Sequence record: NC_055708.1 | Source: Enterobacteria phage ATK47 | Length of the DNA: 64,000 nucleotides | Reading direction: 5' to 3' (one strand) | Shown: positions 1 to 64,000 of the stretch, one piece after another | Position numbering within the stretch: the first letter of the stretch is position 1 | How the letters are laid out: the number at the start of each line of letters is the position of its first letter | Translations under genes and position numbers: made by a program | Notes under the pieces: model-generated | Databases searched by the model: none | The model's input: only the letters and a program-made list of their open reading frames with translations | Told to the model about the DNA's origin: nothing

Positions 1-74
1 AGATTCGCGCAATAATTTTTGGATTTTACTCATTGCATTTTTTCCTTATGTGATATAGATTATTTATAAAGATT

Positions 75-104
75 GTTTACAACGTATTTGGTATGTGATA
101 CTAT
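75..104 (+). promoter_or_regulatory. T4-type early promoter
   Basis: GTTTAC (75-80), 18-nt spacer, TG-n-TACTAT (96-104); SD GAGGAG and ATG at 134 downstream. Confidence 0.55.
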
Positions 105-133
105 AGACTTATCAAAACATGAGGAGATTAAAA

Positions 134-400
134 ATGAACAAATTAAACTTTATCCGTACCACACTTTCTAACCTTGACAAAGACATCAAAGCTCTGGTAG
201 AAAAATTTGGTACCAATCCTAACGGTAATGCAGTTAATGCATTGGTTAAGAAATACGAAGCCCTGGCTTATGAAACTGACTTCTGGTGGAACGGTGAATA
301 TTCTACCCATACCAAAGACAAATCTGGTAACTGGCTGAAAATCCAAGAAAATCGTATTGACTTCCGTGATATCATCAACCGTCGTGTCAAAGCAGCGTAA
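134..400 (+). CDS. hypothetical protein (88 aa) co-transcribed with homing endonuclease
   Basis: ORF with SD GAGGAG 8 nt upstream of ATG 134; no recognisable motif. Confidence 0.5.
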   Translation: MNKLNFIRTTLSNLDKDIKALVEKFGTNPNGNAVNALVKKYEALAYETDFWWNGEYSTHTKDKSGNWLKIQENRIDFRDIINRRVKAA

Positions 401-403
401 AAT

Positions 404-1063
404 ATGAATTATTTAATTTACAAAATAACCAATCTCATTAATAACAAGATTTATGTTGGAGCCCATGCCACTACAGATGTTAACGATTCTTATATGGGTT
501 CCGGGGTTAACATAGTAAAATCCATAAAGAAATACGGCTTAGAGAATTTTAAAAAGGAAATCCTTTTCAATTTCGAAACATCTGAAGAGATGTATGCTAA
601 GGAAGCCGAACTAGTTGACGAGGCTTTTGTCATGAGAACAGATACTTATAATGCAGCCTTAGGCGGCAAGGGTAATCCTGTTATAGTAGCTTTACAGGAA
701 CCTGGGTATCGTGAGATGTTATCCGAAAAGACAAAAGCTGGTATGTCTGAAGAAGTTCGGGCCAAAATATCTAAAAAGAAATTAGGTTCTAAAGAATCTA
801 AAGAACATCGAGAAAACAAATCTATAGCAAATAAAAAGTTTTATAAAAATAGAGATTCTCATCTTAAAGGTAGAAAACTATCAGAAGAGCATAAAGCAAA
901 AATTAGAAAGAATTCTAATAAAGGTAAGAAATTTGTATTTGTGGATATTTCTATTAAAGGTCATGAATTTAACCACTACGATTACGCTGCCGAATTCTTT
1001 AACGTATCCGCAAAAACTATAAGAAATTGGATTAATGAACGCGATGATTGTTTTAAGCTATAG
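404..1063 (+). CDS. GIY-YIG homing endonuclease (Seg-like)
   Basis: N-terminal YLIYKITN...KIYVGAH (GIY-YIG signature), lysine-rich linker, C-terminal HTH-like DNA-binding tail (SAKTIRNWINER). Confidence 0.85.
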   Translation: MNYLIYKITNLINNKIYVGAHATTDVNDSYMGSGVNIVKSIKKYGLENFKKEILFNFETSEEMYAKEAELVDEAFVMRTDTYNAALGGKGNPVIVALQEPGYREMLSEKTKAGMSEEVRAKISKKKLGSKESKEHRENKSIANKKFYKNRDSHLKGRKLSEEHKAKIRKNSNKGKKFVFVDISIKGHEFNHYDYAAEFFNVSAKTIRNWINERDDCFKL

Positions 1064-1073
1064 AAACAAGAAT

Positions 1074-1091
1074 GGGAGACCGGAGTCTCCC
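1074..1091. terminator. GC-rich hairpin between convergent genes (GGGAGAC-CGGA-GTCTCCC)
   Basis: Perfect 7-bp stem with tetraloop between endonuclease stop (1063) and gene 23 stop (1121); could serve both strands. Confidence 0.5.
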
Positions 1092-1120
1092 ATAAGGTTA
1101 TGTATTTTATCGTTAAAGCA

Positions 1121-2689
1121 TTAAATTCCTTTAACGTAGACGCGTCTAAAGTAAGCGTTCTTACCAAGGCTGTTCAGGATAGACGGCATACCGGACTGGA
1201 TGCGAGCACCTGGAGCCTGCAGGGAACTTTCAGCAAACGGGTTAACACCGATACCGTAACGAGTTTTAAAGCCCATTACCGGCTGGAAGTTCTTAGGATC
1301 GGAACCACGCAGTGGGGTAAGTGCAACGTAAGGAGCATAGTAAATACCTGCATCCATTTCGTTAGCGCCTTTGTAACCAACGGTGAAGTAATCCTGTTTA
1401 GCATACTGGTCGATGTATACGCGGTATTTACCACCAAGTACACCGGCAAATACAGACTTAGTAGTGTCGGTATTAAAACCAGAAGCCAGACCCTGTGCAG
1501 CGTAAGAAATACCAGTATCAACTGAAGCCAGTACGTTAACTACGTTACGGGAAGCGATAATGAAGTTACCTTCACCACGACCGGTTTGACGAGCAATTTC
1601 AACTGCTTCTTTATCAATCTGGAACAACAGAGATTTAAAGCTTTCACCGGCCCAACGAGCACCACGGATATCAATCGGGTCCTGGAAGTCAAATACACCA
1701 GCTTTAGAACCCGGAGTCAGGGTCATACCAGATTTACCAACCTGTGCCGAGTAGTTAATCCAATCAACAACTTCACGGTTGATTTCTAGCATAATTTCTG
1801 TAGCCAGAATACCGCTCAGTTCAGCATCAGCATCCATACCGTGTACTGCACGGAGGTCTTGTGCCAATTCGATGGAGTAAGCAGCTTTCAGCTGGCGAGA
1901 TTTAGCTTCGATAACTTGTTTATCGATACGGAAGCCCATTTCGTTCCACGGGTTGTCGGTAGAACCGTTGAAACCTTCCTGGAGTTCAGCGATAGAAGTA
2001 GCCATACCTTCAGCGATTTCTACCAGTGCACCAGCTTCCATTTGTTTCTTAACTTCTGCATCTAATTTAGCTGCATCAGTTGCACCAGAATCAAGTGTTA
2101 CGATAGCAGAAGCTTGCAGATATACAGTACCAGTTTCTTGGAAGAAGTGAGTATAGATATCACCTACAACGGTAGTAGTGTCAGCAGCCAGAGCTGGGAA
2201 TTTCTTAGCAGCACCCTGACCAGAGAACATCGCGTCCGGGGCATACATCGGATGGAAAGCTTCTTTAGCGCCAGCAGCGATAGGGTCTTTACCATATACT
2301 GCACGGAGAGCAAATACCTGACCGGTAGGGCTGTTCATAGGCTGAACACCACAAATATCAAAAGCGATCAGATTAGGAATAGCACGACGAACCATACCCA
2401 TAACTGCCGGCCCAATTTGGGTTACTGCACCAGAGGTTTGACCTGCTGCGATGTTCTGAGCATTATAACCGTGGTCACCACCAATTTCAGCTTCGGTCAA
2501 GAAAGAACCAAATGCCTGAGCGATTTTCTCGTCTTTATATTCAGGGGATACTTCGAAATCTTTTTCCTGGTTTTCGAAGATTTTAGCGATAATAGCCTGC
2601 TTGCTATTAGCGATTTCCGGCAGGCCTTCACCTTCCAGCAGTTCTTTCCATTTGTCTACGAGCTGAGCTTTAGTTTTGATAGTAGTCAT
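1121..2689 (-). CDS. 23: major capsid protein gp23
   Basis: 521-aa product near-identical over full length to T4 gp23 as recalled (MTTIKTKA...FRRVYVKGI). Confidence 0.97.
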   Translation of the reverse strand: MTTIKTKAQLVDKWKELLEGEGLPEIANSKQAIIAKIFENQEKDFEVSPEYKDEKIAQAFGSFLTEAEIGGDHGYNAQNIAAGQTSGAVTQIGPAVMGMVRRAIPNLIAFDICGVQPMNSPTGQVFALRAVYGKDPIAAGAKEAFHPMYAPDAMFSGQGAAKKFPALAADTTTVVGDIYTHFFQETGTVYLQASAIVTLDSGATDAAKLDAEVKKQMEAGALVEIAEGMATSIAELQEGFNGSTDNPWNEMGFRIDKQVIEAKSRQLKAAYSIELAQDLRAVHGMDADAELSGILATEIMLEINREVVDWINYSAQVGKSGMTLTPGSKAGVFDFQDPIDIRGARWAGESFKSLLFQIDKEAVEIARQTGRGEGNFIIASRNVVNVLASVDTGISYAAQGLASGFNTDTTKSVFAGVLGGKYRVYIDQYAKQDYFTVGYKGANEMDAGIYYAPYVALTPLRGSDPKNFQPVMGFKTRYGIGVNPFAESSLQAPGARIQSGMPSILNSLGKNAYFRRVYVKGI

Positions 2690-2706
2690 TTGTGTTAACC
2701 TTTAAA

Positions 2707-3519
2707 TTAGAAACGAGATGCGACTTTCGCATATAAACTTACATTAGAATTCTGTTCTACCTGAGTTGTGGTAGTGTCAACTGCTTCGGCAACAAAATTA
2801 AGACCGGCAGCGTCATTGTCAACTGTATTTATACTTTCGGTAATAGCGGCTTCTTCTTTAGTAGAACCTTTAACCATTTCTACAATAGCAGTTAACTTAG
2901 TACCAAATGCGTCAGAATAATCCATACCTTCAACCAGGCCAATAACTTTTTCTTTCTGAGATTCAGTCAGGTCTTTTACGCTTTCATTAATAGCGGTTTC
3001 ACGCTGAACGTAATTGATATATGCATCACGTTTGGTAACTTCTTCGAACAAACGAGCGGTTTCTTCTTTATGTTCGGCCAGCTCTTCTTCCATTTCTGCT
3101 ACAACATCTACAGATTCTTCTGGAACAACAACGTTATGTTCAACAAACAGTTCTTTCAGACCACCAAGCATGGATTCGAACAAATCAGCTTTAATGCCTT
3201 TATCAACTGCGATTTGGTTTTCTGCGAGCCATTCTTTTGCAAGATGGTCTAGGAATTTAGAAGCTTGTTCAGCCAATTTTTTATCAGCTTTCTCTTCAGC
3301 ATCTTCTTTGGCCTTTTCAACTTCTTCTTCAGCCTTTTCGGCGATGGCTTTGATATGAGATTCAGCCAGTTTGACTGCTTCCTGCTTAACGGTGGCTTCG
3401 AATACAGTGCTGAAATTAGCTTTAACGTCCGGAGACAGTTCTACTGATTCGAAAACACTATTAAGAGCAACTGAAGTCTCGATGTTCTGAGCTTCTTTCA
3501 AAAGTTGTTCTTTGATCAT
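2707..3519 (-). CDS. 22: prohead core scaffold protein gp22
   Basis: 270 aa, acidic helical protein, immediately upstream of 23; size and synteny as T4 gp22. Confidence 0.85.
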   Translation of the reverse strand: MIKEQLLKEAQNIETSVALNSVFESVELSPDVKANFSTVFEATVKQEAVKLAESHIKAIAEKAEEEVEKAKEDAEEKADKKLAEQASKFLDHLAKEWLAENQIAVDKGIKADLFESMLGGLKELFVEHNVVVPEESVDVVAEMEEELAEHKEETARLFEEVTKRDAYINYVQRETAINESVKDLTESQKEKVIGLVEGMDYSDAFGTKLTAIVEMVKGSTKEEAAITESINTVDNDAAGLNFVAEAVDTTTTQVEQNSNVSLYAKVASRF

Positions 3520-3549
3520 TTTAGTGTCCTGTGGTTTAGATTACATTAT

Positions 3550-3557
3550 TATTTATA
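3550..3557 (-). promoter_or_regulatory. T4-type late promoter TATAAATA (gene 22)
   Basis: Exact TATAAATA on minus strand 30 nt upstream of gene 22 ATG. Confidence 0.6.
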
Positions 3558-4200
3558 ATGCTTTTAAACTCTCTGCGAGAGCTTTAAATGCTTCGTCAGC
3601 ACTGTTTTTGGTGATTTCCACCGAATTTTCTGATTCTGATTCTGATATTTGTTTAGGAGTAACCCAAGCATCTGGAGCAGAAGGTCCCCATACGGCATCT
3701 ACGCCGACGGTTAATTTAAATCCTTCGTTCACGATACGGTACCCTTTATTGGTGTCGGTTAAAGAACCAAGACCACGAGAGGAAACACCTGGAATCCAAC
3801 CAGCTCGTATATTAGCAGCTAATTTATCGCCGGGACCATGGTCACCTTCAATAATTCTAGCACGTCCATATACATCGTTTCCTTTCCACCACATATCTTC
3901 AATAATGATAGCGGCTTGCATAGGGTCAACATTTGCACGAGGTGGATGGTTTAATTCTCCAAGGGCTTGTTTGGTTGCGACTTGTTCTTTAATATAGTCA
4001 CTTACTGCTTTTTCCAAAACGCGTTTAGGATATAAACGTTTATTTCGGTTAACAACCTCTGCCTGAAGAAAAATACCTTCTATATAAAGCCCTGGTTTTA
4101 AGCCAGAATCTTTTCCATCATGAGATTCCAACATTGGAACGCCATCAATAATCTCACCGGGTTGACCCCAAGTTTCAATAAGTAACTCGGGTTTATTCAT
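3553..4200 (-). CDS. 21: prohead protease gp21
   Basis: 215 aa; position and size as T4 gp21. Confidence 0.85.
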   Translation of the reverse strand: MNKPELLIETWGQPGEIIDGVPMLESHDGKDSGLKPGLYIEGIFLQAEVVNRNKRLYPKRVLEKAVSDYIKEQVATKQALGELNHPPRANVDPMQAAIIIEDMWWKGNDVYGRARIIEGDHGPGDKLAANIRAGWIPGVSSRGLGSLTDTNKGYRIVNEGFKLTVGVDAVWGPSAPDAWVTPKQISESESENSVEITKNSADEAFKALAESLKAL

Positions 4201-4625
4201 TAGCTTAATCCTAATGCTTTACGACGTTTAAGAGCCTTTTTACGCTTACGCAAGCCTTTAACTTGGCCTGAAGGGTTAGCTTTTTTAGCTTTAACGACCT
4301 TACGAGCGATTTGTCTACGTTTTGCTTTAGAAAGACCAGTGGTTTGGAACGCGTTACGTTCACGAGTTTTACGGTCTTTAGTGCGGGTGACTTCACCACG
4401 AGAAGAAACATGTTTAACGATAAACTCATTTAACTGTTCTTCATTAATAATGGAAGCCATTGCAACAGCTAAATCCGTTTCAGTTTCAAGCATGTTCTCG
4501 ATAATAGTATTTATATCGTCAATATCGAGAGCAGAAGACAATGCATCGATTCGGCCCTGTGCTTCAGGAATAAGTGCTTCGACATTTTCGAGTACCAATT
4601 CATAAGATTCAGGGATAAGATACAT
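4200..4625 (-). CDS. 68: prohead core protein gp68
   Basis: 141 aa, same length and position as T4 gp68. Confidence 0.8.
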
Positions 4626-4864
4626 TATTCATCGTCCTCATCATCTTCGTCTTCGTCGTCATCGCCTTCATCAGCGTCGTCTTCCGAAGCTTTAGCTTTC
4701 TTTTCTTCTTCTTCAGGTTCTTCGCCTTCAATCAAAAATTGAGAAGCGATTTCTGCTTTGCGTGCTTCAATCAAACGAACCGCTTTTTCTGCCATTGCAC
4801 TTTCAAAAAACTTTCGAGTAGCAACGAGGTCGTTTGATTTAATAGCTTGAATTAAATCGTCCAT
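4625..4864 (-). CDS. 67: prohead core protein gp67
   Basis: 79 aa with poly-acidic C-terminus ([15 protein letters not shown]); position as T4 gp67. Confidence 0.8.
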
Positions 4865-6435
4865 TAAAAATCCTCTTGTTCTTGGTCGGGGTCTTGGAAA
4901 CGAGCCTCTTTCGACTCTTCTTCAATTTGCTTAGCCTCTTGTTCAATTTCCTCGTCAGACATCTGAAGAATATCTTTCATAGCTGTTCTGTGAGAAATAT
5001 ATTTACCAATAAATGGTTCGGCCATCTGAAGCATATTAATGCGACGCTCCAGAATCTCAGCATCCTTTAATTCCGAGAAATAACTATCCCGATGAAATTT
5101 TATCTTAATATTATTTATTTCATCATTCCACTCATCTTCTGTAATAATTCCTTTAAGAATTAAATTAGTTTTAAGCGGGTCTAGGAATATCTCTTCAAAT
5201 TTATGTTGCAGCTCACGAATAAATTTACCAAATGACAATTCATCTCGTGTAATAGAAGTACCAGCATCAAACTGTATACCACCTTGGTCACTTGGAATAC
5301 GGGTAATAGGAATACGTAAAGCCATATAAAGCGCATTACGGAACCAACGTACATCTTCCATATTTCCAGTATTATCTGCACCTGGTAATGTGTCAACTTC
5401 TGTTACTGCTTTACCATCACGTCGTTGTAACCAATAATCTTCGGTCATCGACATAATATGCTGCTGGTTTTTAATCTTGCCTGTAGTAGCATCATATGCA
5501 ATACGGTTTTTCATCGTATTCATAACATGCTGCATATGTTCTGCTGCTTTTCTTGAAGGCATATTACCTGTATCAACGTACCATACACGACGATCGGGAG
5601 CACGAGTAATACGATAAATTACGACGGCATCTTCAAGAAGTTTTAATTGGTTCGCCGGCTTAATAGCCCGATGCAAATAACCGATGATATTTTTACCACA
5701 ACAATCAACTAAACCAGAATGGGCATAAACAATCGCGGCTTTAGGGATTTTTATTTTTGTGCCAGCTTCATATATGCGGCCATCACAAGCATAAGATTCG
5801 TGTGATGTGTCATAAATGAAATATTCTTTATAACCCTTGACTATTTTAACACCGGCTTCAGTGGTTGTAATAACTTCACGGACATATTGAACTTGACGTG
5901 GGTCTAAACGACGAAGCTCTTTAATACCTTCTTTAGGGCGTTTAGGGTCAATAATTTTATGGAAGAAAATTCGAGAATCTACATACCAACGCCTAAAATG
6001 GTCTGAACCTTTACGTTGGAAAGATAAATGATTCAACACTTCGTTAAATTCATCCAACATCATTGATTTTATATTTGGACTAAATTTTGTGTTGTCTAAA
6101 TTTATAGAAACGACTTCTGTGTCATCTTCATATACGATAGCATCAGAAACTATTTCAGAGACTGCATTATCCACTTCATAGTTCGTCATCAAATTTCTAT
6201 ACGTATCGATTAATTCACGCGTTGATTTGAGCCCTGGTTCTTGGCTACCGAACATTCTCTGAAACATAGCATTATATGTTTGCTGTGCTTCATTTTCAGA
6301 TACTTCGTATTCTTTAGCACCGTCGTCTAATTTTGGTGAGGTGATCGATTCTAAATTTTCTTTTTCTTGGTCTTTGTAATCACGTTCGTCCATTTTTGCC
6401 CATGGAGCAAACAAACTTAAGATATTAAATTTCAT
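4864..6435 (-). CDS. 20: portal vertex protein gp20
   Basis: 523 aa; size and synteny as T4 gp20. Confidence 0.9.
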
Positions 6436-6463
6436 TGTATTCTCCGAATGGGAATTATAGTTA

Positions 6464-6471
6464 TATTTATA
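6464..6471 (-). promoter_or_regulatory. T4-type late promoter TATAAATA (gene 20)
   Basis: Exact TATAAATA on minus strand 28 nt upstream of gene 20 ATG. Confidence 0.6.
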
Positions 6472-6519
6472 TGGACTTCTCCGTCATCACGGGAAGCTGG
6501 GGATTTCTCCCCAACCAGA

Positions 6520-7011
6520 TTATTCCCACCAATCAAGAGCAAGAGTTACTTCGAACGTTTCAATCTCGTTATTACTGTCCCAGTCAAGAGATACTTCACC
6601 AACGTTAGTAGGCCACAAGCCAACAATTTCAACTTCTTTAGTGACCGTTTTAGCATCACGAGCAAATTGACGAACGATAGCAGACTTTTTATATTCAGCA
6701 GGTTTACCACCGGTAATTTCATTACCTTGTCCTGCTGCAATACCTTGCCAATCAACAAATTTCTGACGAATGCTATGAGCATCATCGTTCATTACTGTAA
6801 TAGTCCAATCATCAAATGTACGATCACCAGCCACATTAATTTTACGGTTCATATAAGAAACAGGAACCTTTTCAACGATCGCAGCAGGAAGAGCCGTAGC
6901 ACGACACTGGAAGCTAAAGTTTTGCCCAAGATAAGAGATTTCTACTTCGAACAGGTTAGGGCGAGCGAAATCACCAGATTCGAAGGCACGAGTTACGTCA
7001 TCTACAAACAT
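6520..7011 (-). CDS. 19: tail tube protein gp19
   Basis: 163 aa, identical length and position to T4 gp19. Confidence 0.88.
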   Translation of the reverse strand: MFVDDVTRAFESGDFARPNLFEVEISYLGQNFSFQCRATALPAAIVEKVPVSYMNRKINVAGDRTFDDWTITVMNDDAHSIRQKFVDWQGIAAGQGNEITGGKPAEYKKSAIVRQFARDAKTVTKEVEIVGLWPTNVGEVSLDWDSNNEIETFEVTLALDWWE

Positions 7012-7083
7012 ATTAGCCTCTGTAGTAATATGGGCTTAGGATTAACCGGATGCCCATAGAATTAATTTTTAAACGATATAGTA

Positions 7084-7091
7084 TATTTATA
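7084..7091 (-). promoter_or_regulatory. T4-type late promoter TATAAATA (gene 19)
   Basis: Exact TATAAATA on minus strand between genes 18 and 19. Confidence 0.55.
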
Positions 7092-7092
7092 T

Positions 7093-7110
7093 GGGCTACC
7101 GAAATAGCCC
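7093..7110 (-). terminator. hairpin after gene 18 (GGGCTA-N6-TAGCCC)
   Basis: 6-bp inverted repeat directly 3' of gene 18 stop and 5' of the gene 19 late promoter. Confidence 0.45.
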
Positions 7111-7123
7111 ATCAGGCGTCTTA

Positions 7124-9106
7124 TTAACCACCTACAGCACCAATCAGTTCGTCGAAATCGGCACCAGTTGCTGTTGCTACAAAGTTCAACGTAATATAAT
7201 TTATCGAGCGGGCAGGTTGTAAGTAGAAAGTAGCTACAAATTCATTACGGTCGATAACTGCTGGGGTGTTATTGGTAGTATCACAAACAACTTTAAAGTT
7301 ATATACACCACCGAGAGCTTTAATACCCTGTAGATATTGAGAAGTCTCTGTACGGAAAGAAGAACGGGTAAATGCGTTGTTCAATTCAAACAGGCGATAT
7401 TTAGATGCTGAACCAATGTTCGTTTTAACCATATTGAACAAACGACGAACGTTAATACGGTCAAATGGTGAAGGAACGGAAGTGGCAGTTTTATCACCAT
7501 ACAGAACATATCCGTCACCGCCGGTGCCAGTAACAGGGTTAATAGCTTCCTGATACAAACGATCACGTTGTGGTTGACGAGTTTCAATTGCAAGCTTAAT
7601 AACGTTAAGAATTTGTCCACGGTTATAACCGGCCGGAGACATCCAAGGTTGAGAAATATTGTCTGTGCGAGCACAAAGACCTGCAATATCAGCAGCTAAC
7701 GGAACCCAACGATTCACGTCATTATATTTGTCATATTGATATTTATAGTTACCGTCAATAGCAGCATAAGTAGAACTTACATTAAAGTTATTATCAGTGT
7801 AAGTTCCTGATGCAGTACGCCAATCAACCAGATTATCAACTGCACGATTAACAGGAATACCGACTATAGTTGAACGTGGTGGTGAGCAAAGAACCAAGCA
7901 ATCTTGGCGAGAATCACCAATTGCTACAACATGTTTCTGAACCGTGGAAGCAACTTCTAAAGATTCACCTGCACAAGAACCGGCAATAAACAACTGCGCA
8001 TTAACAGATTCGCGGTCAGCAAACAAATCCCAAGCTTCCATTAAATCACCAGCGTCAACCGTTTCATTAGATGATAAGCCACCACTCAGTTTGATTACGC
8101 CAGAGAAACCTTTTGGCCAACCTTGTGCAGTAGCGAAAATATAATTGCTTGCGCCTTTAGCAAAGAAATCATCAATAAAGATATTACTACCATAAATATC
8201 GCGTTCACCACGTTTAGTAGAAAGAACTACACTCTGGACTACAGCATCGTTACGACGAACGATAATTGCATATTGGTCATCTGTTTGTGGGCCATACCCA
8301 AAGATTGCTTTAGCCGTAGATGCACGAGTACCACCATCAGGATAAATTTTTAACTGGGCTGAAGCACCTTTGTCATAGTCTGCTTTAGATACGATTTCAA
8401 TTTCGAGCTGGTCCCCAAGTTCACCAGGATAAAGAGCAACTACGCCTGGGACACCATATTTTTTAATAGATTCTTGGAAAGTTACAGAAGTAATAGCTTC
8501 TTCAGAAGTTTCAACTTCAGTTAACAGAATACCAGAATCAGTTACGATAGAACCAATTGTAATAACGCCAGAGAGCCCAGAAGAAGAACTGGCTACTTCG
8601 GCGGTCCAGTTAGAACCCAATGCCGGATATTCATTAATTTCTTTTGCACGAGCAATAATTTTACCGGTTGGGATATAAATGTTAAGAATTTTACCATCGA
8701 CATCAACTGAAGTTACATAACCATCTGCTTCAACAGTTTCAGTCAAATACTTAACGATAATTTTATCACCAACCGCATAGTTACTACCAGCAGCAGAGAT
8801 TGTGAATTCAATATTGCCTGCTACAGGAGATGAGTTCTTAGCAGTATCACGATCAACTGCGCGTACAACACGAAGGTCATTACCATATTGAAGGAAGTTC
8901 ATAGCAGACATGAAATAATCTGCTGTATCTGTATTAGGAGTACCAAACATATCAACCAATGCAACTTCATCAGTGATTTGTTTAATCTGGAATGCAGGTC
9001 CCCATTGGAATTTTCCAGCCAGGGCAGCAGTACCAGTGGAGTTATTAACTACAGTACTCTGTACGGTAGTTTCTTTGAGCTCAACGCCCGGAGAGAGAAG
9101 TGCCAT
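7124..9106 (-). CDS. 18: contractile tail sheath protein gp18
   Basis: 660 aa; size and synteny as T4 gp18. Confidence 0.9.
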   Translation of the reverse strand: MALLSPGVELKETTVQSTVVNNSTGTAALAGKFQWGPAFQIKQITDEVALVDMFGTPNTDTADYFMSAMNFLQYGNDLRVVRAVDRDTAKNSSPVAGNIEFTISAAGSNYAVGDKIIVKYLTETVEADGYVTSVDVDGKILNIYIPTGKIIARAKEINEYPALGSNWTAEVASSSSGLSGVITIGSIVTDSGILLTEVETSEEAITSVTFQESIKKYGVPGVVALYPGELGDQLEIEIVSKADYDKGASAQLKIYPDGGTRASTAKAIFGYGPQTDDQYAIIVRRNDAVVQSVVLSTKRGERDIYGSNIFIDDFFAKGASNYIFATAQGWPKGFSGVIKLSGGLSSNETVDAGDLMEAWDLFADRESVNAQLFIAGSCAGESLEVASTVQKHVVAIGDSRQDCLVLCSPPRSTIVGIPVNRAVDNLVDWRTASGTYTDNNFNVSSTYAAIDGNYKYQYDKYNDVNRWVPLAADIAGLCARTDNISQPWMSPAGYNRGQILNVIKLAIETRQPQRDRLYQEAINPVTGTGGDGYVLYGDKTATSVPSPFDRINVRRLFNMVKTNIGSASKYRLFELNNAFTRSSFRTETSQYLQGIKALGGVYNFKVVCDTTNNTPAVIDRNEFVATFYLQPARSINYITLNFVATATGADFDELIGAVGG

Positions 9107-9133
9107 TTTAATTCCTCTTAATTTGCTTTATTT

Positions 9134-11450
<2,317 letters not shown>

Positions 11451-11459
11451 ATTTACCTC

Positions 11460-12284
11460 TTATTGTTTTCTAGGACCAGGAGGGGTTGGTGGAGTCGGGA
11501 TTGGAATATCATGAGTATAAGTTTGTTCAACTTCACCATTCCAATCTTGTGCTTCAACGTCTCTCGGTTTAATTTCTGTATCAACTGATTCAAAAACGCT
11601 GGCGGCTGTTTGAAGGTCTCGTTCGTTAGCATGAAAATCAAGATAAGTCGTTTTAATAAGGCCTTCAGCTGCGCCTACCGGAGGATACATCCATCCATTT
11701 ACTTCAAATGTTAATGACCACTCTAAACGTCGACGGGATAAATTATCACCGTCTATTTGTTCATCCATTGCTGCTGCCATCCATACGACTTTAATATCCC
11801 TTTCAAATGGAATATCCTGCCCATATTGCTCAATCATAGTCGTATTAAAATGCGGCTGAAAATATGGAATAATTTGCTCAACGATTTGGAACATATCATC
11901 TTCATAACGAGTAAAGATGCTCAGTTCAAAAATCATTTTAATTGGTGATGGGTTGTATTGGTCTACAATATCCTTAGTCGATTTACTCAAAAGAGAGTTA
12001 TTCAATATATTCGTTTTAAACGTTGGGTTATAAACGAAATCTACCATTTGAAGATTTATACGTGGTAGAATAGTTTCGACTTTAGCCACATCTTCTTGTG
12101 AGTTTATAGAGGTCCATTTATTAAGTTTCATCATAAAGTGCTCTTTAGATGCATACGTAATAGGAACTCTAATTAATTTATTGCCTGTAGACAATTGACG
12201 GTTAACTTGGATATTTGAAAACAAATCGCCCATCATTGTGATATATCGCCTGAACGACGAGTTGTAAAAATAACCAAACATCAT
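11460..12284 (-). CDS. 15: tail sheath stabiliser/completion protein gp15
   Basis: 274 aa; synteny with T4 gp15. Confidence 0.8.
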   Translation of the reverse strand: MMFGYFYNSSFRRYITMMGDLFSNIQVNRQLSTGNKLIRVPITYASKEHFMMKLNKWTSINSQEDVAKVETILPRINLQMVDFVYNPTFKTNILNNSLLSKSTKDIVDQYNPSPIKMIFELSIFTRYEDDMFQIVEQIIPYFQPHFNTTMIEQYGQDIPFERDIKVVWMAAAMDEQIDGDNLSRRRLEWSLTFEVNGWMYPPVGAAEGLIKTTYLDFHANERDLQTAASVFESVDTEIKPRDVEAQDWNGEVEQTYTHDIPIPTPPTPPGPRKQ

Positions 12285-12333
12285 TTCTCCTAACCGGCCT
12301 TTCGACCGGTGTTTGCTTTATCTTATCTATTTA

Positions 12334-13098
12334 TTAATTCATAAACCCATCGTCAAATGGTGAATTTTGTCTACCACGGTTGTTAACTACTACATACGGC
12401 TCAACGTATTCACTTGCCTCTGAATTGATTTGCTCAACTTCAGAATATTCATCGATATTAATGTCATGGATACCGTCAAGATTTCTAACAGGGTTAAGTT
12501 CCAAGTCACTAAATTCAGGTATATTGATACCTTCATTTTTCTGAAGCACCGGATTGATTTCTTCGCCAGAGTAAATAAACTTGCCTGCAGTAATTTTACG
12601 AATCGCATTTTTACCTACTTGATAGAATGGGTCGTATGGTTCAACCCAGTTAATCTCAAACAAACTGTTGTCCATTGGGAAGTATATTAAATCACCTTCC
12701 TTGGGCTCCTGATTGTTGACCTGGTGTTTGAAAAGACCTGGGTTAATAGATAATGTAACTTCGTCTTGAACTTGCATTCCGAAGTTGCTGAAGAACGATT
12801 TCGCTCCTTCATAACCTTCAAAAGAGTTCAGATATGCAGCAAATTTCCATGCTTTAGTAAATTTATTTTTAAGGTCCTCACCAAAGATAAGGTCCACGGC
12901 AACATATTCACGTGGAACATAAAAACATTCAATACCGCGCATCTGTATGCTTTCTGCCACTAGAACATCGGCTAATGTCTGACTATTCTCATAGTTATTA
13001 AAATTGACAAATGGATTGAGGATTTCGGTCTCATTTGTCTGAGAATACCCACCACGATTTTCTAGTTTGGCGAAAAGATTTTTATCATAAGTTGCCAT
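12334..13098 (-). CDS. 14: neck protein gp14
   Basis: 254 aa; synteny with T4 gp14. Confidence 0.8.
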
Positions 13099-13099
13099 A

Positions 13100-14026
13100 T
13101 TAACCTACCAAAATACCTGCAGGAGGGTCCAGTAAATATAACTCTTCTCGTAAAGCTTCTTTCTCTAAACGGGCTTCTTCAATTAATCGAACACCATCAA
13201 CAGTGACGCCACCGGGTAACATCATACCTTGATGTTTAGCAAGAATTTGTCCATTAAGCTCTTTAGCTAATGCAGTTGCATAATCTTTAACCCAGCGGTT
13301 GTTATATGCGCCTTGTTTAGTTGCAGGATCTTCACCGACTCGTCGTCCGACCAAATTATGGTCTGGATTATCATAACGTTCAGAAATAGACCATGAATCA
13401 CGAGGACCGACCTGACCGTACCCTACTGTATTTCCTACCATCTTATGGGTCTCGATATAAGAGCGAACATACGATTCAACGATAATGACATCTTTCTGTC
13501 TAAAGTTACCCATTACTTTTAATTGCTCGTTTGCAGAGTTAAACCAAAAATCTGGAAGAGGAGCAATCATATCTTGAAGCATACCCATATAAGATACTAA
13601 TTGAGAATAATACCCGAGATCAGCGCCAAAAGCGTTCGGGCCGTAGAATTTACCACAATTACTGCCCATACCACCTGAAACACCAGCCATTCCTAAAAGG
13701 AAATCAGTGAACCATGGATAAGTTGCGTTACCATCCATTGAAGTAATAGAGCCAACGTTTGTTCTTATAATTCTTGTTACAGCAAATACATTAGAACCAC
13801 GCATATCAAATACGCCGTGACGGTATTTTTCTTCGTCATCAACAAAAAATACATGGAAACCTTTATTCAACCCGTCAAAATGGTATTCGCCATAAAGTTC
13901 TAACGCTCGTGAAATACAATCATAAATTTGGTCTGTAGTTAATTCAACATTTACAATAGGAGCGCCTAAACGACGTAATATTACATCCTTTAATTCTTTA
14001 GGGTTTTGTGCATTATAACCTGACAT
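13100..14026 (-). CDS. 13: neck protein gp13
   Basis: 308 aa; synteny with T4 gp13. Confidence 0.8.
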
Positions 14027-14038
14027 ATAAATCCTTTA

Positions 14039-14056
14039 GGGCCCGAAGGCCCTTTT
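14039..14056. other. intercistronic stem-loop GGGCC-CGAA-GGCCC plus T4 between wac and 13
   Basis: Perfect 5-bp GC stem with tetraloop; U-tract on plus strand, so may stop antisense transcription or stabilise late mRNA. Confidence 0.45.
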
Positions 14057-14058
14057 CA

Positions 14059-15507
14059 TTAAGCTGTAGGAAGTTCAACCCATGCACCATCTTTGCGAAC
14101 ATAGAATTTACCGTCTGAAGGAGCATCTTCAATATATCCAGCTTCCTTAAGAGTTTGGATTTCAGCTTCTGCAGCGGCCAAATCAGTTTCAAGAGTAGCA
14201 ATTCTAGAAGTTAAACTATTAATTGTCGTATCATGACTTTTAACTGTAGGCAATATACCTCGTTCTTCAACGGTCGAACCATTTGGGTTGGTGCCATTTA
14301 TAAGAGTATTTAATGTGTTTACAGAACCCTTAATTCCTGTGGAATTAGTCCCAACATCAGTTTGAATGTTCTGAATGTCATTACTCATCCCACTGATAGT
14401 TCCTTCAAGCTCTCGAGTACGATAAAGCAAAGAGCCGTCTGGTTCTGGTTTACCGCCTGAAGCGTCAACACCAACTACGTTATTTAACCATGACACATTA
14501 AAACGCAGTCCTGACGAAGAATCAGAGCCGACAACGGTGTTCAATGCTCCGATAGCATCAGTATTGAGTTTAATACGACCTTGGATTGTAGTAGGCAAAT
14601 CATCAGCGCCAATGGCAGTTTCTACTGTGGTCAAACGAGGTTTAATACCGCCTGATTGATTGAGCTCAAGATTAATGTCGTTTATTGCTGAACTATTCGC
14701 ATTAGTTGTAGTAATAATAGAAGTCGTATTAGGATACCCAATAGACTGTTTAATGCCATCCAAGTCAGCATTTTGACGCGACAAAGTTAAATCAATACCG
14801 GAAAGACGACTAAACACTGGAGTAGTGAAAGAAGTACGAGGTCCCATTTCTTCGCGCAAGTGTTCAACTTCAATAGTTAAAGAGCCGACGTCAGAATCAG
14901 CAAATTTAGTTTCTAAATCAGTTAATCGAACACCATGGTCGACAATTACAGAGCTATTGGTCATAATACGGCGTTTCATACCGGTGCTATCATTTCCTGG
15001 AGTAGGAACCCCATTAATATCTTGACCGGTATATTGTCCTAATTCATTTTTAATCCAAAGCAGGTCATTACGAACCGTTCTATAAACTGAATCTGTTTCC
15101 TGATTATAAACACCAATATCATCAGTATTCGCATCAATATGTTCATTCAAATCATTCAATTCACTGGCATGGGTTTGAACTGTGACTTTAATGACATCGA
15201 TATCTTGGGTGTTCTGGCCTATCTGTGCAAGAGCATCAACATCCCCAGAAACATCTAAAATACCTTGAATAACTTTGATATCTTCATTGGCCGTATTCAA
15301 AGAAGATGCTATAGTTTTAATATTAACATCTAACGCTTCTACGTTACGTTGAACTTCAACAATAGGACGGTTCATTACACCTTCAGAACCGTATTTTGTT
15401 TCAGCACCTGTTATTTCTTCATCGTTTTTAATCCATTCAATACGACTCTGACCCGCGTCTGGCGGGCCGTCAACATATGGTAAATCTACCAGAGATATAT
15501 CAGCCAT
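14059..15507 (-). CDS. wac: fibritin (whisker/neck fibre)
   Basis: 482 aa, coiled-coil rich, C-terminal foldon-like GYIEDAPSDGKFYVRKDGAWVELPTA (T4 foldon recalled as [27 protein letters not shown]). Confidence 0.92.
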   Translation of the reverse strand: MADISLVDLPYVDGPPDAGQSRIEWIKNDEEITGAETKYGSEGVMNRPIVEVQRNVEALDVNIKTIASSLNTANEDIKVIQGILDVSGDVDALAQIGQNTQDIDVIKVTVQTHASELNDLNEHIDANTDDIGVYNQETDSVYRTVRNDLLWIKNELGQYTGQDINGVPTPGNDSTGMKRRIMTNSSVIVDHGVRLTDLETKFADSDVGSLTIEVEHLREEMGPRTSFTTPVFSRLSGIDLTLSRQNADLDGIKQSIGYPNTTSIITTTNANSSAINDINLELNQSGGIKPRLTTVETAIGADDLPTTIQGRIKLNTDAIGALNTVVGSDSSSGLRFNVSWLNNVVGVDASGGKPEPDGSLLYRTRELEGTISGMSNDIQNIQTDVGTNSTGIKGSVNTLNTLINGTNPNGSTVEERGILPTVKSHDTTINSLTSRIATLETDLAAAEAEIQTLKEAGYIEDAPSDGKFYVRKDGAWVELPTA

Positions 15508-17090
15508 TATTTTACCTTAATGATATAGTTTAAAGAAATGTTCCATGGGCGTGTTTCATTTCCAATTAATTCAGGACGATTTAATGTATATTTGGAATTT
15601 CGTTGTGATGCCGGGTCAATTTCATATCCGTCATTGGTGAAGTATGAACGGTTATCCCAGTCAAGTCCTTTACGTGTACCAACAAAATTTGATCTACGGG
15701 TATTACCGAATGCTCCAGAATCATCATGCTCACCAAATCCGCCAGCGTGTTTATGATAAGACATCTGTTGTTTCTGTACTTCACCAACATATCCACCAGT
15801 ACAACCTACACCTAATCTAGGCTTACCAAACTGGTCATTACCATTAACATTTGGATTTGTTAAGTGAGAGCCACGACCTGAGCCACGAACAAATAATCCA
15901 CGCATATCAGGCAAGCCTGGGTTAGAAGAACTACCACCATATCGTGTCCCAATTCTGGAAGCATATACCGGACATTCTGAAGCAGAAACGGTCCCACCAT
16001 GACAGAAGCGCCAGTCAGAACTCGGTAAACTATCTGCAGCCCACATTGTAATAGCGCCAACTGGAAGAATTCGGTCTAATTCATTTTGAGTCACAATACG
16101 ATTGCCTTGAATATAACCACCGGACATATTGACATTGCCCGTTATATTAGCGCCGCCAGAACCAACCGTCAACGTATTATTAATGCGAAGTGTGCCGTTA
16201 ATAGTTTGTCCGCCTCGTTGGTGGATAACATCAGCATTCCAAGCAAGAGCAGAAGAACCATCACCACCTGATTGGCTACCCGCTTGTGTAGTTAAACGAA
16301 CAACTCCACGTAAAGAAGTTGTAGCCCCACGCCCGTTTAATGTTGCGCCGGTCACTACAACTGAAGAGTTGTTACTATTTACTTCAGTCTGTGTCCCTAG
16401 TTTAACGACGCCTTTATTAGTTTCTGATGCTACTGAATTCATAAAGGTATAAGGTGAAATTGCATAGCCTTCACGCAGGGTGCCTTGTTGTGCTTGAGCA
16501 ACTGTAGCCAAACGAACAACACCGGTAATAGATTCGGTGGCGTCACTATTATTTGGAGCAATTTGTGAAATAAGTTTAATTGCTAATTGTTGCGTTTTTA
16601 ACGGAGTCATTGCCGTTGTATCGTCAGAACCAGCTAATGCCGCAGCAGAAGTTGAAATTTTAATTACACCATTTGTTGCTTCTGTTGACACTTTTGTCTG
16701 AAATACATTGTCTATTTTTTGATTCAATTTAAGCGGAGTAATTGATGCATCGTCAATAGTTCCGGTTACTGCTTCATCTTCAGTAGCATAACGAGTTAAG
16801 CCGTATTGAGTTTCGGTTGCATTAGGATATTGTAGACGAGCATTCAGTGATGCCGGAGTAACAGCTTTATTATTATCTAATCCATCAATAACTTCTTGTG
16901 GAGTAGCTATTTGAATAATTCCTGGTGTAGTAGTTGTTGCTTCCGGTACACCATTAACACCTGAAGGAGAAATAGCAGCTAATGCGGCTTGGACATTAGT
17001 GACTGTATCTGGAAAATTCGTCCCCGTAGGGTCGAATTCAACGTAAATGGATTCGTTTGAAACGTGTTGGTATGTATTGTTATTACTCAT
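15507..17090 (-). CDS. 12: short tail fibre protein gp12
   Basis: 527 aa, identical length and position to T4 gp12. Confidence 0.88.
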
Positions 17091-17746
17091 GAGGCTCTCA
17101 CAAAGTGGTAGAAAACGGTAGGAGTATCATGGTTATCAAGAGTAACCGTTTGGGCACCCAATAAATTCCATGTTCCGTATCCGGATTTTGCTTCAGACAA
17201 AATTTCTTGCGAAATTGTTACACCAAACGAAGCATATGTTGGCAACACATGACGTTGGTTATCTAAATATGTCACCTGAAGTTTATTACCTTCAGTTGGA
17301 TGGTCTTTATAAGAAGAAATAGCGATTTGATTAGCAATGGCCTCTTGTAAAGCTATACGAACTTGTGCCGTTAATTCGTTATCAGTCATACCGATTGTTG
17401 CTTTAACGGCAAGTCCAAATACGTTAATAACGACCGGCGTTCCAGTGTCCAAAGTATCGTCGAGAACATCACCGGAAAAAGTCCAATAATCAACTTGTGC
17501 TGCACCTTCAGGCGATACGCCTGAAGTGTTTGTGACAACAGTACCAATATCAGCTCGTGCCATATTATGGACATCATTTATTGCAGATTCTACGTTAGCA
17601 TCATAAAAACCGCGAGCTAACTGAGAAATAGTCACGGAACCTACAGCTTGGTTGTTTAAAACATCGATTTGAGCTGGATTTTTTCTGTAATTCAAAAAAT
17701 CAGCATGACGGGAAATAACTCCCGCCTTTGTATTAAGTACAGTCAT
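17087..17746 (-). CDS. 11: baseplate wedge protein gp11
   Basis: Start set at internal [13 protein letters not shown] (T4 gp11 begins MSLLNNKAGVISR); 219 aa. Confidence 0.88.
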
Positions 17747-19551
17747 TATGCAATCCTTACCCAACGGTATACAGTTATAGATGGCTGAATATTAGTTATA
17801 GAACGTGCTGGAACATGAGATCCATTAGTCTTTGCATGGTCTTCACGATATTTAGTGTAAATAGGACCTTCTGCATCTGGGTCATATTGACAACCGCCTA
17901 TAATTACTGTACCATTATCATCAGAAATAAGAACCTTTTCATCGGTTTGTGTAGCTGGTAAATCAGCATTTTCTAATGTGATAGTTGTTACACCAACGGT
18001 ACCACCTGCGGTATGAGTAGGGTTACCATTGATGTCAAGGTCATTATTATTTAATGCAAAATTAGGATCCGATGCGTCATCATTCCAACCGGCTAATACT
18101 TTGCCTTGTCCCCAAATTTTCCACGAACCAAAACCTAAATAAGTGGCCGGATTATTAGGGTTAACCGCATTTTCGTAAATAGTCCCGACAGGATAAATTG
18201 TATCAAATATTGCTGAGATAGTCGAGAATTCACGTTCATACTTAGGAACAGGTTCTACATTAGGCCATCCAATTTTATCGAAATCGGTTAATGCAACGTC
18301 ACCAGTAATTTCAATGTTAGACCCTTGAGAAACATATTTCTCATCAGCGACATCAAGGATTTCTTCCATTTCAAGAAGAGTTCCTAAATCGTTATTAAAC
18401 CATGTGATGGTAATAATGTCTTGGTCTTCAAATTGACGGTCAAACAGAATTGCGCTAGGGATATTATCAGTGTATTCGATAGCATAATCTGTATACGATT
18501 GAGTCCATGTCCCGCCGAGATTAGCGCATGACTCTTCAGAATCAGCATCCACACCTTCACAACGGAAAATAGGAGTTCCAACAGTACCAGCTAATTCTTG
18601 GAGAATACCATTGAAGCGAACTTCTAATGAATTCGGGTTAGGTGGTTCTGTAGGATTAATACCAAATGCTGTAAATGGAATAGACCTGAACGTACTCAAA
18701 TCAGTGACGTAAATACTTCCGTCAATAGACTTTTTAGCAGTCAATTTACTATCTAAAATGCGAACTTGGCGACGAGTATATGAACTACGCCACTGAGAAA
18801 CACCATCTAGGAATGTCTCAATTTGTACAGTATCCCCAACATTACATGGTTGGCGTAATCTAATATTAAATCCATCAAGTGCAACCAGTTCACCAGGATT
18901 AGCGCCCGGAGAACCAAAATCACTATTATCACTGAATACATCGCCATAATACAATTCGTTGCCACGATGTTTTACTCGAATGTTGTTAACGTTATAAGAG
19001 GTCCCGTTAAAAACATCCATGAAATCGGTCTGACCTTGGGTTTCAACCAGATATTCTCTACGAGCAACATTACTAATGTCAGAGCTAACTATTTTATCAA
19101 TTTGTTTGTTCTTGATGTATTCCCAACGTCCAGGAGCACAATAAACTAATTCTAAATCAGAGAACTGAACGTTAATTTCTACCGGAGATGAAGAACCTTT
19201 AATCGTGTCTCCGTTTGCCGGAATTAAAGTAACAGGGTTAATGTTCCAAGTTGCAAATACATCACGAGCACGAATAACTTTATTATAGTCTGCAATTGTC
19301 CCTTTAGGAAGATTTACCGAAACTCGCCCAGAAGTAGTATTAATTGCATAAGATTTACCCCAAGCGGCCTTAAGATTAAGACCATCAGCCGCATCATAAG
19401 TCTTCCATGCGCCAGCGGCATAAGGAACTTCACCATCACCTAATTCATAATAGATTTCGTCAAAGTTCTCATTTATCTTTTCACCACCTCGACGAAGGTA
19501 ATCGCCTTGTCCGTCATCAACGACGTTACCAATTTTAATATTTTGTTTCAT
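17746..19551 (-). CDS. 10: baseplate wedge protein gp10
   Basis: 601 aa; synteny with T4 gp10. Confidence 0.85.
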
Positions 19552-20423
19552 TATTGAGCGACCCCAATTTTCTGAGTTGAGATAATTTTAACTGCTGAAC
19601 GTAATCCAATAATATCGGATGTAATCGTCATAGTAGCAAAGTTGTTAATAATACTAAAGCTAATATTAGCAATCTCGTCGGTTTCATCTACATTACCAAC
19701 TCGCATTACTGCAAATTCGGTAGAAAGAACTTCTGAGTTAATTGTATCTATTAGAATATTTATTTCGCATGTTTTTATTTTTCTACCGTCGGCGGATTGG
19801 CATGTAACAAGCAATTTCGCCATGTTATAATCCGTGCGATAAAACAGAGGAATAGAAACTGTGTTTCCTGTAAGACTCCAAGTCCCATCTACAGGAGATT
19901 CTTTCTGTCCAAACATGCTATCAGTAGAATAATTCCATACTGAAGTCGGCCCATTAATTTCAACACAACGAAGAACAACATGGGTATAAGGTGTGGAAAT
20001 AACAAGATTATTAAGAACACCTTTAATCGAACCATCGGTTACTTGGATACTTAAAGGATTGTTAACAGAAATAGACCCATTAGAGTTTATGAATTCTACA
20101 GAGTCACCTAATTCAGGACGGTCAATAATAACAATCACACCACCGTCAGAAGCATCAATATCATGCATAGTGCCTGGTTTAATAGGAGTTTGATAATCGG
20201 CCGCCTTTCCTTTTTGATAATAACCTGTGGCATGAATAGTTTGACCTGTAGGTCCGGTTCCATCTGCTACGGCCATTTTACGTTGATCGCCAAATGCATT
20301 GTAAATAGCGTTGATATCGTCATTTATTTTATTACCACCGTCGAATAAGATATCACCTGTTGAGGCATTACCAATTTCGCCGGTATCGATTAATTGTTTA
20401 GGAGTTTGCTTAAAAAATGCCAT
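19551..20423 (-). CDS. 9: baseplate wedge protein gp9
   Basis: 290 aa; synteny with T4 gp9. Confidence 0.85.
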   Translation of the reverse strand: MAFFKQTPKQLIDTGEIGNASTGDILFDGGNKINDDINAIYNAFGDQRKMAVADGTGPTGQTIHATGYYQKGKAADYQTPIKPGTMHDIDASDGGVIVIIDRPELGDSVEFINSNGSISVNNPLSIQVTDGSIKGVLNNLVISTPYTHVVLRCVEINGPTSVWNYSTDSMFGQKESPVDGTWSLTGNTVSIPLFYRTDYNMAKLLVTCQSADGRKIKTCEINILIDTINSEVLSTEFAVMRVGNVDETDEIANISFSIINNFATMTITSDIIGLRSAVKIISTQKIGVAQ

Positions 20424-20455
20424 AATTCTGCCTTTTGTTGTCCGATATTATATTC

Positions 20456-20463
20456 TATTTATA
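20456..20463 (-). promoter_or_regulatory. T4-type late promoter TATAAATA (gene 9)
   Basis: Exact TATAAATA on minus strand 32 nt upstream of gene 9 ATG. Confidence 0.6.
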
Positions 20464-20467
20464 GATA

Positions 20468-20492
20468 CAAAAATGGGAGCCCGAAGGCTCCC
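20468..20492 (-). terminator. rho-independent terminator after gene 8 (GGGAGCC-UUCG-GGCUCCC plus U-tract on minus strand)
   Basis: Perfect 7-bp stem, UUCG tetraloop, followed by AUUUUUG on the coding strand. Confidence 0.65.
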
Positions 20493-20495
20493 TAA

Positions 20496-21500
20496 TTAAA
20501 ACATAAACAAAATGTTAATTTCTTCTGTTTGGTCCATTGCCATAATAACAGGTGGTCGGTTTTCCATATAAATCATTTCACCTGAATGACGTTGCAGGTC
20601 TCTAGGGTCGTAATAATCCTTTTCTGCTTTAACATTAGGGTCATTTGGATTTTTCTTAGCTTCTAATGGGTTTGCGATAATTGATATCTGTCTAAAACCC
20701 TTGTTACCAGGCAAAGCTGCCTCAGGGAAATAAACAGAATCAAAATATGCTTTAAACCGCATCGTATTGGCTTTAACACGGTAAATCAAGCCGTAGTCGT
20801 CTTGTTGCCAAGTTAAGTTATTTTCGTATCCCCAACGCGTAGGGTCTTCTTTAATTTCTTCCGGCCATGGAACTACAAGATATTCATTAGTGCAACGGTT
20901 AATTGACACATCGGCAGGAATCTCATAAAGGTATTCCCAAATATATCCATCACCGGTTTCGATAACCCCATTAGCATCGCCTCTGCCTTCAGGAGGAGAC
21001 ATAGAACGAACAGACGGGGTCCATTTACCACCTAATTTAAGACATTCATCTTTATTATCTAAAGATTCTATTGAACAGAGCCCTACGTCAGGGACGTCTA
21101 AACAACGGTAAATTAACCAACCGGCTCCAACTTCTGTCGCGTTGTACGGAGCAGTATTACATGCGACTATATCGTTAATTCTAAACGTGTAAGGGTCTGG
21201 ATATCGCACATCTCCCCAATCACGTCTAGGAATAACAGAATCTAACATTGAAGGTAAAACTTTAACGGTACCCATCATATGGGTCCACATATCAGTAACA
21301 CCAAGAACAGAATCTGTAGGATAAGGTGGGGCGAAGCCCACCTCATTTTCATTTGACGCCCAAGGCTCTGAACGTCCAAACGTAATATAAATGGAGTTCT
21401 TATCATCTCCATCCCCAACTGAATTATAAAAATTCAGCATTTTCTCTGTTCTAAATTTTGATGTAACTATTGCACGATAGATAACACTTGAATCATTCAT
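20496..21500 (-). CDS. 8: baseplate wedge protein gp8
   Basis: 334 aa, identical length and position to T4 gp8. Confidence 0.85.
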   Translation of the reverse strand: MNDSSVIYRAIVTSKFRTEKMLNFYNSVGDGDDKNSIYITFGRSEPWASNENEVGFAPPYPTDSVLGVTDMWTHMMGTVKVLPSMLDSVIPRRDWGDVRYPDPYTFRINDIVACNTAPYNATEVGAGWLIYRCLDVPDVGLCSIESLDNKDECLKLGGKWTPSVRSMSPPEGRGDANGVIETGDGYIWEYLYEIPADVSINRCTNEYLVVPWPEEIKEDPTRWGYENNLTWQQDDYGLIYRVKANTMRFKAYFDSVYFPEAALPGNKGFRQISIIANPLEAKKNPNDPNVKAEKDYYDPRDLQRHSGEMIYMENRPPVIMAMDQTEEINILFMF

Positions 21501-24500
21501 CTAATTTAACCTGTGGTGGATTCACGGGGTCTCTTGGATTTCCTACATTATCGATTAACCGTTGTTCAACCAAATCTCTAAATCTAGAGAATGTTGTTCC
21601 GGACGCATCAAATAATGGGCTCATCAGTTTACGACGTTCCGATGGAAGTTGACCTTGAAATATGGAGTTATTGTTTTCAGCGTTATAATCTTCAGGCAAT
21701 GGATAATCTTGACCAGCCATAGGGCCTATTTCATATATCGCTTTACCTGTAATAGGGTCAAACTCAACATTTCCTTGTGGGTCTAATTTAGCCACTCGGT
21801 CTGCATATTTAGTCGGTAATCCAGAATCCCACTTATAGTTTTTGTATTTATTAATAATGGTTTCAACATGTTTAAGTGTTAATCCGGTGTTAATAAACAT
21901 TGTGAGAAGGGTAATTGCGATAAATCCAAATCCAACCGGATGAACAAAACGTAATACGTCTGATTTCCAACGAGATGATGGAAGTTTAGATTTAATCTTC
22001 ATTACGTAGTATGCTCTACCACGATTTATGTAATCGATGTTGTTCTGAGAAAGCTCTTTACCTTTAATACCACGAACAATTTCACCTTCAAAACCCGGGA
22101 GTCTTTCAGCTTTAACTTCCTGTCCTTGGATTAAACGACCTAAGAGGTTGTGAATTGTTACAGTCCATTGTAATTTACCTTTAGAGTAACTTCTCTCGAT
22201 ATACGTCACATTACAACGTCCTGTAGCGGTGTATATGGTTTGTCCGACCAAATCTTCTGTCAACGAATCAGATTCAATGATGATATCATATTCGGTCCCG
22301 GAACTAGATTCAATTTCAATTTCAACATCTTCGTTATAAAGCACTTTAAACAAGAATTTATATGACGCTTCAGTTCCTTTAGTTGAATAGAAGTCATAAC
22401 TTCTTGATTCAAAGAAACGAGACACTAAATCGCGTTTTTCGGCGTTTAAGTAAATGTTTCGTTTATAAATCTCAGACCATAAATATTCCCACGCATGTTC
22501 TTCTCGCGGATATTGATTTTTAATAAGATTCAAAAGGTTGTTATAATGGGTCCCATAGCCATCAGAAAGATACTGAATATAAGCCTCGCAGAATGCTTCG
22601 AAGTTTGTATTATCTAAAAGATAAGACTCCGGCATCATTGTAGTGAGCAATGGTCGTAAATCTGGGTCCGCAATGCCGTTCTCTTCTACAGGAGTCCATG
22701 TGGTATCTTTTTCTTGGTTTTGTAACGATGCTGTTAAGAATATATTAGTAGGCTTCCAAATTATAGAAACATTATCTCTAACACGATAACTAAAATCATA
22801 ATAAGAAATAATCTCACCTGATGATTTATAGAAAATCATGCCGGATGCATATTTTTTAAATCCGGTGAAATCTACATTAGGCATCACTATTGTACAGTCA
22901 CCGTCCTTCCAATATTCATGAACTTCACGGTCTGAAGAACTAAGTGGATGATTCTCAATAACCTTAGTGTAAAGTAAATCAGAATAAATTACAACGGCCT
23001 TGTCCGAGTTATTAATCCAACAACGAGTACCAGACTTTCTAGAATAACTAAAGAATGGCTCAGCGTAGTATTCCATTGGTTGGGGAGTGAACGATTCCCA
23101 TTGAGAGTCTTCAGTTGAAATAAATGCCATCATATGATAATGTTTATCAGCCAGCCATTCACGAGGATACTCATATTTAACAGCACCGATTAAACCGTAC
23201 TTGACTTGTGTTTTTGGGTCATCAACAATATCCGATTCTAGAAATTTAAAATTACTAGATGAAATAGATAACTCAACACCATCAGTAGACATACTGGTGT
23301 ACCCTGGTTCAATACGACGGCGTTCTTCTTCAGTATTACCAAACACACGTTTAAATGTGCCAGCATCATGGTCTAGAACGTAAACACCCTTATCAGCAGA
23401 ATCAACAATAGGAGTGGTCCTCGGGTCGTCATTAAGATTAACAACTTCACCGATAATTAGTGCAAATATTTTGCCACCGACAGAATCCATTTTATAGCAA
23501 ACTGCCTTAGGGTTACCTGTGATGTTAAATGTTTCTTGTTCAAACAAACGTTCGGAATATGTCGGAGATAACGGGTCTGAATCAATAGGGGCATTACTAG
23601 TTTTAATAAAACGAACTTTATCTCGAGCAGCAACGTATACATAATCGTCGTTGCAAACGATAGCTTCTGCAATACGTGATACGTTAGCAGGTAATGATGC
23701 GTAGTTACCAAATATTTCTACATCAAATCCTAAATTTAACTGGTCACCAATTTTAGCAAATGTTATATCTTGAGAACTAAATCTCACATCATCAGCAGAC
23801 CAACGAACGTCAGTTGATTTACGGCCGTAAAATAATTTATCATACCCAAGAACATACGTGGTATAACCTGTCTGGTAATACACTGTTCTTGATACAGGGT
23901 ACCCTACACGGTCATTAAACAATTTAACCGATTTCCAGGTTTGTCCCTTATCATTAGAGACTTTAACCACAGGCTGATACCGTTCAAACAAATAAAGAAT
24001 TCCTTCAGATTCCATCAAATAAACACGGTTTATATCATGACACACTTGTTGAATCGAACCTTGAATTTCATGATACTCATTTTCACCAATAATGAAATTT
24101 TTAATAGATGAAATATCCGCATAAGCAGGGCTAAATTGGAATGATTCATTCATTAGAGCTGCCATTATAGTGTCGTTATTAAAATCGACATAAGCCATGT
24201 TGTTATTTGTAAATTTTTCTCTAATAAAAGTGTTAGCCAATTGCATTTCAATCATATGTTGAAATGTATACGCGTTAGTCTGAAATGATTCAAATATTTC
24301 GGTATATACCCAATCGGATCTCTCGAAGCCTTCGGCGGCAGTTGATACACGAATAATATAAGAAGTTAATGGGTCTAAGCTACTTTCGAACCAGTTGCTA
24401 TTAGGAGTATATCCTAAATTTATCCATCTGTAGCTGGCAGGGGGAATTATTTCCCCGTCTGCCGTTTTAGTCTCAGCGATTTCTACGAAATAGTAGAAAT

Positions 24501-24591
24501 TAGCACCAACGTCATCCCAGCGTATTTGAACTTGGTTAGCGGACAACTTGGATATTCTGAGACTTGTGACTGCTGGCGCTTTTACTGTCAT
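21493..24591 (-). CDS. 7: baseplate wedge protein gp7
   Basis: 1032 aa, identical length and position to T4 gp7. Confidence 0.88.
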   Translation of the reverse strand: MTVKAPAVTSLRISKLSANQVQIRWDDVGANFYYFVEIAETKTADGEIIPPASYRWINLGYTPNSNWFESSLDPLTSYIIRVSTAAEGFERSDWVYTEIFESFQTNAYTFQHMIEMQLANTFIREKFTNNNMAYVDFNNDTIMAALMNESFQFSPAYADISSIKNFIIGENEYHEIQGSIQQVCHDINRVYLMESEGILYLFERYQPVVKVSNDKGQTWKSVKLFNDRVGYPVSRTVYYQTGYTTYVLGYDKLFYGRKSTDVRWSADDVRFSSQDITFAKIGDQLNLGFDVEIFGNYASLPANVSRIAEAIVCNDDYVYVAARDKVRFIKTSNAPIDSDPLSPTYSERLFEQETFNITGNPKAVCYKMDSVGGKIFALIIGEVVNLNDDPRTTPIVDSADKGVYVLDHDAGTFKRVFGNTEEERRRIEPGYTSMSTDGVELSISSSNFKFLESDIVDDPKTQVKYGLIGAVKYEYPREWLADKHYHMMAFISTEDSQWESFTPQPMEYYAEPFFSYSRKSGTRCWINNSDKAVVIYSDLLYTKVIENHPLSSSDREVHEYWKDGDCTIVMPNVDFTGFKKYASGMIFYKSSGEIISYYDFSYRVRDNVSIIWKPTNIFLTASLQNQEKDTTWTPVEENGIADPDLRPLLTTMMPESYLLDNTNFEAFCEAYIQYLSDGYGTHYNNLLNLIKNQYPREEHAWEYLWSEIYKRNIYLNAEKRDLVSRFFESRSYDFYSTKGTEASYKFLFKVLYNEDVEIEIESSSGTEYDIIIESDSLTEDLVGQTIYTATGRCNVTYIERSYSKGKLQWTVTIHNLLGRLIQGQEVKAERLPGFEGEIVRGIKGKELSQNNIDYINRGRAYYVMKIKSKLPSSRWKSDVLRFVHPVGFGFIAITLLTMFINTGLTLKHVETIINKYKNYKWDSGLPTKYADRVAKLDPQGNVEFDPITGKAIYEIGPMAGQDYPLPEDYNAENNNSIFQGQLPSERRKLMSPLFDASGTTFSRFRDLVEQRLIDNVGNPRDPVNPPQVKLDE

Positions 24592-26561
24592 TGTGAAATA
24601 GGCTCCAAATCTATAGTTAAGTACTGAGGACGTAAGTCATTTTCGAATACGATTAACGAACCATCCTTTGTAAAAATAATATCATCTGCAGGGTCGGAAT
24701 AAAGTTCAATTGTTTGAACTTCAAAACGGTCTGAAGTGAGGTCAATTTTAGCAATGTTCCAATAAATCGAATCGGCAGGATAATTCACTTCACCAATTGA
24801 ATAGTATTTGTTTCGTCCGTCAGTAACAGTAAGTTTATTAAAATCATTACCTGTATAAGGTTGTATATTTTCGTTTTCAACAACATCACCGTCTGCAAAT
24901 GGACCAATAATAACTTGACCTATGCCACGGTCATTACGGTCAGAAGATACTATGCGAACACCGTATTTAATAGTTTCGTTTGCATTTTCTGGATTAGGTC
25001 TGTGCGAATCAAACGAGAATATATTAGATTCCATCGATCTATCTTTAATCTGATTATTGTATTTAATACCGGCCTCAGGCGTTTTATAGAAGTTTTGTAC
25101 TTCGCGAACCATTTGAATAGTAGCTGAAGAACCAATAATAGAAATATCTGCATCATCGACATAAGTTAGCATTTTAGATTTTGCAAACGATGAGTTAAAA
25201 ATTTCTACATCTTCAATATAATATCGGTCAATTTTATTAATAATTTGCCCTTCAAGATATTGTTCTGATTCTTGGAGTTTATTCAACGCGTATGTAACTT
25301 TGATATTCATTTTGATAAACAAATAATCAGGCGAAATAACAACAGGTGTAATAGTCCCTAAGTTATAATCATTCAAATAGTTTTTGATATCATCACGTTG
25401 GACAGAAGTCAAATACAATCCAGATTTAGGCTTAGCAGCAATATAGGCGTACCCTGGTTTAGATGAATCTGTAAATGTTTGAACCGCTTGAATAATAGAA
25501 CCAAACCGCTCAGAAACGAATGTGTCATAGTCGGAAGCGGTTACACAACGTTGTTGAGTTTCGCGTTTAATTGTGCCTAATTCGCGGATACGTTCAATAT
25601 CTTCAGGGTCACCACCGCCATCGGCCCCGACAAAGTCTGGGTTATTGCTAGGGTTCTCGTTAATATCGATTACCGTGATATTAGCTAATGTATCAGCATA
25701 AGAAAATCCTACAGCACCGTTAGCATCTGCGCCATTAGTAGAAATATACTCAATTACGATTTTAGAACCCTGAACAGGTTTAAGGCCACCAATATAGTTG
25801 GATGTTAACGCGCCTTCTGATGTGTTAATAGAGATTTCGCCTTCACCAAAATAAAATTCGGTGTTCCCATCAACTGTTTCACGCATATAATAGATTGTTG
25901 ACGTAGAACCAGCGTGAACCATCGACTTACGAGTCCAGTTAATCCATTCTGCTCCATCAACGTACAACTTAACCAAATTACGGTCAATGTTCTTATCACG
26001 AATAATGATAGGTTTTAATTTATCAAATGTTAATTCAGTGCGAACAATACGACCCTGAGCTAATCGAAGACGTGGGAAATATTGATTATTTTTGTCTTTA
26101 ACTACAATGACATCTTCAGTAGAAACAAAGTTATACGGGTTAACAGAAGTATCTTTAGCATATGCTAAGAAACGAGTGCCACGTGGAATGGTGATATAGT
26201 TTCTATTTAATGCATCTGTACATGTGAGCATAATTTCTGTTTGTGCTGCTGATTTAGATGAAGGCAGATATCCGTTATCTTGAGCCGCTTGTACAACAGA
26301 GCTACGCAAGTTTGCAGTGCGCATAAAACTTTCATACACTGCGCTATTACTAAACTGTTGGATGTAAAGAGTGTTATATGCTAAAAGGTCGCACAATACG
26401 TTTAAGCGTGAACCTTCAAAATCATAATCAAGAAATTCATTCTGTCCATGGAGCCATTCGATAATGTTTTGTTTGATTTCGGCAAATGTGCCCCCGATAA
26501 AAATCTCGGGAATAGCATTCGCTGTTCGGGTTAATTGATAATTTACAGGAGTGTTTGCCAT
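24588..26561 (-). CDS. 6: baseplate wedge protein gp6
   Basis: Start at internal MANTPVNYQLTRTANAIPEIF, matching the recalled T4 gp6 N-terminus; 657 aa. Confidence 0.9.
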   Translation of the reverse strand: MANTPVNYQLTRTANAIPEIFIGGTFAEIKQNIIEWLHGQNEFLDYDFEGSRLNVLCDLLAYNTLYIQQFSNSAVYESFMRTANLRSSVVQAAQDNGYLPSSKSAAQTEIMLTCTDALNRNYITIPRGTRFLAYAKDTSVNPYNFVSTEDVIVVKDKNNQYFPRLRLAQGRIVRTELTFDKLKPIIIRDKNIDRNLVKLYVDGAEWINWTRKSMVHAGSTSTIYYMRETVDGNTEFYFGEGEISINTSEGALTSNYIGGLKPVQGSKIVIEYISTNGADANGAVGFSYADTLANITVIDINENPSNNPDFVGADGGGDPEDIERIRELGTIKRETQQRCVTASDYDTFVSERFGSIIQAVQTFTDSSKPGYAYIAAKPKSGLYLTSVQRDDIKNYLNDYNLGTITPVVISPDYLFIKMNIKVTYALNKLQESEQYLEGQIINKIDRYYIEDVEIFNSSFAKSKMLTYVDDADISIIGSSATIQMVREVQNFYKTPEAGIKYNNQIKDRSMESNIFSFDSHRPNPENANETIKYGVRIVSSDRNDRGIGQVIIGPFADGDVVENENIQPYTGNDFNKLTVTDGRNKYYSIGEVNYPADSIYWNIAKIDLTSDRFEVQTIELYSDPADDIIFTKDGSLIVFENDLRPQYLTIDLEPISQ

Positions 26562-26569
26562 TTTAATTC

Positions 26570-26863
26570 CTATTTTATAAAGACTTTTGACGAGGCCTGA
26601 GAAACAGTATCCCCGCATGAAATTGGGTCAGCCATTTGAACGGCCTTTTTACCGGTGACGTATACTTTAGATGTACGAGGTTCAGTAACACCTCCATGAG
26701 TCTCGTATGGTTTTTTAATTTCTGTATGAGGTGTTATTTGGTCTCCTGCTACAAGAACAGGAATACCACCGGTGAATACTTTAGATTGAGAAGCGTTAAT
26801 TACCGTAGGAGGCCATGCTTCATGACCTGTTGTAACGCACTGGTCGTAACTTAAGCCAGACAT
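26570..26863 (-). CDS. 5.4: gp5.4 PAAR-like spike tip protein
   Basis: 97 aa from internal [19 protein letters not shown]..., near-identical to recalled T4 gp5.4. Confidence 0.9.
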
Positions 26864-26865
26864 TT

Positions 26866-27381
26866 TTATGGCCTCATATAAACATAGTTTCGTAATTGTT
26901 GTGCCCATTTGCTCCAATTTCCTACTATAGTTTTTGTATAAACCTTAGTAAGAGTTTTTTGTACTGGAGTTGGTGGAGGTTCTGTACCAGAGTCACTTCT
27001 AGAACCGCCTGATGAACTTTCTTCTTGGTAGTTATAAATCATTTCAACCGTATAACTAAACACTTTACGAAGATTCTGAGGAGCTCTCCACAAATATAAC
27101 TGTGTGGATTCATCTTTCGGTAAATCATCCCATGAAGATGCAGTTTTAAAATCATCATTTAATCGATATTTCAATGCATCCGAAGAAAAGCTAAACACAC
27201 TTTCATATGTCCCATATAAACGATTACCATCTACCGTAATGCCTTGTGTTGGTTCATAATCTATTATATTTATTGACACTAAAGTTTCGGACGTTTCTAA
27301 CTGTGGAGTAAAAAGGACGTCAATAGACGCCCCTTCCATGTCTTCTCCTAAGTCGGTATTTAAAGGAAGTATTTGTGCCAT
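26866..27381 (-). CDS. 5.1: gp5.1-position protein
   Basis: 171-aa ORF between 5 and 5.4; assignment by synteny only. Confidence 0.6.
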
Positions 27382-27384
27382 ATA

Positions 27385-29118
27385 TTACCCAATATCAATA
27401 CGAGATCCGTCAACAGTGTATTGTCCTGAAGCTATTGAGCTCATTGTAGACATTGTTTCTGCCCAATCCCCGGCAACAGTCATATCAACATTACCATTAA
27501 CAGTCCATTTAACGTTTCCGTTGACGGTGTAATCATGATTCCCTTCGACCTGAGTTTTAGCATCACCTTTAACAAGAATATCTGCATTTCCGTCAACAAC
27601 TATTTTGATATTACCCTTAACGTAAAGAGTTCCATCACCTTCAACAGTTTTAGTTTGGTTACCACGAATAAAGATTGTGTCATTGCCGTCTATTTGATGG
27701 AGGCGGTCTGCCATGTTATAATATATTTCATTAGCACCAACGTTAACAAGCTTATCGCCAGAAATCAAGAAGTTCCCATCACCATTAGTGATGTCAAAAA
27801 GGTCTTCTACAGTTTTACGAGTACGACGCCCAGACGGAGAAACTTCCTCATATGACCCTGTTGGATGAACTAAGCGATAACGTTCATTACCTGGAGTATC
27901 GTCAAACTCTTGGATATGACCACTTTCTGTTTCCATAGCATGAACGTATGGATACTCACCACGATAACTTGATTCCGGTTCTTTAAAAAGGATACGTGAA
28001 TCTAATGGAACAGGAGGACCAGCAGGGTCTTCTGGATCGGTATTTCTAGTAACTAAATCGGCACCAACTCCTGGTGAAGGCGGCGTTTTAACAGGAACAC
28101 CATATGATTCCATGTTACCGGTTAAAATAATTGTTGTTACACGTGAAGCGCGTCCTTTAGTCTGTTGGAACCATAATGAATCGCGTCCAGATTTGTATGC
28201 AGTTTTCCAATCGCCTGTGGCCATTGCTTTAAGCATAGTATTGAATTTTGCTACACCACCAACGCCCATTTGGAAGCACATGTTTTCTAATGCCATTTGA
28301 CGAGACCTGTTCATTTTAGCATAAACAGGACCTACTTTAGAATTAGAACGAATGTCTTTCTGCATCTTAGCAAGGTCTTTCTCAAATAACGCTGTTGCTT
28401 CTTCTAATGTAATAGTTCCCGGATTTCCTGTTACTTCACGCCCTACTTGATCAGATAACAATTTATTAATTCGAGACATATCTCGGGTTTTTTCCATTAC
28501 GATAAGGTGTCCAATACCTACTGTAGGATACCCGAGATGGTCCCAATACACTTTATCACGAAGTCCTTCGTCACGACGTAACATTTCTGTTATTGTAAAA
28601 TTAGGGTCATCATCTTCCGGAATATTTGCTAAATCTGTATCATCTGGGTTTATACCGTAATCCAAGTTGTTATCTTGAATTACGTTAGAGTTTGAATAAT
28701 AACCAGCTTCACCGCCTTGGTTTAATACGTTCGTATCATTACCTAAACGCCGTGGATACTGGCCTGTCGGGTCTGAAAAACCTTCAAGTCTATTAGGCTT
28801 TTCACGTACAATCCCGCCGTATGTACCAAGTACAATCCCGTTTGTTTTCCATTTGTCTAAGAAATGACCATATACTCGAGTTCCTTCAACAGGACCTGTA
28901 ACAGAACCACCAATACCTGACATTGATGCAGACGTAATAGGTTGAATAACAGTCATCCATGGAAGTTTTTCTGTAGGAATACCTTGTACATCACCTTGTG
29001 CTCTCTGTGCCGGATGAAGTCCAACTACTCGCACTCGAACTCGCCCTTGTTTTAATGGGTCCATTCTGTCCTCGACAACACCCACGAACCAATTAAGGCT
29101 ACTGCTAATCATTTCCAT
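27385..29118 (-). CDS. 5: baseplate hub spike and tail lysozyme gp5
   Basis: 577 aa; internal lysozyme motif DEGLRDKVYWDHLGYPTVGIGHL resembling T4 lysozyme; synteny. Confidence 0.9.
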   Translation of the reverse strand: MEMISSSLNWFVGVVEDRMDPLKQGRVRVRVVGLHPAQRAQGDVQGIPTEKLPWMTVIQPITSASMSGIGGSVTGPVEGTRVYGHFLDKWKTNGIVLGTYGGIVREKPNRLEGFSDPTGQYPRRLGNDTNVLNQGGEAGYYSNSNVIQDNNLDYGINPDDTDLANIPEDDDPNFTITEMLRRDEGLRDKVYWDHLGYPTVGIGHLIVMEKTRDMSRINKLLSDQVGREVTGNPGTITLEEATALFEKDLAKMQKDIRSNSKVGPVYAKMNRSRQMALENMCFQMGVGGVAKFNTMLKAMATGDWKTAYKSGRDSLWFQQTKGRASRVTTIILTGNMESYGVPVKTPPSPGVGADLVTRNTDPEDPAGPPVPLDSRILFKEPESSYRGEYPYVHAMETESGHIQEFDDTPGNERYRLVHPTGSYEEVSPSGRRTRKTVEDLFDITNGDGNFLISGDKLVNVGANEIYYNMADRLHQIDGNDTIFIRGNQTKTVEGDGTLYVKGNIKIVVDGNADILVKGDAKTQVEGNHDYTVNGNVKWTVNGNVDMTVAGDWAETMSTMSSIASGQYTVDGSRIDIG

Positions 29119-29693
29119 TATGCAATCTCCATCTCACGAATCAAATCAGTAATAAACGAGTTTATATCTTCTTTTGCAACAATTTTTATTTTACGAAGTT
29201 TTTCATTATCTAATACTGCAGCTTCATAAATATCTACTGCAGCTAAAGGTCCTTTATATTGTGGATACTTACGAGCTTCATCACCTTTATCGTACCACAC
29301 TAAAGGCTCGTCTGGATATGAAACTAAATTGTAAAATTTCTCACGGTTCTCGTTAATATGATAAAGAATTTGGTCGCCGCCAGCATTAGCATATTTCTGA
29401 ATAGAAGCTTGATACGCTGCTTCCTGAGATGTAATCCAACCATAATACGGGTCGTAGTTATCGTTGCACATCAAAAGAACCCAGTATAATTGCGGGTTGC
29501 CATAAATGATATTCGCTAGTTCTTCAGGACGCGGAGAGCCTTTAATGTAATAAGAACGTAATCTATAATTGGCAGCAACACGCTTAAAGTACTCTTTATA
29601 GTTACGAAATATGTCTGTCATAGGAATAGTAGGTGCATTCTTATCAACTGTTTTAGCACTATATCCTATTGGGTCGAAGAATGTAAATAACAA
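29118..29693 (-). CDS. 53: baseplate wedge protein gp53
   Basis: 191 aa; synteny with T4 gp53. Confidence 0.8.
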   Translation of the reverse strand: MLFTFFDPIGYSAKTVDKNAPTIPMTDIFRNYKEYFKRVAANYRLRSYYIKGSPRPEELANIIYGNPQLYWVLLMCNDNYDPYYGWITSQEAAYQASIQKYANAGGDQILYHINENREKFYNLVSYPDEPLVWYDKGDEARKYPQYKGPLAAVDIYEAAVLDNEKLRKIKIVAKEDINSFITDLIREMEIA

Positions 29694-29720
29694 GATAGTC
29701 TCCTTCCAATATGAAATTGG

Positions 29721-29728
29721 TATAAATA
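29721..29728 (+). promoter_or_regulatory. T4-type late promoter TATAAATA (gene 4)
   Basis: Exact TATAAATA 27 nt upstream of gene 4 ATG. Confidence 0.6.
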
Positions 29729-29735
29729 ATAATAC

Positions 29736-29743
29736 TATTTATA
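29736..29743 (-). promoter_or_regulatory. T4-type late promoter TATAAATA (gene 53)
   Basis: Exact TATAAATA on minus strand, back-to-back with the gene 4 promoter. Confidence 0.6.
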
Positions 29744-29754
29744 AGGAGGACAAC

Positions 29755-30204
29755 ATGGCCTACTCTGGTAAATGGGTCCCAAAAAATTTAAAAAAATACC
29801 GTGGAGACCATACCAAAATAACGTATCGTTCAAACTGGGAAAAATTCTTTTTCGAATGGTTGGATAAAAATCCAGAAATTATTGCATGGGGTAGTGAAAC
29901 AGCAGTAATTCCATATTTTTGTAATGCTGAAGGTAAGAAACGTCGATACTATATGGACATATGGATGAAAGATGCATCAGGTCAAGAGTTCTTTGTAGAA
30001 ATAAAACCAAAGAAAGAAACTCAACCACCTATTAAACCGGTGAATCTTACAACTGCGGCTAAGAAACGTTATATGAATGAAATCTACACGTGGTCTGTGA
30101 ACTGTGACAAATGGAAAGCTGCTTCTGCTGTTGCAGAAAAGAGAAATATAAAATTTCGAGTTCTTACCGAAGACGGACTTAGGAAACTCGGATACAAGGG
30201 GTAA
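29755..30204 (+). CDS. 4: head completion protein gp4
   Basis: 149 aa from ATG 29755 with SD AAGGAGG; synteny (divergent from 53). Confidence 0.85.
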
Positions 30205-30206
30205 TT

Positions 30207-31028
30207 ATGAGCATATTCCAAGTTATATCTGAAGGCGTACAAGCCCCCAAGATTGCTCAGTCTATGAATGAAAGAAAATGGATTGAGATAGGATTAGAAT
30301 ACAAGAAAGCTAAAGAGAAAGGAATCACTGCAAAAGCATTTGCAGAATCAAAAGGAATAAAATACTCGTCGTTTACATCTGCAATGTCTAGATATGCATC
30401 ATCTATTAAGACTGCACAGAAAATTGAAACGCTTGAATCTAAACCTAAAAATAAACTCAATAAGCAAGAACGTCAACTTCTGATGATAAACTCGTTTCGC
30501 AGTTCAATACGAGAAAAGATTAGAAATGAAGGCGCAGCAGTAAACAACAAATCATCTAAGTGGTTTGTTGAAACAATTAAGAAAAGTGTAAAAGGTCATA
30601 AAGTAGTCAAGCCTACGCCAGGCAAAATTTATACTTACGTGTATGATGCTAAACATAAAGATACTCTGCCGTATTGGGACAGATATCCTTTGATTATTTA
30701 TTTAGGATTAGGTAAACATAATTTGATGTACGGGTTAAACTTGCACTATATCCCACCTAAAGCACGTCAACAGTTTCTTGAAGAATTGCTGAAGCAATAC
30801 GCTAGCACAACTACTATTACTAATAACACAAAGTTGAAGATAGACTGGAGCAAGGTGAAAGGATTTCAAGGTGCTGACAAAATGATTAAAGCATACCTGC
30901 CAGGCCACATTAGAGGAACAATAACAGAAATAGCTCCTAAAGACTGGGCTAACATAATCATGTTACCTACTCAGCAGTTTATGTCAAAAGGAAAACGTTT
31001 CTCTGCGAATACTGTTTGGAAATCTTAA
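30207..31028 (+). CDS. 2: DNA end protector protein gp2
   Basis: 273 aa; size and synteny as T4 gp2. Confidence 0.8.
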
Positions 31029-31130
31029 TTCTATTCTCTTCCGTTCTTCTGATATTCTGTTGAACCGGATTAATGGAAGAGACCTAAAACCATTATACTG
31101 CATTTTTATTAAAGCGTTTTTGAGGTGCTT

Positions 31131-31715
31131 ATGACTCGTCCAACGAGACAGATTTTTAACCAAACAAATATAACAAACTTTGTTGTGGATATCCCAGATA
31201 GTACACGAACTTCAGGTTTTGTGCTCAATGCCCAAACGGCTCCATTGCCAGGTGTGAGAATTCCTGTTGTTGAAACTGTGACAGGCACGATGGGGTTAGG
31301 ACGTGCAATGCGTGCAGGCACCACATTTGAATATGACCCTTTTGTTGTACGATTTATAGTTGATGAAGACATGACGTCCTGGATGAACATGTATAAATGG
31401 ATGCTCAGCACTAATAACTATATAACCGGATATAATACTGCCCACTCCGATGGTCCTGAGTTTGTTACTTTGCACATTTTAAACAACAATAAGACAGAAG
31501 TAGTTTTGACGGCAAATTTCTATAAACCATGGATTTCTGATTTGAGTGAAATTGAATTTAGTTACACCGAAGACTCTGACCCTGCCGTTACGTGCGTAGC
31601 AACTATTCACTATGCGTATATGACGATAGAAAAGGATGGTGAAGTCATTGTATCTCAACAACCACGTCAAGCAGTCGAATCTAAATCCATTTCTAGACAC
31701 CCTTCCTTGCGTTAA
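31131..31715 (+). CDS. 3: tail completion protein gp3
   Basis: Start at ATG 31131 (MTRPTRQ...) with SD; synteny with T4 gp3. Confidence 0.75.
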   Translation: MTRPTRQIFNQTNITNFVVDIPDSTRTSGFVLNAQTAPLPGVRIPVVETVTGTMGLGRAMRAGTTFEYDPFVVRFIVDEDMTSWMNMYKWMLSTNNYITGYNTAHSDGPEFVTLHILNNNKTEVVLTANFYKPWISDLSEIEFSYTEDSDPAVTCVATIHYAYMTIEKDGEVIVSQQPRQAVESKSISRHPSLR

Positions 31716-31768
31716 TCGCTTCTAGCTCCGTATGTTATAATCACTCATAAATTATATGAGGAAAACCT

Positions 31769-32503
31769 ATGGAGCTAATCTTTTTAAGTGGCATCAAACG
31801 TAGTGGTAAAGACACTACTGCTGATTACATCAATTCAAACTTTAAATCCGTAAAATACCAATTAGCATATCCAATTAAAGACGCTCTAGCAATAGCCTGG
31901 GGACGTAGGCATGCTGAAAATCCTGATGTATTCACAGAGTTGAAATACGAATACTTTGAAGGCATTGGATACGACCGTGAAACACCATTAAATCTCAATA
32001 AGTTGGATGTTATTGAATTATTGGAAGAAGCGCTAATTTATTTGCAAAGTCAATATTTACCGATTAATAATGTTAAAGTATTATCATCGTTAGAAGGTGG
32101 ATATTCGTATCTAGATATTAAACCATATGAAGCCCTGCGTGAAGCTATAAATAATATCAACGACACATGGTCAATCCGCCGTCTTATGCAAGCCCTCGGT
32201 ACGGATGTTGTCGTTAATTTATTTGACCGTATGTATTGGGTTAAACTTTTTGCATTAAACTATATGGATTATATTGGAAGTGATTTCGATTACTATGTTG
32301 TGACCGATACACGCCAAGTCCATGAAATGGAAACCGCTAGAGCGATGGGTGCTACAGTTATTCATGTGGTTCGCTCTGGTACGGAATCCACCGATAAACA
32401 TATTACAGAAGCTGGGTTGCCTATTGAAGAAGGTGATTTAGTTATTACAAACGACGGCTCTTTAGAAGAGCTTTATTCTAAAATTGAAACAATCTTAAGG
32501 TAA
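31769..32503 (+). CDS. 1: deoxynucleoside monophosphate kinase gp1
   Basis: 244 aa; P-loop GIKRSGKDTTAD; close to recalled T4 gp1. Confidence 0.9.
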   Translation: MELIFLSGIKRSGKDTTADYINSNFKSVKYQLAYPIKDALAIAWGRRHAENPDVFTELKYEYFEGIGYDRETPLNLNKLDVIELLEEALIYLQSQYLPINNVKVLSSLEGGYSYLDIKPYEALREAINNINDTWSIRRLMQALGTDVVVNLFDRMYWVKLFALNYMDYIGSDFDYYVVTDTRQVHEMETARAMGATVIHVVRSGTESTDKHITEAGLPIEEGDLVITNDGSLEELYSKIETILR

Positions 32504-32507
32504 TAAA

Positions 32508-33193
<686 letters not shown>

Positions 33194-33205
33194 TTTTACA
33201 AAACA

Positions 33206-33235
33206 GTTTACATAAGGATGATGGCGTGTTACTAT
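33206..33235 (+). promoter_or_regulatory. T4-type early promoter within palindrome
   Basis: GTTTAC, 18 nt, TACTAT; GGATGAT/ATCATCC inverted repeat flanks the -10. Confidence 0.6.
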
Positions 33236-33269
33236 CATCCTATCAAATAAACGACCTCAAGGAAATAAA

Positions 33270-33557
33270 ATGAAAACCTATAAAGAATTTATATCACCTG
33301 ATGCTAACGTTTCTACTCTGACCGAAGCGACCCTTACTTCCGAAGTTATTAAAGCAAATAAAGGACGTGAGGGTAAACCAATGATTAGTCTGGTTGACGG
33401 CGAAGAAGTAAAAGGTACTGTTTACTTAGGGGATGGATGGTCTGCTAAGAAAGATGGCGCTACTATTGTTATCTCTCCGGCTGAAGAGACTGCACTGTTT
33501 AAAGCTAAGCATATTTCTGTAGCTCAGCTTAAAATTATTGCAAAAACCCTTCTGTAA
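33270..33557 (+). CDS. internal protein with capsid-targeting leader (ipI position)
   Basis: 95 aa; N-terminus MKTYKEFI matches T4 internal-protein CTS consensus MKTYQEFIAE; adjacent to 57B as T4 ipI. Confidence 0.75.
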   Translation: MKTYKEFISPDANVSTLTEATLTSEVIKANKGREGKPMISLVDGEEVKGTVYLGDGWSAKKDGATIVISPAEETALFKAKHISVAQLKIIAKTLL

Positions 33558-33560
33558 GTA

Positions 33561-33590
33561 GTTTACATGCTGATAGGATTATGGTATAGT
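33561..33590 (+). promoter_or_regulatory. T4-type early promoter within palindrome
   Basis: GTTTAC, 18 nt, TATAGT; ATAGGA...TCCTAT inverted repeat. Confidence 0.6.
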
Positions 33591-33620
33591 AGTCCTATCA
33601 AAATTAATTAGGAAAATAAA

Positions 33621-33929
33621 ATGAAAACTTTCAAAGAATTTATCAATGAAGCGGCTGCACCAAAGACATTCGTTATTAATACTCAAGCGAGTCTTGATGA
33701 TGAGTACGCGGATGCAATTCTGAGGTCACTTGCTAAGAACGGCGTTGAAGTATCTGCATCAGACTTTAAGAAAGGGTCTTCCGAGATGTTTATTTCTATA
33801 GTTAAAGGATCTAAAGCTAAGATTAAATCATCATTCGGAGTTGCTCGTACCGATCAAATCGACAGTCATGACTTTAAACAAACCGGCGTTAAACGGCAGA
33901 ATACGATTGCATCACGCGGAATAAAATAG
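33621..33929 (+). CDS. internal protein-like (CTS leader)
   Basis: 102 aa; N-terminus MKTFKEFINE with I-N-E site resembling prohead protease motif. Confidence 0.7.
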   Translation: MKTFKEFINEAAAPKTFVINTQASLDDEYADAILRSLAKNGVEVSASDFKKGSSEMFISIVKGSKAKIKSSFGVARTDQIDSHDFKQTGVKRQNTIASRGIK

Positions 33930-33940
33930 TTTATAAAACC

Positions 33941-33970
33941 GTTTACTTTTAGATAGGGTAGTGATACTAT
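33941..33970 (+). promoter_or_regulatory. T4-type early promoter within palindrome
   Basis: GTTTAC, 18 nt, TG-a-TACTAT; ATAGGGTA...TACCCTAT inverted repeat. Confidence 0.6.
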
Positions 33971-33998
33971 TACCCTATCAACTACTGAGGAGAATAAA

Positions 33999-34184
33999 AT
34001 GAAACGCGCTGAACTGATTCGTAATGTTGCTGTAGTAATTGCTTCAATGGCTTTTAGTTTTTCGATGTTTGTAGGATTCATTTGTGGACTACTGACAACA
34101 ACTGAAAATTCTATCTCATTGGTAGTAGCATTTCTAATCGGTTTAATCGCTATTGTTATGGATAAAATTGCAAAAGGTGAGTAA
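33999..34184 (+). CDS. small membrane protein (61 aa, two hydrophobic helices)
   Basis: SD GAGGAGA; hydrophobic segments VAVVIASMAFSFSMFVGFICGLL and LVVAFLIGLIAIV. Confidence 0.55.
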   Translation: MKRAELIRNVAVVIASMAFSFSMFVGFICGLLTTTENSISLVVAFLIGLIAIVMDKIAKGE

Positions 34185-34185
34185 A

Positions 34186-34548
34186 ATGAAATATCACGTA
34201 TATGCGGATTTTGAAGCAAATCCTTCTAAAGACCCGGATTGTCGTTTATTCCGTAATCCGTTTGATTCAGCAGCTCAAGCATGGGCCTGGATTAAAACTT
34301 GTACTCCTTCTTACACTTTCTTTGAAGTGGTAGATGATAATGGTGTTTTGCATCCAGAACCTACAGAAACTATTAATTTCCTTCTGTTTGCTGGTTATGA
34401 CTGTTATCCTCTTGGTGGTATTGACGACCTTGTTGCTACAGGAAAAACTGTTGAAGCTCTTCGCGAAATTTATAAAAACGCAGAAGAAAATTTTGACTGG
34501 TATCATATTGTTGATGCTCATACCTTTGAAGTGGTGGAACATTCATGA
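34186..34548 (+). CDS. hypothetical protein (120 aa)
   Basis: ATG 34186 with SD AGGTGAG; ORF in operon context. Confidence 0.55.
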   Translation: MKYHVYADFEANPSKDPDCRLFRNPFDSAAQAWAWIKTCTPSYTFFEVVDDNGVLHPEPTETINFLLFAGYDCYPLGGIDDLVATGKTVEALREIYKNAEENFDWYHIVDAHTFEVVEHS

Positions 34549-34835
34549 TTCTTTATGCTAAGGTAAAATCCGTTGAGAATGGATATGAAAGCGATCAACG
34601 TGCAGCTAAAGCACTAGTCGATTACTATGGTATTTTGACCCACTTTGAAGTTGAAAAGGTTTACGTCGACCGTTCATCTTCACAGGTTAAATTACTTTGG
34701 GAAGACCGCAAATTTAATAGTGTGAACTTTGATTTCTTTATTGAAACAGAAAAAGGTCCTCTTGAATATGATATTTTCAAGAATCCTTTAAATCTTGAAT
34801 GTATTGAGTATAATTACATTAATATGGTACGGTGA
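34545..34835 (+). CDS. hypothetical protein (96 aa)
   Basis: Overlapping ATGA junction with upstream gene. Confidence 0.55.
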   Translation: MILYAKVKSVENGYESDQRAAKALVDYYGILTHFEVEKVYVDRSSSQVKLLWEDRKFNSVNFDFFIETEKGPLEYDIFKNPLNLECIEYNYINMVR

Positions 34836-34839
34836 GTAA

Positions 34840-35355
34840 ATGAATATTTGTTTAGGCAGTACAATTCCTAAGGGTTATGTAATTGATGTCACTACCTATG
34901 AAAATGACGGGGACAACTATAAAACCAAAACATTGTTTGAAGTGGAAGAGCATGAGCTCCAACAGTTTAAATATCTCTTGAAGAAATTTAAGAGTCGTCA
35001 TTCCAGCACTAAAGCTGAACGTTACTGTGGTAATACACCATTCAGTGACTGCTCGCTTATTATCTACGAATATCTGGTTGAAGGGCTGTTCTCAGACCAA
35101 CTCCGACCAGAATTTATTAAAAAGGTCTTTGGCATCGAAGTAGACCTTGGTGATAAATCTGAAGAAGACGAAGCCCGCGTATTCGACCTGTTCTTTGTGA
35201 AAGGCGATGAGATATCTCAAGGACTTATTGATATTCTTGGCTATGCTTCTGAATACTATGATTACGATTTCTTGCGTGTAGTTGAACGTGTCGAATTTGC
35301 TTATATTGAAGAAGAAATTGTTTTGCCAACTGTTAAAATGATTGATTTGCTTTAA
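34840..35355 (+). CDS. hypothetical protein (171 aa)
   Basis: SD GGTGAG; acidic ORF. Confidence 0.55.
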   Translation: MNICLGSTIPKGYVIDVTTYENDGDNYKTKTLFEVEEHELQQFKYLLKKFKSRHSSTKAERYCGNTPFSDCSLIIYEYLVEGLFSDQLRPEFIKKVFGIEVDLGDKSEEDEARVFDLFFVKGDEISQGLIDILGYASEYYDYDFLRVVERVEFAYIEEEIVLPTVKMIDLL

Positions 35356-35434
35356 GAATTATGTGTTATTATTAATTCATACCCTCTATTACCAAAGGTG
35401 CTCTAAAGTGCCTTTCATAATAGAAAGTTATTAA

Positions 35435-35509
35435 GGCCCTGTAGCTCAATGGGAGAGCTGTCAGCTCATAACTGATAGGTAGCTGGATCGAAACCAGCCA
35501 GGGTCACCA
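35435..35509 (+). tRNA. tRNA, anticodon CAT (Met, or Ile2 if lysidine-modified as in T4 tRNA-Ile)
   Basis: Cloverleaf folded by hand: acceptor GGCCCTG/CAGGGTC, D-stem GCTC/GAGC, anticodon loop CTCATAA, T-stem GCTGG/CCAGC, encoded CCA. Confidence 0.8.
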
Positions 35510-35512
35510 ATT

Positions 35513-35589
<77 letters not shown>

Positions 35590-35607
35590 ACTTCAAGTGA
35601 GGAAAAT

Positions 35608-35952
35608 ATGAAAGGTAATATTTATCTGGTAGTTCATGATTTAACGTTTTATTTTAACGAACAGGATACAGTTATTTCCGACCGGTTGATTAATTCATTA
35701 TATCAACACGCTGATTACGTTTATTTCCAAAATGAATTTGGCCATTGGAAGTTTCTTAAAAACCGTTCCGGGTTAACTAGTTTTGAATACTTTGACCGTA
35801 AAGACCTTTTAAACGAAATCCCATTGCAACATCGGTTCCAGAAACGCGAATCACTATACTATTGTCGCCATATACCAAATGCTGAATGTGTTTATGAAGC
35901 GATTAATCTATGGCGTCGGCGTCGAGAGCAAATTGATGATATGCCAAAATAA
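35608..35952 (+). CDS. hypothetical protein (114 aa) downstream of tRNAs
   Basis: SD GAGGAAA 4 nt from tRNA end, ATG 35608; could alternatively be non-coding. Confidence 0.45.
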   Translation: MKGNIYLVVHDLTFYFNEQDTVISDRLINSLYQHADYVYFQNEFGHWKFLKNRSGLTSFEYFDRKDLLNEIPLQHRFQKRESLYYCRHIPNAECVYEAINLWRRRREQIDDMPK

Positions 35953-36264
35953 GAAGCCGGGTCGCTACCGGCAAGTCGTCGGACTGATGTTCCCTGAGTA
36001 AGGACTGGTCTTAATAAATCTTTATGATTTGTTAATATCCCCTTACATCACAGCAGAAACGGCGCACAAAATTATCGATTCGAGGAAATATCTTTGCCGT
36101 AATCCGAGTAGCGTTTTTGACGGAACGTTCGGATATGGTCGAGATATGGCCTTTTAAAAATATTGAGTAGCGTCAACTGCTTAATAACCAGGTTCAAATC
36201 CCGGCGTTTCGTACAAACACTTGCCTTAGCAGGTGGAACCCCGACAAGGTTGCCGCAAGGCTTA
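35953..36264 (+). ncRNA. candidate stable structured RNA (position analogous to T4 species 1/2 RNAs)
   Basis: About 310 nt without ORF, GC-balanced with several local inverted repeats and a T-loop-like GGTTCAAATCC, ending at a terminator. Confidence 0.3.
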
Positions 36265-36290
36265 GCCCCTTCCGAAAGGTTGGGGCTTTT
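36265..36290 (+). terminator. rho-independent terminator
   Basis: GCCCC...GGGGC stem with GAAA loop followed by TTTT. Confidence 0.65.
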
Positions 36291-36335
36291 GGCATAATAA
36301 TAAATAGATAAGTTAATTAACTTAGGAAAAGCAAC

Positions 36336-36800
36336 ATGAAATCATACGCTGAATTTTTGACTGAACAATCTAGTTCAGATGTAAAAGCCGCTGCGATTGC
36401 AGCAATTCAAGCAGGTAAATATTCTTACAAAGACGCCTCTGATGAAGAACGTTTCCGTTTTATTAGAGATTTTAAAGCCGAAGGTTTTACTAATGCTAAT
36501 ACTGTTAGCCGAGTTTTTAAAAGCCTAGCTGCATCAGGTGAATTGTTCCAGAAAGCTACAGGTAAAGCACCTGCGCCAAAAACAGACCCTAAAGCAGCTC
36601 AAGAAAAAAATATCGCCAAAGGAATTATTTCTAAGTATGAAGCAATTCTTAAAGAGCTTTTAGTAATCAAAACAGAAGGCCAGAAACTGGCACGAGCACA
36701 TAGCTTCAAAGATAATCCTCACGCTCATAGCCTTGAGTATGTTGAAGATATCCAAAAACTTATTAAAGACCGTATCTGGTCTGCTAAACAAATTAAATAA
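36336..36800 (+). CDS. internal protein-like (CTS leader)
   Basis: 154 aa; N-terminus MKSYAEFLTE matches CTS pattern. Confidence 0.7.
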   Translation: MKSYAEFLTEQSSSDVKAAAIAAIQAGKYSYKDASDEERFRFIRDFKAEGFTNANTVSRVFKSLAASGELFQKATGKAPAPKTDPKAAQEKNIAKGIISKYEAILKELLVIKTEGQKLARAHSFKDNPHAHSLEYVEDIQKLIKDRIWSAKQIK

Positions 36801-36806
36801 TAGAAT

Positions 36807-36835
36807 GCCCCTTCCTTATGGTTGGGGCCTTTTGG
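36807..36835 (+). terminator. rho-independent terminator (repeat copy 2)
   Basis: GCCCCTTCCTTATGGTTGGGGC followed by CTTTTGG. Confidence 0.65.
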
Positions 36836-36866
36836 TATCTAGGGCATAAAAATATTTCATAAAGAT

Positions 36867-36895
36867 GTTTACTTCTTCCCTAGATGTGTTACTAT
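36867..36895 (+). promoter_or_regulatory. T4-type early promoter
   Basis: GTTTAC, 17 nt, TG-t-TACTAT. Confidence 0.6.
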
Positions 36896-36923
36896 AGATT
36901 TATCAACCACAGAGGAAAATATT

Positions 36924-37427
36924 ATGAGTCTTTACACTGAACTGAATAAAAAATCTGAAGAATCTGCTGAAACTATTTTTAAAAACGTGCAAAAGCGTAT
37001 TTTGGAAAAGATGTACGATGCAGCATCTAAAGGTGAAAAATCTTGCCGGTTTCCGATGAGGTGTTCTTCTGATTTATGCGCAAATACTATTGAATGGCTG
37101 GAAAGTGAAGGTCTTACGGTAGAGAAAAACCCGGCGACTTCTATTGACAGTGAATCATATATTAGTATTTCTTGGGATAAATCAAGGGTAGAAGAGAAAG
37201 ATGGTGATTGGGTTGTAGATGTTAAAACTTCTGATGGTGGACGTTCTGTTGAAGTTTCAGCTGTAGTTAAAGGTACCCACGGACAAAGGACTTGGGGTTG
37301 GGGTGGTGAAGAAAAAGAAATTGTTCTTAGTGTGATTGCAAGGTCTACTAGCAATAAAATTGCCCAGAGCATCATCTATGCTGCATGTATCGAAGCTGGA
37401 AAAATTTGCAAAATTAAAAATAAATGA
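36924..37427 (+). CDS. hypothetical protein (167 aa)
   Basis: SD GAGGAAA; ORF. Confidence 0.6.
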   Translation: MSLYTELNKKSEESAETIFKNVQKRILEKMYDAASKGEKSCRFPMRCSSDLCANTIEWLESEGLTVEKNPATSIDSESYISISWDKSRVEEKDGDWVVDVKTSDGGRSVEVSAVVKGTHGQRTWGWGGEEKEIVLSVIARSTSNKIAQSIIYAACIEAGKICKIKNK

Positions 37428-37456
37428 TGTACAAACACCATGGACGGTGTTACTAT
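37427..37456 (+). promoter_or_regulatory. T4-type early promoter (variant -35 ATGTAC)
   Basis: ATGTAC, 18 nt, TG-t-TACTAT; overlaps stop of upstream gene. Confidence 0.5.
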
Positions 37457-37485
37457 AGACCTATCAAATCAAGAGGAGAAACAAA

Positions 37486-37713
37486 ATGGCTAAAGTTAGT
37501 ATTGATGTCGTTGATTATGAATACACAGAAGAAGTTATTCGCAACCGTCACCCTGAAGTTCGTATCGATTCAGTACAAGATTCCAAGTTCTGGACAACTG
37601 AGCTTAATCTGAGTGGTCCTTATGAAGCTGTTAAGAAGTTCATGGTTGAAGAATACTGCGAAGGAATGCACCCGGAAGACGCCAAGTTTTATGTCAATTT
37701 GATTAAAAAATAA
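37486..37713 (+). CDS. hypothetical protein (75 aa)
   Basis: SD GAGGAGA. Confidence 0.6.
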   Translation: MAKVSIDVVDYEYTEEVIRNRHPEVRIDSVQDSKFWTTELNLSGPYEAVKKFMVEEYCEGMHPEDAKFYVNLIKK

Positions 37714-37742
37714 TTTACAAACTCTTGAGAGCAGAGTATAAT
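37713..37742 (+). promoter_or_regulatory. early promoter within palindrome
   Basis: ATTTAC, 18 nt, TATAAT; GAGAGC...GCTCTC inverted repeat flanks the -10. Confidence 0.55.
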
Positions 37743-37783
37743 GCTCTCATTGGATAATAAACCACCAATTGAAAGGTAATAAT

Positions 37784-38377
37784 ATGAACACACTGAAGAA
37801 ACTTGTTGAATTCATCCGCACTAAACTGGGTACTGCTATGGCTAAAAATCTGACTGTCGAAGAACAGTATAACGCAGCTGCAGATAAGTTGATTACCCAA
37901 ATCAAAGAACTAAAAACGGCTTCTGTTAAATCTATTAATGAAGAAAAACGTATTCGCGAACTTGTTAATGAAAAGAACAAGCAAGCCGCTTCTAAGGAAC
38001 GTGAAATTCGTAAGCTCCTGGCTGAAGGACAAGATGTTACCATGCATGCTAAGCTTGGTCTTCTGTATCGTCGAACTGCCGAACAACTTAATACAAAAGC
38101 TGACGGGTATGCCGCTATGCGAATTGAAATTGCTCGTAAGGTGGTTGAACTTGATGATGCTCGTCAGAACCTGGCAATCAAACTCGAATACATTCGTGAA
38201 ACTCGAGCAGCCAATGCCCTTGGTATCTCTACGGCTGATGATGTAATTGAAATCGCTGCACTGACTAAGGTTGATATCGAAGACACTCTGACTCGTGTTG
38301 AAACGTTCAATGGCACTCCAGCTGGTGTCGAAACCACTTCTGCTGATGTACAAGAATATATTAACTCTTTGAAATAA
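37784..38377 (+). CDS. coiled-coil protein (197 aa)
   Basis: ATG 37784 with SD; heptad-rich helical sequence. Confidence 0.6.
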
Positions 38378-38385
38378 AATAATAC

Positions 38386-38407
38386 GGAGGACTCCGGTCC
38401 TCCTTTT
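38386..38407 (+). terminator. rho-independent terminator
   Basis: GGAGGAC-TCCG-GTCCTCC followed by TTTT. Confidence 0.7.
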
Positions 38408-38426
38408 GGATAATAAAGGAGTTAAC

Positions 38427-39029
38427 ATGCGAAACCAAAATAATGATATTGACTCAATGTTCGAAGAGTTCCGAGATAAGGTAAATCCACCTACGTCCTT
38501 AGTTGATTCATTACGATATGTTGCAACCGGACGTAAATGGTACTGGTCGTCTTCTTATGAGACCACCGAGAAAACGGCTAGCCATAGCAGAAAATCTTTA
38601 TTAGCCCCAGGTATTATGATTCATGATATCGGAGCTATTGCTAAACTAGTTGCAGACCATGATATTAGATTCACTGATTTCGTTGCTCCTACGTGGTCTG
38701 TTTGTTGTTTAAACACTGAATGGGAATATATCAGCGAACGCTCTGAAGATTATTATGGTTTTAGAGATAAGCTTCTGAGGTCTAATATGTTTTATATCGA
38801 TACAGAAGTTCTAGTCGATAATAAAAAATATTACTTTACGTTAATCATCGATTCTGAAACTATGTATGAAGGCAAGCCTTTGCTTAAAAGAGTTGATGCT
38901 TTAAGTGCTATTGATGCGCTTTATGAAACTATGGTTGTTAGTCCTAATTTCACTAACAATTTAATCCTTGAGCAATTTATTATGGAATGTAGAGAATATG
39001 TCAAAGCCAACCCTATACATGCCAAGTAA
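38427..39029 (+). CDS. hypothetical protein (200 aa) with C-terminal FIMECR motif
   Basis: ATG 38427 with SD AAGGAG; C-terminus LILEQFIMECREY. Confidence 0.6.
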   Translation: MRNQNNDIDSMFEEFRDKVNPPTSLVDSLRYVATGRKWYWSSSYETTEKTASHSRKSLLAPGIMIHDIGAIAKLVADHDIRFTDFVAPTWSVCCLNTEWEYISERSEDYYGFRDKLLRSNMFYIDTEVLVDNKKYYFTLIIDSETMYEGKPLLKRVDALSAIDALYETMVVSPNFTNNLILEQFIMECREYVKANPIHAK

Positions 39030-39393
39030 GCCCTGGGCGTATGAATACAAGCGTAAATTAATCCCAAATGAAGTACTATTTGGCCCTATTTTAGCTTTAG
39101 CATTTTTAATCTTTATGATTATAGGAGCTGTTTTAGATTCTAGTGAAGTTATATCGTCTGATGCAGCATTTTCATTAATGTTCGTCGCACCACTTATTGT
39201 ACCGTTTTTATTAATGCCTATTAATTGGGCGGGATATTGGCACCAAGGCCGTCATCACAGAGCCCGATTAAGAGAATGGAAAGTTCAGTGCGCAAAAGCC
39301 CAAGCTCAGTATGATGAAGCTGTTAAAAAGTATGAATATGAAGAAGCTATGGAATTCGTTAAGGAAATAAGATGCAAAAGCCTCAACTCTTAA
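38998..39393 (+). CDS. small membrane protein (131 aa), two TM helices
   Basis: Weak RBS, overlaps upstream gene by 32 nt; hydrophobic helices; C-terminus EFVKEIRCK. Confidence 0.5.
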   Translation: MSKPTLYMPSKPWAYEYKRKLIPNEVLFGPILALAFLIFMIIGAVLDSSEVISSDAAFSLMFVAPLIVPFLLMPINWAGYWHQGRHHRARLREWKVQCAKAQAQYDEAVKKYEYEEAMEFVKEIRCKSLNS

Positions 39394-39731
39394 CCGTATG
39401 GCCTTCTCTTGGTGAGAACATTCTAATTTTTATTATGAGTATTGGCATGGGATTTGCCTTTGGATTAGTTGGATTTCTTATTGACGGCGTTGTGTTAGGA
39501 TTTATAGGGAACACTGGTGGATTCACAGACCAATGGCAGGACTTACGGTATACCCAAGCCTTTGCATCCATCGCATCATTTTGTACTGTAGTCTATTTTT
39601 ACTACGATTTTATAAACCACAACAAGAAAAATAAAAAGGTTTACGCTTCTCAAATGATTAGTTATAATGAACTCCTAGCTAGACGTGAAAATGAAACAAT
39701 CGAAAACTTTATTAAGGAATGTAGAAAATGA
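39372..39731 (+). CDS. small membrane protein (119 aa) ending ENFIKECRK
   Basis: SD AAGGAA; two hydrophobic helices; conserved C-terminal tail. Confidence 0.6.
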   Translation: MQKPQLLTVWPSLGENILIFIMSIGMGFAFGLVGFLIDGVVLGFIGNTGGFTDQWQDLRYTQAFASIASFCTVVYFYYDFINHNKKNKKVYASQMISYNELLARRENETIENFIKECRK

Positions 39732-40033
39732 GTAAGATTATTGAAATTAAAGTACCAGAGTTTAATGATGCCAAATCCGCTTCAGATGCAATTTATAAAC
39801 TTCTGAATCAAGCTGAACGTATCGAAGAAGAAGCAACAAAGATCGCAGACCAATATGCCGTATCATTTTCTGTAGGTGATTATGGTAGTGGTCGTACTTA
39901 TTATCCTAAGGGTGAAATCGTATCCCAGTGGATGAAAGATGAAATTGAAAATAATGGCGGCGATGTTAAGCGTGAAGGTAATGGATACGTTATTACTGAA
40001 GGTGCTTGGGTTTCGTCTTCTGCGTTGTGCTAA
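39728..40033 (+). CDS. tandem paralogue A (101 aa), C-terminal GAWVSSSALC
   Basis: SD AAGGAA overlapping previous stop; shares YG-x-G-x-TY and GxWVxSSxxC with next two genes. Confidence 0.65.
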   Translation: MSKIIEIKVPEFNDAKSASDAIYKLLNQAERIEEEATKIADQYAVSFSVGDYGSGRTYYPKGEIVSQWMKDEIENNGGDVKREGNGYVITEGAWVSSSALC

Positions 40034-40042
40034 GGAATCATT

Positions 40043-40315
40043 ATGTCTAAAGAACAAACCGAACTGGCTGAAGCTGTAGCAAAAATCTATGCAGCTATTG
40101 AGGCTGCCAAAGAAATTGCTGATAAACAAAACACAACATTCGACTTGTATCCAGCTTATGGTATGGGTGGAACCTATCATTCACCAGGACATCTTAAAGC
40201 CGATCTTGAACGTTGTACAAAAAACGGTTATGCCGAATGGGCTGACGTTTACCAATACGACTACAACCTGAGCCTCGAAACTGGTGGTTGGGTCGCATCT
40301 TCTCACACTTGCTAA
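40043..40315 (+). CDS. tandem paralogue B (90 aa), C-terminal GGWVASSHTC
   Basis: Junction TGCTAAGGAA-N5-ATG shared with paralogue A. Confidence 0.65.
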   Translation: MSKEQTELAEAVAKIYAAIEAAKEIADKQNTTFDLYPAYGMGGTYHSPGHLKADLERCTKNGYAEWADVYQYDYNLSLETGGWVASSHTC

Positions 40316-40324
40316 GGAAACAAT

Positions 40325-40522
40325 ATGTCTCGTGAATTAGATTGTGCTGTACGTACGGCAGTAGCTGCTCTGGAAAACCTGTTCCAAATTGCAACAGAAG
40401 AACGCGAAGAAGTTACATTATGGATTGAAGATAACGCAGGTCTGAATCTCCAGGACGCGATCTCATTATCCCACAATAGTATCACTGTTCAAGGCTGGGT
40501 ATCATCTAGTTATTCTTGCTAA
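40325..40522 (+). CDS. tandem paralogue C (65 aa), C-terminal QGWVSSSYSC
   Basis: Same junction sequence and C-terminal motif as A and B. Confidence 0.6.
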   Translation: MSRELDCAVRTAVAALENLFQIATEEREEVTLWIEDNAGLNLQDAISLSHNSITVQGWVSSSYSC

Positions 40523-40526
40523 AACA

Positions 40527-40556
40527 GTTTACAACAAGATAGGGCTATGTTATAGT
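40527..40556 (+). promoter_or_regulatory. T4-type early promoter within palindrome
   Basis: GTTTAC, 18 nt, TG-t-TATAGT; ATAGGGCTA...TAGTCCTAT inverted repeat. Confidence 0.6.
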
Positions 40557-40584
40557 AGTCCTATCAAAACAAATGGAGTCCACA

Positions 40585-40824
40585 ATGATTTATTACGAAA
40601 GTATCGGAACCAAAGTGGTTGGTAAAACCATTACTCGTGAAAAGTTTGCAAAGATATTCGATATGCGTTATAAAAAATCTGAACACAAAGGCATCCGATT
40701 CGAAGATGCGCACTGTACAATTTGCCCTTATAATGAAGACATAAACGGTACAATCGTTCCATTGGTAGAGGCTTCACATGATGACCTCTGGGATGAATAT
40801 AATATCGCATGTCGTGAAATTTAA
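40585..40824 (+). CDS. hypothetical protein (79 aa)
   Basis: ATG 40585 preceded by GGAG; His and Cys residues near the C-terminus (possible metal site). Confidence 0.5.
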   Translation: MIYYESIGTKVVGKTITREKFAKIFDMRYKKSEHKGIRFEDAHCTICPYNEDINGTIVPLVEASHDDLWDEYNIACREI

Positions 40825-40852
40825 GTTAATGAATTAATCCGAGGAAAATATT

Positions 40853-41809
40853 ATGATGTTAGTTATTGGTTCTCGTGCACTTCACTATCACGGTCTTATT
40901 GATTCTAGCGCTATTAAAAATAGTGATTGGGACTTTATTGCGGACCAAGGTTCTTGGAATGTATTCAAAAATCAAATGATGGGTGTATATGTTCACCAAG
41001 ATAACCCTGATGTCCAAGTTTTCAAATGCTTCCATAACGGACGCGAAACTCATTTTGAAGCATACATCGTTCCGGCTATCACTAACGTTCGCGAACTAGT
41101 CGGTGAACTCACTCCTGAAGATTTCACGTCTTCTTATGACCTTTTAAAATACGCCAAGAAAAATTTGACTAAAGACCGTTTGAACGGGTTTTACTGGGCA
41201 ACTCCTGAGATATGTCTTGCAATTAAGATGTCTCATCGTTTCAAGAAAAATAATCCATTCTTTTTAAAGACTATGAACCATATTCAGTATCTTCGTGGTA
41301 AAGGTGTTACACTGAACGATGAACTTACTGAAATTATGCTGAAACGCCAGAAAGAAACCTTGAATTATGCTCACCCAGTTCTTGACACTTCTAAAAGTGC
41401 GTTCTTTAAAGATGACATCTATACATATGACCATGATACTATTCATGAAGCCATTGCACTAACAGACCGTCCAGCGTATACATTTTATATGAAAGATGGT
41501 TCTGAAGTCATGACCTCACGCGAGAAGTTCGAATCATTACCAGAAATGGTCAAATTGGCCGGCGTATACGAAGAATCATGTGTACTAGCGTTAGAACGTT
41601 CTCAGATTCCTAATAACTTTGAAATCCATCCACGTGATAGTTTTATGATGGCCCTTGAAAAGGTCTGCACATCAATCACATCAGGATGGTTCCGTGAGTT
41701 CGCTTGGGAAAATTATAGCAAAGTAGTAAGTATGTACCAAAGCTTAGGACACGACGATTACGTCAAGCGTTTCAAACAAAACTTTCATATGGTAAAACCT
41801 TTCAAATAA
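40853..41809 (+). CDS. Pol-beta-fold nucleotidyltransferase-like protein (318 aa)
   Basis: N-terminal VIGSRALHYHG...NSDWDFIAD fits the hG[GS]-x(9-13)-D-x-[DE] NTase signature; rest uncharacterised. Confidence 0.45.
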   Translation: MMLVIGSRALHYHGLIDSSAIKNSDWDFIADQGSWNVFKNQMMGVYVHQDNPDVQVFKCFHNGRETHFEAYIVPAITNVRELVGELTPEDFTSSYDLLKYAKKNLTKDRLNGFYWATPEICLAIKMSHRFKKNNPFFLKTMNHIQYLRGKGVTLNDELTEIMLKRQKETLNYAHPVLDTSKSAFFKDDIYTYDHDTIHEAIALTDRPAYTFYMKDGSEVMTSREKFESLPEMVKLAGVYEESCVLALERSQIPNNFEIHPRDSFMMALEKVCTSITSGWFREFAWENYSKVVSMYQSLGHDDYVKRFKQNFHMVKPFK

Positions 41810-41822
41810 TTTCACAAAACAG

Positions 41823-41851
41823 TTTACAAGGTCTGTAGTTGTTGATACTAT
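41823..41851 (+). promoter_or_regulatory. T4-type early promoter within palindrome
   Basis: GTTTAC, 17 nt, TG-a-TACTAT; GGTCT...AGACC inverted repeat. Confidence 0.6.
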
Positions 41852-41889
41852 AGACCTATCAAAACAAATGAGTGAATGGAGATATAAAA

Positions 41890-42090
41890 ATGACTACTTT
41901 GAATAAACGTTTCGGTAAAGCTAAACCTGGTTGTGCAGCAGAACGTCGTTATGTTTTCGCTCAGTTAGAAGATGTAGAGTATCAGATTAATCAAGTTCAC
42001 ATTACTGGTATCGAGCCTATGTGTGGCCTTGAAGCTCTTCGTGAAGTTCGTGATGGGTATCGTCGTGACATCGAAGAAATGTCAAAATAA
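41890..42090 (+). CDS. hypothetical protein (66 aa)
   Basis: ATG 41890 preceded by GGAGA. Confidence 0.5.
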   Translation: MTTLNKRFGKAKPGCAAERRYVFAQLEDVEYQINQVHITGIEPMCGLEALREVRDGYRRDIEEMSK

Positions 42091-42120
42091 GTGTACAAAC
42101 TGATAGGACTATGTTATAGT
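42091..42120 (+). promoter_or_regulatory. T4-type early promoter within palindrome (variant -35 GTGTAC)
   Basis: GTGTAC, 18 nt, TG-t-TATAGT; ATAGGACTA...TAGTCCTAT inverted repeat. Confidence 0.6.
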
Positions 42121-42148
42121 AGTCCTATTAAAACATGAGGAGAATATT

Positions 42149-42454
42149 ATGAAATTAGGCGAAACCAACCGAATTGGTCTTTTAACAATATTTGTATCAC
42201 TTTTTTACGCAGCTCTTTCTGTTGCAGTATTACAAAAGGCTTACAGTATGGATGGTGTTCCTGGTTTTGTATTCTTATCGCCGTTTTTGCTATTCGTTGG
42301 AGCATTGTTATTATATGCCACGACTAGTTTCGACCATAACGTCTGGGTCAATTATAAATGTAAATTGTCTGAAGAAGAACACGCAGAAGCTCGTAAAAAA
42401 GCTATTGAATCTACCAATCTAGAAAATTTCATTAAAGAATGTCGAGGAAAATAA
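42149..42454 (+). CDS. small membrane protein (101 aa) ending NFIKECRGK
   Basis: SD GAGGAGA; two hydrophobic helices; conserved C-terminal tail. Confidence 0.6.
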   Translation: MKLGETNRIGLLTIFVSLFYAALSVAVLQKAYSMDGVPGFVFLSPFLLFVGALLLYATTSFDHNVWVNYKCKLSEEEHAEARKKAIESTNLENFIKECRGK

Positions 42455-42455
42455 T

Positions 42456-43142
42456 ATGAATAGTTCTAAAGTGTTTAATAGTCAAGCTCGTGCAGTAGGT
42501 GGTTTTGCTCATGCGATTAAAAATGACCAGATTAAAAACGAGCCTATGTTCTTTAATTGCGATTTGAATTTTGCTTTTGATAACGGCGGTCCAATTACTC
42601 GTAGCTTTATCCAAAATCTCCCTGACGATTGGAAAGACTCGGATGTAGTATTTGATTCACGAGTCCATATGCTGATGCCTGGTTGGTATCCTGCTATTCC
42701 TGGTTATCACCATGATGACGTACCACGCCCGGATATTCCGGTTGGTCAACATTTTATTACTGCAGGACAACCTGACTATGACAATCCTCGCTATTTGTCT
42801 GAACATATTCTTGGTCTTGTTAACGCTGATGTGTGTCCTACTCATTTTGCAACAGGAACTGCAGAGTTCAGTCAGATTCCTGATGGCGAACTTATCTATC
42901 GCCAGTGTCACAAAGAAGTCCTCGAAAAAATTGAAAAAGGTGAACTAGAGAAATGGGAAGCTCCAGATCGTACTCTTCTTCAGTTTGATTGGCAAACATG
43001 GCACACTGGTTCTCGTGCAATTAGTAATGGATGGCGTTGGTTCGGACGTGTATCTCGTAATACAGACCGAGTTAAAAAGATTACCAATGAAATTCGTGTC
43101 AATGCTCAAGTTTATCTGGAATTCCCTATGGAAGGCTGGTAA
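42456..43142 (+). CDS. putative 2OG-Fe(II) oxygenase-like protein (228 aa)
   Basis: H85-x-D87 ... H183 ... R198-x-S200 spacing fits the 2OG oxygenase facial triad plus RxS 2OG-binding motif; not verified. Confidence 0.35.
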   Translation: MNSSKVFNSQARAVGGFAHAIKNDQIKNEPMFFNCDLNFAFDNGGPITRSFIQNLPDDWKDSDVVFDSRVHMLMPGWYPAIPGYHHDDVPRPDIPVGQHFITAGQPDYDNPRYLSEHILGLVNADVCPTHFATGTAEFSQIPDGELIYRQCHKEVLEKIEKGELEKWEAPDRTLLQFDWQTWHTGSRAISNGWRWFGRVSRNTDRVKKITNEIRVNAQVYLEFPMEGW

Positions 43143-43633
43143 TGATTAACAAAACATATTGGTCTAATATAGACGATGGCAACGAAGGTATTTCGTACTA
43201 TTCAGTGGATTGGACAGGATGTCCATCCTACTTAGTGAAACGTATTTGCCAAGAATTTAAAATCGACCAGCCAGCAGGTATTATCGTGAACAGATACATT
43301 AATGGATATCAACCTATCGATGAAGTAATACGAACAACTCAAGCTGAGCTTGAAAAGTTTTTCAATAAGTGCCAATGGATAACAGGATGGATTATATTTG
43401 TACCGTCGGTATGGTTTTTCAGTACTAAGGTGAGTTCTTTCGGATTTGTTGATATTATTGCTATCTTATTAGCATCTAGTATCGTAAGTGTTGTTGGTGG
43501 CATCATTGGCGGCGGTACCGCCGCCATCATTATTAATCTTATTAAAAGTAGTTTACAAGAACATAAAGACAAGATAAAAGCCAAGAATAATGAAGTTGAA
43601 CGTTTTATTACCGAATGCAGGAATTTGAGATGA
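43142..43633 (+). CDS. membrane protein (163 aa) ending ERFITECRNLR
   Basis: C-terminal hydrophobic helices and conserved tail; ATGA overlap with neighbours. Confidence 0.6.
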   Translation: MINKTYWSNIDDGNEGISYYSVDWTGCPSYLVKRICQEFKIDQPAGIIVNRYINGYQPIDEVIRTTQAELEKFFNKCQWITGWIIFVPSVWFFSTKVSSFGFVDIIAILLASSIVSVVGGIIGGGTAAIIINLIKSSLQEHKDKIKAKNNEVERFITECRNLR

Positions 43634-43866
43634 GTATAGCAATTTACATTAAATCAGAATCATGTGATAGTTATCTGTACACATATGATAAAGATGTGTC
43701 AGAAGAAAAAATCAAAGACGACCTTAATACGGACCTTGATATGTTCTGTCCTATTGCAGATTACAAACTTGCGGTCTCTAATAGTGAAAGTCCATCTAAA
43801 GAAACGCGCATTGAAGAATTTATGTCTGAATTAATGGCCAAATCATGGGACCGAGATGATGAGTAA
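43630..43866 (+). CDS. hypothetical acidic protein (78 aa)
   Basis: ATG 43630 overlapping previous stop. Confidence 0.55.
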   Translation: MSIAIYIKSESCDSYLYTYDKDVSEEKIKDDLNTDLDMFCPIADYKLAVSNSESPSKETRIEEFMSELMAKSWDRDDE

Positions 43867-44314
43867 GAAAAATAAAGTGAAAGAGCTATCAGCCGGTATT
43901 ATTTTCCTTACCGAAGATAAAGAGTTATTCATGGGGCGTGTAACTGGTTCTCGTCCTAAAGGTGCATTAACTCATCGGTGGGATATTCCTAAAGGCCGTG
44001 TCGAACCTGGCGAATCTCCTATTGAAGCCGCTATTCGTGAATGCGAAGAAGAAACTGGGTTTACACAATATGACCCTGCCTTCCTGAAAGACCTAGGTGA
44101 ACATCATTACTCAGACAATAAGAATATTCATCTGTTCCTATATACCATCCCTGTAGAGCACGAGCAATTCAGAAACAGTGTTTGTAATTCCTATCATACA
44201 TTCCAAGACGGACGACAGATTCCTGAATTTGATGCATTCGCTTTAATTAAACCTTCTCAATGGGAATATGTAATGGGCAAATCGTTATATAAGGTGCTCA
44301 CTACCCTCCTATAA
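43856..44314 (+). CDS. nudE: Nudix hydrolase
   Basis: Nudix box GRVEPGESPIEAAIRECEEETGF; immediately upstream of lysozyme as T4 e.1. Confidence 0.85.
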   Translation: MMSKKNKVKELSAGIIFLTEDKELFMGRVTGSRPKGALTHRWDIPKGRVEPGESPIEAAIRECEEETGFTQYDPAFLKDLGEHHYSDNKNIHLFLYTIPVEHEQFRNSVCNSYHTFQDGRQIPEFDAFALIKPSQWEYVMGKSLYKVLTTLL

Positions 44315-44320
44315 GTAATA

Positions 44321-44348
44321 AATACCTCCTATAAACGTGGGAGGTATT
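44321..44348 (+). promoter_or_regulatory. SD-sequestering hairpin with late-promoter-like element for lysozyme gene
   Basis: AATACCTCC / GGAGGTATT 9-bp stem pairs the SD; AATAAATA (44317-44324) and TATAAACG in the loop region. Confidence 0.6.
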
Positions 44349-44837
44349 ATGAATATATTTGAAATGCTTCGTAATGACGAAGGTCTTAGACTGACTTTAT
44401 ACAAAGACACTGAAGGCTTTTGGACGATTGGCATAGGCCATTTAGTAACAAAGAACCCGTCTTTAGCCGTAGCTAAAGCTGAACTTGACAGAATGATCGG
44501 CCGTAAATGCAACGGTACAATTACCCTTGATGAGGCTGAAAAGCTATTTAATGAAGACGTTGATAAAGCTGTCCGCGGAATCTTGGGTAATGCTAAACTT
44601 AAACCGGTATATGATTCTTTAGATGCAGTTCGTCGGTGTGCATTGGTCAATATGGTCTTCCAAATGGGTGTAGCAGGAGTCGCCGGTTTTACTAATTCTC
44701 TTCGTATGCTTAAACAGAAACGTTGGGATGAAGCGGCAGTAAATCTAGCTCAATCTAAATGGTATCGTCAGACACCTAATCGCGCGAAACGCGTAATCTC
44801 AACATTTAAAACAGGAACTTGGAAAGCGTATATATGA
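44349..44837 (+). CDS. e: lysozyme (endolysin)
   Basis: [31 protein letters not shown]; about 85 percent identical to T4 lysozyme as recalled. Confidence 0.97.
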
Positions 44838-45115
44838 AAACATATAGTGAATTTTTATCAGAATCTATTCTTAACGAAGCTACTGACACATTTGCAACTA
44901 AGCTAGGTGCAGCTTTGGTTGAAGCTGAAAGTCTATTAGCACGTATTTCTGAACTTGCTAGTAAGATAGATACTCGCAAATTTGAACGTACCAGCGATAT
45001 CGCTAAGCTTGAAGCCTTGTTGCGTATGTGCGATAAACCAGAAGAAATCGCTAAGAACGGCTCGCTGATGAAACAACGTCTTGAAAAATATATTTCAGGC
45101 GCTTCAGAAAAATAG
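44834..45115 (+). CDS. internal protein-like (CTS leader)
   Basis: 93 aa from ATG 44834; N-terminus [15 protein letters not shown]. Confidence 0.7.
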
Positions 45116-45116
45116 T

Positions 45117-45146
45117 GTTTACTTCCTCCAAGGGTTTTGATACTAT
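45117..45146 (+). promoter_or_regulatory. T4-type early promoter for denV, spanned by anti-SD hairpin
   Basis: GTTTAC, 18 nt, TG-a-TACTAT; TTCCTCCAAG (45123-45132) is perfect complement of SD region CTTGGAGGAA (45161-45170). Confidence 0.6.
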
Positions 45147-45173
45147 ACATTCATCAACTACTTGGAGGAAATT

Positions 45174-45587
45174 ATGACTCGTATCAATTTAACACTTGTT
45201 TCTGAACTGTCCGACCAACATCTTATGGCTGAGTATCGTGAATTACCACGCGTATTTGGTGCAGTCCGTAAACATGTTCAAAACGGTAAACGTGTAAAGG
45301 ATTTTAAAATCTCTCCAACATTTATCTTAGGCACAGGTCACGTAACATTCTTTTACGACAAACTCGAATTTTTACGTTTACGTCAAATCGAGCTAATCGC
45401 TGAATGTTTGAAACGTGGTTTCAAAATCAAGGACACGACAGTCCAGGATATTTCCGACATCCCTGCCGAATTTCGTAATAATTATGTCCCGTCCGAAGCG
45501 TCCATTGCGATAAGTCAAGCACGCTTAGATGAAAAAATTGCTCAACGTCCGACTTGGTACAAATACTATGGTAAATCAATTTACTAA
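45174..45587 (+). CDS. denV: endonuclease V (pyrimidine dimer DNA glycosylase)
   Basis: [34 protein letters not shown]; near-identical to recalled T4 endo V. Confidence 0.97.
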
Positions 45588-45594
45588 GGAAAAA

Positions 45595-45924
45595 ATGAAA
45601 ACATATCAAGAGTTTATCACTGAAGTTACATTATCTGCGGAACAGAAAGCTGCTATCGAAGAAAGTAAAAATCCCAAAGTAACATATAAAGTAAATAGTA
45701 AAGGCGTTTTTGATGGCTTGGTTCAAGACCCTGAATTGAAAAAAGCTCTTTCTAAAACTAATGCGTACTTTGCTCCTAAATTTAACACAGCCGGTGTACT
45801 TATTGGATTGGATGTATTCAACTCTAAAGGTGTTCTATCTAATGCCTTTGGCTATGCCGCTAACAAAATTACCAAAGCCGCATGGGAATCCAATACCAAA
45901 CAAGCTCAAAAGCCTAGAGTATAA
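45595..45924 (+). CDS. internal protein-like (CTS leader)
   Basis: 109 aa from ATG 45595; N-terminus MKTYQEFITE. Confidence 0.7.
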   Translation: MKTYQEFITEVTLSAEQKAAIEESKNPKVTYKVNSKGVFDGLVQDPELKKALSKTNAYFAPKFNTAGVLIGLDVFNSKGVLSNAFGYAANKITKAAWESNTKQAQKPRV

Positions 45925-46030
45925 TTCTTGTCTAATAAAGGGAAACGCAACCTCTCCTTATGAACGTCGAGTCCTCTGAGTGATGTACCTTTTCCAACCT
46001 GTAATAAGGTCGAGCGCAATGCGGTAATGG

Positions 46031-46060
46031 GTTTACATAGCGAGTCGAAGGACCTAACAT
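46031..46060 (+). promoter_or_regulatory. possible early promoter (weak -10)
   Basis: GTTTAC, 18 nt, TAACAT. Confidence 0.3.
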
Positions 46061-46096
46061 GTGCCACGGAATGGCCCAAACCTTAAGAGAAATAAT

Positions 46097-46636
46097 ATGA
46101 GAACATTTTTAACTGGACCTTATCTATCCCTGATGAATGCTTTTACACACCATTCTGATGCTAGAGTAGAAGAAATTTGTAAGAACGGTTATATCCCACC
46201 ATTTGAAGACGTACTCAAGCAGTACTGTACACTTCGTTTAGACGGCGGCAGACAATCAGGTAAATCAATTGCTGTGACTAACTTTGCTGCTAATTGGCTG
46301 TACGATGGTGGAACAGTTATTATTCTTTCTAATACTTCAGCTTATGCTAAAATTTCTGCTGGCAACATTGAAAAAGAATTTTCTCGTTATTCTAGCGACA
46401 ATATTCGATTCCGTTTATTTACTGATTCTGTCCGTAGTTTTATTGGCAATGAAGGTTCTAAATTCCGTGGATTAACGCTTTCTCGTATTCTGTATATAAT
46501 TGACGAGCCTATTAAAGCTCCTGATATGGATAAGATTTACAATGTCCATATTAAAACAGTACAGTACTGCTGCAAAAGCAAATATTGCATCGGCGGTAAT
46601 TCTCGTCCTCAATTTTTTGTGATTGGAATGCAATGA
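46097..46636 (+). CDS. small P-loop NTPase-like protein (179 aa)
   Basis: Walker A-like GGRQSGKS and Walker B-like ILYIIDEP. Confidence 0.5.
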   Translation: MRTFLTGPYLSLMNAFTHHSDARVEEICKNGYIPPFEDVLKQYCTLRLDGGRQSGKSIAVTNFAANWLYDGGTVIILSNTSAYAKISAGNIEKEFSRYSSDNIRFRLFTDSVRSFIGNEGSKFRGLTLSRILYIIDEPIKAPDMDKIYNVHIKTVQYCCKSKYCIGGNSRPQFFVIGMQ

Positions 46637-46941
46637 TGACCACTATTGAAGTTTTTGAATATTGTTATAACAGCCCAGTATGCAATAAAAGGGCTCTTGT
46701 AGAAAATTATGAGATTTACCATTTTAAACCTAAACGATATCGTTTGACTAAAGGCCCGTTCGCAGGGCAGCAGGTTCTTTGTACTGCTCCTAATGCACGG
46801 TTGATGACTAGTATTCCGCATTTCAAAATGGAATTTATTGATGGGCCATTTAAGGGATTAATCACTCAAAGTTTAATGGCGTTTAATTCCGACCCATTTT
46901 TGATTAAAGAAAAATCTTGGATAAATTTATTTTCTAATTGA
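46633..46941 (+). CDS. hypothetical protein (102 aa)
   Basis: ATGA overlap with upstream P-loop gene. Confidence 0.5.
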   Translation: MMTTIEVFEYCYNSPVCNKRALVENYEIYHFKPKRYRLTKGPFAGQQVLCTAPNARLMTSIPHFKMEFIDGPFKGLITQSLMAFNSDPFLIKEKSWINLFSN

Positions 46942-46947
46942 GGTTAT

Positions 46948-47310
46948 ATGAAAGCATATCAAATTCTTGAAGGTGAACATAAAGGCACTATTTATTTTGA
47001 AGACTGTACTCAAGCCCGGATTATTGTCTCTAAGACTTTTAAAGAAGACGCTATTGTAGATCCAGAAATTTTCTACGGTTTGAATGCTCGTGAAATTGAA
47101 ATTGAACATCAACCTAAAGTTAAAATTGAAGGTGGTCAACACCTGAACGTTAACGTTCTGCGTCGCGAAACTCTGGAAGATGCAGTTAAGCATCCAGAAA
47201 AATATCCGCAGCTGACCATCCGTGTATCCGGTTATGCAGTTCGCTTTAACTCTCTGACTCCGGAACAGCAGCGCGACGTTATCGCTCGTACCTTTACCGA
47301 GAGTCTATAA
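46948..47310 (+). CDS. autonomous glycyl radical cofactor (GrcA/YfiD-like)
   Basis: C-terminal [25 protein letters not shown] glycyl-radical motif. Confidence 0.85.
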
Positions 47311-47534
47311 TGGCTAAATTGATTATAGAAGGGTCTGAAGATGTTTTAAAATGTTTTGCCGCCTGGTTTAGTTGCTCAGGCGAGCAATCATTCATTGAAG
47401 CATTTAGAATGGGTGATATTACTGGAAACTATCCGACAACTGATATCACTGTACGTGGATATGGTATTAATGAGCCTATCCAATTGGTCGAATATGACCT
47501 TGCCACAGATGAGGAAATTCCTTATGTCGATTGA
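47310..47534 (+). CDS. hypothetical protein (74 aa)
   Basis: SD GAGAG; ATGA junction. Confidence 0.5.
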   Translation: MAKLIIEGSEDVLKCFAAWFSCSGEQSFIEAFRMGDITGNYPTTDITVRGYGINEPIQLVEYDLATDEEIPYVD

Positions 47535-47790
47535 AGATATTAAAGGCTACAAGCCACATACCGACGATAAAATCAGTAAAGTGAACGCTATTAAAGATGC
47601 AGAAGTCCGTCTTGGATTGATGTTTGATGCTCTGATTGAAGAAGCATATATCTTAAAAGAAAATGAAACAGAGCAACAAACCAAAGAAGATATGGATGCA
47701 GTGCAGGCTCTTAAGTATGCTAAGCAACATCTAAAAGAAGCTAGTATGTGGGCTTGTCGTGCGGTATTTCAACCAGAGGAAAAATACTAA
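47524..47790 (+). CDS. hypothetical protein (88 aa)
   Basis: ATG 47524 with SD GAGGAAA. Confidence 0.5.
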
Positions 47791-48089
47791 TGGCTCAAAT
47801 CCTATCAGGCTTTGGAACTCATTATGAAGCATCTCGACGCATAACTGAAAGCAATCCTTTTGGCCTTGTTCCGAAGCACAAGAAAATTCAAAGCCTTGAT
47901 GACTTTGAGAATCGCCTATGGGCCCTCTTTAATGAGTACAAGGCATATCTGAAAGAAGACGCTGACGATTGTCTTGAAGAAGATGAGATTGCGTATTACG
48001 AACAACGCCTTGAACAGCTCAAGAACTTCCACCAGGTTCGTGACGAAGTATCTAAAGCAGTTAAAAAGTTAATTCCTTTCAAAGAGTAG
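47790..48089 (+). CDS. hypothetical protein (99 aa)
   Basis: ATG 47790 with SD GAGGAAA. Confidence 0.55.
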
Positions 48090-48117
48090 TTTACTTCTCC
48101 TCTAGTTGTGTTACTAT
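48089..48117 (+). promoter_or_regulatory. T4-type early promoter for regB, spanned by 14-bp anti-SD hairpin
   Basis: GTTTAC, 17 nt, TG-t-TACTAT; TTCTCCTCTAGTTG (48095-48108) is perfect complement of CAACTAGAGGAGAA (48126-48139) containing the SD. Confidence 0.65.
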
Positions 48118-48145
48118 AGACCTGTCAACTAGAGGAGAAATCAAA

Positions 48146-48604
48146 ATGACTATCAATTCAGACGTTTTTATCCGCCGCAATAAACTCCGTCGAATCTTTG
48201 AAACGGAGTTCCGCAAAATAAATGCCAGTATAAAAGATGCTGCAAAGTCTCTTGGACTACCAGGCTTTCATATCAAGTATTCTCAACATCTCTTAGATCG
48301 TGCCATCCAGAGAGAAATAGATGAGAATTACGTTTTTGAATTATTTCGTAAAGTAAAAAATCATGTTAAAGAAGTTGCAGAATTTTTATCAATGCCGGCA
48401 CGTCCAGATGTTGATGAAGATTTTGTCGAAGGTGTAGAATATCGCCCAGGCCGTTTAGAAATAACTGATGGAAATCTTTGGTTAGGACTTACAGTTTGTC
48501 GCGAAAATCCGGCATTCAAAATGAAGACTCTTCAATGCAGAATGGCTATTATTAACAATAAACGACTACCAGGAAAAGCTTCTAAAGCAGTGATTAAAAT
48601 CTAG
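48146..48604 (+). CDS. regB: RegB endoribonuclease
   Basis: MTINSDVFIRRNKLRR...YSQHLLDRAIQREIDE; near-identical to recalled T4 RegB. Confidence 0.95.
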   Translation: MTINSDVFIRRNKLRRIFETEFRKINASIKDAAKSLGLPGFHIKYSQHLLDRAIQREIDENYVFELFRKVKNHVKEVAEFLSMPARPDVDEDFVEGVEYRPGRLEITDGNLWLGLTVCRENPAFKMKTLQCRMAIINNKRLPGKASKAVIKI

Positions 48605-48612
48605 AGGTAAAC

Positions 48613-49155
48613 ATGAGAAAAGCACTACTCGCTGGTCTATTTGCTCTTTCATTATCAGCACATAGCTCCGAGCATACTTTTAGTAATGTCCAACTCGATA
48701 ACTTGAATTATGCTTATCAGTTTGGGGAACAGTTTTCTAAGGATGGAAAATTTAAAACGCATGAAAATATGCATAAGAAAGGACTTGGATACATAATGGC
48801 CGCAATACTATGGCAGGAATCATCTGCTGGTATTAATCTTAAAGATAAGAAAGGTCACCATGCGTATGGAATGTTCCAAAATTATCTACCAACAATGAGG
48901 GCAAGAATTAACCAGCTTGGTTATAATATGACTGATGCCCAAATTAAGAAAATGCTATCTAAGCGGTCTAATTCAACCAGATGGGCTTATATCGAATTTT
49001 CTTATTGGTTAAATATACATAATGGGGATATAAGAAAAGCTATATCCTCATACAATGCGGGATGGAAGACAAGTGCTGGAAGTAAATATGCTTCTGAAGT
49101 CCTAGAAAAGGCTAATTACCTTAAATCAAATAAACTACTGGAAATAAAAGAATGA
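48613..49155 (+). CDS. secreted lytic transglycosylase-like protein (SLT domain)
   Basis: N-terminal signal peptide (LLAGLFALSLSAHS); motifs WQESS, YGMFQ, SYNAGW resembling SLT family E-S / GLMQ / AYNxG. Confidence 0.55.
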   Translation: MRKALLAGLFALSLSAHSSEHTFSNVQLDNLNYAYQFGEQFSKDGKFKTHENMHKKGLGYIMAAILWQESSAGINLKDKKGHHAYGMFQNYLPTMRARINQLGYNMTDAQIKKMLSKRSNSTRWAYIEFSYWLNIHNGDIRKAISSYNAGWKTSAGSKYASEVLEKANYLKSNKLLEIKE

Positions 49156-49499
49156 CCAAAATGTTAGCTTTAATAGTTGGCTTGGTTTCATTTAACGCTC
49201 TTGCTAATACTACATATACTGATGTAACGGAGTATACAAACAGAACGGCGTCTGATTATTGTGGTAAAAGTCAAGAGTGTAAAGTAGATTTTTCACAAAA
49301 ATTGTTATATGCGTATAAAGACGGAGAAAAAGATGGGGCGTCTAGTAGGTTCAAGGCGTCTACCTTAATTAAAAGATACTATAAAAAATGGCAAATATTA
49401 GAATGCTCGGTGGCGGAACCTAAAGATAAGGCAGCATGCAATTCTATGGTGGACCGCCTAGTTGACTCTTATACTAGAGGACTTGCAGCAAGTGATTAA
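49152..49499 (+). CDS. secreted Cys-containing protein (115 aa)
   Basis: Signal peptide MLALIVGLVSFNALA; four Cys in mature part. Confidence 0.55.
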   Translation: MTKMLALIVGLVSFNALANTTYTDVTEYTNRTASDYCGKSQECKVDFSQKLLYAYKDGEKDGASSRFKASTLIKRYYKKWQILECSVAEPKDKAACNSMVDRLVDSYTRGLAASD

Positions 49500-49959
49500 A
49501 AACTATATCAAGGGCGATATTGTCGCCCTGTTTTCTAAAGGTAATAATATTGCTCATGGGTGTAATTGTTTTCATACAATGGGCGCCGGTGTGGCAGGAC
49601 AATTAGCAAAGGCTTATCCAAAAATTCTGGAAGCCGATAAACTTCAAACCGAATTCGGAGACGAGTCTAAACTCGGGACTTATTCGGTTTATGAAAAATA
49701 TTTTAAGACCCATAAAGCTTATTGCTTTAATCTTTATACGCAGTTTGAGCCGGGACCTAATTTTGAGTACTCTGCTTTAATGAATTGTATAATAGAATTA
49801 AATGAATTTGGAAAGAATAAGATAACAAAGCCTGTAATTTATATGCCAAGAATTGGTGCAGGTATTGGTGGTGGAAACTGGGATGTCATCGAAGAGATTT
49901 TAGATACGTATTCCACTAAACTAGAAATTGTGATTGTTGATTGGGAACCGTTATTATGA
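49492..49959 (+). CDS. macro-domain-like protein
   Basis: GDIV...IAHGCNCFHTMGAGVAGQLAKAYP and PRIGAGIGGGNWDVIEEIL resemble macrodomain motifs; start GTG 49492 proposed (ORF track start TTG 49462). Confidence 0.45.
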   Translation: MIKNYIKGDIVALFSKGNNIAHGCNCFHTMGAGVAGQLAKAYPKILEADKLQTEFGDESKLGTYSVYEKYFKTHKAYCFNLYTQFEPGPNFEYSALMNCIIELNEFGKNKITKPVIYMPRIGAGIGGGNWDVIEEILDTYSTKLEIVIVDWEPLL

Positions 49960-50168
49960 ATATACATTATCCACATCCATATGATCCAAAGAATAAGGCA
50001 GTAATTATTCGTCAATGGGAACGCATTTGTCGTACTAAATGTCCAATTAATAGTCCACATGATGTAGATAAAGACTACATCGGAACATTCGTTGAATATA
50101 CCTTTATTGATAAGAAAGGCCGTAAACAACATGTAGAAGAATATTGCTTAAAGGTGACATGGCTATGA
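49956..50168 (+). CDS. hypothetical protein (70 aa)
   Basis: ATG 49956 overlapping previous stop. Confidence 0.5.
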   Translation: MNIHYPHPYDPKNKAVIIRQWERICRTKCPINSPHDVDKDYIGTFVEYTFIDKKGRKQHVEEYCLKVTWL

Positions 50169-50371
50169 GTCAAACAAAAATTCTTACAGGTGCTAAATGC
50201 GAAAAATGCGAATGGCCTGTAGTTTTTGCTTTATGCAATGACGAAATGGCTTGTGATTTTGATTATTGGTGTTACTGTTCGAACAAAGGTTGTAGCAATC
50301 ATAAAGGTGAAGGGTTTTACTCAGGATTTTACCCTTACCCAGATTTCGTTAAAGAAGGTGAACCTAAATGA
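50165..50371 (+). CDS. Cys-rich small protein (68 aa)
   Basis: Nine Cys in CEKCEW...CNDEMACDFDYWCYCSNKGC; SD AAGGTGA. Confidence 0.5.
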   Translation: MSQTKILTGAKCEKCEWPVVFALCNDEMACDFDYWCYCSNKGCSNHKGEGFYSGFYPYPDFVKEGEPK

Positions 50372-50550
50372 AATTGACTAAAGAAGAGAAAACTAAACTG
50401 TTTGAACTTATCCATGACCTATTGGATGAGCAAGCAGCCACCAATGCGTATGATGAATATGCTCCTTTGACGGACGAAGAATATCAAGCATTGTTGGAAT
50501 CATTTGACAGGAAAGAACAAGAACTCATTGACTACGTGAATTCGTTATGA
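50368..50550 (+). CDS. hypothetical acidic protein (60 aa)
   Basis: SD AAGGTGA; ATGA junction. Confidence 0.5.
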   Translation: MKLTKEEKTKLFELIHDLLDEQAATNAYDEYAPLTDEEYQALLESFDRKEQELIDYVNSL

Positions 50551-50732
50551 TTACTCGCCAACAGAAAGAAGAAATAATTTATTTGTCTAATGAAATACGG
50601 TTAGCAGAACAAGCTTATGAATGGGAACATTCATCGTATTTCTCGTCTAAACTGGCAAAACAACTTGCAACACAAGAATTGGAAGATGCTCAAAAAGCAT
50701 TGGATGATTATTTAGAACGAATTACCGAATAA
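50547..50732 (+). CDS. hypothetical protein (61 aa)
   Basis: ATGA junction. Confidence 0.45.
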   Translation: MITRQQKEEIIYLSNEIRLAEQAYEWEHSSYFSSKLAKQLATQELEDAQKALDDYLERITE

Positions 50733-50740
50733 GGACTCTT

Positions 50741-51322
50741 ATGGCTAGTTTAATTTTTACATATGCCGCTATGAACGCTGGTAAGTCTGCTTCATTACTT
50801 ACTGCTGCACATAACTATAAAGAACGTGGCATGGGTGTATTAGTTCTTAAACCGGCTATTGATACTCGTGATTCAAAAGGTGAAATAGTCTCTCGTATTG
50901 GTATTCGTCAGGATGCCAATATAATTACAAAAGACATGGATATCTTTGAATTCTATAAATGGGCTGCAGCACAAAAGGATATTCACTGTGTATTTGTTGA
51001 CGAAGCTCAGTTCTTAACTACTGAAAAGGTGTATCAACTTAGTCGTATTGTTGACGTATACAATGTGCCGGTAATGGCATATGGACTACGAACAGATTTT
51101 AAAGGTAATCTATTTGAAGGTTCTCAAGCATTAATGGCTATTGCCGATAAGCTTGTTGAACTTAAAGGTGTCTGTCATTGCGGTAAAAAGGCCACAATGG
51201 TAGCTAGAGTCACGGAAGACGGACTTCCAATTACAGATGGCAGTCAAATTGAAATTGGTGATACCGATAGATACGTGTCATTATGCCGGAAGCATTGGAA
51301 TGATTTGACAGGGTTGTTATAA
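50741..51322 (+). CDS. tk: thymidine kinase
   Basis: MASLIFTYAAMNAGKSASLL...; near-identical to recalled T4 Tk. Confidence 0.95.
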   Translation: MASLIFTYAAMNAGKSASLLTAAHNYKERGMGVLVLKPAIDTRDSKGEIVSRIGIRQDANIITKDMDIFEFYKWAAAQKDIHCVFVDEAQFLTTEKVYQLSRIVDVYNVPVMAYGLRTDFKGNLFEGSQALMAIADKLVELKGVCHCGKKATMVARVTEDGLPITDGSQIEIGDTDRYVSLCRKHWNDLTGLL

Positions 51323-51325
51323 ATA
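51318..51325 (+). promoter_or_regulatory. T4-type late promoter TATAAATA
   Basis: Exact TATAAATA overlapping tk stop, 25 nt upstream of next ATG. Confidence 0.5.
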
Positions 51326-51349
51326 CTAATATCTAACCAAGAGGTATAT

Positions 51350-51562
51350 ATGCAGCAATTAAACGAAAGACAACTTCGTAATCTTACTGTAACCCAATTG
51401 GATGAAATCCGAAGAGAATTAGGACATTCTATTTCTCATTTAAACGAGGATATCCGTCAAACTGGTTCTAAAGCTGATTATACACGCAAGCGCAAGCTGG
51501 AAAAATACCTCGCAGATGTTAAGGCCGTCCAAAGGCGAAAAATAAATACTGGCCAAAATTAA
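51350..51562 (+). CDS. hypothetical basic protein (70 aa)
   Basis: SD AGAGGTA. Confidence 0.55.
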
Positions 51563-51574
51563 CAGGAGGCCTAT

Positions 51575-51877
51575 ATGGCCTTAAGAGCGATAGCTGTCAT
51601 GGCGATGCTGGGGTTTTTTGCAGCAACAACTCCTATCGTTGGTACTGCACATATTGACCCATATTTTGATAACTTTATGGAATCAGGGATTAAAAACGTA
51701 TATACTTTGTTTGAAATTCAAAATGTCGAGAATTCTGAAAAATTCTATAAGTATATGGCAAAGCATTACAAAAATAGCCCCTGTGATGATGCATTTGAAT
51801 GTCATGAACAAGGCATAAAAACTGCCAGACAATTTGCTGAGTTCATGAAAATAAAATTAGAGCCTACATCTATCTAA
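51575..51877 (+). CDS. rI: lysis inhibition antiholin RI
   Basis: MALRAIAVMAMLGFF...DPYFDNFMESGIKNVYTLFE; close to recalled T4 RI. Confidence 0.9.
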   Translation: MALRAIAVMAMLGFFAATTPIVGTAHIDPYFDNFMESGIKNVYTLFEIQNVENSEKFYKYMAKHYKNSPCDDAFECHEQGIKTARQFAEFMKIKLEPTSI

Positions 51878-51883
51878 TTTACT

Positions 51884-51913
51884 AGCCCCTTCCTTATGGT
51901 TGGGGCTTTTTGG
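51884..51913 (+). terminator. rho-independent terminator (repeat copy 3)
   Basis: GCCCCTTCCTTATGGTTGGGGC plus TTTTTGG; identical core to 36807 copy. Confidence 0.65.
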
Positions 51914-51923
51914 CATTTAACAG

Positions 51924-51952
51924 TTTACTTCTCCTTGAGATGTGTTATAGTA
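51924..51952 (+). promoter_or_regulatory. T4-type early promoter
   Basis: GTTTAC, 17 nt, TG-t-TATAGT; TTCTCCT after -35 complementary to SD AGGAGAA. Confidence 0.6.
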
Positions 51953-51978
51953 GTCCTTACTTACTAGAGGAGAACGTT

Positions 51979-52158
51979 ATGACACGTAAAGAAAAGATTT
52001 CTAAGTTGATGTTTTTGATTGAAGAGTACGCTAATGCGGTATCTGATTGGGAAAATGCTCATGGTTGCGAAGATGGAGACATCGACATTAACAGAGCTAT
52101 GAAAAAGATGGCCGACGCTCACACCGAATTGCAAATGTATGTTAACGAGATTATGTGA
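51979..52158 (+). CDS. hypothetical protein (59 aa)
   Basis: SD GAGGAGA. Confidence 0.5.
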   Translation: MTRKEKISKLMFLIEEYANAVSDWENAHGCEDGDIDINRAMKKMADAHTELQMYVNEIM

Positions 52159-52165
52159 GGATATT

Positions 52166-52372
52166 ATGCTTTACGATTATACTGGAAAATCTGAAGACGG
52201 TGTGCTTGAACTTTTACCTGAAAGCGCTGAAGATGATGATATGGTGGCAATGTTTTGTAAAAATGGTCCTGGGGATAAGGGATGGATTTATCTTCGCCAA
52301 GAAAATGACCTAATTGTTTTAGACCCAAAACAAGTTGAAGAACTTTATCAACATTTAAAACACAATCGGTAG
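52166..52372 (+). CDS. hypothetical acidic protein (68 aa)
   Basis: ATG 52166 with SD GAGGA. Confidence 0.5.
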   Translation: MLYDYTGKSEDGVLELLPESAEDDDMVAMFCKNGPGDKGWIYLRQENDLIVLDPKQVEELYQHLKHNR

Positions 52373-52401
52373 TTTACATCTTGGTAGGACTATGTTATAG
52401 T
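52373..52401 (+). promoter_or_regulatory. T4-type early promoter within palindrome
   Basis: GTTTAC, 17 nt, TG-t-TATAGT; GGTAGGACTA...TAGTCCTACC inverted repeat. Confidence 0.6.
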
Positions 52402-52429
52402 AGTCCTACCAAAACAAACGGAGAACAAA

Positions 52430-52540
52430 ATGAAACTTTTGCTTATCGCTTATGTTGTAGTACAATACAATTATCCGATGTTTACTTATAACATGGTAAA
52501 CGGCATAGTGAATCTTATTGAAACGAGTATGGTAAAATGA
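52430..52540 (+). CDS. possible hydrophobic micro-protein (36 aa)
   Basis: ATG with SD GGAGAA right after promoter; below the 60-aa ORF track cutoff. Confidence 0.35.
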   Translation: MKLLLIAYVVVQYNYPMFTYNMVNGIVNLIETSMVK

Positions 52541-52716
52541 CCCGTGAACAAGCTAATAAATTGATGGACCTTATCCGTGACCTACGTGAAGCCGATTCAG
52601 ATTTGAATGATGTAGCTTATCACGCGGTAAATGATAACGGAGACTTTTATGAAAATCAGGTTGATGCGTGCCAGAATGCTTTGGTGAATTTTGTTGAAAC
52701 TTTAATTGGTGAATAA
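52537..52716 (+). CDS. hypothetical acidic protein (59 aa)
   Basis: ATGA overlap with previous; below ORF track cutoff. Confidence 0.4.
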   Translation: MTREQANKLMDLIRDLREADSDLNDVAYHAVNDNGDFYENQVDACQNALVNFVETLIGE

Positions 52717-52717
52717 T

Positions 52718-53248
52718 ATGAAAATTGTAATTGAAACAACCGAGTTGTTTGGTGATTTATGTATCGAAAAACGTGGTTATGCTTACGTTCTGACACAAGA
52801 AGATGATTCTGTTACTATTCTTCCTATGGAACTGGACAAGATTTTGAAACTCAATCCGCCAGGCCATGCATCTGTAATTAACATCGATGAAGACCTTCAA
52901 GTTCGTTTTTATCACGGTCTTTATAGTGGGGTTAATATCGAAACAGAAGATGAATGCCTTTCTATCAATAATTGGAAAACATTCGTCACTAAGGTGAAAG
53001 AATTAATGGAATCTGAAATAGCCAAAAAGGCCAAACTTCAATGGGCTAAATGCCGTAATGCTTTTATTACAAATCAGGACCGCCCTGACTATACAACGGT
53101 CCTAGGCGTTAATCCTTCTTATGAAGATGGCGATGTTGTAGTTATTCGTCAAATTGATGACCTTCGTCAACATATCGTTACATTAGACAAAGATGAAGCA
53201 GTTGCTCTTAAAGCTTATCTCGATTCTATTATCCCAACTTTGAAATAA
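52718..53248 (+). CDS. hypothetical protein (176 aa)
   Basis: ATG 52718 with SD GGTGA. Confidence 0.6.
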   Translation: MKIVIETTELFGDLCIEKRGYAYVLTQEDDSVTILPMELDKILKLNPPGHASVINIDEDLQVRFYHGLYSGVNIETEDECLSINNWKTFVTKVKELMESEIAKKAKLQWAKCRNAFITNQDRPDYTTVLGVNPSYEDGDVVVIRQIDDLRQHIVTLDKDEAVALKAYLDSIIPTLK

Positions 53249-53257
53249 GGAATTATT

Positions 53258-53731
53258 ATGATTATCAATGAAAACTCTTGGCACTTTAAAATTTATGCCG
53301 CGTTCAATAGTACATGGAATCGTCCGAAAACGTTGTGTGCTTATTTTTGGAAAACGTTAATCCCGGTATTGGCTGTTTCAATTATTGGATTTGCGATTTT
53401 AGCAGCAGTCACAATCATTGGCCAGGAAATTTTAACTAAATTCTTTGTTTTTAGCAGTCTATGGACATTAGTTCCAGCCTCAATTGGTGTAGGCATTTTA
53501 ATTGTAGCAGTCATGGCTTTTATTGCTACCGGGTTAGTAATTGGTCCGTCTTGGTTGTTAGACAAATATAACGACAGAAAATATTATAAAGAAATTGAGC
53601 TCATTGCGCAAAACCAAGAACGAATTAAAAATGGACTTGAGCCTATTGAACGTAAGAAATCATTAATAGGTGAATACCTTAAAGCTCGTAAAGAAAAAGT
53701 CTGTCCTACTCTTGAATATAAGGCTAAATGA
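53258..53731 (+). CDS. polytopic membrane protein (157 aa)
   Basis: Three to four hydrophobic helices; SD AAGGAA. Confidence 0.6.
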   Translation: MIINENSWHFKIYAAFNSTWNRPKTLCAYFWKTLIPVLAVSIIGFAILAAVTIIGQEILTKFFVFSSLWTLVPASIGVGILIVAVMAFIATGLVIGPSWLLDKYNDRKYYKEIELIAQNQERIKNGLEPIERKKSLIGEYLKARKEKVCPTLEYKAK

Positions 53732-54717
53732 TGAAAACAATTATGAAAGGCTACTTTGGTAGCCACCTTTATGGAACGTCTACTCCTGAATCTGACGTCG
53801 ATTTTAAAGAAATTTATGTCCCTCATGCTCGTGATATTTTGACCGGTAACGTTAAAGAACATATGAGCAAGAACACGAATAACACATCTTCTAAGAACAC
53901 AAAAGACGACGTAGACCATGAGTTGTATAGTCTAAAATATTTCTTTAAACTAGCTGCGGATGGTGAAACCGTCGCATTAGATATGCTTCATACTCCACCA
54001 AGTCTAGTAGTTAAATCTGATTTGCCTGATGTATGGAAGTATATTCAAGATAACAGGTCTCGTTTCTATACCACTAACATGAAATCTTATTTAGGGTACG
54101 TCCGTAAGCAAGCTTCTAAATACGGTGTCAAGGGTTCTCGACTGGCTGTTCTTCGTCAAGCCCTTAAACGTTCTAATGAATGGGGACAATACTTTGATAA
54201 TGGTGCAGTAATTCGTTTATCACATATGAAGAATGTTCTACCTGTAGGTGAATTTGCTTCATGGGTTGAAACCGAAAACGAGAAAACAGGTAAGCAAACA
54301 TTCTATAGTCTGTTAGACCGTAAATTCCAAGACACGTTAACCAATAAAGAGTTCAATGCTATCCTGGTTAAACTGGAAGAGAACTATGGTGAACGTGCTC
54401 GTAAAGCAGAAGCTAACGAAGGTATTGACTGGAAAGCATTGAGTCATGCATGTCGTGGTGGACTTCAATTATTGGAAATTTACAAAACCGGCGACCTGGT
54501 TTACCCACTTCAGGATGCTCCATTTATTCTCGATGTTAAGCTTGGTAAACATACGTTTAAAACTGTACAAGAATTCCTAGAAGATATCGTTGACCAAGTT
54601 GAACATGCGTCAGAACAAGCTGCCAAGAATGGTATGCAACAAAAAGTAGATACGAGTTTCTGGGATGATTTCCTTGAGCAAGTCTATCTCGAAAATCATA
54701 ATTCTTACTATAAATAA
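53728..54717 (+). CDS. nucleotidyltransferase-domain protein (329 aa)
   Basis: N-terminal GYFGSHLYGTSTPESDVDF matches minimal-NTase signature GS-x(9)-SDhDh; about 230-aa helical C-terminal extension. Confidence 0.5.
   Translation: MMKTIMKGYFGSHLYGTSTPESDVDFKEIYVPHARDILTGNVKEHMSKNTNNTSSKNTKDDVDHELYSLKYFFKLAADGETVALDMLHTPPSLVVKSDLPDVWKYIQDNRSRFYTTNMKSYLGYVRKQASKYGVKGSRLAVLRQALKRSNEWGQYFDNGAVIRLSHMKNVLPVGEFASWVETENEKTGKQTFYSLLDRKFQDTLTNKEFNAILVKLEENYGERARKAEANEGIDWKALSHACRGGLQLLEIYKTGDLVYPLQDAPFILDVKLGKHTFKTVQEFLEDIVDQVEHASEQAAKNGMQQKVDTSFWDDFLEQVYLENHNSYYK
54709..54716 (+). promoter_or_regulatory. T4-type late promoter TATAAATA
   Basis: Exact TATAAATA overlapping NTase stop, 32 nt upstream of ATG 54749. 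Confidence 0.5.
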
Positions 54718-54748
54718 GTAGATAAATAACCCTTAACTTGAGGTAAAT

Positions 54749-55009
54749 ATGAAAAAATTAGCAATTGGTTTATTCGCAGTAATGATGGCATTCTCTGTTG
54801 GTGCTACCACAGGAGCTGGTGGTAACCAGTCTTCTGGGCCTTCCAACGGTTCGGTAAATGCATCACATTCTCAGGGTATTGAGAATATCAAATCGAGCTA
54901 TATTAATAGCACTGCCGGACAAGCAACTGAAGCATGGTCAAAGGGTCGAGTAGTTACACGCTCCGTATTCTGTGATATGCCTAATTATGTTGCTAAGTGC
55001 GATAAGTAA
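54749..55009 (+). CDS. secreted Gly/Ser-rich small protein (86 aa)
   Basis: Signal peptide MKKLAIGLFAVMMAFSVGA; two Cys near C-terminus. Confidence 0.6.
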   Translation: MKKLAIGLFAVMMAFSVGATTGAGGNQSSGPSNGSVNASHSQGIENIKSSYINSTAGQATEAWSKGRVVTRSVFCDMPNYVAKCDK

Positions 55010-55023
55010 ATGTGGGGACCTTC

Positions 55024-55043
55024 GGGTCCCTTTAGGGGGTCAA
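55024..55043 (+). terminator. rho-independent terminator
   Basis: GGGGACC-TTCG-GGTCCC followed by TTT. Confidence 0.7.
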
Positions 55044-55060
55044 AATATTTTTAAAAAGTA

Positions 55061-55089
55061 GTGTACATGCTTTTAGGATATGATACTAT
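55061..55089 (+). promoter_or_regulatory. T4-type early promoter (variant -35 GTGTAC)
   Basis: GTGTAC, 17 nt, TG-a-TACTAT. Confidence 0.55.
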
Positions 55090-55127
55090 AGACCTATCGA
55101 AACGAAATGAGTAAATTGGAGAATAAA

Positions 55128-56108
55128 ATGTTCAACGTTCAAATCAAAAAAGGTATCTATCGTAATAACGAAATCTCTGGTTCTTATGTTGCCACAAAGA
55201 CATGGTTCCCGGCAAAGCTTAATCCTGAATGTTCCCACTTAGGTGATGGTAAAATTTTCGTTATGATTGATGGTTCTGAACGTGGAGTATGGGTCTTCAA
55301 ATCAGACATCGTAATGGAAGGAGTTGAGACGTCACCAGTTGCAGTTGTTGAAAGCACTGAAGATATGAAAACTCGTATCAACAAACGCTTTAAAGTAATG
55401 AACATGATGACGAATGGCATTATTGATGGCAAAATTCGTTCACTCATTATTTCAGGTGCAGCTGGTATTGGTAAGACGTATTCTCTGGATAAAGCACTTA
55501 ATAATGCTAATGATAATGGTTTCATCAAATACAAAAGCATTAATGGTAAAATCTCCGGTATTGGCCTTTACGAACAACTTTGGCTCAACCGTGATGAAGA
55601 CAGCGTTCTCTTAATCGATGACGTTGACGTATTCTCAGATATGGACATCCTGAACCTTCTTAAAGCAGCATTAGATACCGGAGATAAACGCAAAGTTTGT
55701 TGGAGCACTGCGTCATCTTATCTCGAGGATAAGGGTATTGATAAAGAATTTGAGTTTGAAGGTACTATCGTTTTCATTACAAACGTTGATATCGATAAAG
55801 AGTTAGAACGGGGTTCGAAACTTGCTCCACACCTTCAAGCTTTAGTATCTCGTTCAGTGTATCTCGACCTTGGAGTACACTCTAATGAAGAGATTATGGT
55901 TCGAGTTGAAGATGTAATATTATCTACTGATATGATGCAGAAACGTGGCTTGACTGATGCTGAAACGTATAAAGCATTGTCCTGGATGAAGGCTAATGTA
56001 TCTCGTCTTCGCAATGTATCATTACGTACGGCTCTTTATGTAGCAGATTTTATTTCAACCGATAAAGATGGTTGGGAGGAAATCTCCGAAGTAACTTTAC
56101 TGAAATAA
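55128..56108 (+). CDS. AAA+ family ATPase (326 aa)
   Basis: Walker A ISGAAGIGKT, Walker B VLLIDDVD, sensor-like FITN; start at ATG 55128 with SD GGAGA. Confidence 0.7.
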   Translation: MFNVQIKKGIYRNNEISGSYVATKTWFPAKLNPECSHLGDGKIFVMIDGSERGVWVFKSDIVMEGVETSPVAVVESTEDMKTRINKRFKVMNMMTNGIIDGKIRSLIISGAAGIGKTYSLDKALNNANDNGFIKYKSINGKISGIGLYEQLWLNRDEDSVLLIDDVDVFSDMDILNLLKAALDTGDKRKVCWSTASSYLEDKGIDKEFEFEGTIVFITNVDIDKELERGSKLAPHLQALVSRSVYLDLGVHSNEEIMVRVEDVILSTDMMQKRGLTDAETYKALSWMKANVSRLRNVSLRTALYVADFISTDKDGWEEISEVTLLK

Positions 56109-56123
56109 GCTTATAGGAAGTTC

Positions 56124-56167
56124 TGAGGTAACAAAAGCCATAAAGATGAATAATCATATGGCTTACC
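56124..56167 (+). other. long imperfect hairpin in intergenic region
   Basis: GAGGTAA/TTACCTC plus GCCATA/TATGGC arms (13 bp with 5-nt bulge) around 13-nt loop. Confidence 0.4.
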
Positions 56168-56245
56168 TCAAAGAAGGACACCAGGAACCTACTGAGGGCA
56201 TAGAAATATTTAAAATAATGATGTACAAATCAAAGAGGATATGTT

Positions 56246-56533
56246 ATGGATTTTATGCAAAAAATTAAAGCCGCAGTCGAACTCTATGCTCATCGTATGG
56301 TTAGTTCTACGATGCAATATAGCGAGGAGGTTCGCCAGGACTCTTCCTTGAAAGGAAAAACTAAAGCCTTAATTACCTTAGATCGTTTGCAAAAGAATGC
56401 CATAGAGATGCTCCAGTACGACAAGGGTGTATATAAGAAAGAACAGGAAGAGAAACTTAAATCTGAAAAATTACAAAAAATCCCGAAGTCGGTTTGGTTC
56501 AGTGGAAAAAATACCGAAAAAAGTTTCTTTTAG
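56246..56533 (+). CDS. hypothetical protein (95 aa)
   Basis: SD AGAGGA. Confidence 0.55.
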   Translation: MDFMQKIKAAVELYAHRMVSSTMQYSEEVRQDSSLKGKTKALITLDRLQKNAIEMLQYDKGVYKKEQEEKLKSEKLQKIPKSVWFSGKNTEKSFF

Positions 56534-56535
56534 TT

Positions 56536-56564
56536 GTTTACAAGGTCTATGGTTATGTTATTAT
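56536..56564 (+). promoter_or_regulatory. T4-type early promoter within palindrome
   Basis: GTTTAC, 17 nt, TG-t-TATTAT; GGTCTAT...ATAGACC inverted repeat. Confidence 0.6.
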
Positions 56565-56591
56565 AGACCTATCAACTACTGGAGGTAAAAC

Positions 56592-57119
56592 ATGAACGCT
56601 AAAGATATTTTCAACCTGGTAAATTATAACGACGGTAAATTTAAATCTGAAGCACAAAGCAAGTTCTTTAATGACGTTGCTTATGGTAACGAGATTACCG
56701 TAGATGGAGGTCAGATTTTCAAATCTCGCTGGAATTGGATTGTTATCATCGATTCAGTTGGAATTGTGGAAGTCTACAAAAACACTAACAAAAACCGTAC
56801 ATTATTCTGGTCTCGTGAAACTAACGAGCAGTACAAAAAGGATAAAGCATCTCGTTTATCCAAAGTAACCCAGGAAGATATCGAGTTTATTAAGAAAGAT
56901 ATCGAGATGTACGAAAATTTAATCGCTGAAGACCAGGCAGTACTCGATAAGTTTGATGAAATTAAAGCTTCTCGTGAAATCCCTGACTTCATGAAAGAAA
57001 CAGTAAACGAACGATACGCTCTCACTTCAGAACGTATTGCAAACTATACAAAACAGAAAGCAGAACGTATTAGTACTCTTCGGAAATTTGAAGAACGTTT
57101 AAAGACGGTTCACGCATAA
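56592..57119 (+). CDS. hypothetical protein (175 aa)
   Basis: SD GGAGGT. Confidence 0.6.
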   Translation: MNAKDIFNLVNYNDGKFKSEAQSKFFNDVAYGNEITVDGGQIFKSRWNWIVIIDSVGIVEVYKNTNKNRTLFWSRETNEQYKKDKASRLSKVTQEDIEFIKKDIEMYENLIAEDQAVLDKFDEIKASREIPDFMKETVNERYALTSERIANYTKQKAERISTLRKFEERLKTVHA

Positions 57120-57120
57120 A

Positions 57121-57146
57121 CGCTTTACCCAAGGACGGGTTATAAT
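57121..57146 (+). promoter_or_regulatory. candidate middle (MotA-box-like) promoter
   Basis: CGCTTTA (resembles MotA box TGCTTtA) 13 nt upstream of TATAAT (57141-57146). Confidence 0.35.
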
Positions 57147-57181
57147 GGTTTTGAGTTCCAATTCAATCTGAGGAAATAGTT

Positions 57182-58177
57182 ATGAGCATTACATCTGATG
57201 CGATAAAACATGAAATTAACGGTTTATGTGCTTCACAGATTAAAGTGTGGTTTAAAGACCATAATGATCGCAGAGCGCTTAATTATGAACGAATTGCTAT
57301 CCAAGTTCATCAATTACTGGTTAGTAAATTTGATTTTCATATGCCGTCTGAAATCTATACTAATCTACCGCGAGCGCTTATTAAAGCGTGTAAAGGCTAC
57401 GGAAAATCAATGGCTGACGGAATCTTCAGCGCGCTGAATAAACTTAACGTTCTGTCGATGATTAACTCTAACAATATCCTGCGTAATCTAGGACGTACTG
57501 ATTTGTTCGGTCGTGAACAGTGTAAAATGCCTTTGAAACGGATTGTTGCTCATCTTAACGAGAACCAAACACGTTTTATGGCCGTAACAGCACGTTTACA
57601 AATGGGCCTAGATCGTCAGATGAACTTTAAAACTCATCCACGTTATTCAGGTTCAACAGACTTTTATAAATGTGAGCTTCAAAAGGTTGGTGGTAAAACT
57701 GTCTTAGTAGTTCGTGTAACGTTTGAAGGACGACGTCAAGGATATTTTGACATAATCGGCTCTGGTCTTAAACATTGTGGATTTATCGACGAAGTTGATA
57801 TCAAGCGAGACGGCATTGGATACCGTATTGGGTATGTTTGTACTCTTAAAGAAGAGATTTCAGGACCAGCTCCAGGACTAAAAGACGTTAGATATAAAGA
57901 CGAGCTCGTTGAAGAAATAAAAGAAGTTGAATATGATATCAACCAAGAAGATGCTCTTAAAGACCTTATTGATGAACTGAACCAAGATGTTATTCCTGTT
58001 CAGAAATTTGAATCAAAACATGCTGAGCAAATCAAATACTTTGAAGCTTTGATTAACGAACTTAATGTAACTATTCAACAGACTGACGATGAAATCTCAC
58101 GATTAGCAGGCTTAAACGGTAAAAATAAAACAGAACGAGCTAATCTTATTCAAGTAGTAAAACTTCTTAAGGAATGA
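57182..58177 (+). CDS. hypothetical protein (331 aa) with C-terminal coiled coil; array member 1
   Basis: SD GAGGAAA; last about 60 aa heptad-rich. Confidence 0.65.
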   Translation: MSITSDAIKHEINGLCASQIKVWFKDHNDRRALNYERIAIQVHQLLVSKFDFHMPSEIYTNLPRALIKACKGYGKSMADGIFSALNKLNVLSMINSNNILRNLGRTDLFGREQCKMPLKRIVAHLNENQTRFMAVTARLQMGLDRQMNFKTHPRYSGSTDFYKCELQKVGGKTVLVVRVTFEGRRQGYFDIIGSGLKHCGFIDEVDIKRDGIGYRIGYVCTLKEEISGPAPGLKDVRYKDELVEEIKEVEYDINQEDALKDLIDELNQDVIPVQKFESKHAEQIKYFEALINELNVTIQQTDDEISRLAGLNGKNKTERANLIQVVKLLKE

Positions 58178-58206
58178 TGTACAACCAAGGATGGTTGGAG
58201 TATAAT
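58177..58206 (+). promoter_or_regulatory. early promoter (ATGTAC, 18 nt, TATAAT)
   Basis: Shares 24-nt core ACAACCAAGGAYGGTTGGAGTATAAT with promoter at 59197. Confidence 0.6.
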
Positions 58207-58232
58207 AAATTTTTCAACATGAGGAATATAAA

Positions 58233-59192
58233 ATGGCTTTTATTACACGTAGAGAACTTATCAAAGAATTTACCTCGAACGCATATACTCCAGGACCTAA
58301 TCCTATCCGTATGCCTGTAAAGACTCCTGAAGAGATTGAGGAAATCTGTTCATATTATGGGATTACTTCTCGTATGTTTACCCAATTTGAATGCGTTACT
58401 AACACACCCGTTAAAGAGTTCATTAAAAATGGTGAGTTCAGCCGTTTATTGGCCAAACAGAAACTTCGTAATTTTTGTATTGGCGGTGAAGGTCAATATT
58501 TCGCTAAGCAGTTCCGGAATAACCTTAACAATCTGATGGCCATTGCTTCTCGTATTCGTCCTCAAGCAATTAACATGAAACATTTGAAATATACTTACGA
58601 TAAGTTAGAAATCATGGTTATCAGTGAGAACGAGTTCACTCTTACGTATAAACCTAAGAATGATAACGTTGCTCGTGTATTCCACCAAGCGTTGGAAGTT
58701 TTAGGTGATAATATCCACCAGATTAAAGCAATTTATTCTCGTGAGCTTAATATTATCGACCCTATCAAGAATAAGGGCCATATCGCTATCCAGGCTCGTG
58801 TATCTATTGGTAAAAAGGTTCCTGCACCATGGTGGCACAAAGACTCTGAATATTATCAAAATCTTAAAAAGGAAAATGCAACATTTGAAGCGTCAATTAC
58901 TGCAACCCCAATTGGTAATGCTGAAGTTCTAGGTTCATATTCTACTTCGGGTAAATCAATGTTTAAAGGTTTGCCAAATGTGTGCAAACTGTCTGCAGTA
59001 AAACTAAATGTTTCTAATGACCTTCTTCCGGTCGAAGATTACCATTACAATCAAATCAAGGCCACTATGGACCAACTGTCTGTTGAACTTGACAAAGCAC
59101 AAGCTAAGCTTCGTGATGCTCAAAGTGTTGTAACGAATCTCCAGTTGCAGTACTCTAAACTTTTTAACGCAATGAATGCATTAAAATCATAA
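58233..59192 (+). CDS. hypothetical protein (319 aa) with C-terminal coiled coil; array member 2
   Basis: SD GAGGAA; C-terminal heptad-rich tail. Confidence 0.65.
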   Translation: MAFITRRELIKEFTSNAYTPGPNPIRMPVKTPEEIEEICSYYGITSRMFTQFECVTNTPVKEFIKNGEFSRLLAKQKLRNFCIGGEGQYFAKQFRNNLNNLMAIASRIRPQAINMKHLKYTYDKLEIMVISENEFTLTYKPKNDNVARVFHQALEVLGDNIHQIKAIYSRELNIIDPIKNKGHIAIQARVSIGKKVPAPWWHKDSEYYQNLKKENATFEASITATPIGNAEVLGSYSTSGKSMFKGLPNVCKLSAVKLNVSNDLLPVEDYHYNQIKATMDQLSVELDKAQAKLRDAQSVVTNLQLQYSKLFNAMNALKS

Positions 59193-59196
59193 AACG

Positions 59197-59226
59197 GTTT
59201 ACAACCAAGGACGGTTGGAGTATAAT
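59197..59226 (+). promoter_or_regulatory. early promoter (GTTTAC, 18 nt, TATAAT)
   Basis: Same conserved core as promoter at 58177. Confidence 0.6.
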
Positions 59227-59254
59227 GAATCTATCTTAACGAGAGGAAAATATT

Positions 59255-60205
59255 ATGACACGTTCACATTACATTGAATACTTTGCCGGGCTTATCGCTA
59301 ACGTTCATGCTCAGCGCGCTACTGGTGCACTAGGATTTGATGTTCCACACCGAGATGTAGTAAGTGGTATTCTTCGCGATTTTGGTACATACACAGGCCA
59401 AGAAAATCATATCTGTAAAGATACTCAAAATGCATATTCTCATTCATTAGGGACGCTGCTTCAATGGTTCAAACGTTCTCGTTTATTATCTTCTACTGTA
59501 GCTCGCGATAACATTAAAAACTTTATGAAGCCGAGCTTTATTAAATCTGTGACATCTAAAACCGATTTGGTTGAATTCACTATTGTTAATGATGTTAAAA
59601 AGACTCATTTGGCTGATTGGTTATCTACCATTCCTGAAACTAAATTTGCTGATAAATTTGCTTGTGAATTCAATAACCAAGTGAATATGCTTTTTAAACA
59701 TTCTCGTAAATTATTCACGGGCGGTGATGGTCGTACAAATAAAGTTCATGTTAAAGATTGGGTTACTGCAGTATTCAAACCGACCGGTAATGGTAACGCA
59801 TCATTATCAATTGATATCCAGGTTCCTTATTACTACTCACGTAATCTCGGTACCATGAAAGCCGAAGAAATTAATAAGCACAACAAAACCGTTCGTTCAT
59901 TGTCTTATAAACTTATTACATTGTTAGAGACTATGGATGTTGTTGAAACGTTCGACGAATCCGAAGATAACGGTTCAATGTTATACAGTTCTCGTACCAG
60001 AATTAAGCTGAAGAACCCTAACGAGTATAAACTTAAGACTATTAAAGAACCTAAAGTAGAAAAAGTTGACAACTTGAGCGAAGAACGTGAATACCTCAAA
60101 TCTCGTCTGAAAGAAGTCGAAGCCCAGATTAAAGAACAAACTAAATCGTTAAAAGCTCTTAATGCGAAAGCGGATGGTTTACGAAATGCCATTGAGGTTT
60201 TATAA
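59255..60205 (+). CDS. hypothetical protein (316 aa) with C-terminal coiled coil; array member 3
   Basis: SD GAGGAAA; C-terminal EEREYLKSRLKEVEAQIKEQTKSLKALNAKADGLRNAIEVL. Confidence 0.65.
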   Translation: MTRSHYIEYFAGLIANVHAQRATGALGFDVPHRDVVSGILRDFGTYTGQENHICKDTQNAYSHSLGTLLQWFKRSRLLSSTVARDNIKNFMKPSFIKSVTSKTDLVEFTIVNDVKKTHLADWLSTIPETKFADKFACEFNNQVNMLFKHSRKLFTGGDGRTNKVHVKDWVTAVFKPTGNGNASLSIDIQVPYYYSRNLGTMKAEEINKHNKTVRSLSYKLITLLETMDVVETFDESEDNGSMLYSSRTRIKLKNPNEYKLKTIKEPKVEKVDNLSEEREYLKSRLKEVEAQIKEQTKSLKALNAKADGLRNAIEVL

Positions 60206-60510
60206 TGAAACTACGTCTTTTAGAGGATATTGATATGAACACTAATCACAGCTTGGTTAAGTTTATTGACGATAGTTCAAAGATTGAATTTGTTCAGCGA
60301 GATAAAATCCACGGTGAAGAAGAGTTCGTTCCTCCAGCATGGAACGAAATCATGAAAATGGTTGAACGACGTGAAAATGCTGCCAAATCGGCAGCAAAAC
60401 ACCCATGTCCGGAATGTGGAACTATCCAAGTCCAACTGGTTAACTGGACCACTGATAACTTGAAATTGAAATGCCGTAAATGCTTCCACAATTTTGAGAG
60501 AACATTATAA
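60205..60510 (+). CDS. zinc-ribbon protein (101 aa)
   Basis: C-terminal CPECG-x(17)-CRKC four-Cys motif. Confidence 0.6.
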   Translation: MKLRLLEDIDMNTNHSLVKFIDDSSKIEFVQRDKIHGEEEFVPPAWNEIMKMVERRENAAKSAAKHPCPECGTIQVQLVNWTTDNLKLKCRKCFHNFERTL

Positions 60511-60923
60511 TGAGATATAGCCTTCGTTGTTTTATCGCAGCTTTAGTTTTTGCTATTATTCCATTCATTTGGAACAGCCAGAATACTTACATGGAAACTA
60601 AAGTAATTCCTGTGGAGGTAGTGGAATTAATCTCAGGACAATCTACAGGAAAATATTCTAAATTGGAATTTATTGCAGTCTATAAAGATGAGCAAGGACG
60701 AGTTTTTGACAGGCGTGTATCGCCATCGTTTTATACGCTTCTGAATAAAGGTGATACGATAGCTATAGAAATTCGTGAGATGGATATCAAACAAACTACT
60801 AAAGATAACTTGATTTGGTTCTTTGGTACAGTGTTGTTGGTTTCTATCTGTATCACAGGTTTTATTACATGTATTGTATTTGGCGTTGCATATTTAATCG
60901 ATGAAAGGAAAAATAATGTTTAA
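60510..60923 (+). CDS. membrane protein (137 aa)
   Basis: N- and C-terminal hydrophobic helices. Confidence 0.55.
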   Translation: MRYSLRCFIAALVFAIIPFIWNSQNTYMETKVIPVEVVELISGQSTGKYSKLEFIAVYKDEQGRVFDRRVSPSFYTLLNKGDTIAIEIREMDIKQTTKDNLIWFFGTVLLVSICITGFITCIVFGVAYLIDERKNNV

Positions 60924-61179
60924 AGTGTACGGGTACGACTCTACTATTCATAAATGCATTTATTGCGATAATGCGAAACGATTGCTGACTGTTAAGAAAC
61001 AGCCATTCGAATTCATTAATGTTATGCCGGAAAAAGGTGTTTTTGATGATGAGAAAATTGCTGAGCTTCTGGCTAAGCTTGGACGTGAAACACATGTTGG
61101 ATTGACGATGCCTCAGGTGTTTGCTCCTGACGGAAGTCACATTGGTGGATTTGACCAACTACGAGAATATTTTAAATGA
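60916..61179 (+). CDS. nrdC: glutaredoxin (NrdC)
   Basis: MFKVYGYDSTIHKCIYCDNAKRLL; near-identical to recalled T4 NrdC; CxxC active site. Confidence 0.95.
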   Translation: MFKVYGYDSTIHKCIYCDNAKRLLTVKKQPFEFINVMPEKGVFDDEKIAELLAKLGRETHVGLTMPQVFAPDGSHIGGFDQLREYFK

Positions 61180-61472
61180 GTATTGATTTAACTTTCCCTG
61201 GCCCTTATGACCAGGGTGAATTAGAAGCTTTATTATATCAAGAAATGTGCTCTCGTGCCAAGAACGATATTCAGTATGCTATCGATAATCCATGGGGCGA
61301 ATTTCGAGTAATGATGGGTAATCGAATCATCGGTGTCCAATGGCGATTCGTTGGCCTTGAGCCTGAGGACTATGAAGAAAACGAGCACGGTGACTGGATT
61401 CCCGTTGGTGAATATCACTGGGAATACGGTGGTCCTGATTTTGAAGTCTCTTGTTCATGGGTAGAACAATAA
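61176..61472 (+). CDS. hypothetical protein (98 aa)
   Basis: ATGA overlap with nrdC. Confidence 0.55.
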   Translation: MSIDLTFPGPYDQGELEALLYQEMCSRAKNDIQYAIDNPWGEFRVMMGNRIIGVQWRFVGLEPEDYEENEHGDWIPVGEYHWEYGGPDFEVSCSWVEQ

Positions 61473-61490
61473 CCTGCGAGAAAATTTTAA

Positions 61491-61847
61491 ATGACATATT
61501 CATTAAATCTTAAAGATTTCCAGGATGTATACGAAGTTTGTGCCAATGAACTTGGTCCTGATGCTCCAACTATTATTGAAGTTTTAAATGTGCTACCTTC
61601 AACATTAGCTTACGAAGCCAAATCATGGGGATGGAACGACACTGTCGTTCGTGATGACCTTTACATCCTGATGAACGATATGATTGTTAAAAAGGCAGAA
61701 CCGGTTGCACCAATGGTTACCATTACCGTTGAAGAATATAATCGCCTGCAAGCCATTGAAGAGCTTCTGTGGAACATTGAATGTGACCTGCCGTCAGGGC
61801 TAGAATCCTGGATTGATTATGAAGAGCTCAATAAACTCCGGGGTTAA
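61491..61847 (+). CDS. hypothetical protein (118 aa)
   Basis: ORF in operon context, weak SD. Confidence 0.55.
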   Translation: MTYSLNLKDFQDVYEVCANELGPDAPTIIEVLNVLPSTLAYEAKSWGWNDTVVRDDLYILMNDMIVKKAEPVAPMVTITVEEYNRLQAIEELLWNIECDLPSGLESWIDYEELNKLRG

Positions 61848-61975
61848 ACCGTGGTATTCTGCTCGATGGGAGACTGTCGAGCCAGACGTTGAAACGGTTT
61901 ACAACGACGAAGAACCATGTTATGATGAACCTTCAATAAATGAATTAATTGATATGGAAATGGGAAGAGATTATT

Positions 61976-62146
61976 ATGCAAGTTAAATTATTGTACCGTT
62001 TATTAAAAAACGGCAAACATGATTGGTATTTGCTTATTAAAACCGATCCGAATTTTTTCTCTGGACAACCATTTACAGTTCGTCCTACTAAACGTCAGCT
62101 TCGCAAAGCTAAACGTTCTCATCGTAACTTTTATAGAGAATATTGA
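61976..62146 (+). CDS. small basic protein (56 aa), paralogue of 62571 ORF
   Basis: ATG 61976 with SD GGGAAGAG; shares KNG-x3-W...RPTKR-x-hR-x2-KR-x-HR-x-FY with 62571 ORF. Confidence 0.45.
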   Translation: MQVKLLYRLLKNGKHDWYLLIKTDPNFFSGQPFTVRPTKRQLRKAKRSHRNFYREY

Positions 62147-62147
62147 T

Positions 62148-62561
62148 ATGAATATTTCTGAAACTCGCGGTAAATGGTTCAAGATTGTTAAAGAAGATGA
62201 AGAACTACAAGTCAAGTTTCCTGAATTAAAGAAAGGAACAATCATCAAGGTAATTGGTACTACTACCGAAGATGGTTATGGCGACCATGGCATTATCGAA
62301 GTGATGTTGAACACAGGTGAGAAACTTTGCATCTATGACCGTGATACTTCTCTTTGGTGCTTCTGGGAATCCCATTCAATAGATGAACTCGAAGAAATTG
62401 ACCAAGTAGTTTGTGATGGTGGACTTGGCGAATTCGAAGGTGAACGTATTTCTTATGCTTTAGCTAAATTAGCTGGTCAAGAAAATAATGACGGTTATGA
62501 AGGTAATCTGATGCAAGCCGCAGCGGAATACATTGAATACTTAGAAAGACGTTTAAGTTAA
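62148..62561 (+). CDS. hypothetical acidic protein (137 aa)
   Basis: Flanked by the two small basic paralogues. Confidence 0.55.
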   Translation: MNISETRGKWFKIVKEDEELQVKFPELKKGTIIKVIGTTTEDGYGDHGIIEVMLNTGEKLCIYDRDTSLWCFWESHSIDELEEIDQVVCDGGLGEFEGERISYALAKLAGQENNDGYEGNLMQAAAEYIEYLERRLS

Positions 62562-62570
62562 AGGTTTATT

Positions 62571-62750
62571 ATGAAAACTGAACTATTTTATGGTGAAAGA
62601 AAAAATGGGCAAAAATCCTGGAAATTTATTATGATTGGGGCCCCAAACAATCCAAATATGAGGACTTCAATTATTTCAGAAACTCGTCCTACTAAAAGAA
62701 TGATTCGTCAGTATAAGCGTTTCCATCGAGACTTTTATAACGTTTACTAA
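62571..62750 (+). CDS. small basic protein (59 aa), paralogue of 61976 ORF
   Basis: SD AAAGG; below ORF track cutoff; conserved RPTKR...FY motif. Confidence 0.45.
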   Translation: MKTELFYGERKNGQKSWKFIMIGAPNNPNMRTSIISETRPTKRMIRQYKRFHRDFYNVY

Positions 62751-62752
62751 AT

Positions 62753-62760
62753 TATAAATA
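62753..62760 (+). promoter_or_regulatory. T4-type late promoter TATAAATA (gene 49)
   Basis: Exact TATAAATA 29 nt upstream of gene 49 ATG. Confidence 0.6.
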
Positions 62761-62783
62761 CCCTTATCTATTTAAGGTAAGGG
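62761..62783 (+). promoter_or_regulatory. SD-occluding hairpin upstream of gene 49
   Basis: CCCTTA / TAAGGG 6-bp stem, 11-nt loop; right arm is the SD region 6 nt before ATG. Confidence 0.5.
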
Positions 62784-62789
62784 TTTATC

Positions 62790-63263
62790 ATGTTATTATC
62801 AGGCGCAAAATATAAAGAAGAAAAACAAAAATTTTATGATGCACAGAACGGTAAGTGTCCTATTTGCCACCGTGAATTAGACCCTGATGTTCAAGGTAAC
62901 CATCTTGACCATGACCACGAATTAAAAGGGCCAAAAGCCGGTAGAGTTCGTGGTTTACTATGTAACCTGTGCAATGCAGCAGAAGGTCAAATGAAGCATA
63001 AGTTCAACCGTTCCGGTTTGAAAGGTCAAAACGTTGACTACTTAGAATGGCTTGAAGCTCTTCTTGCTTATTTGAAACAAGATTATTCTGATAATAATAT
63101 CCATCCTAATTTTGTTCCGGATAAAACTAAAGAGTTCTCAAGACTAGGTAAAGAGGAAATGATGACCGAGATGCTTCAAAGAGGATTTGAATATAATGAA
63201 TCTGATACTAAAACACAATTAATAGCTTCATTCAAAAAGCAGCTTAGAAAGAGTTTAAAATGA
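62790..63263 (+). CDS. 49: endonuclease VII (Holliday junction resolvase)
   Basis: MLLSGAKYKEEKQKFYDAQNGKCPICHREL...; near-identical to recalled T4 gp49. Confidence 0.95.
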   Translation: MLLSGAKYKEEKQKFYDAQNGKCPICHRELDPDVQGNHLDHDHELKGPKAGRVRGLLCNLCNAAEGQMKHKFNRSGLKGQNVDYLEWLEALLAYLKQDYSDNNIHPNFVPDKTKEFSRLGKEEMMTEMLQRGFEYNESDTKTQLIASFKKQLRKSLK

Positions 63264-64000
63264 AAATTGAAAAAGAAATTGAAGGATTAATTTATAAAAC
63301 TAATAAAGATCTTTTGAACGAGAATGCTAATAAAGATTCTCGTGTTTTTCCAACTCAACGGGACCTTATGGCTGGTATTGTGTCTAAGCACATTGCCAAA
63401 AATATGGTCCCGTCTTTTATTATGAATGCGCATGAAAGCGGAATCATTCATATGCATGATATTGATTATTCTCCTGCTCTTCCATTTACTAATTGCTGTT
63501 TAGTCGATTTAAAGGGGATGCTTGAGAATGGATTTAAATTAGGCAATGCTCAAATTGAAACGCCTAAATCGATTGGTGTTGCTACTGCAATTATGGCACA
63601 AATTACTGCACAAGTTGCTTCCCATCAATACGGCGGAACGACTTTTGCTAATGTAGATAAAGTACTTTCTCCTTATGTTAAACGCACCTATGCAAAACAT
63701 ATTGAGGATGCAGAAAAATGGCAAATCGCTGATGCGTTGAATTATGCTCAATCCAAAACAGAAAAAGATGTCTATGACGCATTCCAAGCTTATGAATATG
63801 AAGTAAATACTCTCTTTAGTTCAAACGGACAAACGCCTTTTGTAACAATTACATTTGGTACTGGAACTGATTGGACCGAACGAATGATTCAGAAGGCAAT
63901 TCTTAAAAACCGCATTAAAGGTCTTGGTCGTGATGGAATAACTCCTATTTTCCCTAAACTTGTTATGTTTGTCGAAGAGGGTGTTAATCTTTATAAAGAC
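63260..64000 (+). CDS. nrdD: anaerobic ribonucleoside-triphosphate reductase, 5' part (runs off window)
   Basis: MKIEKEIEGLIYKTNKDLLNENANKDSRVFPTQRDLMAG...; matches recalled T4 NrdD N-terminus. Confidence 0.93.
   Translation, partial: MKIEKEIEGLIYKTNKDLLNENANKDSRVFPTQRDLMAGIVSKHIAKNMVPSFIMNAHESGIIHMHDIDYSPALPFTNCCLVDLKGMLENGFKLGNAQIETPKSIGVATAIMAQITAQVASHQYGGTTFANVDKVLSPYVKRTYAKHIEDAEKWQIADALNYAQSKTEKDVYDAFQAYEYEVNTLFSSNGQTPFVTITFGTGTDWTERMIQKAILKNRIKGLGRDGITPIFPKLVMFVEEGVNLYKD

Follow-up and report, generated by a model that had tools for sequence, protein, structure and literature searches.

A conserved C-terminal tail on otherwise unrelated early phage proteins: a candidate docking peptide encoded beside a PspA-like gene

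Introduction

In several bacteria a coiled-coil protein related to PspA, which acts in membrane repair, is encoded next to small membrane proteins. Examples are PspA with PspB and PspC in E. coli and Yersinia, and LiaH with LiaI in Bacillus subtilis. The small membrane proteins that partner PspA homologues are typically specific to a lineage, and the cytoplasmic parts of these neighbouring proteins are thought to recruit or regulate the cellular PspA/IM30 proteins (PMC11237479). Here we describe a phage locus with a comparable layout, in which a PspA-like gene, e.6, is followed by genes for small proteins with two transmembrane (TM) segments and predicted cytoplasmic C-terminal helices. The proteins of this locus share a short tail with the consensus hydrophobic-E-x-F-[I/V]-x-x-C-R-(K/G/basic).

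Results

Five tail-bearing ORFs in a Mosigvirus gene cluster

The window (the whole stretch of 64,000 nucleotides from phage ATK47 that was analysed) belongs to an RB69-like Mosigvirus. The initial annotation had proposed five ORFs as a family with a common C-terminal tail, and this was borne out: all five were found at the coordinates and with the C-termini that it gave (Table 1). They are homologues of T4 e.5, e.4, e.3 and e.2, together with a 101-aa protein found only in Mosigvirus. The names e.5, e.4 and e.3 are those of the GenBank notes for ATK48. RB69 e.2 is 87% identical to its homologue in the window, and tblastn against T4 gave 37% for e.3 over its full length and 44% for e.2 over its N-terminus. 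T4 has the same gene order, so that both similarity and order between e.6 and nudE-e assign the ORFs to the T4 orthologue groups.

Table 1. Features of the e.6 to e.2 region, in window positions.
Feature	Position	Strand	C-terminus	Tail (position)	Family or basis
Promoter-like TTTACA-17-TATAAT, 5' of e.6	37714-37742	+			consensus match only
e.6 homologue, PspA/Vipp1/ESCRT-III-like coiled-coil protein	37784..38377	+			fold, Foldseek, synteny
Terminator-like hairpin between e.6 and e.5	38386-38403	+			consensus match only
e.5 homologue, soluble, 200 aa	38427..39029	+	LILEQFIMECREYVKANPIHAK	FIMECR (38976-38993)	phrog_2607
e.4 homologue, two-TM inner-membrane protein, 131 aa	38998..39393	+	AMEFVKEIRCKSLNS	FVKEIR, variant (39355-39372)	
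e.3 homologue, two-TM membrane protein, 119 aa	39372..39731	+	ETIENFIKECRK	FIKECR (39708-39725)	phrog_2330
101-aa two-TM protein, Mosigvirus-specific, RB69ORF133c-like	42149..42454	+	NLENFIKECRGK	FIKECR (42428-42445)	phrog_9798
T4/RB69 e.2 homologue, 163 aa	43142..43633	+	EVERFITECRNLR	FITECR (43604-43621)	phrog_2203

After its tail the e.5 homologue continues with EYVKANPIHAK, a stretch that overlaps the next gene's start. The start of the e.4 homologue is supported by its T4 orthologue, which begins MSKPSLYLPSKP. This protein has EFVKEIRCK, annotated at first as a related tail; the relationship holds, but Ile replaces the usual Cys, and the Cys two residues on belongs to a codon pair, AGA-TGC, that contains the ATG of e.3. 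Members of the e.4 lineage from T4, VR20, Mineola and IME523 likewise have I, V or S in place of the Cys.

Four of the five proteins have two predicted TM segments and the 200-aa protein alone is soluble, which corrects an initial count of three two-helix membrane proteins. The second segment of the 119-aa protein lies under the hydropathy threshold in the window and above it in the T4 orthologue. The e.2 homologue has an N-terminal soluble domain of ~80 aa, then a TM hairpin and the tail. In the membrane members the motif lies 29-50 residues past the second TM segment (TM2), and the first 15 residues past TM2 hold 4-5 Lys or Arg in e.4, e.3 and e.2, with loops that are acidic or neutral. Because basic residues directly follow TM2, and because the soluble members are without a signal peptide, we infer that the tail is cytoplasmic.

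The tail is specific to the C-termini of this cluster

The pattern F[IV].EC[RK] had four matches in the six-frame translation of the window (127,996 residues). All four fell in these ORFs, 1-11 residues before the stop; the last 17 residues of long open stretches make up only 1.5% of six-frame positions. The expected number was 0.10 from residue frequencies and 0.15 from 60 first-order Markov resamples (maximum 2). Similarly, in 149 of the 169 kb of T4 the strict motif occurred only in e.2, e.3 and e.5, and was C-terminal each time. A 10-column PSSM scored members at 12-29 bits and 935 other ORFs below 10 bits, except for three further e.4-type or cluster ORFs. Two look-alikes were set aside. 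The ORF at 40573-40824, ending YNIACREI, was rejected as a sixth member as its ending is unconserved in orthologues. YVSLCRKH is an unrelated resemblance in a 193-aa ORF (50741-51322), which we take to be thymidine kinase, given its size and position and the presence of a similar ORF in T4.

Searches of other phage genomes found the motif in orthologues from T4, Gaprivervirus, Dhakavirus, Kanagawavirus, Jiaodavirus, Karamvirus, Tegunavirus, Aeromonas phages and Muldoonvirus. The core, hydrophobic-x-x-F-[IV]-x-x-C-R, was present in 108 distinct ORFs, drawn from ~50 loci and representing at least 12 phage genera; this set was gathered with a pattern that fixed F/W, I/V and R/K, and conservation of these positions within it is partly by construction. 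Independent support beyond the fixed positions comes from the exclusive location of the tails, the diversity of the families that carry them and the gap in PSSM scores.

One tail on otherwise unrelated proteins

With tails included, 22 proteins formed a single cluster in blastp; without their last ~12 residues they separated into orthologue groups. On a larger scale, 141 proteins with tails removed fell into ~30 BLAST groups. Profile comparison (hhalign, tails removed) linked only the e.5-like soluble families as remote homologues (93% and 85%); between membrane families it gave 14% or less. By sequence comparison, no two tail-less groups outside the e.5-like set are clearly related. The carriers comprise several kinds of two-TM hairpin, with a charged linker of 30-50 residues to the tail, as well as small soluble proteins and the e.5-type soluble domain; a single early gene cluster encodes them all. 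As is the case for a linear motif, the same peptide is found on proteins that are otherwise unrelated and is conserved at the amino-acid level. These results establish that the tail is modular.

The proteins might instead be very old paralogues, in which the tail is the slowest-evolving remnant of a common ancestor and has no special docking role. The tandem cluster is typical of duplication, and the membrane members are alike in architecture (two TM segments, charged helix, tail). However, the e.5-type and small soluble proteins carry the tail on a different architecture, and between classes profile comparison finds nothing besides the tail. Selective retention would in any case still imply that the tail is the functional core. 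We consider this origin very unlikely.

The peptide, not the DNA, is conserved

Comparing the DNA and protein of the copies showed conservation at the amino-acid level, with codons mixed and synonymous sites scrambled. In 38 members from 11 genera, Phe is encoded by TTT (23) or TTC (13), Cys by TGT (13) or TGC (19), and Arg by AGA (13), AGG (5), CGA (5), CGT (8) or CGC (3). The eight residues ENFIKECR are identical in e.3 and the 101-aa protein despite 4 synonymous differences in 24 nt. Across e.3 orthologues, which are only ~37% identical overall, the F, I/V, C and R are nevertheless kept.

The initial annotation had placed the motif at gene junctions, and this location is explained by the ribosome-binding site of the next gene, which the motif overlaps where genes are tightly packed. 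An SD-like (Shine-Dalgarno-like) 4-mer was found in codons 3-4 in 22 of the 29 ORFs with the next ATG at -2 to +6 nt, compared with 0/63 otherwise; for Lys-Glu at positions 3-4 the corresponding counts were 18/29 and 0/63. Thus, when the next gene starts within ~6 nt, positions 3-4 (AAG GAA) are dual-coded as its Shine-Dalgarno sequence, and this is largely why FIKECR contains K-E. The e.3 homologue is an example: its stop is one residue past the tail, and its AAGGAA serves the gene starting at 39728.

Could the whole motif be a nucleic-acid element of the junction, such as an initiation or coupling cassette or a recombination footprint, with the peptide a mere by-product? The next ATG lies no more than 12 nt from the motif end in 26 of 38 members, K-E doubles as the SD in the tightly packed cases counted above, and UUUAUU 5' of an SD would fit an AU-rich initiation region. 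Against this, the invariant F, I/V, C and R lie outside the SD part, and each is encoded by freely varying codons, with both AGR and CGN used for Arg. The motif is also kept where the next ATG is 7-30 nt (n = 50) or >30 nt (n = 13) away, and it persists with starts 30-149 nt away, where the SD-like codons are gone. It always keeps one frame with respect to the upstream ORF, while its distance to the ATG varies from -38 to +149 nt; the DNA flanking the paralogue motifs is unconserved; and in phiC120 the e.3 body was deleted rather than swapped at the junction. The pattern of a junction or regulatory cassette, with nucleotides conserved above amino acids at a fixed spacing to the downstream start, is not seen: positions 3-4 alone act as a nucleotide signal, the SD, and do so only with the ATG at most 6 nt away. 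We therefore regard a junction element as highly improbable. The initial annotation had offered a docking peptide or a footprint of repeated recombination; since the motif occurs in orthologues elsewhere and is conserved as protein with scrambled synonymous sites, the footprint is rejected and docking is favoured.

The tail differs in the same way from the promoter-early stem-loop cassettes of the T4 type, which are mobile regulatory elements at gene boundaries in hyperplastic regions of T4-like genomes. Both are short repeats at gene boundaries, but the cassettes are non-coding and conserved in nucleotides, while the tail is coding and conserved in amino acids as its nucleotides drift.

Another possibility is that the nascent tail acts in cis, as an arrest or termination-modulating peptide in the manner of SecM or MifM, and couples hairpin insertion to translation of the next gene. 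Force-sensitive arrest peptides use the TM-to-motif geometry seen here, and in most members the motif adjoins the following start codon. But soluble members carry the same motif, its distances to the stop (0-25 residues) and to the next ATG both vary widely, the Pro- or Trp-rich signature of known arrest peptides is missing, and the downstream genes are mutually unrelated. This seems to us scarcely credible.

The tail cluster follows a PspA-like gene

The e.6 homologue was modelled by AF2 as a helical hairpin (pLDDT 76), with helices at 25-80 and 86-145 and pLDDT above 85 over the hairpin. Its top Foldseek matches in the PDB were Vipp1 (7o3w_A, E=2.4e-4), further Vipp1 entries, PspA (7abk) and CdvB2. 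The model thus shows the fold of the PspA / IM30 / ESCRT-III superfamily, a long helical hairpin with N- and C-terminal helices, consistent with a published HHpred match of 99.9% to PspA 4WHE for a homologue (PMC7862958). There was no match to Pfam PspA_IM30 at E <= 0.1, and the relation to PspA is visible only through profile-profile or fold comparison. The ATK48 record has a putative host-type promoter and terminator annotated at the places corresponding to the promoter-like and terminator-like sequences in Table 1.

In all loci examined the tail cluster lies downstream of e.6. The ORF directly past e.6, which is the e.5 homologue in the window, was tail-bearing in every one of the 11 GenBank genera examined and, among e.6-anchored metagenomic loci (IMG/VR), in 35 of 39; of the remaining four, two have FINYCI and two are seemingly truncated. 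The 5 kb upstream of e.6 contained no tail-bearing ORF. The pairing also occurs in Muldoonvirus (YIDQCR) and PEi26, and the distant phages Aeromonas 65, AS-gz and GAP161 retain only e.6 and an e.5-like tail protein. Inheritance of these genes together as a block, instead of a physical interaction, could also account for this synteny.

Discussion

What does the tail do? On balance, its most likely role is that of an amphipathic docking helix in the cytoplasm, which would tie otherwise unrelated proteins to one common partner, with e.6 as the best candidate. The conserved residues are spaced i, i+3, i+4 and i+7, which would place them on one face of an α-helix with Arg alongside. The only membrane member that was folded was e.2, and because its model was unusable (pLDDT 36), a helical tail is argued from this spacing. 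Such a helix would bind the different modules to the common partner, and synteny and analogy point to the PspA/ESCRT-III-like e.6 at the head of the cluster for that part. Membrane members may then be anchors or adaptors, and a regulatory part may fall to the soluble e.5-type protein; PspB/PspC and PspA, or LiaI and LiaH, are possible cellular parallels. The I, V, S or M found for Cys in the e.4 lineage argues against Cys chemistry and is compatible with packing.

A host protein, or the tails themselves, could be the partner just as well. If the tails bind each other, e.2-e.5 would form a hetero-oligomeric membrane complex through a C-terminal helix bundle, with the cysteines possibly sharing a metal ion. 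The genes adjoin one another and their stop and start codons overlap, implying co-expression; each genome has 3-7 tails, and each tail conserves one rare Cys. However, the distant phages named above encode just one or two such proteins, each of them soluble, the e.4 lineage is without the Cys, and disulfide bonds are unlikely because the tails are cytoplasmic. We judge such a complex unlikely. Docking to a host protein, for example PspA, PspF or another cytoplasmic hub, would aim several phage effectors at one target. Host hubs are the targets of many early phage proteins, the tail is a short and modular C-terminal element, and the phages that bear it have a wide host range, confined to Gammaproteobacteria. 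On the other hand, no host look-alike or target was identified, and a phage partner is the simpler explanation of the tight linkage to e.6; a host target, too, is a minor possibility.

How does the proposed docking helix compare with known systems? The initial annotation had pointed to superinfection exclusion. Like the tail set, T4 Imm and Sp are small early T-even proteins that act on the envelope, but their loci differ, have no linkage to e.6 and hold no motif-bearing ORF, and neither a sequence relation nor the motif joins the two groups. The five window proteins had no significant match in Pfam (E <= 0.1), NCBIfam or PADLOC, and the relevant neighbour is PspA-like instead, which leaves the exclusion hint unsupported.

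A conserved terminal peptide of ~10 residues on otherwise unrelated proteins is also seen in short C-terminal docking motifs that many clients have in common, such as the MIM1 helices of ESCRT-III proteins, the C-terminal peptide of FtsZ and the C-terminal tip of SSB. MIM1 has the pattern L-x-x-R-L-x-x-L-(K/R) and binds MIT domains. The spacing of the tail, hydrophobic-x-x-aromatic/hydrophobic-hydrophobic-x-x-small hydrophobic-basic, seems to resemble it, but the residues of the tail (F-I...C-R) are different, nor was an MIT-like receptor identified. A Pro required by the FtsZ peptide is missing from the tail.

There is also a likeness to the Psp and Lia systems, in that small inner-membrane proteins with a basic, charged C-terminal region (a predicted cytoplasmic helix) adjoin the PspA-like e.6. 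The tail proteins are without sequence relation to PspB, PspC or LiaI, and the five in the window had no match to the PspB, PspC or LiaI-LiaF-TM profiles (Pfam E <= 0.1; NCBIfam). Unlike the cellular systems, the set is phage-encoded and early-expressed, with a partnership with e.6 that synteny and analogy suggest, and it would join several interchangeable partners, soluble ones included, through one short tail, an arrangement undescribed for cellular Psp systems.

A C-terminal tail shared by five early proteins

The tail ORFs lie among early genes on the + strand, between the tRNA/rnaC block and nudE-e-denV. Over the surrounding 5.6 kb the sequence matches Enterobacteria phage ATK48 at 100% identity and many RB69-like Mosigvirus genomes at 97-99%. 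Five proteins (homologues of T4 e.5, e.4, e.3 and e.2, and a Mosigvirus-only protein) share the C-terminal core hydrophobic-x-x-F-[IV]-x-x-C-R, and the tail sequences given in the initial annotation were borne out in the translated ORFs. The pattern F[IV].EC[RK] has exactly four matches in the six-frame translation of 64 kb, against 0.10-0.15 expected by chance. All four fall within tail ORFs, 1-11 residues from the stop; such proximity to the end of a long open stretch holds for only 1.5% of six-frame positions. All five proteins are annotated as "hypothetical" or "predicted membrane protein" and belong to PHROGs families of unknown function, and searches of Pfam, NCBIfam and PADLOC gave no match. 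In ATK48, the best-matching GenBank record, the e.2 homologue falls in an annotation gap; it is annotated in other Mosigvirus records.

Features of the window in and around the tail cluster
Feature	Coordinates	Strand	Remarks
ORF starting MKSYAEFLTEQ...	36336-36800
e.6 homologue	37784-38377	+	gene preceding e.5
e.5 homologue	38427-39029	+	200 aa
e.4 homologue	38998-39393	+	131 aa
e.3 homologue	39372-39731	+	119 aa
Early-promoter-like site	39640-39668		TTTACG-17-TATAAT
Second tail family, copy 1	39728-40033		small soluble protein; GAWVSSSALC
Second tail family, copy 2	40043-40315		small soluble protein; GGWVASSHTC
Second tail family, copy 3	40325-40522		small soluble protein; QGWVSSSYSC
Look-alike ORF	40573-40824		...YNIACREI
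DUF7277 + DUF7275 protein	40853-41809		318 aa
RB69ORF133c-like, Mosigvirus-only	42149-42454	+	101 aa
"2OG-Fe(II) oxygenase" (one GenBank record)	42456-43142		228 aa
e.2 homologue	43142-43633	+	163 aa; 87% to RB69 e.2
ORF with N-terminus comparable to 36336-36800	44834-45115

Two hydrophobic segments are present in four of the five tail proteins, and e.5 is soluble. In e.4, e.3 and e.2 the second segment is followed by a basic stretch (4-5 K/R per 15 residues), and the loops are acidic or neutral; by the positive-inside rule, therefore, the tails of the membrane members would face the cytoplasm. The conserved positions (hydrophobic -3, F, I, C) are spaced i, i+3, i+4, i+7, and would thus form one face of a helix, with the Arg adjacent. 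A poor AF2 model of e.2 from a shallow alignment (pLDDT 36) gave no more than a weak hint of helix at residues 126-161.

Two look-alikes were set apart from the family: ...YNIACREI is not conserved among orthologues, and ...YVSLCRKH is unrelated, lying in a 193-aa ORF taken as thymidine kinase. The cluster also contains the DUF7277 + DUF7275 protein and the 228-aa protein, both found in most genera examined. The N-termini of the ORFs at 36336-36800 and 44834-45115 resemble the N-terminal capsid-targeting sequence of T4 internal proteins.

Conservation of the tail in other phages

T4 is the reference virulent phage. Its tails read ...KFVKECREYVKA (e.5), ...KFVKESRCKSQS (e.4), ...EFVIDCRKIK (e.3) and ...NFITECRKLK (e.2), and the strict motif was found there in e.2, e.3 and e.5 only (149 of 169 kb covered). 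The tail is also kept in Gaprivervirus, Kanagawavirus, Jiaodavirus, Dhakavirus, Karamvirus, Tegunavirus, Pseudotevenvirus and Muldoonvirus, and in two Aeromonas phage genera. The consensus drawn from 38 members in 11 genera reads L(-3)-E-x-F-I-K-E-C-R-K/G, with F in 36/38, I/V in 37/38, C in 32/38 and R in 34/38. A 10-column PSSM scored members at 12-29 bits and the other ORFs among 935 below 10 bits, save three further e.4-type or cluster ORFs.

The codons vary beneath these residues: TTT 23 times and TTC 13, TGT 13 and TGC 19, and AGA, AGG, CGA, CGT and CGC for Arg. Within the window, the e.3 and 101-aa tails have the same ENFIKECR with 4 synonymous differences per 24 nt. The motif is almost certainly selected at the protein level. 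A nucleotide cassette carried at these sites is highly improbable, and a purely nucleotide reading is the only rival to be excluded.

The Cys position is I, V, S or M in the e.4 lineage, where the codon for the nearby Cys of ...EIRCK takes its TG from the start codon of e.3. Cys chemistry (metal, disulfide or sulfur transfer) was considered because some GenBank records name e.3 and e.4 "putative sulfurtransferase", a label with no basis stated there; it was rejected, since Cys is absent from this lineage.

In word-indexed protein searches, e.2 and e.5 brought up no relatives below 80% identity, and for e.5 a full HMMER scan of 1.8 billion proteins yielded 3; divergence puts deep alignments of these two families out of reach. 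A tblastn query with the C-terminal 39 residues of the 101-aa protein found Mosigvirus copies only; a sequence as short as the tail does not suffice to start such searches.

Several records show unusual arrangements (L numbers denote comparison loci cut from other phage records, with positions within the locus). T4 strain 'wild' (KJ477684, L003) has e.2 as two overlapping ORFs: an annotated 102-aa part without the tail (5001-5309) and an unannotated 63-aa ORF (5297-5488) with the second TM and NFITECRKLK. Tequatrovirus JLBYU24 has a single 162-aa ORF, and the split is either a frameshift or a sequencing or annotation issue. Phage phiC120 (L004 5001-5090) has lost the body of e.3, leaving the last 30 codons including the tail, with e.4 and the genes downstream of e.3 intact. 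Serratia phage Muldoon (L058 5626-6283) has two neighbouring two-TM ORFs whose label, 'putative holin or antiholin', rests solely on their closeness to the endolysin gene. Of the two, the second (5987-6283) has the tail ...EFIKYCKDKY and the first (5626-6003) has none; their T4-like counterparts are early genes, and holin t is located elsewhere.

The tail overlaps the Shine-Dalgarno sequence of the next gene

The initial annotation placed the motif at gene junctions, and indeed the next ATG is at most 12 nt from it in 26/38 members, so that the motif coincides with the ribosome-binding site of the following gene. We grouped 108 distinct tail ORFs by the distance from motif end to next ATG. Where the ATG lay at -2 to +6 nt (n = 29), an SD-like 4-mer occupied codons 3-4 in 22, with K-E (AAG GAA) in 18. 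The 4-mer occurred in none of the ORFs with the ATG at 7-30 nt (n = 50) or >30 nt (n = 13), and residues 3-4 were diverse in both groups. F, I/V, C and R were retained in all three classes. Thus the K-E of FIKECR is largely the Shine-Dalgarno of the next gene, and the remainder is protein signal. This overlap explains the sighting at junctions; the further suggestion of a pure junction or recombination element fails, as F, I/V, C and R persist at every ATG distance. This is a clean case of dual coding: two residues of a protein motif are in fact the ribosome-binding site of the gene that follows. Anyone searching compact genomes for motifs should be alert to it.

The 3' part of e.3 also holds a good early-promoter-like site, ~40 nt upstream of its tail codons; a third signal may thus overlap this coding sequence.

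The tail as a module

Searched by blastp with their tails, 22 proteins, both membrane and soluble, chained into one cluster; minus the last ~12 residues, the same 22 split into orthologue groups. Likewise, 141 proteins without tails, from about 50 loci, fell into about 30 groups. Profile-profile comparison found remote homology only among e.5-like soluble families (93%, 85%), and at most 14% between e.2, e.3, e.4 and other membrane groups. Judged by these alignments, the tail is a module borne by at least ten early-protein families that cannot otherwise be aligned. Mere paralogy of the tail proteins, which would have them descend with their tails from one ancestor, is accordingly quite unlikely.

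Three small soluble proteins encoded in tandem make up a second C-terminal tail family, each having W-V-S/A-S-S-x-x-C as its last residues. There are five copies in VR20, IME523 and the Dhakavirus examined, four in fHe-Yen9-01, and none in T4, Mineola or Aeromonas phage 65. These proteins had no family match.

The PspA-like neighbour e.6

Conservation of e.6 (31-88% identity across genera) far exceeds that of the tail proteins; the gene is conserved across Straboviridae, with a homologue in Kuttervirus (Ackermannviridae). Its AF2 model (30 sequences, pLDDT 76) has a long helical hairpin, an N-terminal helix and two short C-terminal helices. The best PDB matches were Vipp1 (7o3w_A, E=2.4e-4, then 7o3x, 8qbw, 9eom and 6zvr), PspA (7abk) and archaeal CdvB2; Pfam PspA_IM30 did not match. 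By predicted fold, e.6 is PspA/Vipp1/ESCRT-III-like, and the homologue in phage Metamorpho was matched to PspA by HHpred at 99.9% (PMC7862958). Some GenBank records label e.6 'host specificity protein', with no basis stated.

The ORF directly after e.6 bears the tail in all 11 GenBank genera examined and in 35/39 e.6-anchored IMG/VR loci; of the remaining four, two have FINYCI and two seem truncated. No tail was found in ORFs of the 5 kb upstream of e.6. In distant phages, only the pair of e.6 and an e.5-like tail protein is kept. In Salmonella phage pertopsoe (Kuttervirus, Ackermannviridae; L057 4632-5225), the membrane protein after the e.6-like gene has ...VESIVDRARTR... near its C-terminus. 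VESIVDRAR has the tail spacing, with I for F and A for C, and may, weakly, be a degenerate tail or distant relative of the motif. The C-terminus of e.6 itself has tail-like spacing and was rejected as a copy on its low PSSM score (3.3-3.9 bits, about rank 60 of 935 ORFs), leaving a weak lead only.

A possible phage membrane system

What does the tail do? It is probably an interaction peptide: a cytoplasmic C-terminal docking helix that would join diverse modules to a common partner. Assembly of tails with one another and a target in the host are both unlikely, and a nascent-chain arrest peptide is barely credible. FtsZ-tail mimicry was set aside; the tail is without Pro and the conserved positions differ.

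For the docking helix, e.6 is a tentative candidate partner. More tentatively still, T-even and related phages may encode their own Psp/ESCRT-III-like membrane system, with e.6 recruited and regulated via the tail proteins. The adaptors would be a fast-diversifying two-TM set (e.2, e.3, e.4 and lineage-specific extras), accompanied by a soluble protein of the e.5 type, each of these plugging into e.6 through one common F-I-x-x-C-R helix. In the infected cell the system would guard the host inner membrane or remodel it.

The genes themselves and the e.6-PspA similarity were already known. In the searchable literature we came across no account of the tail common to these proteins, of its dual coding or of its link with e.6; on e.2-e.6 that literature yielded only the genome note tying e.6 to PspA (PMC7862958). 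One tail uniting at least ten early-protein families, and always found behind a PspA-like gene, makes a single testable system out of what was a block of hypothetical proteins, with F, I/V, C and R as key residues and e.6 as candidate partner. If the link to e.6 is true, these phages would encode a membrane-maintenance module of their own, and the logic of its adaptors would be of a new kind.

The nearest kin are systems of PspA plus small membrane partners, and shared terminal docking motifs; the mechanism proposed here is hypothetical. Cellular PspA homologues typically have small lineage-specific membrane partners, such as PspB/C, LiaI and PspM (PMC11237479). ESCRT-III proteins dock to partners by short terminal helices, of which the F-I-x-x-C-R tail would be the bacterial-virus counterpart.

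Follow-up and report, generated by a model that had tools for sequence, protein, structure and literature searches.

Why should a phage keep three consecutive small genes whose products differ over most of their length but end in nearly the same ten residues? The question is raised by a 64,000-nucleotide stretch of DNA from Enterobacteria phage ATK47 (NC_055708.1; here called the window), a T4-like Mosigvirus. The first-pass annotation of this DNA described three open reading frames of 101, 90, and 65 amino acids, with their C-termini and a TGC TAA GGAA-N5-ATG junction between copies; we found the coordinates, lengths, and tails to be as described, and the junction reads exactly so in the DNA. 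The main new result, absent from that annotation, is a near-obligate linkage between the small genes and a nucleotidyltransferase gene, suggestive of a phage module with two parts that has not been described. The features of the locus are collected in Table 1.

Table 1. Features of the small-gene array and the adjoining enzyme gene in the window
Feature	Coordinates	Strand	Remarks
Promoter-like site TTTACG-17-TATAAT	39640..39668	+	Putative; 60 nt upstream of ORF1, inside e.3 orthologue; 10/12 consensus matches
ORF1, type 'a' small acidic tail protein, 101 aa	39728..40033	+	RB69ORF139c-like; DYGSGRTYYP ... GAWVSSSALC
ORF1 tail codons G-A-W-V-S-S-S-A-L-C	40001..40030	+	Family-wide invariance: W(-8), S(-5), S(-4), C(-1)
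ORF2, type 'b' tail protein, 90 aa	40043..40315	+	AYGMGGTY ... GGWVASSHTC
ORF2 tail codons G-G-W-V-A-S-S-H-T-C	40283..40312	+	Tail scan, family-wide tail counts
ORF3, type 'c' tail protein, 65 aa	40325..40522	+	RB69ORF136c-like; YGxG motif absent; ... QGWVSSSYSC
ORF3 tail codons Q-G-W-V-S-S-S-Y-S-C	40490..40519	+	Tail scan, family-wide tail counts
PeSL-like cassette boundary	40523..40575	+	AACAGTTTACAA; promoter-like hexamers 40528-40556; hairpin 40538-40565
83-aa ORF between triplet and enzyme gene	40573..40824	+	phrog_3723, E 1.7e-36
'BIG', 318-aa DUF7277+DUF7275 protein	40853..41809	+	MenT-like pol-beta nucleotidyltransferase; extra conserved C-terminal helical region
Second PeSL-like element, end of enzyme cassette	41818..41870	+	Hairpin 41829-41857, dG -18.6 kcal/mol, z -3.5

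In a six-frame scan of the window, W[VIL]xSSxxC followed by a stop occurs only in ORF1 to ORF3, and a relaxed tail pattern is matched only once among the 26,697 10-mers taken from inside the window's ORFs (a frequency of 3.7e-5), so the common ending is not a product of chance. The three genes are true paralogues (pairwise BLASTP E values of 1e-4, 3e-4, and 1e-3), and their family, which the first-pass annotation did not recognize, has no assigned function. ORF1 and ORF2 match the phrog_899 profile (E 1.3e-22 and 3.5e-19), as do relatives with variant tails, while ORF3 matches phrog_4882 (E 7.7e-37) and an HMM of the small family (E 2e-6). ORF1 and ORF2 also share an internal Y-G-x-G-x-T-Y motif, but the Pro-Gly that had been appended to it is one residue out of register (YGSGRTYYPKG versus YGMGGTYHSPG).

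As defined here, by G-x-W-x-[SA]-S-S-x-x-C at the extreme C-terminus, the family takes in all three ORFs and divides, at 50% identity, into at least 705 clusters. It is phage specific, and its tail is essentially invariant and obliged to occupy the very C-terminus. An exact C-terminal Cys ends 130 of 137 unselected representatives, with one residue beyond the Cys in 5 more, and among those 130 the Trp at -8 is found in 128, the Ser at -5 in 129, and the Ser at -4 in 127. No fusion to another domain was seen among the best 150 family members. Moreover, the tail is kept in homologues down to approximately 25% identity, from Aeromonas, Pseudomonas, Acinetobacter, and Xanthomonas jumbo phages, and this comparison of sequences argues for strong constraint at the protein level, in keeping with the earlier suggestion of a functional tail. 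Some members carry a shorter W-x-x-S-S-C tail.

The three proteins are acidic, of 7 to 11 kDa, and predicted to be cytoplasmic; the pI of ORF1 is 4.6, and family medians are 4.46 for pI and -8.5 for net charge. An N-terminal helix ending in A-x-x-I-A-D is conserved in the family. In an AlphaFold monomer model, ORF1 comes out folded (pLDDT 90.7), and the tail residues W-V-S lie in a beta-strand within a sheet, so only the last five or so residues would be able to protrude. Searches of Pfam, NCBIfam, PADLOC, and PDB sequences returned nothing meaningful for the small proteins or for longer relatives of 140 to 170 aa, and the small proteins have neither sequence nor fold similarity to any known antitoxin family, MenA/AbiEi included. 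The catalogue entries for the window genes (PHROGs 899, 4882, and 23943 and Pfam DUF7277 and DUF7275) are all labelled 'unknown function', and no paper was found that mentions them by name. A 'sulfurtransferase' label found under a BLAST match is that of e.4, which lies outside the triplet.

How old is the array? ORF1 is 63% identical to gene a of phage JS98 and 45% identical to its counterpart in Aeromonas phage CC2, and it has a further orthologue in phiWec181. ORF2 is 55% identical to JS98 gene b and 42% identical to a protein of the Xanthomonas jumbo phage XbC2, and ORF3 is 54% identical to JS98 gene c, whereas ORF1 and ORF2 share only 30% identity over 54 residues. Every copy thus resembles its orthologues from other phage families more closely than it resembles the adjacent copies, and these identities indicate that the duplication is ancient and that the paralogues predate the phage genera. 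The claim of local duplication and divergence thus holds for paralogy but not for a recent local event. Nor is the conserved junction DNA a sign of duplication, as had been supposed: it is a generic TAA-GGA Shine-Dalgarno coupling, an ordinary ribosome-binding site that recurs in JS98, phiWec181, and XbC2, and the codons at the tail Ser positions vary among copies (TCG, TCT, GCA, TCA, and AGT), so the junction is not a relic of duplicated DNA. ORF1 to ORF3 lie in one reading frame, each time separated by TAA plus 9 nt; in relatives the junctions are overlapping or of 10 nt, and the common frame is therefore not a required feature. A read-through fusion of the three in-frame ORFs is excluded, since relatives' junctions overlap or change frame.

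What the small genes do keep constant is their neighbour. In the window, the enzyme gene begins 331 nt past the ORF3 stop on the same strand, and elsewhere arrays of small genes lie directly upstream of a gene for a DUF7277/DUF7275 protein of approximately 310 aa. Copy number varies among related phages, as the first-pass annotation had proposed to check, with 1 to 5 tail genes per locus. Starting from the small-protein pattern, the enzyme gene is directly downstream on the same strand at 32 of 34 loci, or 32 of 32 testable ones, given that the remaining 2 stop at a contig edge. Starting from the enzyme pattern, 75 of 80 loci have 1 to 5 tail ORFs in the 2.5 kb upstream of it; elsewhere in those 80 loci there are only 6 such ORFs. 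When enzymes are clustered at 80% identity, the array is present in 48 of 54 lineages; any other neighbouring family reaches at most 12 of the 54, and no further widely conserved neighbour was found around the enzyme loci. The 83-aa ORF that separates triplet and enzyme gene in the window is excluded as a third or core component, given a homologue in only 12 of 80 loci.

The pair spans Straboviridae, Phapecoctavirus, Otagovirus, and the jumbo Mimasvirus, at differing genomic places, and the enzyme occurs in 732 deposited phage genomes. The module resides in lytic phages, not in bacterial chromosomes, and matches to bacterial MAG contigs have the pair in 5 of 5 cases. The linkage is asymmetric: small genes were never seen without the enzyme gene, while the enzyme sometimes stands alone, as in homologues from Gram-positive phages and one Gram-negative lineage that keep the catalytic core with no recognizable partner. 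Literature searches covering RB69ORF139c, DUF7275, DUF7277, phage nucleotidyltransferase tRNA repair, and protein nucleotidylylation turned up no account of the module, and neither the tail signature nor the two-family linkage is recorded in the libraries searched. A survey of jumbo phages discusses RlaP but not the small tail/enzyme family (PMC7824862).

Around the array, the position equivalent to the putative promoter upstream of ORF1 is annotated in phage SA79RD as a T4 middle-type promoter, and the element that follows the triplet is annotated there as a terminator. The latter contains a hairpin (dG -16.1 kcal/mol, z -3.5) and is of the same design as the element after the enzyme gene. 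Both resemble PeSL elements (PMC2839356 and PMC4122927), and the PeSL-like motif recurs 5 times, compared with 0.9 expected. In ATK47, the small genes and the enzyme gene occupy separate recombination-prone PeSL cassettes.

The enzyme itself matches Pfam DUF7277 and DUF7275 at 95.6 and 265.6 bits, above the gathering cutoff of 27, and has the hG[GS] ... [DE]h[DE]h ... h[DE]h motifs of pol-beta nucleotidyltransferases on an NTase fold; G-S, DxD, and E are all invariant. By structure it is closest to MenT1, MenT3, and MenT4. A Pfam search with 38 members, at E values up to 5, returned only DUF7275 and DUF7277, leaving DUF1814 unmatched, and searches of NCBIfam, PADLOC, and PDB sequences gave nothing meaningful. 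Additional to the NTase fold is a highly conserved C-terminal region of approximately 140 aa, and the helical region holds an invariant K125-x-x-H128-R129, a possible counterpart of motif IV, the C-terminal motif specific to DUF1814. A Cys-Cys or shared-metal link between the tail Cys and the enzyme's invariant Cys residues is unsupported, since C243 is replaced in Lazarus and phiWec181, both of which have partners. The likeliest activity of the enzyme is the addition of nucleotides to RNA 3' ends, in tRNA modification or tRNA repair. One of the closest known systems is RlaP (PF10127), the pol-beta nucleotidyltransferase associated with RNA ligase in RNA-repair systems of phages or bacteria, which adds one or two nucleotides to damaged RNA 3' ends (PMC12776372 and PMC7824862). 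Like RlaP, the enzyme is a pol-beta nucleotidyltransferase, and in several phages it adjoins RNA ligase, Pnkp, or tRNA genes. Unlike RlaP, it has no match to PF10127, such RNA-repair neighbours occur in only a minority of lineages, and small partners bearing tails are not reported for RlaP.

We propose, tentatively, that the small proteins are dedicated cognate partners of the MenT-like enzyme, acting as antitoxin-like regulators or tail-docking pseudo-substrates. This reading is favored because the linkage (32/32, 75/80, and 48/54) holds across differing phage families and places, because the enzyme is MenT-like and MenA provides a precedent, and because the small proteins are acidic, tail-terminated, and unfused. 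By analogy with MenA1-MenT1, each small protein would bind the enzyme, its acidic body covering a basic RNA-binding surface and its terminal tail inserting into the active-site cleft, where the Ser hydroxyls could mimic an RNA 3'-OH. The enzyme might thereby be switched off, timed, or re-specified during infection, possibly because it is induced to phosphorylate its own invariant Ser7, within the G-S motif, and several anciently diverged paralogues might produce different regulatory or specificity states.

MenT and AbiEii enzymes are controlled by diverse partners encoded upstream, of which MenA1 (7.4 kDa) acts via a single helix (PMC11375011), and some DUF1814 enzymes have no linked antitoxin (PMC7450476). 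The phage pair likewise has a pol-beta fold with G-S, DxD, and E, and a small protein gene of the MenA1 size class immediately upstream on the same strand; as in MenAT and AbiE, partner families are diverse and some enzymes are partnerless. However, the phage enzyme lacks Pfam DUF1814 and carries the additional C-terminal region, the fold of its partners is unrelated to any solved structure, those partners form arrays of 1 to 5 paralogues with an invariant W-x-x-S-S-x-x-C tail, and the module belongs to lytic phages rather than bacterial chromosomes. The unmatched DUF1814 and the large extra region count against the partner reading, as do partnerless homologues with an intact catalytic core and the modelled tail strand, which leaves only about five free residues. 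Also, up to five diverged paralogues are not accounted for by simple antitoxin logic, because a single regulator would suffice, and an invariant Ser-Ser with a terminal Cys suggests acceptor or catalytic chemistry rather than an epitope for binding.

The next explanation, unlikely but credible, is that each small protein serves as a covalent substrate or carrier. The tail Ser would be nucleotidylylated or phosphorylated, or the terminal Cys acted on, and the modified proteins, with their differing bodies, would hit host targets, several precursors being served by one enzyme as in RiPP clusters. The precedent is HepT-MntA (HEPN-MNT, type VII), in which a minimal pol-beta nucleotidyltransferase AMPylates its small partner, a HEPN RNase, on Tyr. 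The phage pair similarly joins a nucleotidyltransferase to a small partner, but its partners have no HEPN features or Pfam matches, and the candidate acceptors are Ser or Cys in a C-terminal tail. That S(-5), S(-4), and C(-1) are nucleophiles fits such chemistry, as do the 1 to 5 diverged copies per enzyme gene, the hairpin of the PeSL between array and enzyme gene, which would permit excess expression of the small genes, W-E-S-S-S repeats in some family members (P0054), E-Y-S-S-S-Y-Y repeats upstream of the enzyme gene in a Brevibacillus phage, and a lambda-phosphatase-like gene after the enzyme gene in 8 of 54 lineages. Furthermore, MenT-type enzymes may transfer phosphate to Ser/Thr hydroxyls (PMC11375011). 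Nevertheless, the enzyme persists in several lineages with no recognizable small partner and therefore must have another substrate.

RiPP arrays such as those for lanthipeptides show the same layout, with several small paralogues upstream of one enzyme gene, a hairpin between them, and Ser and Cys within a conserved C-terminal segment. Here, however, the C-terminal segment is constant and the remainder variable, the reverse of leader/core logic, and, unlike RiPP cores, the small proteins are expected to fold well, their tail lying partly in a sheet. No LanB, LanM, LanKC, YcaO, rSAM, dehydratase, or cyclase domains were detected among the neighbours, and the short W-x-x-S-S-C tails would alter the geometry for ring-forming chemistry. 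A lanthionine-type ring, made by Ser dehydration and Cys addition, is unlikely on these same grounds. More specifically, a tail-modifying phage system might place one or more nucleotides, or a phosphate, onto the tail Ser or Cys, giving 1 to 5 protein-nucleotide conjugates per phage that serve as decoys for, or inhibitors of, host machinery directed at RNA 3' ends or nucleotide signals, whether by sensing or by attack; we consider this distinctly unlikely. If true, the tail-modification reading would make this an enzyme/substrate pair of a new kind, for which no counterpart has been described.

It is improbable that the small proteins are adaptor or specificity subunits, with the common tail plugging into the enzyme and the variable body recruiting tRNAs or host proteins. 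A constant tail on variable bodies long kept as separate orthologous groups would suit this role, as would the dependence of small genes on the enzyme and not vice versa, but strongly acidic proteins bind RNA poorly, and recognizable binding domains are absent even in the 140- to 170-aa members. Quite improbable, too, is that they work on the host by themselves, for example as anti-defence proteins or nucleic acid mimics, with no direct contact with the enzyme, to which a common pathway or co-inheritance would link them, and with a tail that binds a host factor or cofactor or serves as a degradation signal. In favor of this, many host-takeover genes are found in the early/middle hyperplastic region to which the small genes belong; in ATK47 these genes come with a promoter-like site and a hairpin of their own, and they encode acidic proteins, acidity being typical of phage mimic proteins. 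Yet linkage in at least 48 lineages, in unrelated families and varied positions and with no small gene lacking an enzyme gene, would be difficult to account for if the two were not directly tied in function. Already refuted is the view of a merely recent local triplication in which a downstream ribosome-binding site, the caveat raised in the first-pass annotation, imposes the likeness of gene ends on a functionless tail: TGC-TAA-GGAA-N5-ATG is indeed common to two junctions, but ORF3 bears the tail though no gene start or ribosome-binding site follows, hundreds of distant homologues keep it with different codons, and the paralogues are older than phage genera.

If the pairing of small proteins and enzyme is functional, it would constitute a widespread, unstudied module of large lytic phages whose hosts include E. 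coli, Klebsiella, Acinetobacter, Pseudomonas, Aeromonas, and Xanthomonas, many of these phages being therapy candidates. The near-invariant Trp, two Ser residues, and terminal Cys permit very specific mutational tests, and three PHROGs and two Pfam DUFs, until now without annotation, thereby gain a working one. To our knowledge, MenT/AbiEii-type nucleotidyltransferases have so far been known as bacterial toxins or abortive-infection effectors. A functional pairing would place such an enzyme with the phage in this conflict, alongside a partner protein of a new kind.

The three open reading frames described in the first-pass annotation were recovered with the same coordinates, lengths, and C termini. 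ATK47 is a T4-like Mosigvirus, 100% identical to phage ATK48 across this region, and its triplet lies in the early/middle hyperplastic region, with the tRNA cluster and e.8-e.3 on one side and e.2/nudE/e on the other; the T4 map is oriented opposite to the plus strand of the window. Pairwise BLASTP relates the three proteins as paralogues (E = 1e-4 to 1e-3), and a six-frame scan of the window found W[VIL]xSSxxC-stop only in ORF1 to ORF3, while a relaxed tail pattern matched 1 of 26,697 internal 10-mers. The internal motif previously assigned to ORF1 and ORF2 is common to both as far as Y-G-x-G-x-T-Y, but the Pro-Gly behind it is offset by one residue between copies. ORF1 and ORF2 fall in phrog_899 and ORF3 in phrog_4882, both labeled function unknown, and no match was found in Pfam, NCBIfam, or PADLOC. 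A single reading frame and exact 9-nt spacers after TAA are shared by all three window genes (39728-40522) and by four of five in phage JS98 (L003 3492-4499); because small-gene junctions overlap in other genera, this arrangement probably reflects a lineage-specific peculiarity in how translation is coupled.

Features of the triplet, the enzyme gene, and their surroundings in the window
Feature	Position	Strand	Length	Remarks
e.3 orthologue	39372-39731			C-terminal ENFIKECR(K)
Promoter-like site	39640-39668	+		precedes ORF1
ORF1	39728-40033	+	101 aa	ends GAWVSSSALC
ORF2	40043-40315	+	90 aa	ends GGWVASSHTC
ORF3	40325-40522	+	65 aa	ends QGWVSSSYSC
PeSL-like element 1	40523-40575			after ORF3; AACAGTTTACAA, early-promoter-like hexamers, hairpin, CTATCAAAACAAATG
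83-aa ORF	40573-40824	+	83 aa	phrog_3723; contains H-C-T-I-C; between triplet and enzyme gene
Enzyme gene	40853-41809	+	318 aa	Pfam DUF7277+DUF7275
PeSL-like element 2	41818-41870			after enzyme gene; AACAGTTTACAA, early-promoter-like hexamers, hairpin, CTATCAAAACAAATG
Second small membrane protein	42149-42454			C-terminal ENFIKECR(K)

The tail marks a large protein family. An exhaustive profile search (E ≤ 1e-3) yielded 705 clusters at 50% identity. The pattern G-x-W-[VLIM]-[SA]-S-S-x-x-C is retained at the extreme C terminus of homologues as distant as about 25% identity, which come from Aeromonas phages, jumbo phages, and metagenomes. The invariant terminal Cys noted for the triplet holds family-wide: 130 of 137 new representatives end exactly in Cys, and five more carry one extra residue. 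Counted from the C terminus, W(-8), S(-5), and S(-4) are present in 128, 129, and 127 of those 130, respectively. In a 181-sequence alignment, the signature runs from a helix (A-x-x-I-A-D-x-x-G-x-x-F) through Y-G-x-G-x-T-Y-x-P and a variable acidic/aromatic linker to G-x-W-x-[SA]-S-S-x-x-C. The proteins are acidic (median pI, 4.46; median net charge, -8.5), and in more than half of them the terminal Cys is the sole Cys. Truncated or frameshifted copies of ORF1 or ORF2 occur in some phages (the sequences P0002 [RB69ORF139c], P0006, and P0048); individual copies seem dispensable, or else these are sequencing errors.

An origin of the tail in ribosome-binding-site overlap or recent local duplication is refuted, since distant homologues keep it, ORF3 carries it with no gene start behind, and its Ser codons vary from copy to copy. 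As judged from sequence, the tail is a feature of the protein and not a DNA artifact. The TGC-TAA-GGAA-N5-ATG junction, once read as a sign of local duplication, recurs in JS98, phiWec181, and XbC2 and is ordinary stop/Shine-Dalgarno coupling. Each copy is closer to orthologues in other genera, even other families, than to its same-genome neighbors: ORF1 to JS98-a (63%), Aeromonas CC2 (45%), and Phapecoctavirus phiWec181 (30%); ORF2 to JS98-b (55%) and Xanthomonas jumbo phage XbC2 (42%); and ORF3 to JS98-c (54%), with ORF1 and ORF2 sharing 30% over 54 residues. Relatives carry up to five types, namely, a, b, and c (the orthologue groups of ORF1, ORF2, and ORF3), d (about 70 aa, ending FW[FY]SSSMxxC), and e (about 75 aa, with a shortened tail, W-x-x-S-S-C), all of which match phrog_899. 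The triplet therefore represents part of an ancient array of several genes, not a recent local triplication.

In JS98, CC2, phiWec181, and XbC2, the array is followed by a gene of about 300 aa homologous to the window enzyme gene (BLASTP E = 0, 5e-92, 3e-62, and 6e-84, respectively). This linkage was tested both ways on IMG/VR contigs, with a small-protein pattern (34 loci) and big-gene patterns (80 loci). The enzyme gene lies directly downstream on the same strand in 32 of the 34, and the remaining two end at a contig edge; conversely, in 75 of the 80, one to five tail ORFs precede the enzyme gene on its own strand within 2.5 kb, with only six tail ORFs elsewhere within these loci. After dereplication at 80% enzyme-gene identity, 48 of 54 lineages have the array, and its copy number, a point raised by the first-pass annotation, varies among relatives (1 in 14 lineages, 2 in 18, 3 in 6, 4 in 5, and 5 in 5). 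No other neighboring gene family is common to more than 12 of the 54. The pair is also found at unrelated genome positions in Pseudomonas phiPsa374 and Acinetobacter Lazarus, and in 5/5 hits among 185,579 bacterial and archaeal species genomes, all MAG contigs that are probably phage.

The association is asymmetric. Among the loci examined, the small genes were never seen without the enzyme gene, which can itself stand alone: in one Gram-negative lineage (the L084 group), at locus L061 (with only a candidate decayed copy ending CYSSSTF, at 4748-4987), and as distant homologues in Gordonia, Streptomyces, Brevibacillus, and Roseobacter phages. In Brevibacillus phage Sundance, an ORF directly upstream of the distant homologue (L123 2758-3039) ends in EYSSSYYEEEEYSSSYYEED, with Cys-free aromatic-SSS repeats that may be the Gram-positive phages' counterpart to the tail.

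T4 lacks the whole insertion; e.2 adjoins e.3, and T4 62-76 kb gave no HMM match. Two intergenic elements in ATK47, both with stable hairpins (z -3.5), look like the promoter-early/stem-loop (PeSL) cassette boundaries known for T4-type phages (PMC2839356, PMC4122927); similar cores occur in the window at 33202, 59193, and 61893. Because these elements stand after ORF3 and after the enzyme gene, the triplet and the enzyme occupy separate recombination-prone cassettes, which lends more weight to the persistence of their linkage in different phage families. The insertion (triplet, 83-aa ORF, enzyme gene, and 72-aa ORF) is flanked by the e.3 orthologue, at 35% identity to its T4 namesake, and by the gene for a second small membrane protein; the two proteins have a C-terminal motif in common, so recombination between their genes might delete or move the block. 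The 83-aa ORF is confined to close relatives (12/80 loci). GenBank records variously call the e.4 membrane protein (L001 3720-4094; window about 39019-39393) a "sulfurtransferase," the enzyme a "prohead assembly scaffold protein," and a small tail protein a "tail completion protein," labels that look like annotation noise.

The enzyme is encoded in 732 deposited phage genomes. Its structural matches are MenT1 (8an4; score, 10.1), ANT(2'') (4xje; 8.6), TglT/MenT3 (6j7n; 8.5), MenT4 (6y56; 7.8), JHP933 (4ok0; 7.4), and LnuA (4wh5; 7.2). Across 38 diverse sequences, G6-S7, D25-x-D27, and E69 are invariant and make up the pol-β nucleotidyltransferase signature. The C-terminal two-thirds are densely populated with further invariant residues: K125, H128, K139, R165, E168, E240-E241, Y-D193-H194-D195-x-x-H198, A-L-E-R-P, and C-T-S-I-T-S-G-W-F-R. 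Even partner-less Gram-positive homologues retain the catalytic-looking core. In a minority of lineages, RNA-repair genes (Rnl1, Rnl2, and Pnkp), tRNA genes, or a lambda-phosphatase-like gene lie nearby. The metallophosphoesterase is directly downstream in 8/54 lineages (L005 657-1394, L006 5768-6547, and six others), and Pnkp or RNA ligase genes neighbor the enzyme in several unrelated phages (L006 46-972, L122 2357-3004, and L124 1330-2310), which may point to a link with RNA ends or phospho-Ser.

We found no publication that names either family or describes the tail or the linkage, and the PHROG and Pfam DUF entries catalogue both solely as unknown. MenT and AbiEii nucleotidyltransferases have controlling partners, from unrelated families, encoded immediately upstream; MenA1, at only 7.4 kDa, acts via one helix that repositions an active-site Ser/Thr, leading to MenT1 self-phosphorylation (PMC11375011). 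Some DUF1814 enzymes have no linked partner (PMC7450476). The phage module shares gene order, enzyme fold, partner size class, and asymmetry with these systems, and on this likeness we propose that the triplet proteins may be cognate partners of the downstream enzyme. The main rival holds that the small proteins are substrates of the enzyme, with a Ser or Cys of the tail serving as covalent acceptor; nucleophilic invariant residues and multi-copy arrays agree with it, but an enzyme that persists alone fits it less well, and we consider it unlikely. The small proteins could possibly be adaptors or independent effectors. A small but real chance exists that the module performs tail-directed protein nucleotidylylation, which would be categorically new. 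The analysis establishes the family, the constraint on its tail, its linkage to the enzyme gene, and the fold of the enzyme; for cognate partners, we infer from the MenT and AbiEii analogy a physical interaction with a regulatory outcome, in which the strictly terminal tail would dock on and engage the enzyme, with the acidic body plausibly lying on its RNA-binding surface.

Follow-up and report, generated by a model that had tools for sequence, protein, structure and literature searches.

A viral two-domain nucleotidyltransferase encoded beside small acidic proteins with an invariant C-terminal tail

Introduction

Several enzymes of the Pol-beta nucleotidyltransferase (NTase) fold modify small proteins. 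Examples are GlnD with its partner PII, GlnE, MntA/HepT and CitX/MdcG, of which the last target a serine of an acyl carrier protein, an acidic protein of ~100 aa. GlnD carries a second, metal-dependent domain in addition to its NTase domain. The MenT/AbiEii enzymes belong to chromosomal toxin-antitoxin systems and have an upstream MenA/AbiEi antitoxin. PsmN, an ANT(2'')-like enzyme with the NTase fold, decorates the phosphorylated C-terminal serine of a ribosomal peptide (PMC6993621). In T4-type phages, mobile regulatory cassettes termed PeSL (promoter-early stem-loop) have been described (PMC2839356, PMC4122927).

Here we analyse a locus in a 64,000-nt stretch of Enterobacteria phage ATK47 (NC_055708.1), a Mosigvirus, i.e., an RB69-like T-even phage; this whole stretch is referred to as the window. 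The locus encodes an NTase-fold enzyme, hereafter the NTase, and small proteins related to each other.

In common with GlnD/PII, GlnE, MntA/HepT and CitX/MdcG, the locus has an NTase-fold enzyme and, as proposed here, a phosphodiester-linked group that would be placed on a hydroxyl of a small partner. It differs from these systems in showing no significant sequence or profile similarity to them and in having its candidate acceptor motif at the extreme C-terminus. Like GlnD, the NTase has a second domain; this is not a recognisable HD domain. MenT/AbiEii systems are chromosomal, whereas the family described here is viral; the proteins encoded upstream of the NTase are small and helical, occur in one to six copies per locus and match no known family. 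There is no sequence-family match to MenT/AbiEii either, and the NTase is not basic. ANT(2'')-Ia, LnuA and PsmN have no sequence similarity to the NTase, which is found in neither a lasso-peptide nor a resistance context, and its partners are lytic-phage proteins of 60-160 aa, not the short leader-core peptides of bacterial clusters. As in RiPP-like clusters, a putative modifying enzyme is accompanied by several small genes whose products vary in their bodies and have one short invariant motif in common; the surroundings of the NTase loci revealed no peptidase, no recognition element and no exporter. Elements of the locus resemble the PeSL cassettes: early-promoter-like hexamers overlap a hairpin of 11-12 bp, and such units recur at the borders of genes in a hyperplastic region. 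The cassettes account for the flanking palindromes, but not for the NTase protein. The locus is best described as a known kind of system, in which an NTase-fold enzyme has a small protein as its dedicated partner, but with a second domain, a partner family and a viral distribution that are new.

Results

The features of the locus are collected in Table 1. The 318-aa ORF proposed in the initial annotation was confirmed; it begins with an ATG, its N-terminus is exactly as quoted there, and a GAGG sequence lies 8 nt 5' of the start codon. The gene is positioned between the tRNA cluster and gene e. The segment 40400-42200 has 100% identity with phage ATK48 and matches many Escherichia and Shigella phages at 98-99.8%. 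In RB69, the equivalent gene RB69ORF134c is located inside the block ORF132c-139c, between e.2 and e.3, and the annotation of this block contains no 'similar to T4' note; in T4, e.2 adjoins e.3 directly. The NTase is annotated as 'hypothetical' in nearly all phage records listed. One GenBank record names a homologue 'putative nucleotidyl transferase', and the family is otherwise unannotated or mis-annotated. In the searchable literature covered here, no mention was found of DUF7275, DUF7277, RB69ORF134c or this module.

Table 1. Coordinates of the NTase gene, its domains and the neighbouring elements, numbered from the first nucleotide of the window.
Feature	Position	Strand	Description
NTase gene	40853..41809	+	two-domain nucleotidyltransferase, 318 aa; RB69ORF134c equivalent; member of PHROG 2141
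N-terminal domain	40856..41155	+	Pol-beta-type NTase core, aa 2-101; Pfam DUF7277; G6-S7, D25-x-D27, E69
C-terminal domain	41210..41767	+	all-helical; aa 120-305; Pfam DUF7275; highest conservation in the protein
Small acidic protein 1	39728..40033	+	101 aa; pI 4.6; phrog_899 (E 1e-22); ends ...GAWVSSSALC-stop
Small acidic protein 2	40043..40315	+	90 aa; pI 4.8; phrog_899 (E 3.5e-19); YGMGGTY motif; ends ...GGWVASSHTC-stop
Small acidic protein 3	40325..40522	+	65 aa; pI 4.2; phrog_4882 (E 8e-37); ends ...QGWVSSSYSC-stop
83-aa ORF	40573..40824	+	between small-protein array and NTase gene; own PeSL-like promoter; H-C-x-x-C and a later Cys
PeSL-like early promoter	40521..40575	+	5' of the 83-aa ORF; TTTACA-17-TATAGT, TG-extended; hairpin with 11-bp stem, z -5.0
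PeSL-like promoter	41816..41870	+	directly 3' of the NTase stop codon; start of the following transcription unit; hairpin, z -4.2
Third palindromic promoter-like element	42085-42139
Sigma-70-like promoter	39640..39668	+	just 5' of the first small-protein gene; TTTACG-17-TATAAT, 10/12; consensus match only

The protein had been regarded as an orphan, which is contradicted by its database matches. Pfam assigns residues 2-101 to DUF7277 (E 3e-27, 95.6 bits, cut-off 27) and residues 120-305 to DUF7275 (E 3e-79, 265.6 bits, cut-off 27), PHROG 2141 matches over the full length (E 5e-150), and related proteins form thousands of clusters. Up to E 10, the NTase matches no further Pfam family. Using tblastn, homologues were detected in 732 phage records, which include Straboviridae of Escherichia, Aeromonas, Acinetobacter and Klebsiella, phAPEC8-like phages, Otagovirus phages of Pseudomonas, phages of Xanthomonas, Stenotrophomonas and Vibrio, and actinophages. 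Both domains are present in 100 of 101 diverse family members. Large protein collections contain 2,242 NTase clusters when grouped at 90% identity and 1,586 when grouped at 50%, nearly all of them ~300 aa long and with both domains. Among prokaryotic genomes, represented by one genome for each of 185,579 species, only five matches were obtained, all on phage-looking MAG contigs, and a search of BFVD returned only unnamed family members, including proteins of the giant viruses Sylvanvirus and Satyrvirus. As judged from these searches, the NTase family is virus-only. A link to the arabinosyl-hmC DNA modification of RB69 was also considered; it was dropped because the family is spread over many phage genera and families far outside Mosigvirus.

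Some family members have a different architecture. The DUF7275 proteins of giant eukaryotic viruses, A0A3G5AJ90 (Sylvanvirus, 508 aa) and A0A3G5AE53 (Satyrvirus, 571 aa), are 200-250 aa longer than the phage enzyme, and the extra parts could hold informative fused domains. In the metagenomic protein P0054 (308 aa), the NTase domain is replaced by an N-terminus of the DUF1190 type, which starts like a signal peptide or lipoprotein (...LSGCEV...) and is joined to an intact DUF7275 domain; this may reflect a genuine domain exchange or a chimeric assembly.

The N-terminal signature for which a Pol-beta-type NTase had been proposed is not a chance match, since the residues concerned are 97-100% conserved and occupy the expected strand and helix positions in a structural model. 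Among 151 representatives sharing 34-73% identity with the NTase, conservation was 99% for G6, 97% for S7, 95% for A9, 99% for D25 and 100% for D27, and position 69 was E or D in 149. All six residues (G6, S7, A9, D25, D27 and E69) are invariant in 40 homologues with at least 47% identity. AlphaFold2, run with the family alignment, gave a confident model (pLDDT 91.9, pTM 0.86). In this model the V-I-G6-S7 segment is located at a strand-to-helix junction (strand 2-5, helix 6-12), D25-W-D27-F opens strand 25-31, and F-E69-A lies inside strand 64-73. The hallmarks of the Pol-beta superfamily, i.e., hG[GS], [DE]-h-[DE]-h, a third carboxylate and the alpha/beta NTase fold, are all found. The conserved residues and the predicted structure show the gene product to be a Pol-beta-fold nucleotidyltransferase with intact conserved catalytic residues.

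The best structural matches of the model among solved structures are MenT1, MenT3 and MenT4. According to the model, the nearest structural relatives of the protein are MenT/AbiEii and the small ANT/Lnu enzymes, and it is a sequence member of neither group. In the 101 diverse members, sporadic weak Pfam matches occur to the NTase families DUF6036, DUF4269, MdcG and RelA_SpoT, the MdcG match being found in one member with an E-value of 0.06. Sequence searches against solved structures, with the single protein and with two profiles, gave a chance match to PsaB or nothing. No similarity was found to CD-NTases or to any of the PADLOC defence-system models, including AbiE, and a search of NCBIfam gave no match.

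The ~250 residues that follow the signature had been described as unassignable, and this was right for most of them. We treat residues ~105-170 as NTase companion helices of the MenT type and residues ~170-318, for which no relative was found among solved structures, as a domain of no known fold. Conservation reaches 90% or more at about 48 positions of DUF7275, compared with five in the N-terminal domain. In the 151 representatives, K125, H194, D195, H198, E240, E241, E248 and R249 are invariant, H128 and R281 are 99% conserved and K270 is 98% conserved.

The three small proteins encoded upstream and their counterparts in phages PN09, phAPEC8 and DP45 are mutually homologous. They match phrog_899 with E-values from 1e-22 to 2e-6, or phrog_4882 in the case of the 65-aa protein, which joins the same family with an HMM built here. 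None belongs to a Pfam family or has a meaningful match in PADLOC, and a word-indexed protein search returned 58 relatives, none of them named. The window contains exactly these three members, all beside the NTase gene. Across the loci examined below, the family comprises 174 HMM matches in 77 clusters at ~60% identity, with lengths of 60-160 aa, a median pI of 4.4 and 1-6 copies per locus. An N-terminal amphipathic helix, similar only to designed helical bundles, ends in '...IADE-x-G-h-x-F' and is followed by an acidic Gly/Tyr-rich linker, often with YGMGGxYY or GDYGxGRTYYP. The proteins end in a strictly C-terminal tail, G-x-W-x-[SA]-S-S-x-x-C-COOH, with W-x-x-S-S-x-x-C-COOH as the core. When 37 divergent members were aligned, the only invariant residues were the Trp, the Ser at position -4 and the terminal Cys, and in 74 of the 77 cluster representatives this Cys is the very last residue.

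Variants of the small proteins were also noticed. In RB69 (NC_004928, 7735-7887, minus strand), the first small-protein gene appears to be broken and is annotated as ORFs 138c and 139c. Only a 50-aa ORF remains, ending in ...WVSSPALC, in which a tail Ser is replaced by Pro; the 101-aa gene is intact in the window and in phage 55. A longer subfamily of 139-155 aa, ending in ...AW[CV][SP]SSMxC, is found by a regular expression and missed by the HMM. It is encoded ~1.5-2.2 kb upstream on the plus strand at five loci (L043, L048, L049, L072 and L077), and ~6-6.5 kb downstream on the minus strand at four others (L050, L051, L054 and L076), where it is the only family member and has switched strand.

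The initial annotation viewed the NTase gene as a stand-alone cassette. This view is no longer tenable, as the gene is tightly linked to the three small ORFs. ORFs of the same kind are located just upstream of the NTase gene in phages PN09 of Pseudomonas (five), phAPEC8 (two) and DP45 of Acinetobacter (two), and no other flanking gene is common to the NTase loci of PN09, phAPEC8, DP45 and Annadreamy. The linkage was quantified in 80 diverse NTase loci with 10-kb flanks (~1.58 Mb, 12,465 ORFs) by an iterated HMM started from 10 seeds, and by a separate regular expression for the C-terminus, which was written after the first examples and not fitted to the 80 loci. The HMM detected at least one small protein in 72 loci. 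In 173 of 174 cases its matches are upstream, on the strand of the NTase gene and at a distance of 0-4 kb (164 within 2 kb), with one downstream, and no HMM-detected copy was found elsewhere or on the other strand within the 10-kb flanks. The regular expression gave 178 matches, 160 of them shared with the HMM; five regex-only matches are 5-6.5 kb from the NTase gene. In the eight loci lacking an HMM match, divergent copies are present upstream in three, a longer member is encoded ~6.5 kb away on the other strand in four, and in the last, L027, no small protein was detected.

The linkage persists after de-replication, being present in 18 of 18 NTase clusters at 60% identity and in 26 of 27 at 70%, and it was found at nine of ten independent loci (L087-L096). 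In a reverse look-up, all four divergent small proteins were encoded within ~1 kb of a gene with PF23942 and PF23940 (DUF7277 and DUF7275), a result that is partly circular because the HMM seeds came from NTase-linked copies. At two of these loci the NTase gene is followed directly by the copy looked up and preceded by five more copies. In protein P0245 (377 aa), the N-terminal ~84 aa have the layout of a small protein (...QWNSSGGPAC) and are fused in frame to the NTase. The truncated actinophage homologue gp196 of Annadreamy (251 aa) has no small-protein neighbours. These data place the NTase gene in a conserved virus-specific module with 1-6 small acidic proteins, nearly always encoded just upstream on the same strand. 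The conserved gene arrangement points to a phage-encoded protein partner or substrate, instead of the host proteins, nucleic acids or nucleotide signal suggested as possible targets in the initial annotation.

A scan of T4 (0-99 kb) revealed neither the NTase nor a small protein, the sole match to the small-protein HMM being Tk.1 (17 bits). This protein (11346-11534, minus strand) matches the helical part of the HMM and is without the C-terminal tail. Two T4 proteins considered as counterparts of the NTase were rejected: nrdC.3 (308 aa) has no HMM match, and nrdC.11 (6435-7445, minus strand), annotated as 'nucleotidyltransferase', is unrelated by HMM.

The NTase gene had further been placed between two palindromic early promoters. 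Promoter-like palindromes do exist on both sides; the upstream one, as Table 1 indicates, precedes the 83-aa ORF and not the NTase gene directly, so the promoter-bounded unit consists of two genes, the 83-aa ORF and the NTase gene. Each of the three palindromic elements combines a match to TTTACA/TGTACA-17-TATAGT/TACTAT with a hairpin of 11-12 bp (z -4.2 to -5.0), whereas the promoter match in front of the small-protein array has no hairpin (fold z 0.04). From these promoter-like sequences, we infer that expression is early. The PeSL-like core TATAGTAGTCCTAYCAAAAY has four matches in the window against 0.02 expected, the copies at 33585-33604 and 52396-52415 (+) among them. This excess over chance indicates that PeSL-type cassettes are spread through the window.

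The 83-aa ORF has no Pfam match and is unlike the NTase-flanking ORFs of PN09, phAPEC8, DP45 and Annadreamy. With neither a family nor a counterpart in these four distant phages, it is probably a lineage-specific insertion and not part of the module. The ORFs flanking the NTase gene (83 aa upstream, 72 aa downstream) were considered as a conserved partner or antitoxin and rejected, as they do not resemble the ORFs beside the NTase gene in the same four phages. A function could not be derived from the wider gene neighbourhood either, since the surroundings in the four phages have nothing in common.

Other genes near the module include three for small predicted membrane proteins, which are e.3-like (39372-39731), RB69ORF133c-like (42149-42454) and e.2-like (43142-43633), all on the plus strand. 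Their tails (...ENFIKECRK, ...ENFIKECRGK and ...ERFITECRNLR, respectively) look like those of a second paralogous family with a C-terminal motif. A 228-aa ORF (42456-43142, +), the equivalent of RB69ORF132c, has no Pfam family and lies inside the non-T4 insertion block of the module.

Discussion

We tentatively favour a mechanism in which the NTase modifies the small proteins encoded beside it. The gene product would be an active Pol-beta-fold enzyme whose N-terminal domain binds NTP and metal through G6-S7, D25, D27 and E69. DUF7275 would pack on this domain as the helical domain does in MenT-type enzymes and provide an acceptor site that recognises the invariant tail, after which NMP or a related phosphodiester-linked group would be moved onto the hydroxyl of the invariant tail Ser. 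The His/Asp/Glu/Arg cluster of DUF7275 may only position the tail, or it may process the Ser-phosphodiester intermediate by removal or elimination. The small proteins as acceptor, the modified residue, the nucleotide used and the role in infection are what we infer for this mechanism.

By analogy, a variable scaffold that carries one short invariant terminal motif has the look of an enzyme substrate, as in carrier proteins, RiPP precursors and the T-loop of PII. The substrate-like conservation of the tail parallels the near-frozen sequence of DUF7275. Gene linkage alone fits an inhibitor or regulator equally well. Further points count against the small proteins as substrate. Known Pol-beta-fold protein nucleotidylyltransferases are mostly directed at Tyr, not Ser. 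The closest solved structures, MenT1, MenT3 and MenT4, are those of enzymes whose target is the 3' end of tRNA and not a protein (PMC10435456). Locus L027, the four loci with only a distant copy on the other strand, and gp196 of Annadreamy likewise speak against this reading.

The structural matches suggest that the NTase could instead act on RNA in the MenT/AbiEii manner, for example on host tRNA 3' ends, leading to translation shutdown or to tRNA repair or alteration, with the small proteins as antitoxin-like inhibitors or timers that plug the active site with their tail. We regard this as unlikely. The resemblance to MenT1, MenT3 and MenT4 leaves ~150 extra, extremely conserved residues of the NTase without a MenT counterpart, and there is no DUF1814 match for the NTase even at E 10, nor does that family occur among those listed for the 101 members. 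The gene order and the helical N-terminus of the small proteins mirror those of MenA1, a 68-aa helical protein that is encoded upstream of menT1 and blocks its active site, but the C-terminus of MenA1 is dispensable, whereas the C-terminal tail is the only invariant part here (PMC10435456). Acidic small proteins with a median pI of 4.4 could mimic nucleic acid, and the location of the NTase gene between the tRNA cluster and gene e would suit an action on tRNA; however, the NTase is near neutral (median pI 6.3), in contrast to the electropositive cavities of MenT1 (PMC10435456), and 1-6 divergent paralogues per enzyme would be unusual for an antitoxin.

A different possibility concerns the C-terminal domain only and could hold together with any of the other explanations. 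This domain might be a divergent HD-type metal-dependent phosphohydrolase, giving a bifunctional enzyme that adds and removes a group, like GlnD with its NTase and HD domains or the bacterial CCA-adding enzyme. The H...HD-x-x-H pattern is suggestive of such an HD-domain or phosphodiesterase identity, but neither a fold nor a profile supports it, and an HD fold with an H...HD...D metal site was not found in the C-terminal domain, which makes the assignment quite improbable.

Least probable of all is a stand-alone enzyme that acts on a small molecule or nucleotide signal in the manner of ANT(2'')/Lnu, with independent small proteins merely co-inherited in the hyperplastic early region, since the linkage holds across lineages with entirely different surroundings, is complete among the 60%-identity clusters and includes an in-frame fusion, none of the 174 HMM-detected copies lies elsewhere in the flanks (apart from which there are the five distant regex-only matches), and similarity to CD-NTases or PADLOC models is lacking.

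Modification of the small proteins by the NTase can be extended to a more general proposal, which we consider somewhat unlikely as it stands: a MenT/ANT-like NTase with a new helical domain would covalently modify W-x-x-S-S-x-x-C-COOH tails, constituting an unrecognised system of many lytic phage lineages and possibly of giant viruses. In the boldest version, nucleotidylylation of the Ser would activate it for elimination and the terminal Cys would close a lanthionine-type ring, in a phage pathway resembling those of RiPPs but with a novel mode of Ser activation. The S-x-x-C-COOH arrangement has the spacing of the AviCys ring of epidermin.

Although few phages have been studied as thoroughly as RB69 and its relatives, the NTase gene is mostly labelled 'hypothetical'. 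If the proposed modification is true, the early genes with which T4-like, phAPEC8-like, Otagovirus, Acinetobacter, Aeromonas and jumbo phages take over their hosts would include a new kind of enzyme-substrate pair. Two Pfam DUFs and phrog_899, one of the larger PHROGs, would also gain a concrete, testable function. Nucleotidylylation or ring formation involving the tail Ser and Cys would be new phage chemistry and might yield new factors for anti-defence or host manipulation. Should the small proteins turn out to be inhibitors, the module would represent a MenT-like toxin/antitoxin pair in lytic phages, which would be unusual as well.

Follow-up and report, generated by a model that had tools for sequence, protein, structure and literature searches.

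The stretch between the lysozyme gene e and vs.8 in Enterobacteria phage ATK47 carries one small gene on each side of denV, and both begin with a leader of the kind that targets T4 internal proteins (IPs) to the prohead. This arrangement raises the question of whether the two are simply orthologues of T4 ipIII and ipII, or whether they reached the locus as exchangeable cassettes encoding injected proteins, as an initial annotation made from the DNA letters had proposed. We addressed it in a 64,000-nucleotide stretch of the ATK47 record (NC_055708.1), hereafter the window, to which all positions refer unless another locus is named.

Gene order and capsid-targeting leaders

Positions 43800-46700 are 100% identical to Enterobacteria phage ATK48 and ~98% identical to RB69 (both Mosigvirus, Tevenvirinae), and the genes run on the plus strand in the order nudE, e, 93-aa gene, denV, 109-aa gene, vs.8, vs.7 and vs.6 (Table 1). 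The two genes of 93 and 109 aa that had been reported on either side of denV were confirmed as open reading frames (ORFs) at the positions listed. The start codon of the 93-aa gene overlaps the stop codon of e in an ATGA, the 109-aa gene begins 7 nt beyond the stop codon of denV, and ~170 nt of non-coding DNA separate it from vs.8.

Table 1. Features of the two internal-protein loci in the window.
Feature	Position	Strand	Basis
57B	32738-33193		
ipI orthologue, 95 aa	33270-33557		88% identical to T4 IPI (GmrSD inhibitor)
Ip7 orthologue	33621-33929		92% identical to T2 Ip7
trna.4	after the Ip7 orthologue, second IP locus		
nudE	43856-44314	+	
Hairpin tacctcc / ggaggta, sequestering the Shine-Dalgarno sequence of e	44323-44346	+	Read from sequence
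e, lysozyme; conserved left anchor of the variable locus	44349-44837	+	Pfam Phage_lysozyme 8e-14; annotated e in RB69 and ATK48
Recombinant patch, 3' end of e to 5' end of denV	44725-45234	+	Sliding-window identity to L021
93-aa internal-protein gene, Ip5 family (RB69ORF127c)	44834-45115	+	phrog_3499 and T2 Ip5 homology
Leader-coding 30 nt (CTS) of the 93-aa gene; gp21 predicted to cleave after Glu10	44834-44863	+	
T4-early-promoter-like element GTTTAC-N18-TACTAT upstream of denV	45117-45146	+	Pattern scan, consensus match only
denV, pyrimidine-dimer glycosylase; conserved gene within the variable locus	45174-45587	+	Pfam Pyr_excise PF03013 4.8e-14; phrog_1183 3e-62; RB69 and ATK48 annotation
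Indel junction relative to RB69, NHEP11 and L005	45588-45604	+	Global alignments
109-aa candidate internal-protein gene (RB69ORF123c)	45595-45924	+	CTS start; phrog_3966
Leader-coding 30 nt (CTS, MKTYQEFITE) of the 109-aa gene; gp21 predicted to cleave after Glu10	45595-45624	+	
vs.8 homologue; conserved right anchor of the variable locus	46097-46636	+	phrog_1488 1e-77; 89% identity to T4 Vs.8 residues 38-219
vs.7	after vs.8		
vs.6 (GrcA-like)	46948-47310	+	

Both small ORFs open with the T4 capsid-targeting sequence (CTS), the consensus of which is approximately MKTYQEFIAE, with Tyr4 and Phe7 mattering for targeting (PMC9026906). The pattern MKxYxEF[ILV] has four matches in the six-frame translation of the window, where residue frequencies predict ~0.002, and 200 shuffles gave one match in total. 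When the relaxed match MKTFKEFINE is added, the window holds five CTS matches and all five lie at ORF starts; given this placement and the excess over expectation, the CTS observation is therefore real and not a product of chance. Residues 8-10 of each leader match the L/I-x-E motif of the gp21 protease at the level of sequence, as L8-S9-E10 in the 93-aa protein and I8-T9-E10 in the 109-aa protein. Both genes carry the marks of a CTS-targeted IP, namely the leader, the L/I-x-E site, a position within a variable IP locus and presence/absence variation, the locus itself being recognized by synteny with T4, T2, RB69 and the 36 loci surveyed below.

The window also contains the second classical IP locus (32738-34178), from 57B to trna.4. 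The ipI-type leader there lacks Glu10, and cleavage is likely to occur at LTE (residues 17-19). Outside both classical loci, downstream of tRNA-Met and tRNA-Arg (35435-35589), an ORF of 154 aa (36336-36800) has the CTS-like start MKSYAEFLTE. It belongs to phrog_2280 (unknown function), has 510 phage records, every one labelled 'hypothetical protein', and was absent from the T4 and T2 stretches checked; the ORF may mark an unrecognised third IP slot.

To the right of the 109-aa gene, the gap before vs.8 (45925-46096) gave no Rfam match, and a structured RNA at this position was rejected, as the gap folds worse than its shuffles (z +2.4). The gap shares homology with the 5' extension of the annotated 219-aa vs.8 ORF of T4 and is out of frame here, with in-frame vs.8 homology starting at MRTFLTG. 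Either the T4 vs.8 start is over-extended or the N-terminus has been lost in the window.

Relationship to known internal proteins

The 93-aa protein matches phrog_3499, 'internal head protein', over residues 1-87 (2e-46), and over 84 aa it shares 48% identity (E 4e-22) with T2 Ip5, the gene for which lies at the other IP locus, beside 57B. It occurs in 495 phage records, with at least 80% identity in 237 of them, T4's own genus included, and the RefSeq label of the gene is already 'internal head protein'. The AF2 model is an all-helical bundle (pLDDT 72.6, pTM 0.36) for which Foldseek found no match in the PDB. With a pI of 6.3 the mature protein is close to neutral, whereas IPs are classically basic, and a dN/dS of ~0.1 indicates purifying selection on the gene.

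The 109-aa protein belongs to phrog_3966 (unknown function; 3e-32), a family of 89 phage records that are all labelled 'hypothetical'. At least 95% identity is seen in 75 of these, from RB69-like phages, and a few homologues, ~35% identical, occupy the same slot right after denV in Dhakavirus; the family is confined to these two groups. The mature protein is basic (pI 9.7), and the gene is under purifying selection, with a dN/dS of 0.16-0.27 calculated from few differences. The AF2 model is unusable (pLDDT 48). No Pfam family was matched even at an E-value of 10, and an MBG_2 domain (PF18676, YGX-type) was rejected because the phmmer matches that had suggested it were inflated by 9-13 repeats; hhalign to MBG repeats gave a probability of 10%. 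A deep homologue search with the two proteins returned only 2 and 5 clusters, all near-identical, and therefore no useful alignment depth, and a literature search found no papers naming RB69ORF127c or RB69ORF123c.

Among individual loci, the 109-aa gene is missing from L004, and in L084 (E. coli O157 typing phage 13) a 96-nt in-frame insertion (2310-2405 of that locus) extends the product to 141 aa; the inserted stretch carries no annotation in its record.

In the T4 record the order is e, ipIII (193 aa), ipII (100 aa), denV, vs.8, just as the initial annotation had given it. That annotation had further described the window as differing from T4 in the number, size and order of the genes. The difference holds for size, position and protein family; it does not hold for number, as each phage has two CTS genes at this locus. 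When the leaders were removed, BLASTP against T4 IPII and IPIII gave a best E-value of 0.59 for the 93-aa protein (to ipII) and no match for the 109-aa protein, so similarity ends at residue 10. Orthology with ipII and ipIII was rejected on this ground and because family clustering placed the two proteins in families C and I and not in B or E. The objection that these might simply be the T4 genes with the order misstated thus fails on both counts, the mature parts being dissimilar and the order correct.

A stricter version would hold that the window genes are vertically inherited ipIII and ipII that have diverged past recognition, with denV moved between them and no exchange of cassettes. The equal count of two CTS genes in each phage would fit this, as would the fast evolution of IP genes in an arms race (PMC3012670), yet beyond the loss of any likeness past residue 10, divergence has not erased the same genes elsewhere. 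Both remain recognisable in the far more distant Dhakavirus AnYang, where they are annotated IpIII and IpII, and the ipIII family (B, 192 aa) is recognisable in the Mosigvirus loci L004 and L005, the DenV of which is 98% identical. The 93-aa protein, moreover, groups with Ip5, a resident of the other IP locus, and the mosaic patch described below shows recent transfer. We regard unrecognisable vertical descent as very improbable.

Cassette exchange between e and vs.8

To place the arrangement in context, 80 denV loci were collected from IMG/VR and the named phages added, which yielded 36 independent loci with a conserved e...denV...vs.8 backbone. CTS genes flank denV on both sides in a majority of them (23 of 36); counted as left,right of denV, these comprise 1,1 (9 loci), 1,2 (7), 1,3 (3), 2,1 (3) and 2,2 (1). 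The others are 1,0 (6 loci), 0,1 (2), 0,2 (1), 0,0 (1) and the T4 pattern of 2,0, which is found in just 3 of the 36. The interval accommodates 13 unrelated CTS families, and these are not tied to one side: the ipIII family precedes denV in 6 loci and follows it in 7, another family is found once on the left and 12 times on the right, and two families are found in either order (L007 versus L039).

Among close relatives, the cassettes that follow denV differ by whole genes. The window has the 109-aa gene there, NHEP11 has genes of 86 and 109 aa, RB69 of 86, 90 and 109 aa, L004 of 86 and 192 aa (ipIII family), and L005 of 86, 192 (ipIII family) and 109 aa. NHEP11, RB69 and L005 accordingly have one or two extra CTS cassettes at the indel junction of the window, which global alignment puts either at 45591/45592 (4 nt upstream of the ATG) or 9 nt inside the CTS. 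In four of five Mosigvirus comparisons, the indel corresponds to one CTS-to-CTS cassette, and no junction lies more than 9 nt from a CTS start codon. Those among the window, NHEP11, RB69 and L005 fall from 4 nt before to 9 nt after the CTS start codon, all at CTS starts, and each indel is therefore exactly one CTS-to-CTS unit; in the fifth comparison, L004 versus L005, the junction is not at a CTS. A clean single crossover between the leaders of RB69 ORF125c and ORF123c was considered and rejected, as the window CTS is a mosaic of both.

The DNA of unrelated families offers a basis for such junctions, with an identity of 0.79-0.85 in the 30-nt CTS, 0.25-0.33 after codon 10 and 0.29-0.43 upstream. 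Identity is confined to the leader-coding stretch, so that legitimate recombination has no other homology to use, and T4-type recombination needs <50 bp (Arbiol 2010, PMC2839356). On the comparison made here, homologous recombination at the 30-nt CTS and its ribosome-binding site adds or removes CTS-to-CTS units, and crossovers in the conserved e and denV genes carry a whole cassette between genera.

An example of the latter is preserved in L021, a contig with a T4-like backbone. Relative to the window, its Vs.8 is 89% identical, Vs.6 93%, NudE 63% and DenV 76%, and its 93-aa gene is 99% identical. In a sliding window, DNA identity is 96-100% within 44725-45234 and 55-80% outside it, and this patch records a recent transfer, the crossovers of which fell within e and denV. 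The same 93-aa gene is present at 98.9% identity in the Tequatrovirus slur14, with the layout e, 93-aa gene, denV, 157-aa IP, vs.8. The locus survey, the CTS-bound indel junctions and the L021 mosaic together bear out the earlier suggestion that genes for injected proteins are exchanged here in a cassette-like manner.

Several other loci are of note in their own right. In T2 (L086, 1941-3000) there is no denV at the locus, and e is followed directly by ipIV (157 aa); an ipIV-type gene stands after denV in slur14 and L020. The GenBank product names of vB_EcoM_ESCO10 (L088) appear to be wrong across the whole locus, with denV labelled 'hypothetical', the CTS genes 'RNA polymerase ADP-ribosylase', and nudE and e 'baseplate subunit'.

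The plasticity of IP loci, and shuffling through short boundary sequences, is already published: Arbiol 2010 (PMC2839356; citing Repoila 1994 and Comeau 2007) describes the two T-even IP loci as highly variable and shuffled, with >30 IP variants. The present analysis makes small additions to this, in that the T4 order proves exceptional by count, indel junctions map to the CTS itself, a mosaic patch joins two genera, and a 'hypothetical' 109-aa family emerges as an IP candidate.

Expression, probable packaging and probable role

Upstream of e, the Shine-Dalgarno-sequestering hairpin is annotated 'terminator' in ATK48; we take it to resemble the translational control of T4 e. The late-promoter-like sequences TATAAGTA and AATAAATA lie just upstream of it at 44310-44324. 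No exact late promoter TATAAATA was found within 43000-46200, and a motif scan located one-mismatch versions at 44310, 44317 and 45558; a generic scan for sigma-70 promoters and terminators did no better than on shuffles. We infer late expression of the two genes because they are coupled to e and denV, the nearby promoters being one-mismatch versions.

The want of a canonical late promoter, and the start of the 109-aa gene directly behind denV, an early gene, would also suit a reading in which the leaders are relics and the products stay unpackaged, the genes being either decaying ORFs or ordinary accessory genes of the early or middle class. RB69 illustrates that an ORF can persist after its leader is lost. 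In the reference sequence (L001), the leader of the 93-aa gene (3535-3816) is wrecked by a compensating -1/+1 frameshift pair and reads MKTYMNFYQNLSLNEA, and in the 109-aa gene (4960-5289) Glu10 at the predicted cleavage site is replaced by Ala. These lesions could be laboratory-strain decay or old sequencing errors, and the remaining Mosigvirus loci examined (L004, L005, L084, L085) have an intact leader, as does L021. The conservation of the 30-nt CTS across unrelated families, amid flanks at background identity, implies selection on the leader itself, a dN/dS of ~0.1 speaks against decay, and translational coupling ties the 93-aa gene to e, a gene required late. That the leaders are mere relics is accordingly hard to credit.

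The two genes are, in our judgement, quite probably two unrelated IP cassettes in a hypervariable e-denV-vs.8 locus, the products of which are packaged by means of the CTS and probably injected to counter host defence, with recombination at the CTS and in flanking genes as the source of turnover. By analogy with T4 (PMC9026906, PMC3012670), the 10-residue CTS would attach each precursor to the prohead's scaffolding core. The gp21 prohead protease would then trim the leader after Glu10 at the L/I-x-E site, and the mature proteins of ~83 and ~99 residues would be retained in the head alongside the DNA and reach the host cell together with it.

Once injected, they would most probably block a fast-acting host defence, for which T4 Ip1, Ip2 and Ip3 provide the precedent. 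Each of these inhibits a distinct subtype of the GmrSD type IV restriction enzyme without cross-protection (Silas 2025, PMC12373910), and IPIII is required to infect E. coli ECOR17 (PMC9391042). The window proteins are not homologous to Ip1-3, and it is by this analogy that injected anti-restriction is their likely role. In the proposal of Silas et al., GmrSD variants are the targets of all proteins encoded at both IP loci; ten other ip genes that they tried against new GmrSD systems gave no new inhibition (PMC12373910), so that GmrSD as the target of the window proteins is far from certain. More speculatively, the 109-aa family and the Ip5-like protein might inhibit unidentified defences, possibly ones directed against arabinosyl-hmC DNA of the RB69 type and not the glucosyl-hmC DNA of T4, with the CTS doubling as a dedicated recombination site, comparable to the attC of integrons, that confines the cassettes to these slots; we offer this tentatively.

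Packaging through the CTS would be equally expected if the proteins acted within the head, in neutralising DNA charge, in condensation or in scaffold assembly, and not against host defence. The basic mature 109-aa protein suits such a function, IP lysines contact DNA phosphates, and IPIII mutants show head-assembly aberrations (PMC3012670, PMC9026906). The 93-aa protein, however, is not basic, and anti-restriction targets are now known for all three T4 IPs. Presence and absence among phages ~98% identical at the locus fits an accessory host-range role better, and transfer between genera likewise suits such a role better than a structural need. We therefore consider action in the head unlikely and favour injected anti-defence.

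As IPs arrive with the DNA, they are the earliest counter-defence of the phage, and their turnover documents the arms race with modification-dependent restriction systems. The locus adds two uncharacterised candidates, one of which had never been annotated as an IP, and provides a clean illustration of cassette boundaries that coincide with the CTS. This leaves current understanding unchanged, and may be of use in picking candidates for anti-defence screens and in engineering CTS-directed protein delivery.

The closest point of comparison is T4 IPII and IPIII. The anchors e, denV and vs.8 are the same, as is the 10-residue CTS with its Glu10 site; in both phages the genes are small and non-essential, and the products presumably follow the same route through the prohead core, gp21 cleavage and co-injection. 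The mature parts, in contrast, are unrelated, the proteins are of 93 and 109 aa in the window against 193 and 100 aa in T4, and one window gene lies downstream of denV. In T4, Ip2 and Ip3 inhibit the GmrSD of E. coli ECOR21 and ECOR17, respectively (PMC12373910).

T2 Ip5 and phrog_3499 are closer to the 93-aa protein in descent, as it is a true homologue, with a fold predicted to be helical; unlike Ip5, which is encoded between 57B and trna.4, it is encoded between e and denV, is 9 residues longer and has diverged. T4 IPI* shares the delivery logic, and the window carries its own ipI orthologue, although IPI* is unrelated in sequence to the 93-aa and 109-aa proteins and its gene lies at the other IP locus.

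At the level of mechanism, the locus resembles the PeSL-ORFan cassettes of RB49 and phi1 (Arbiol 2010), in which homologous recombination acts on short conserved boundary sequences, and small accessory genes enter, leave or replace one another singly within hyperplastic regions. 'PeSL-like' elements were seen at IP loci by Repoila 1994, according to Arbiol 2010 (PMC2839356). PeSLs, however, consist of a promoter with a stem-loop, whereas the shared sequence in the window is mostly coding, comprising the 30-nt CTS and a Shine-Dalgarno sequence, and among the intergenic spacers of RB69 a single one has an obvious early promoter.
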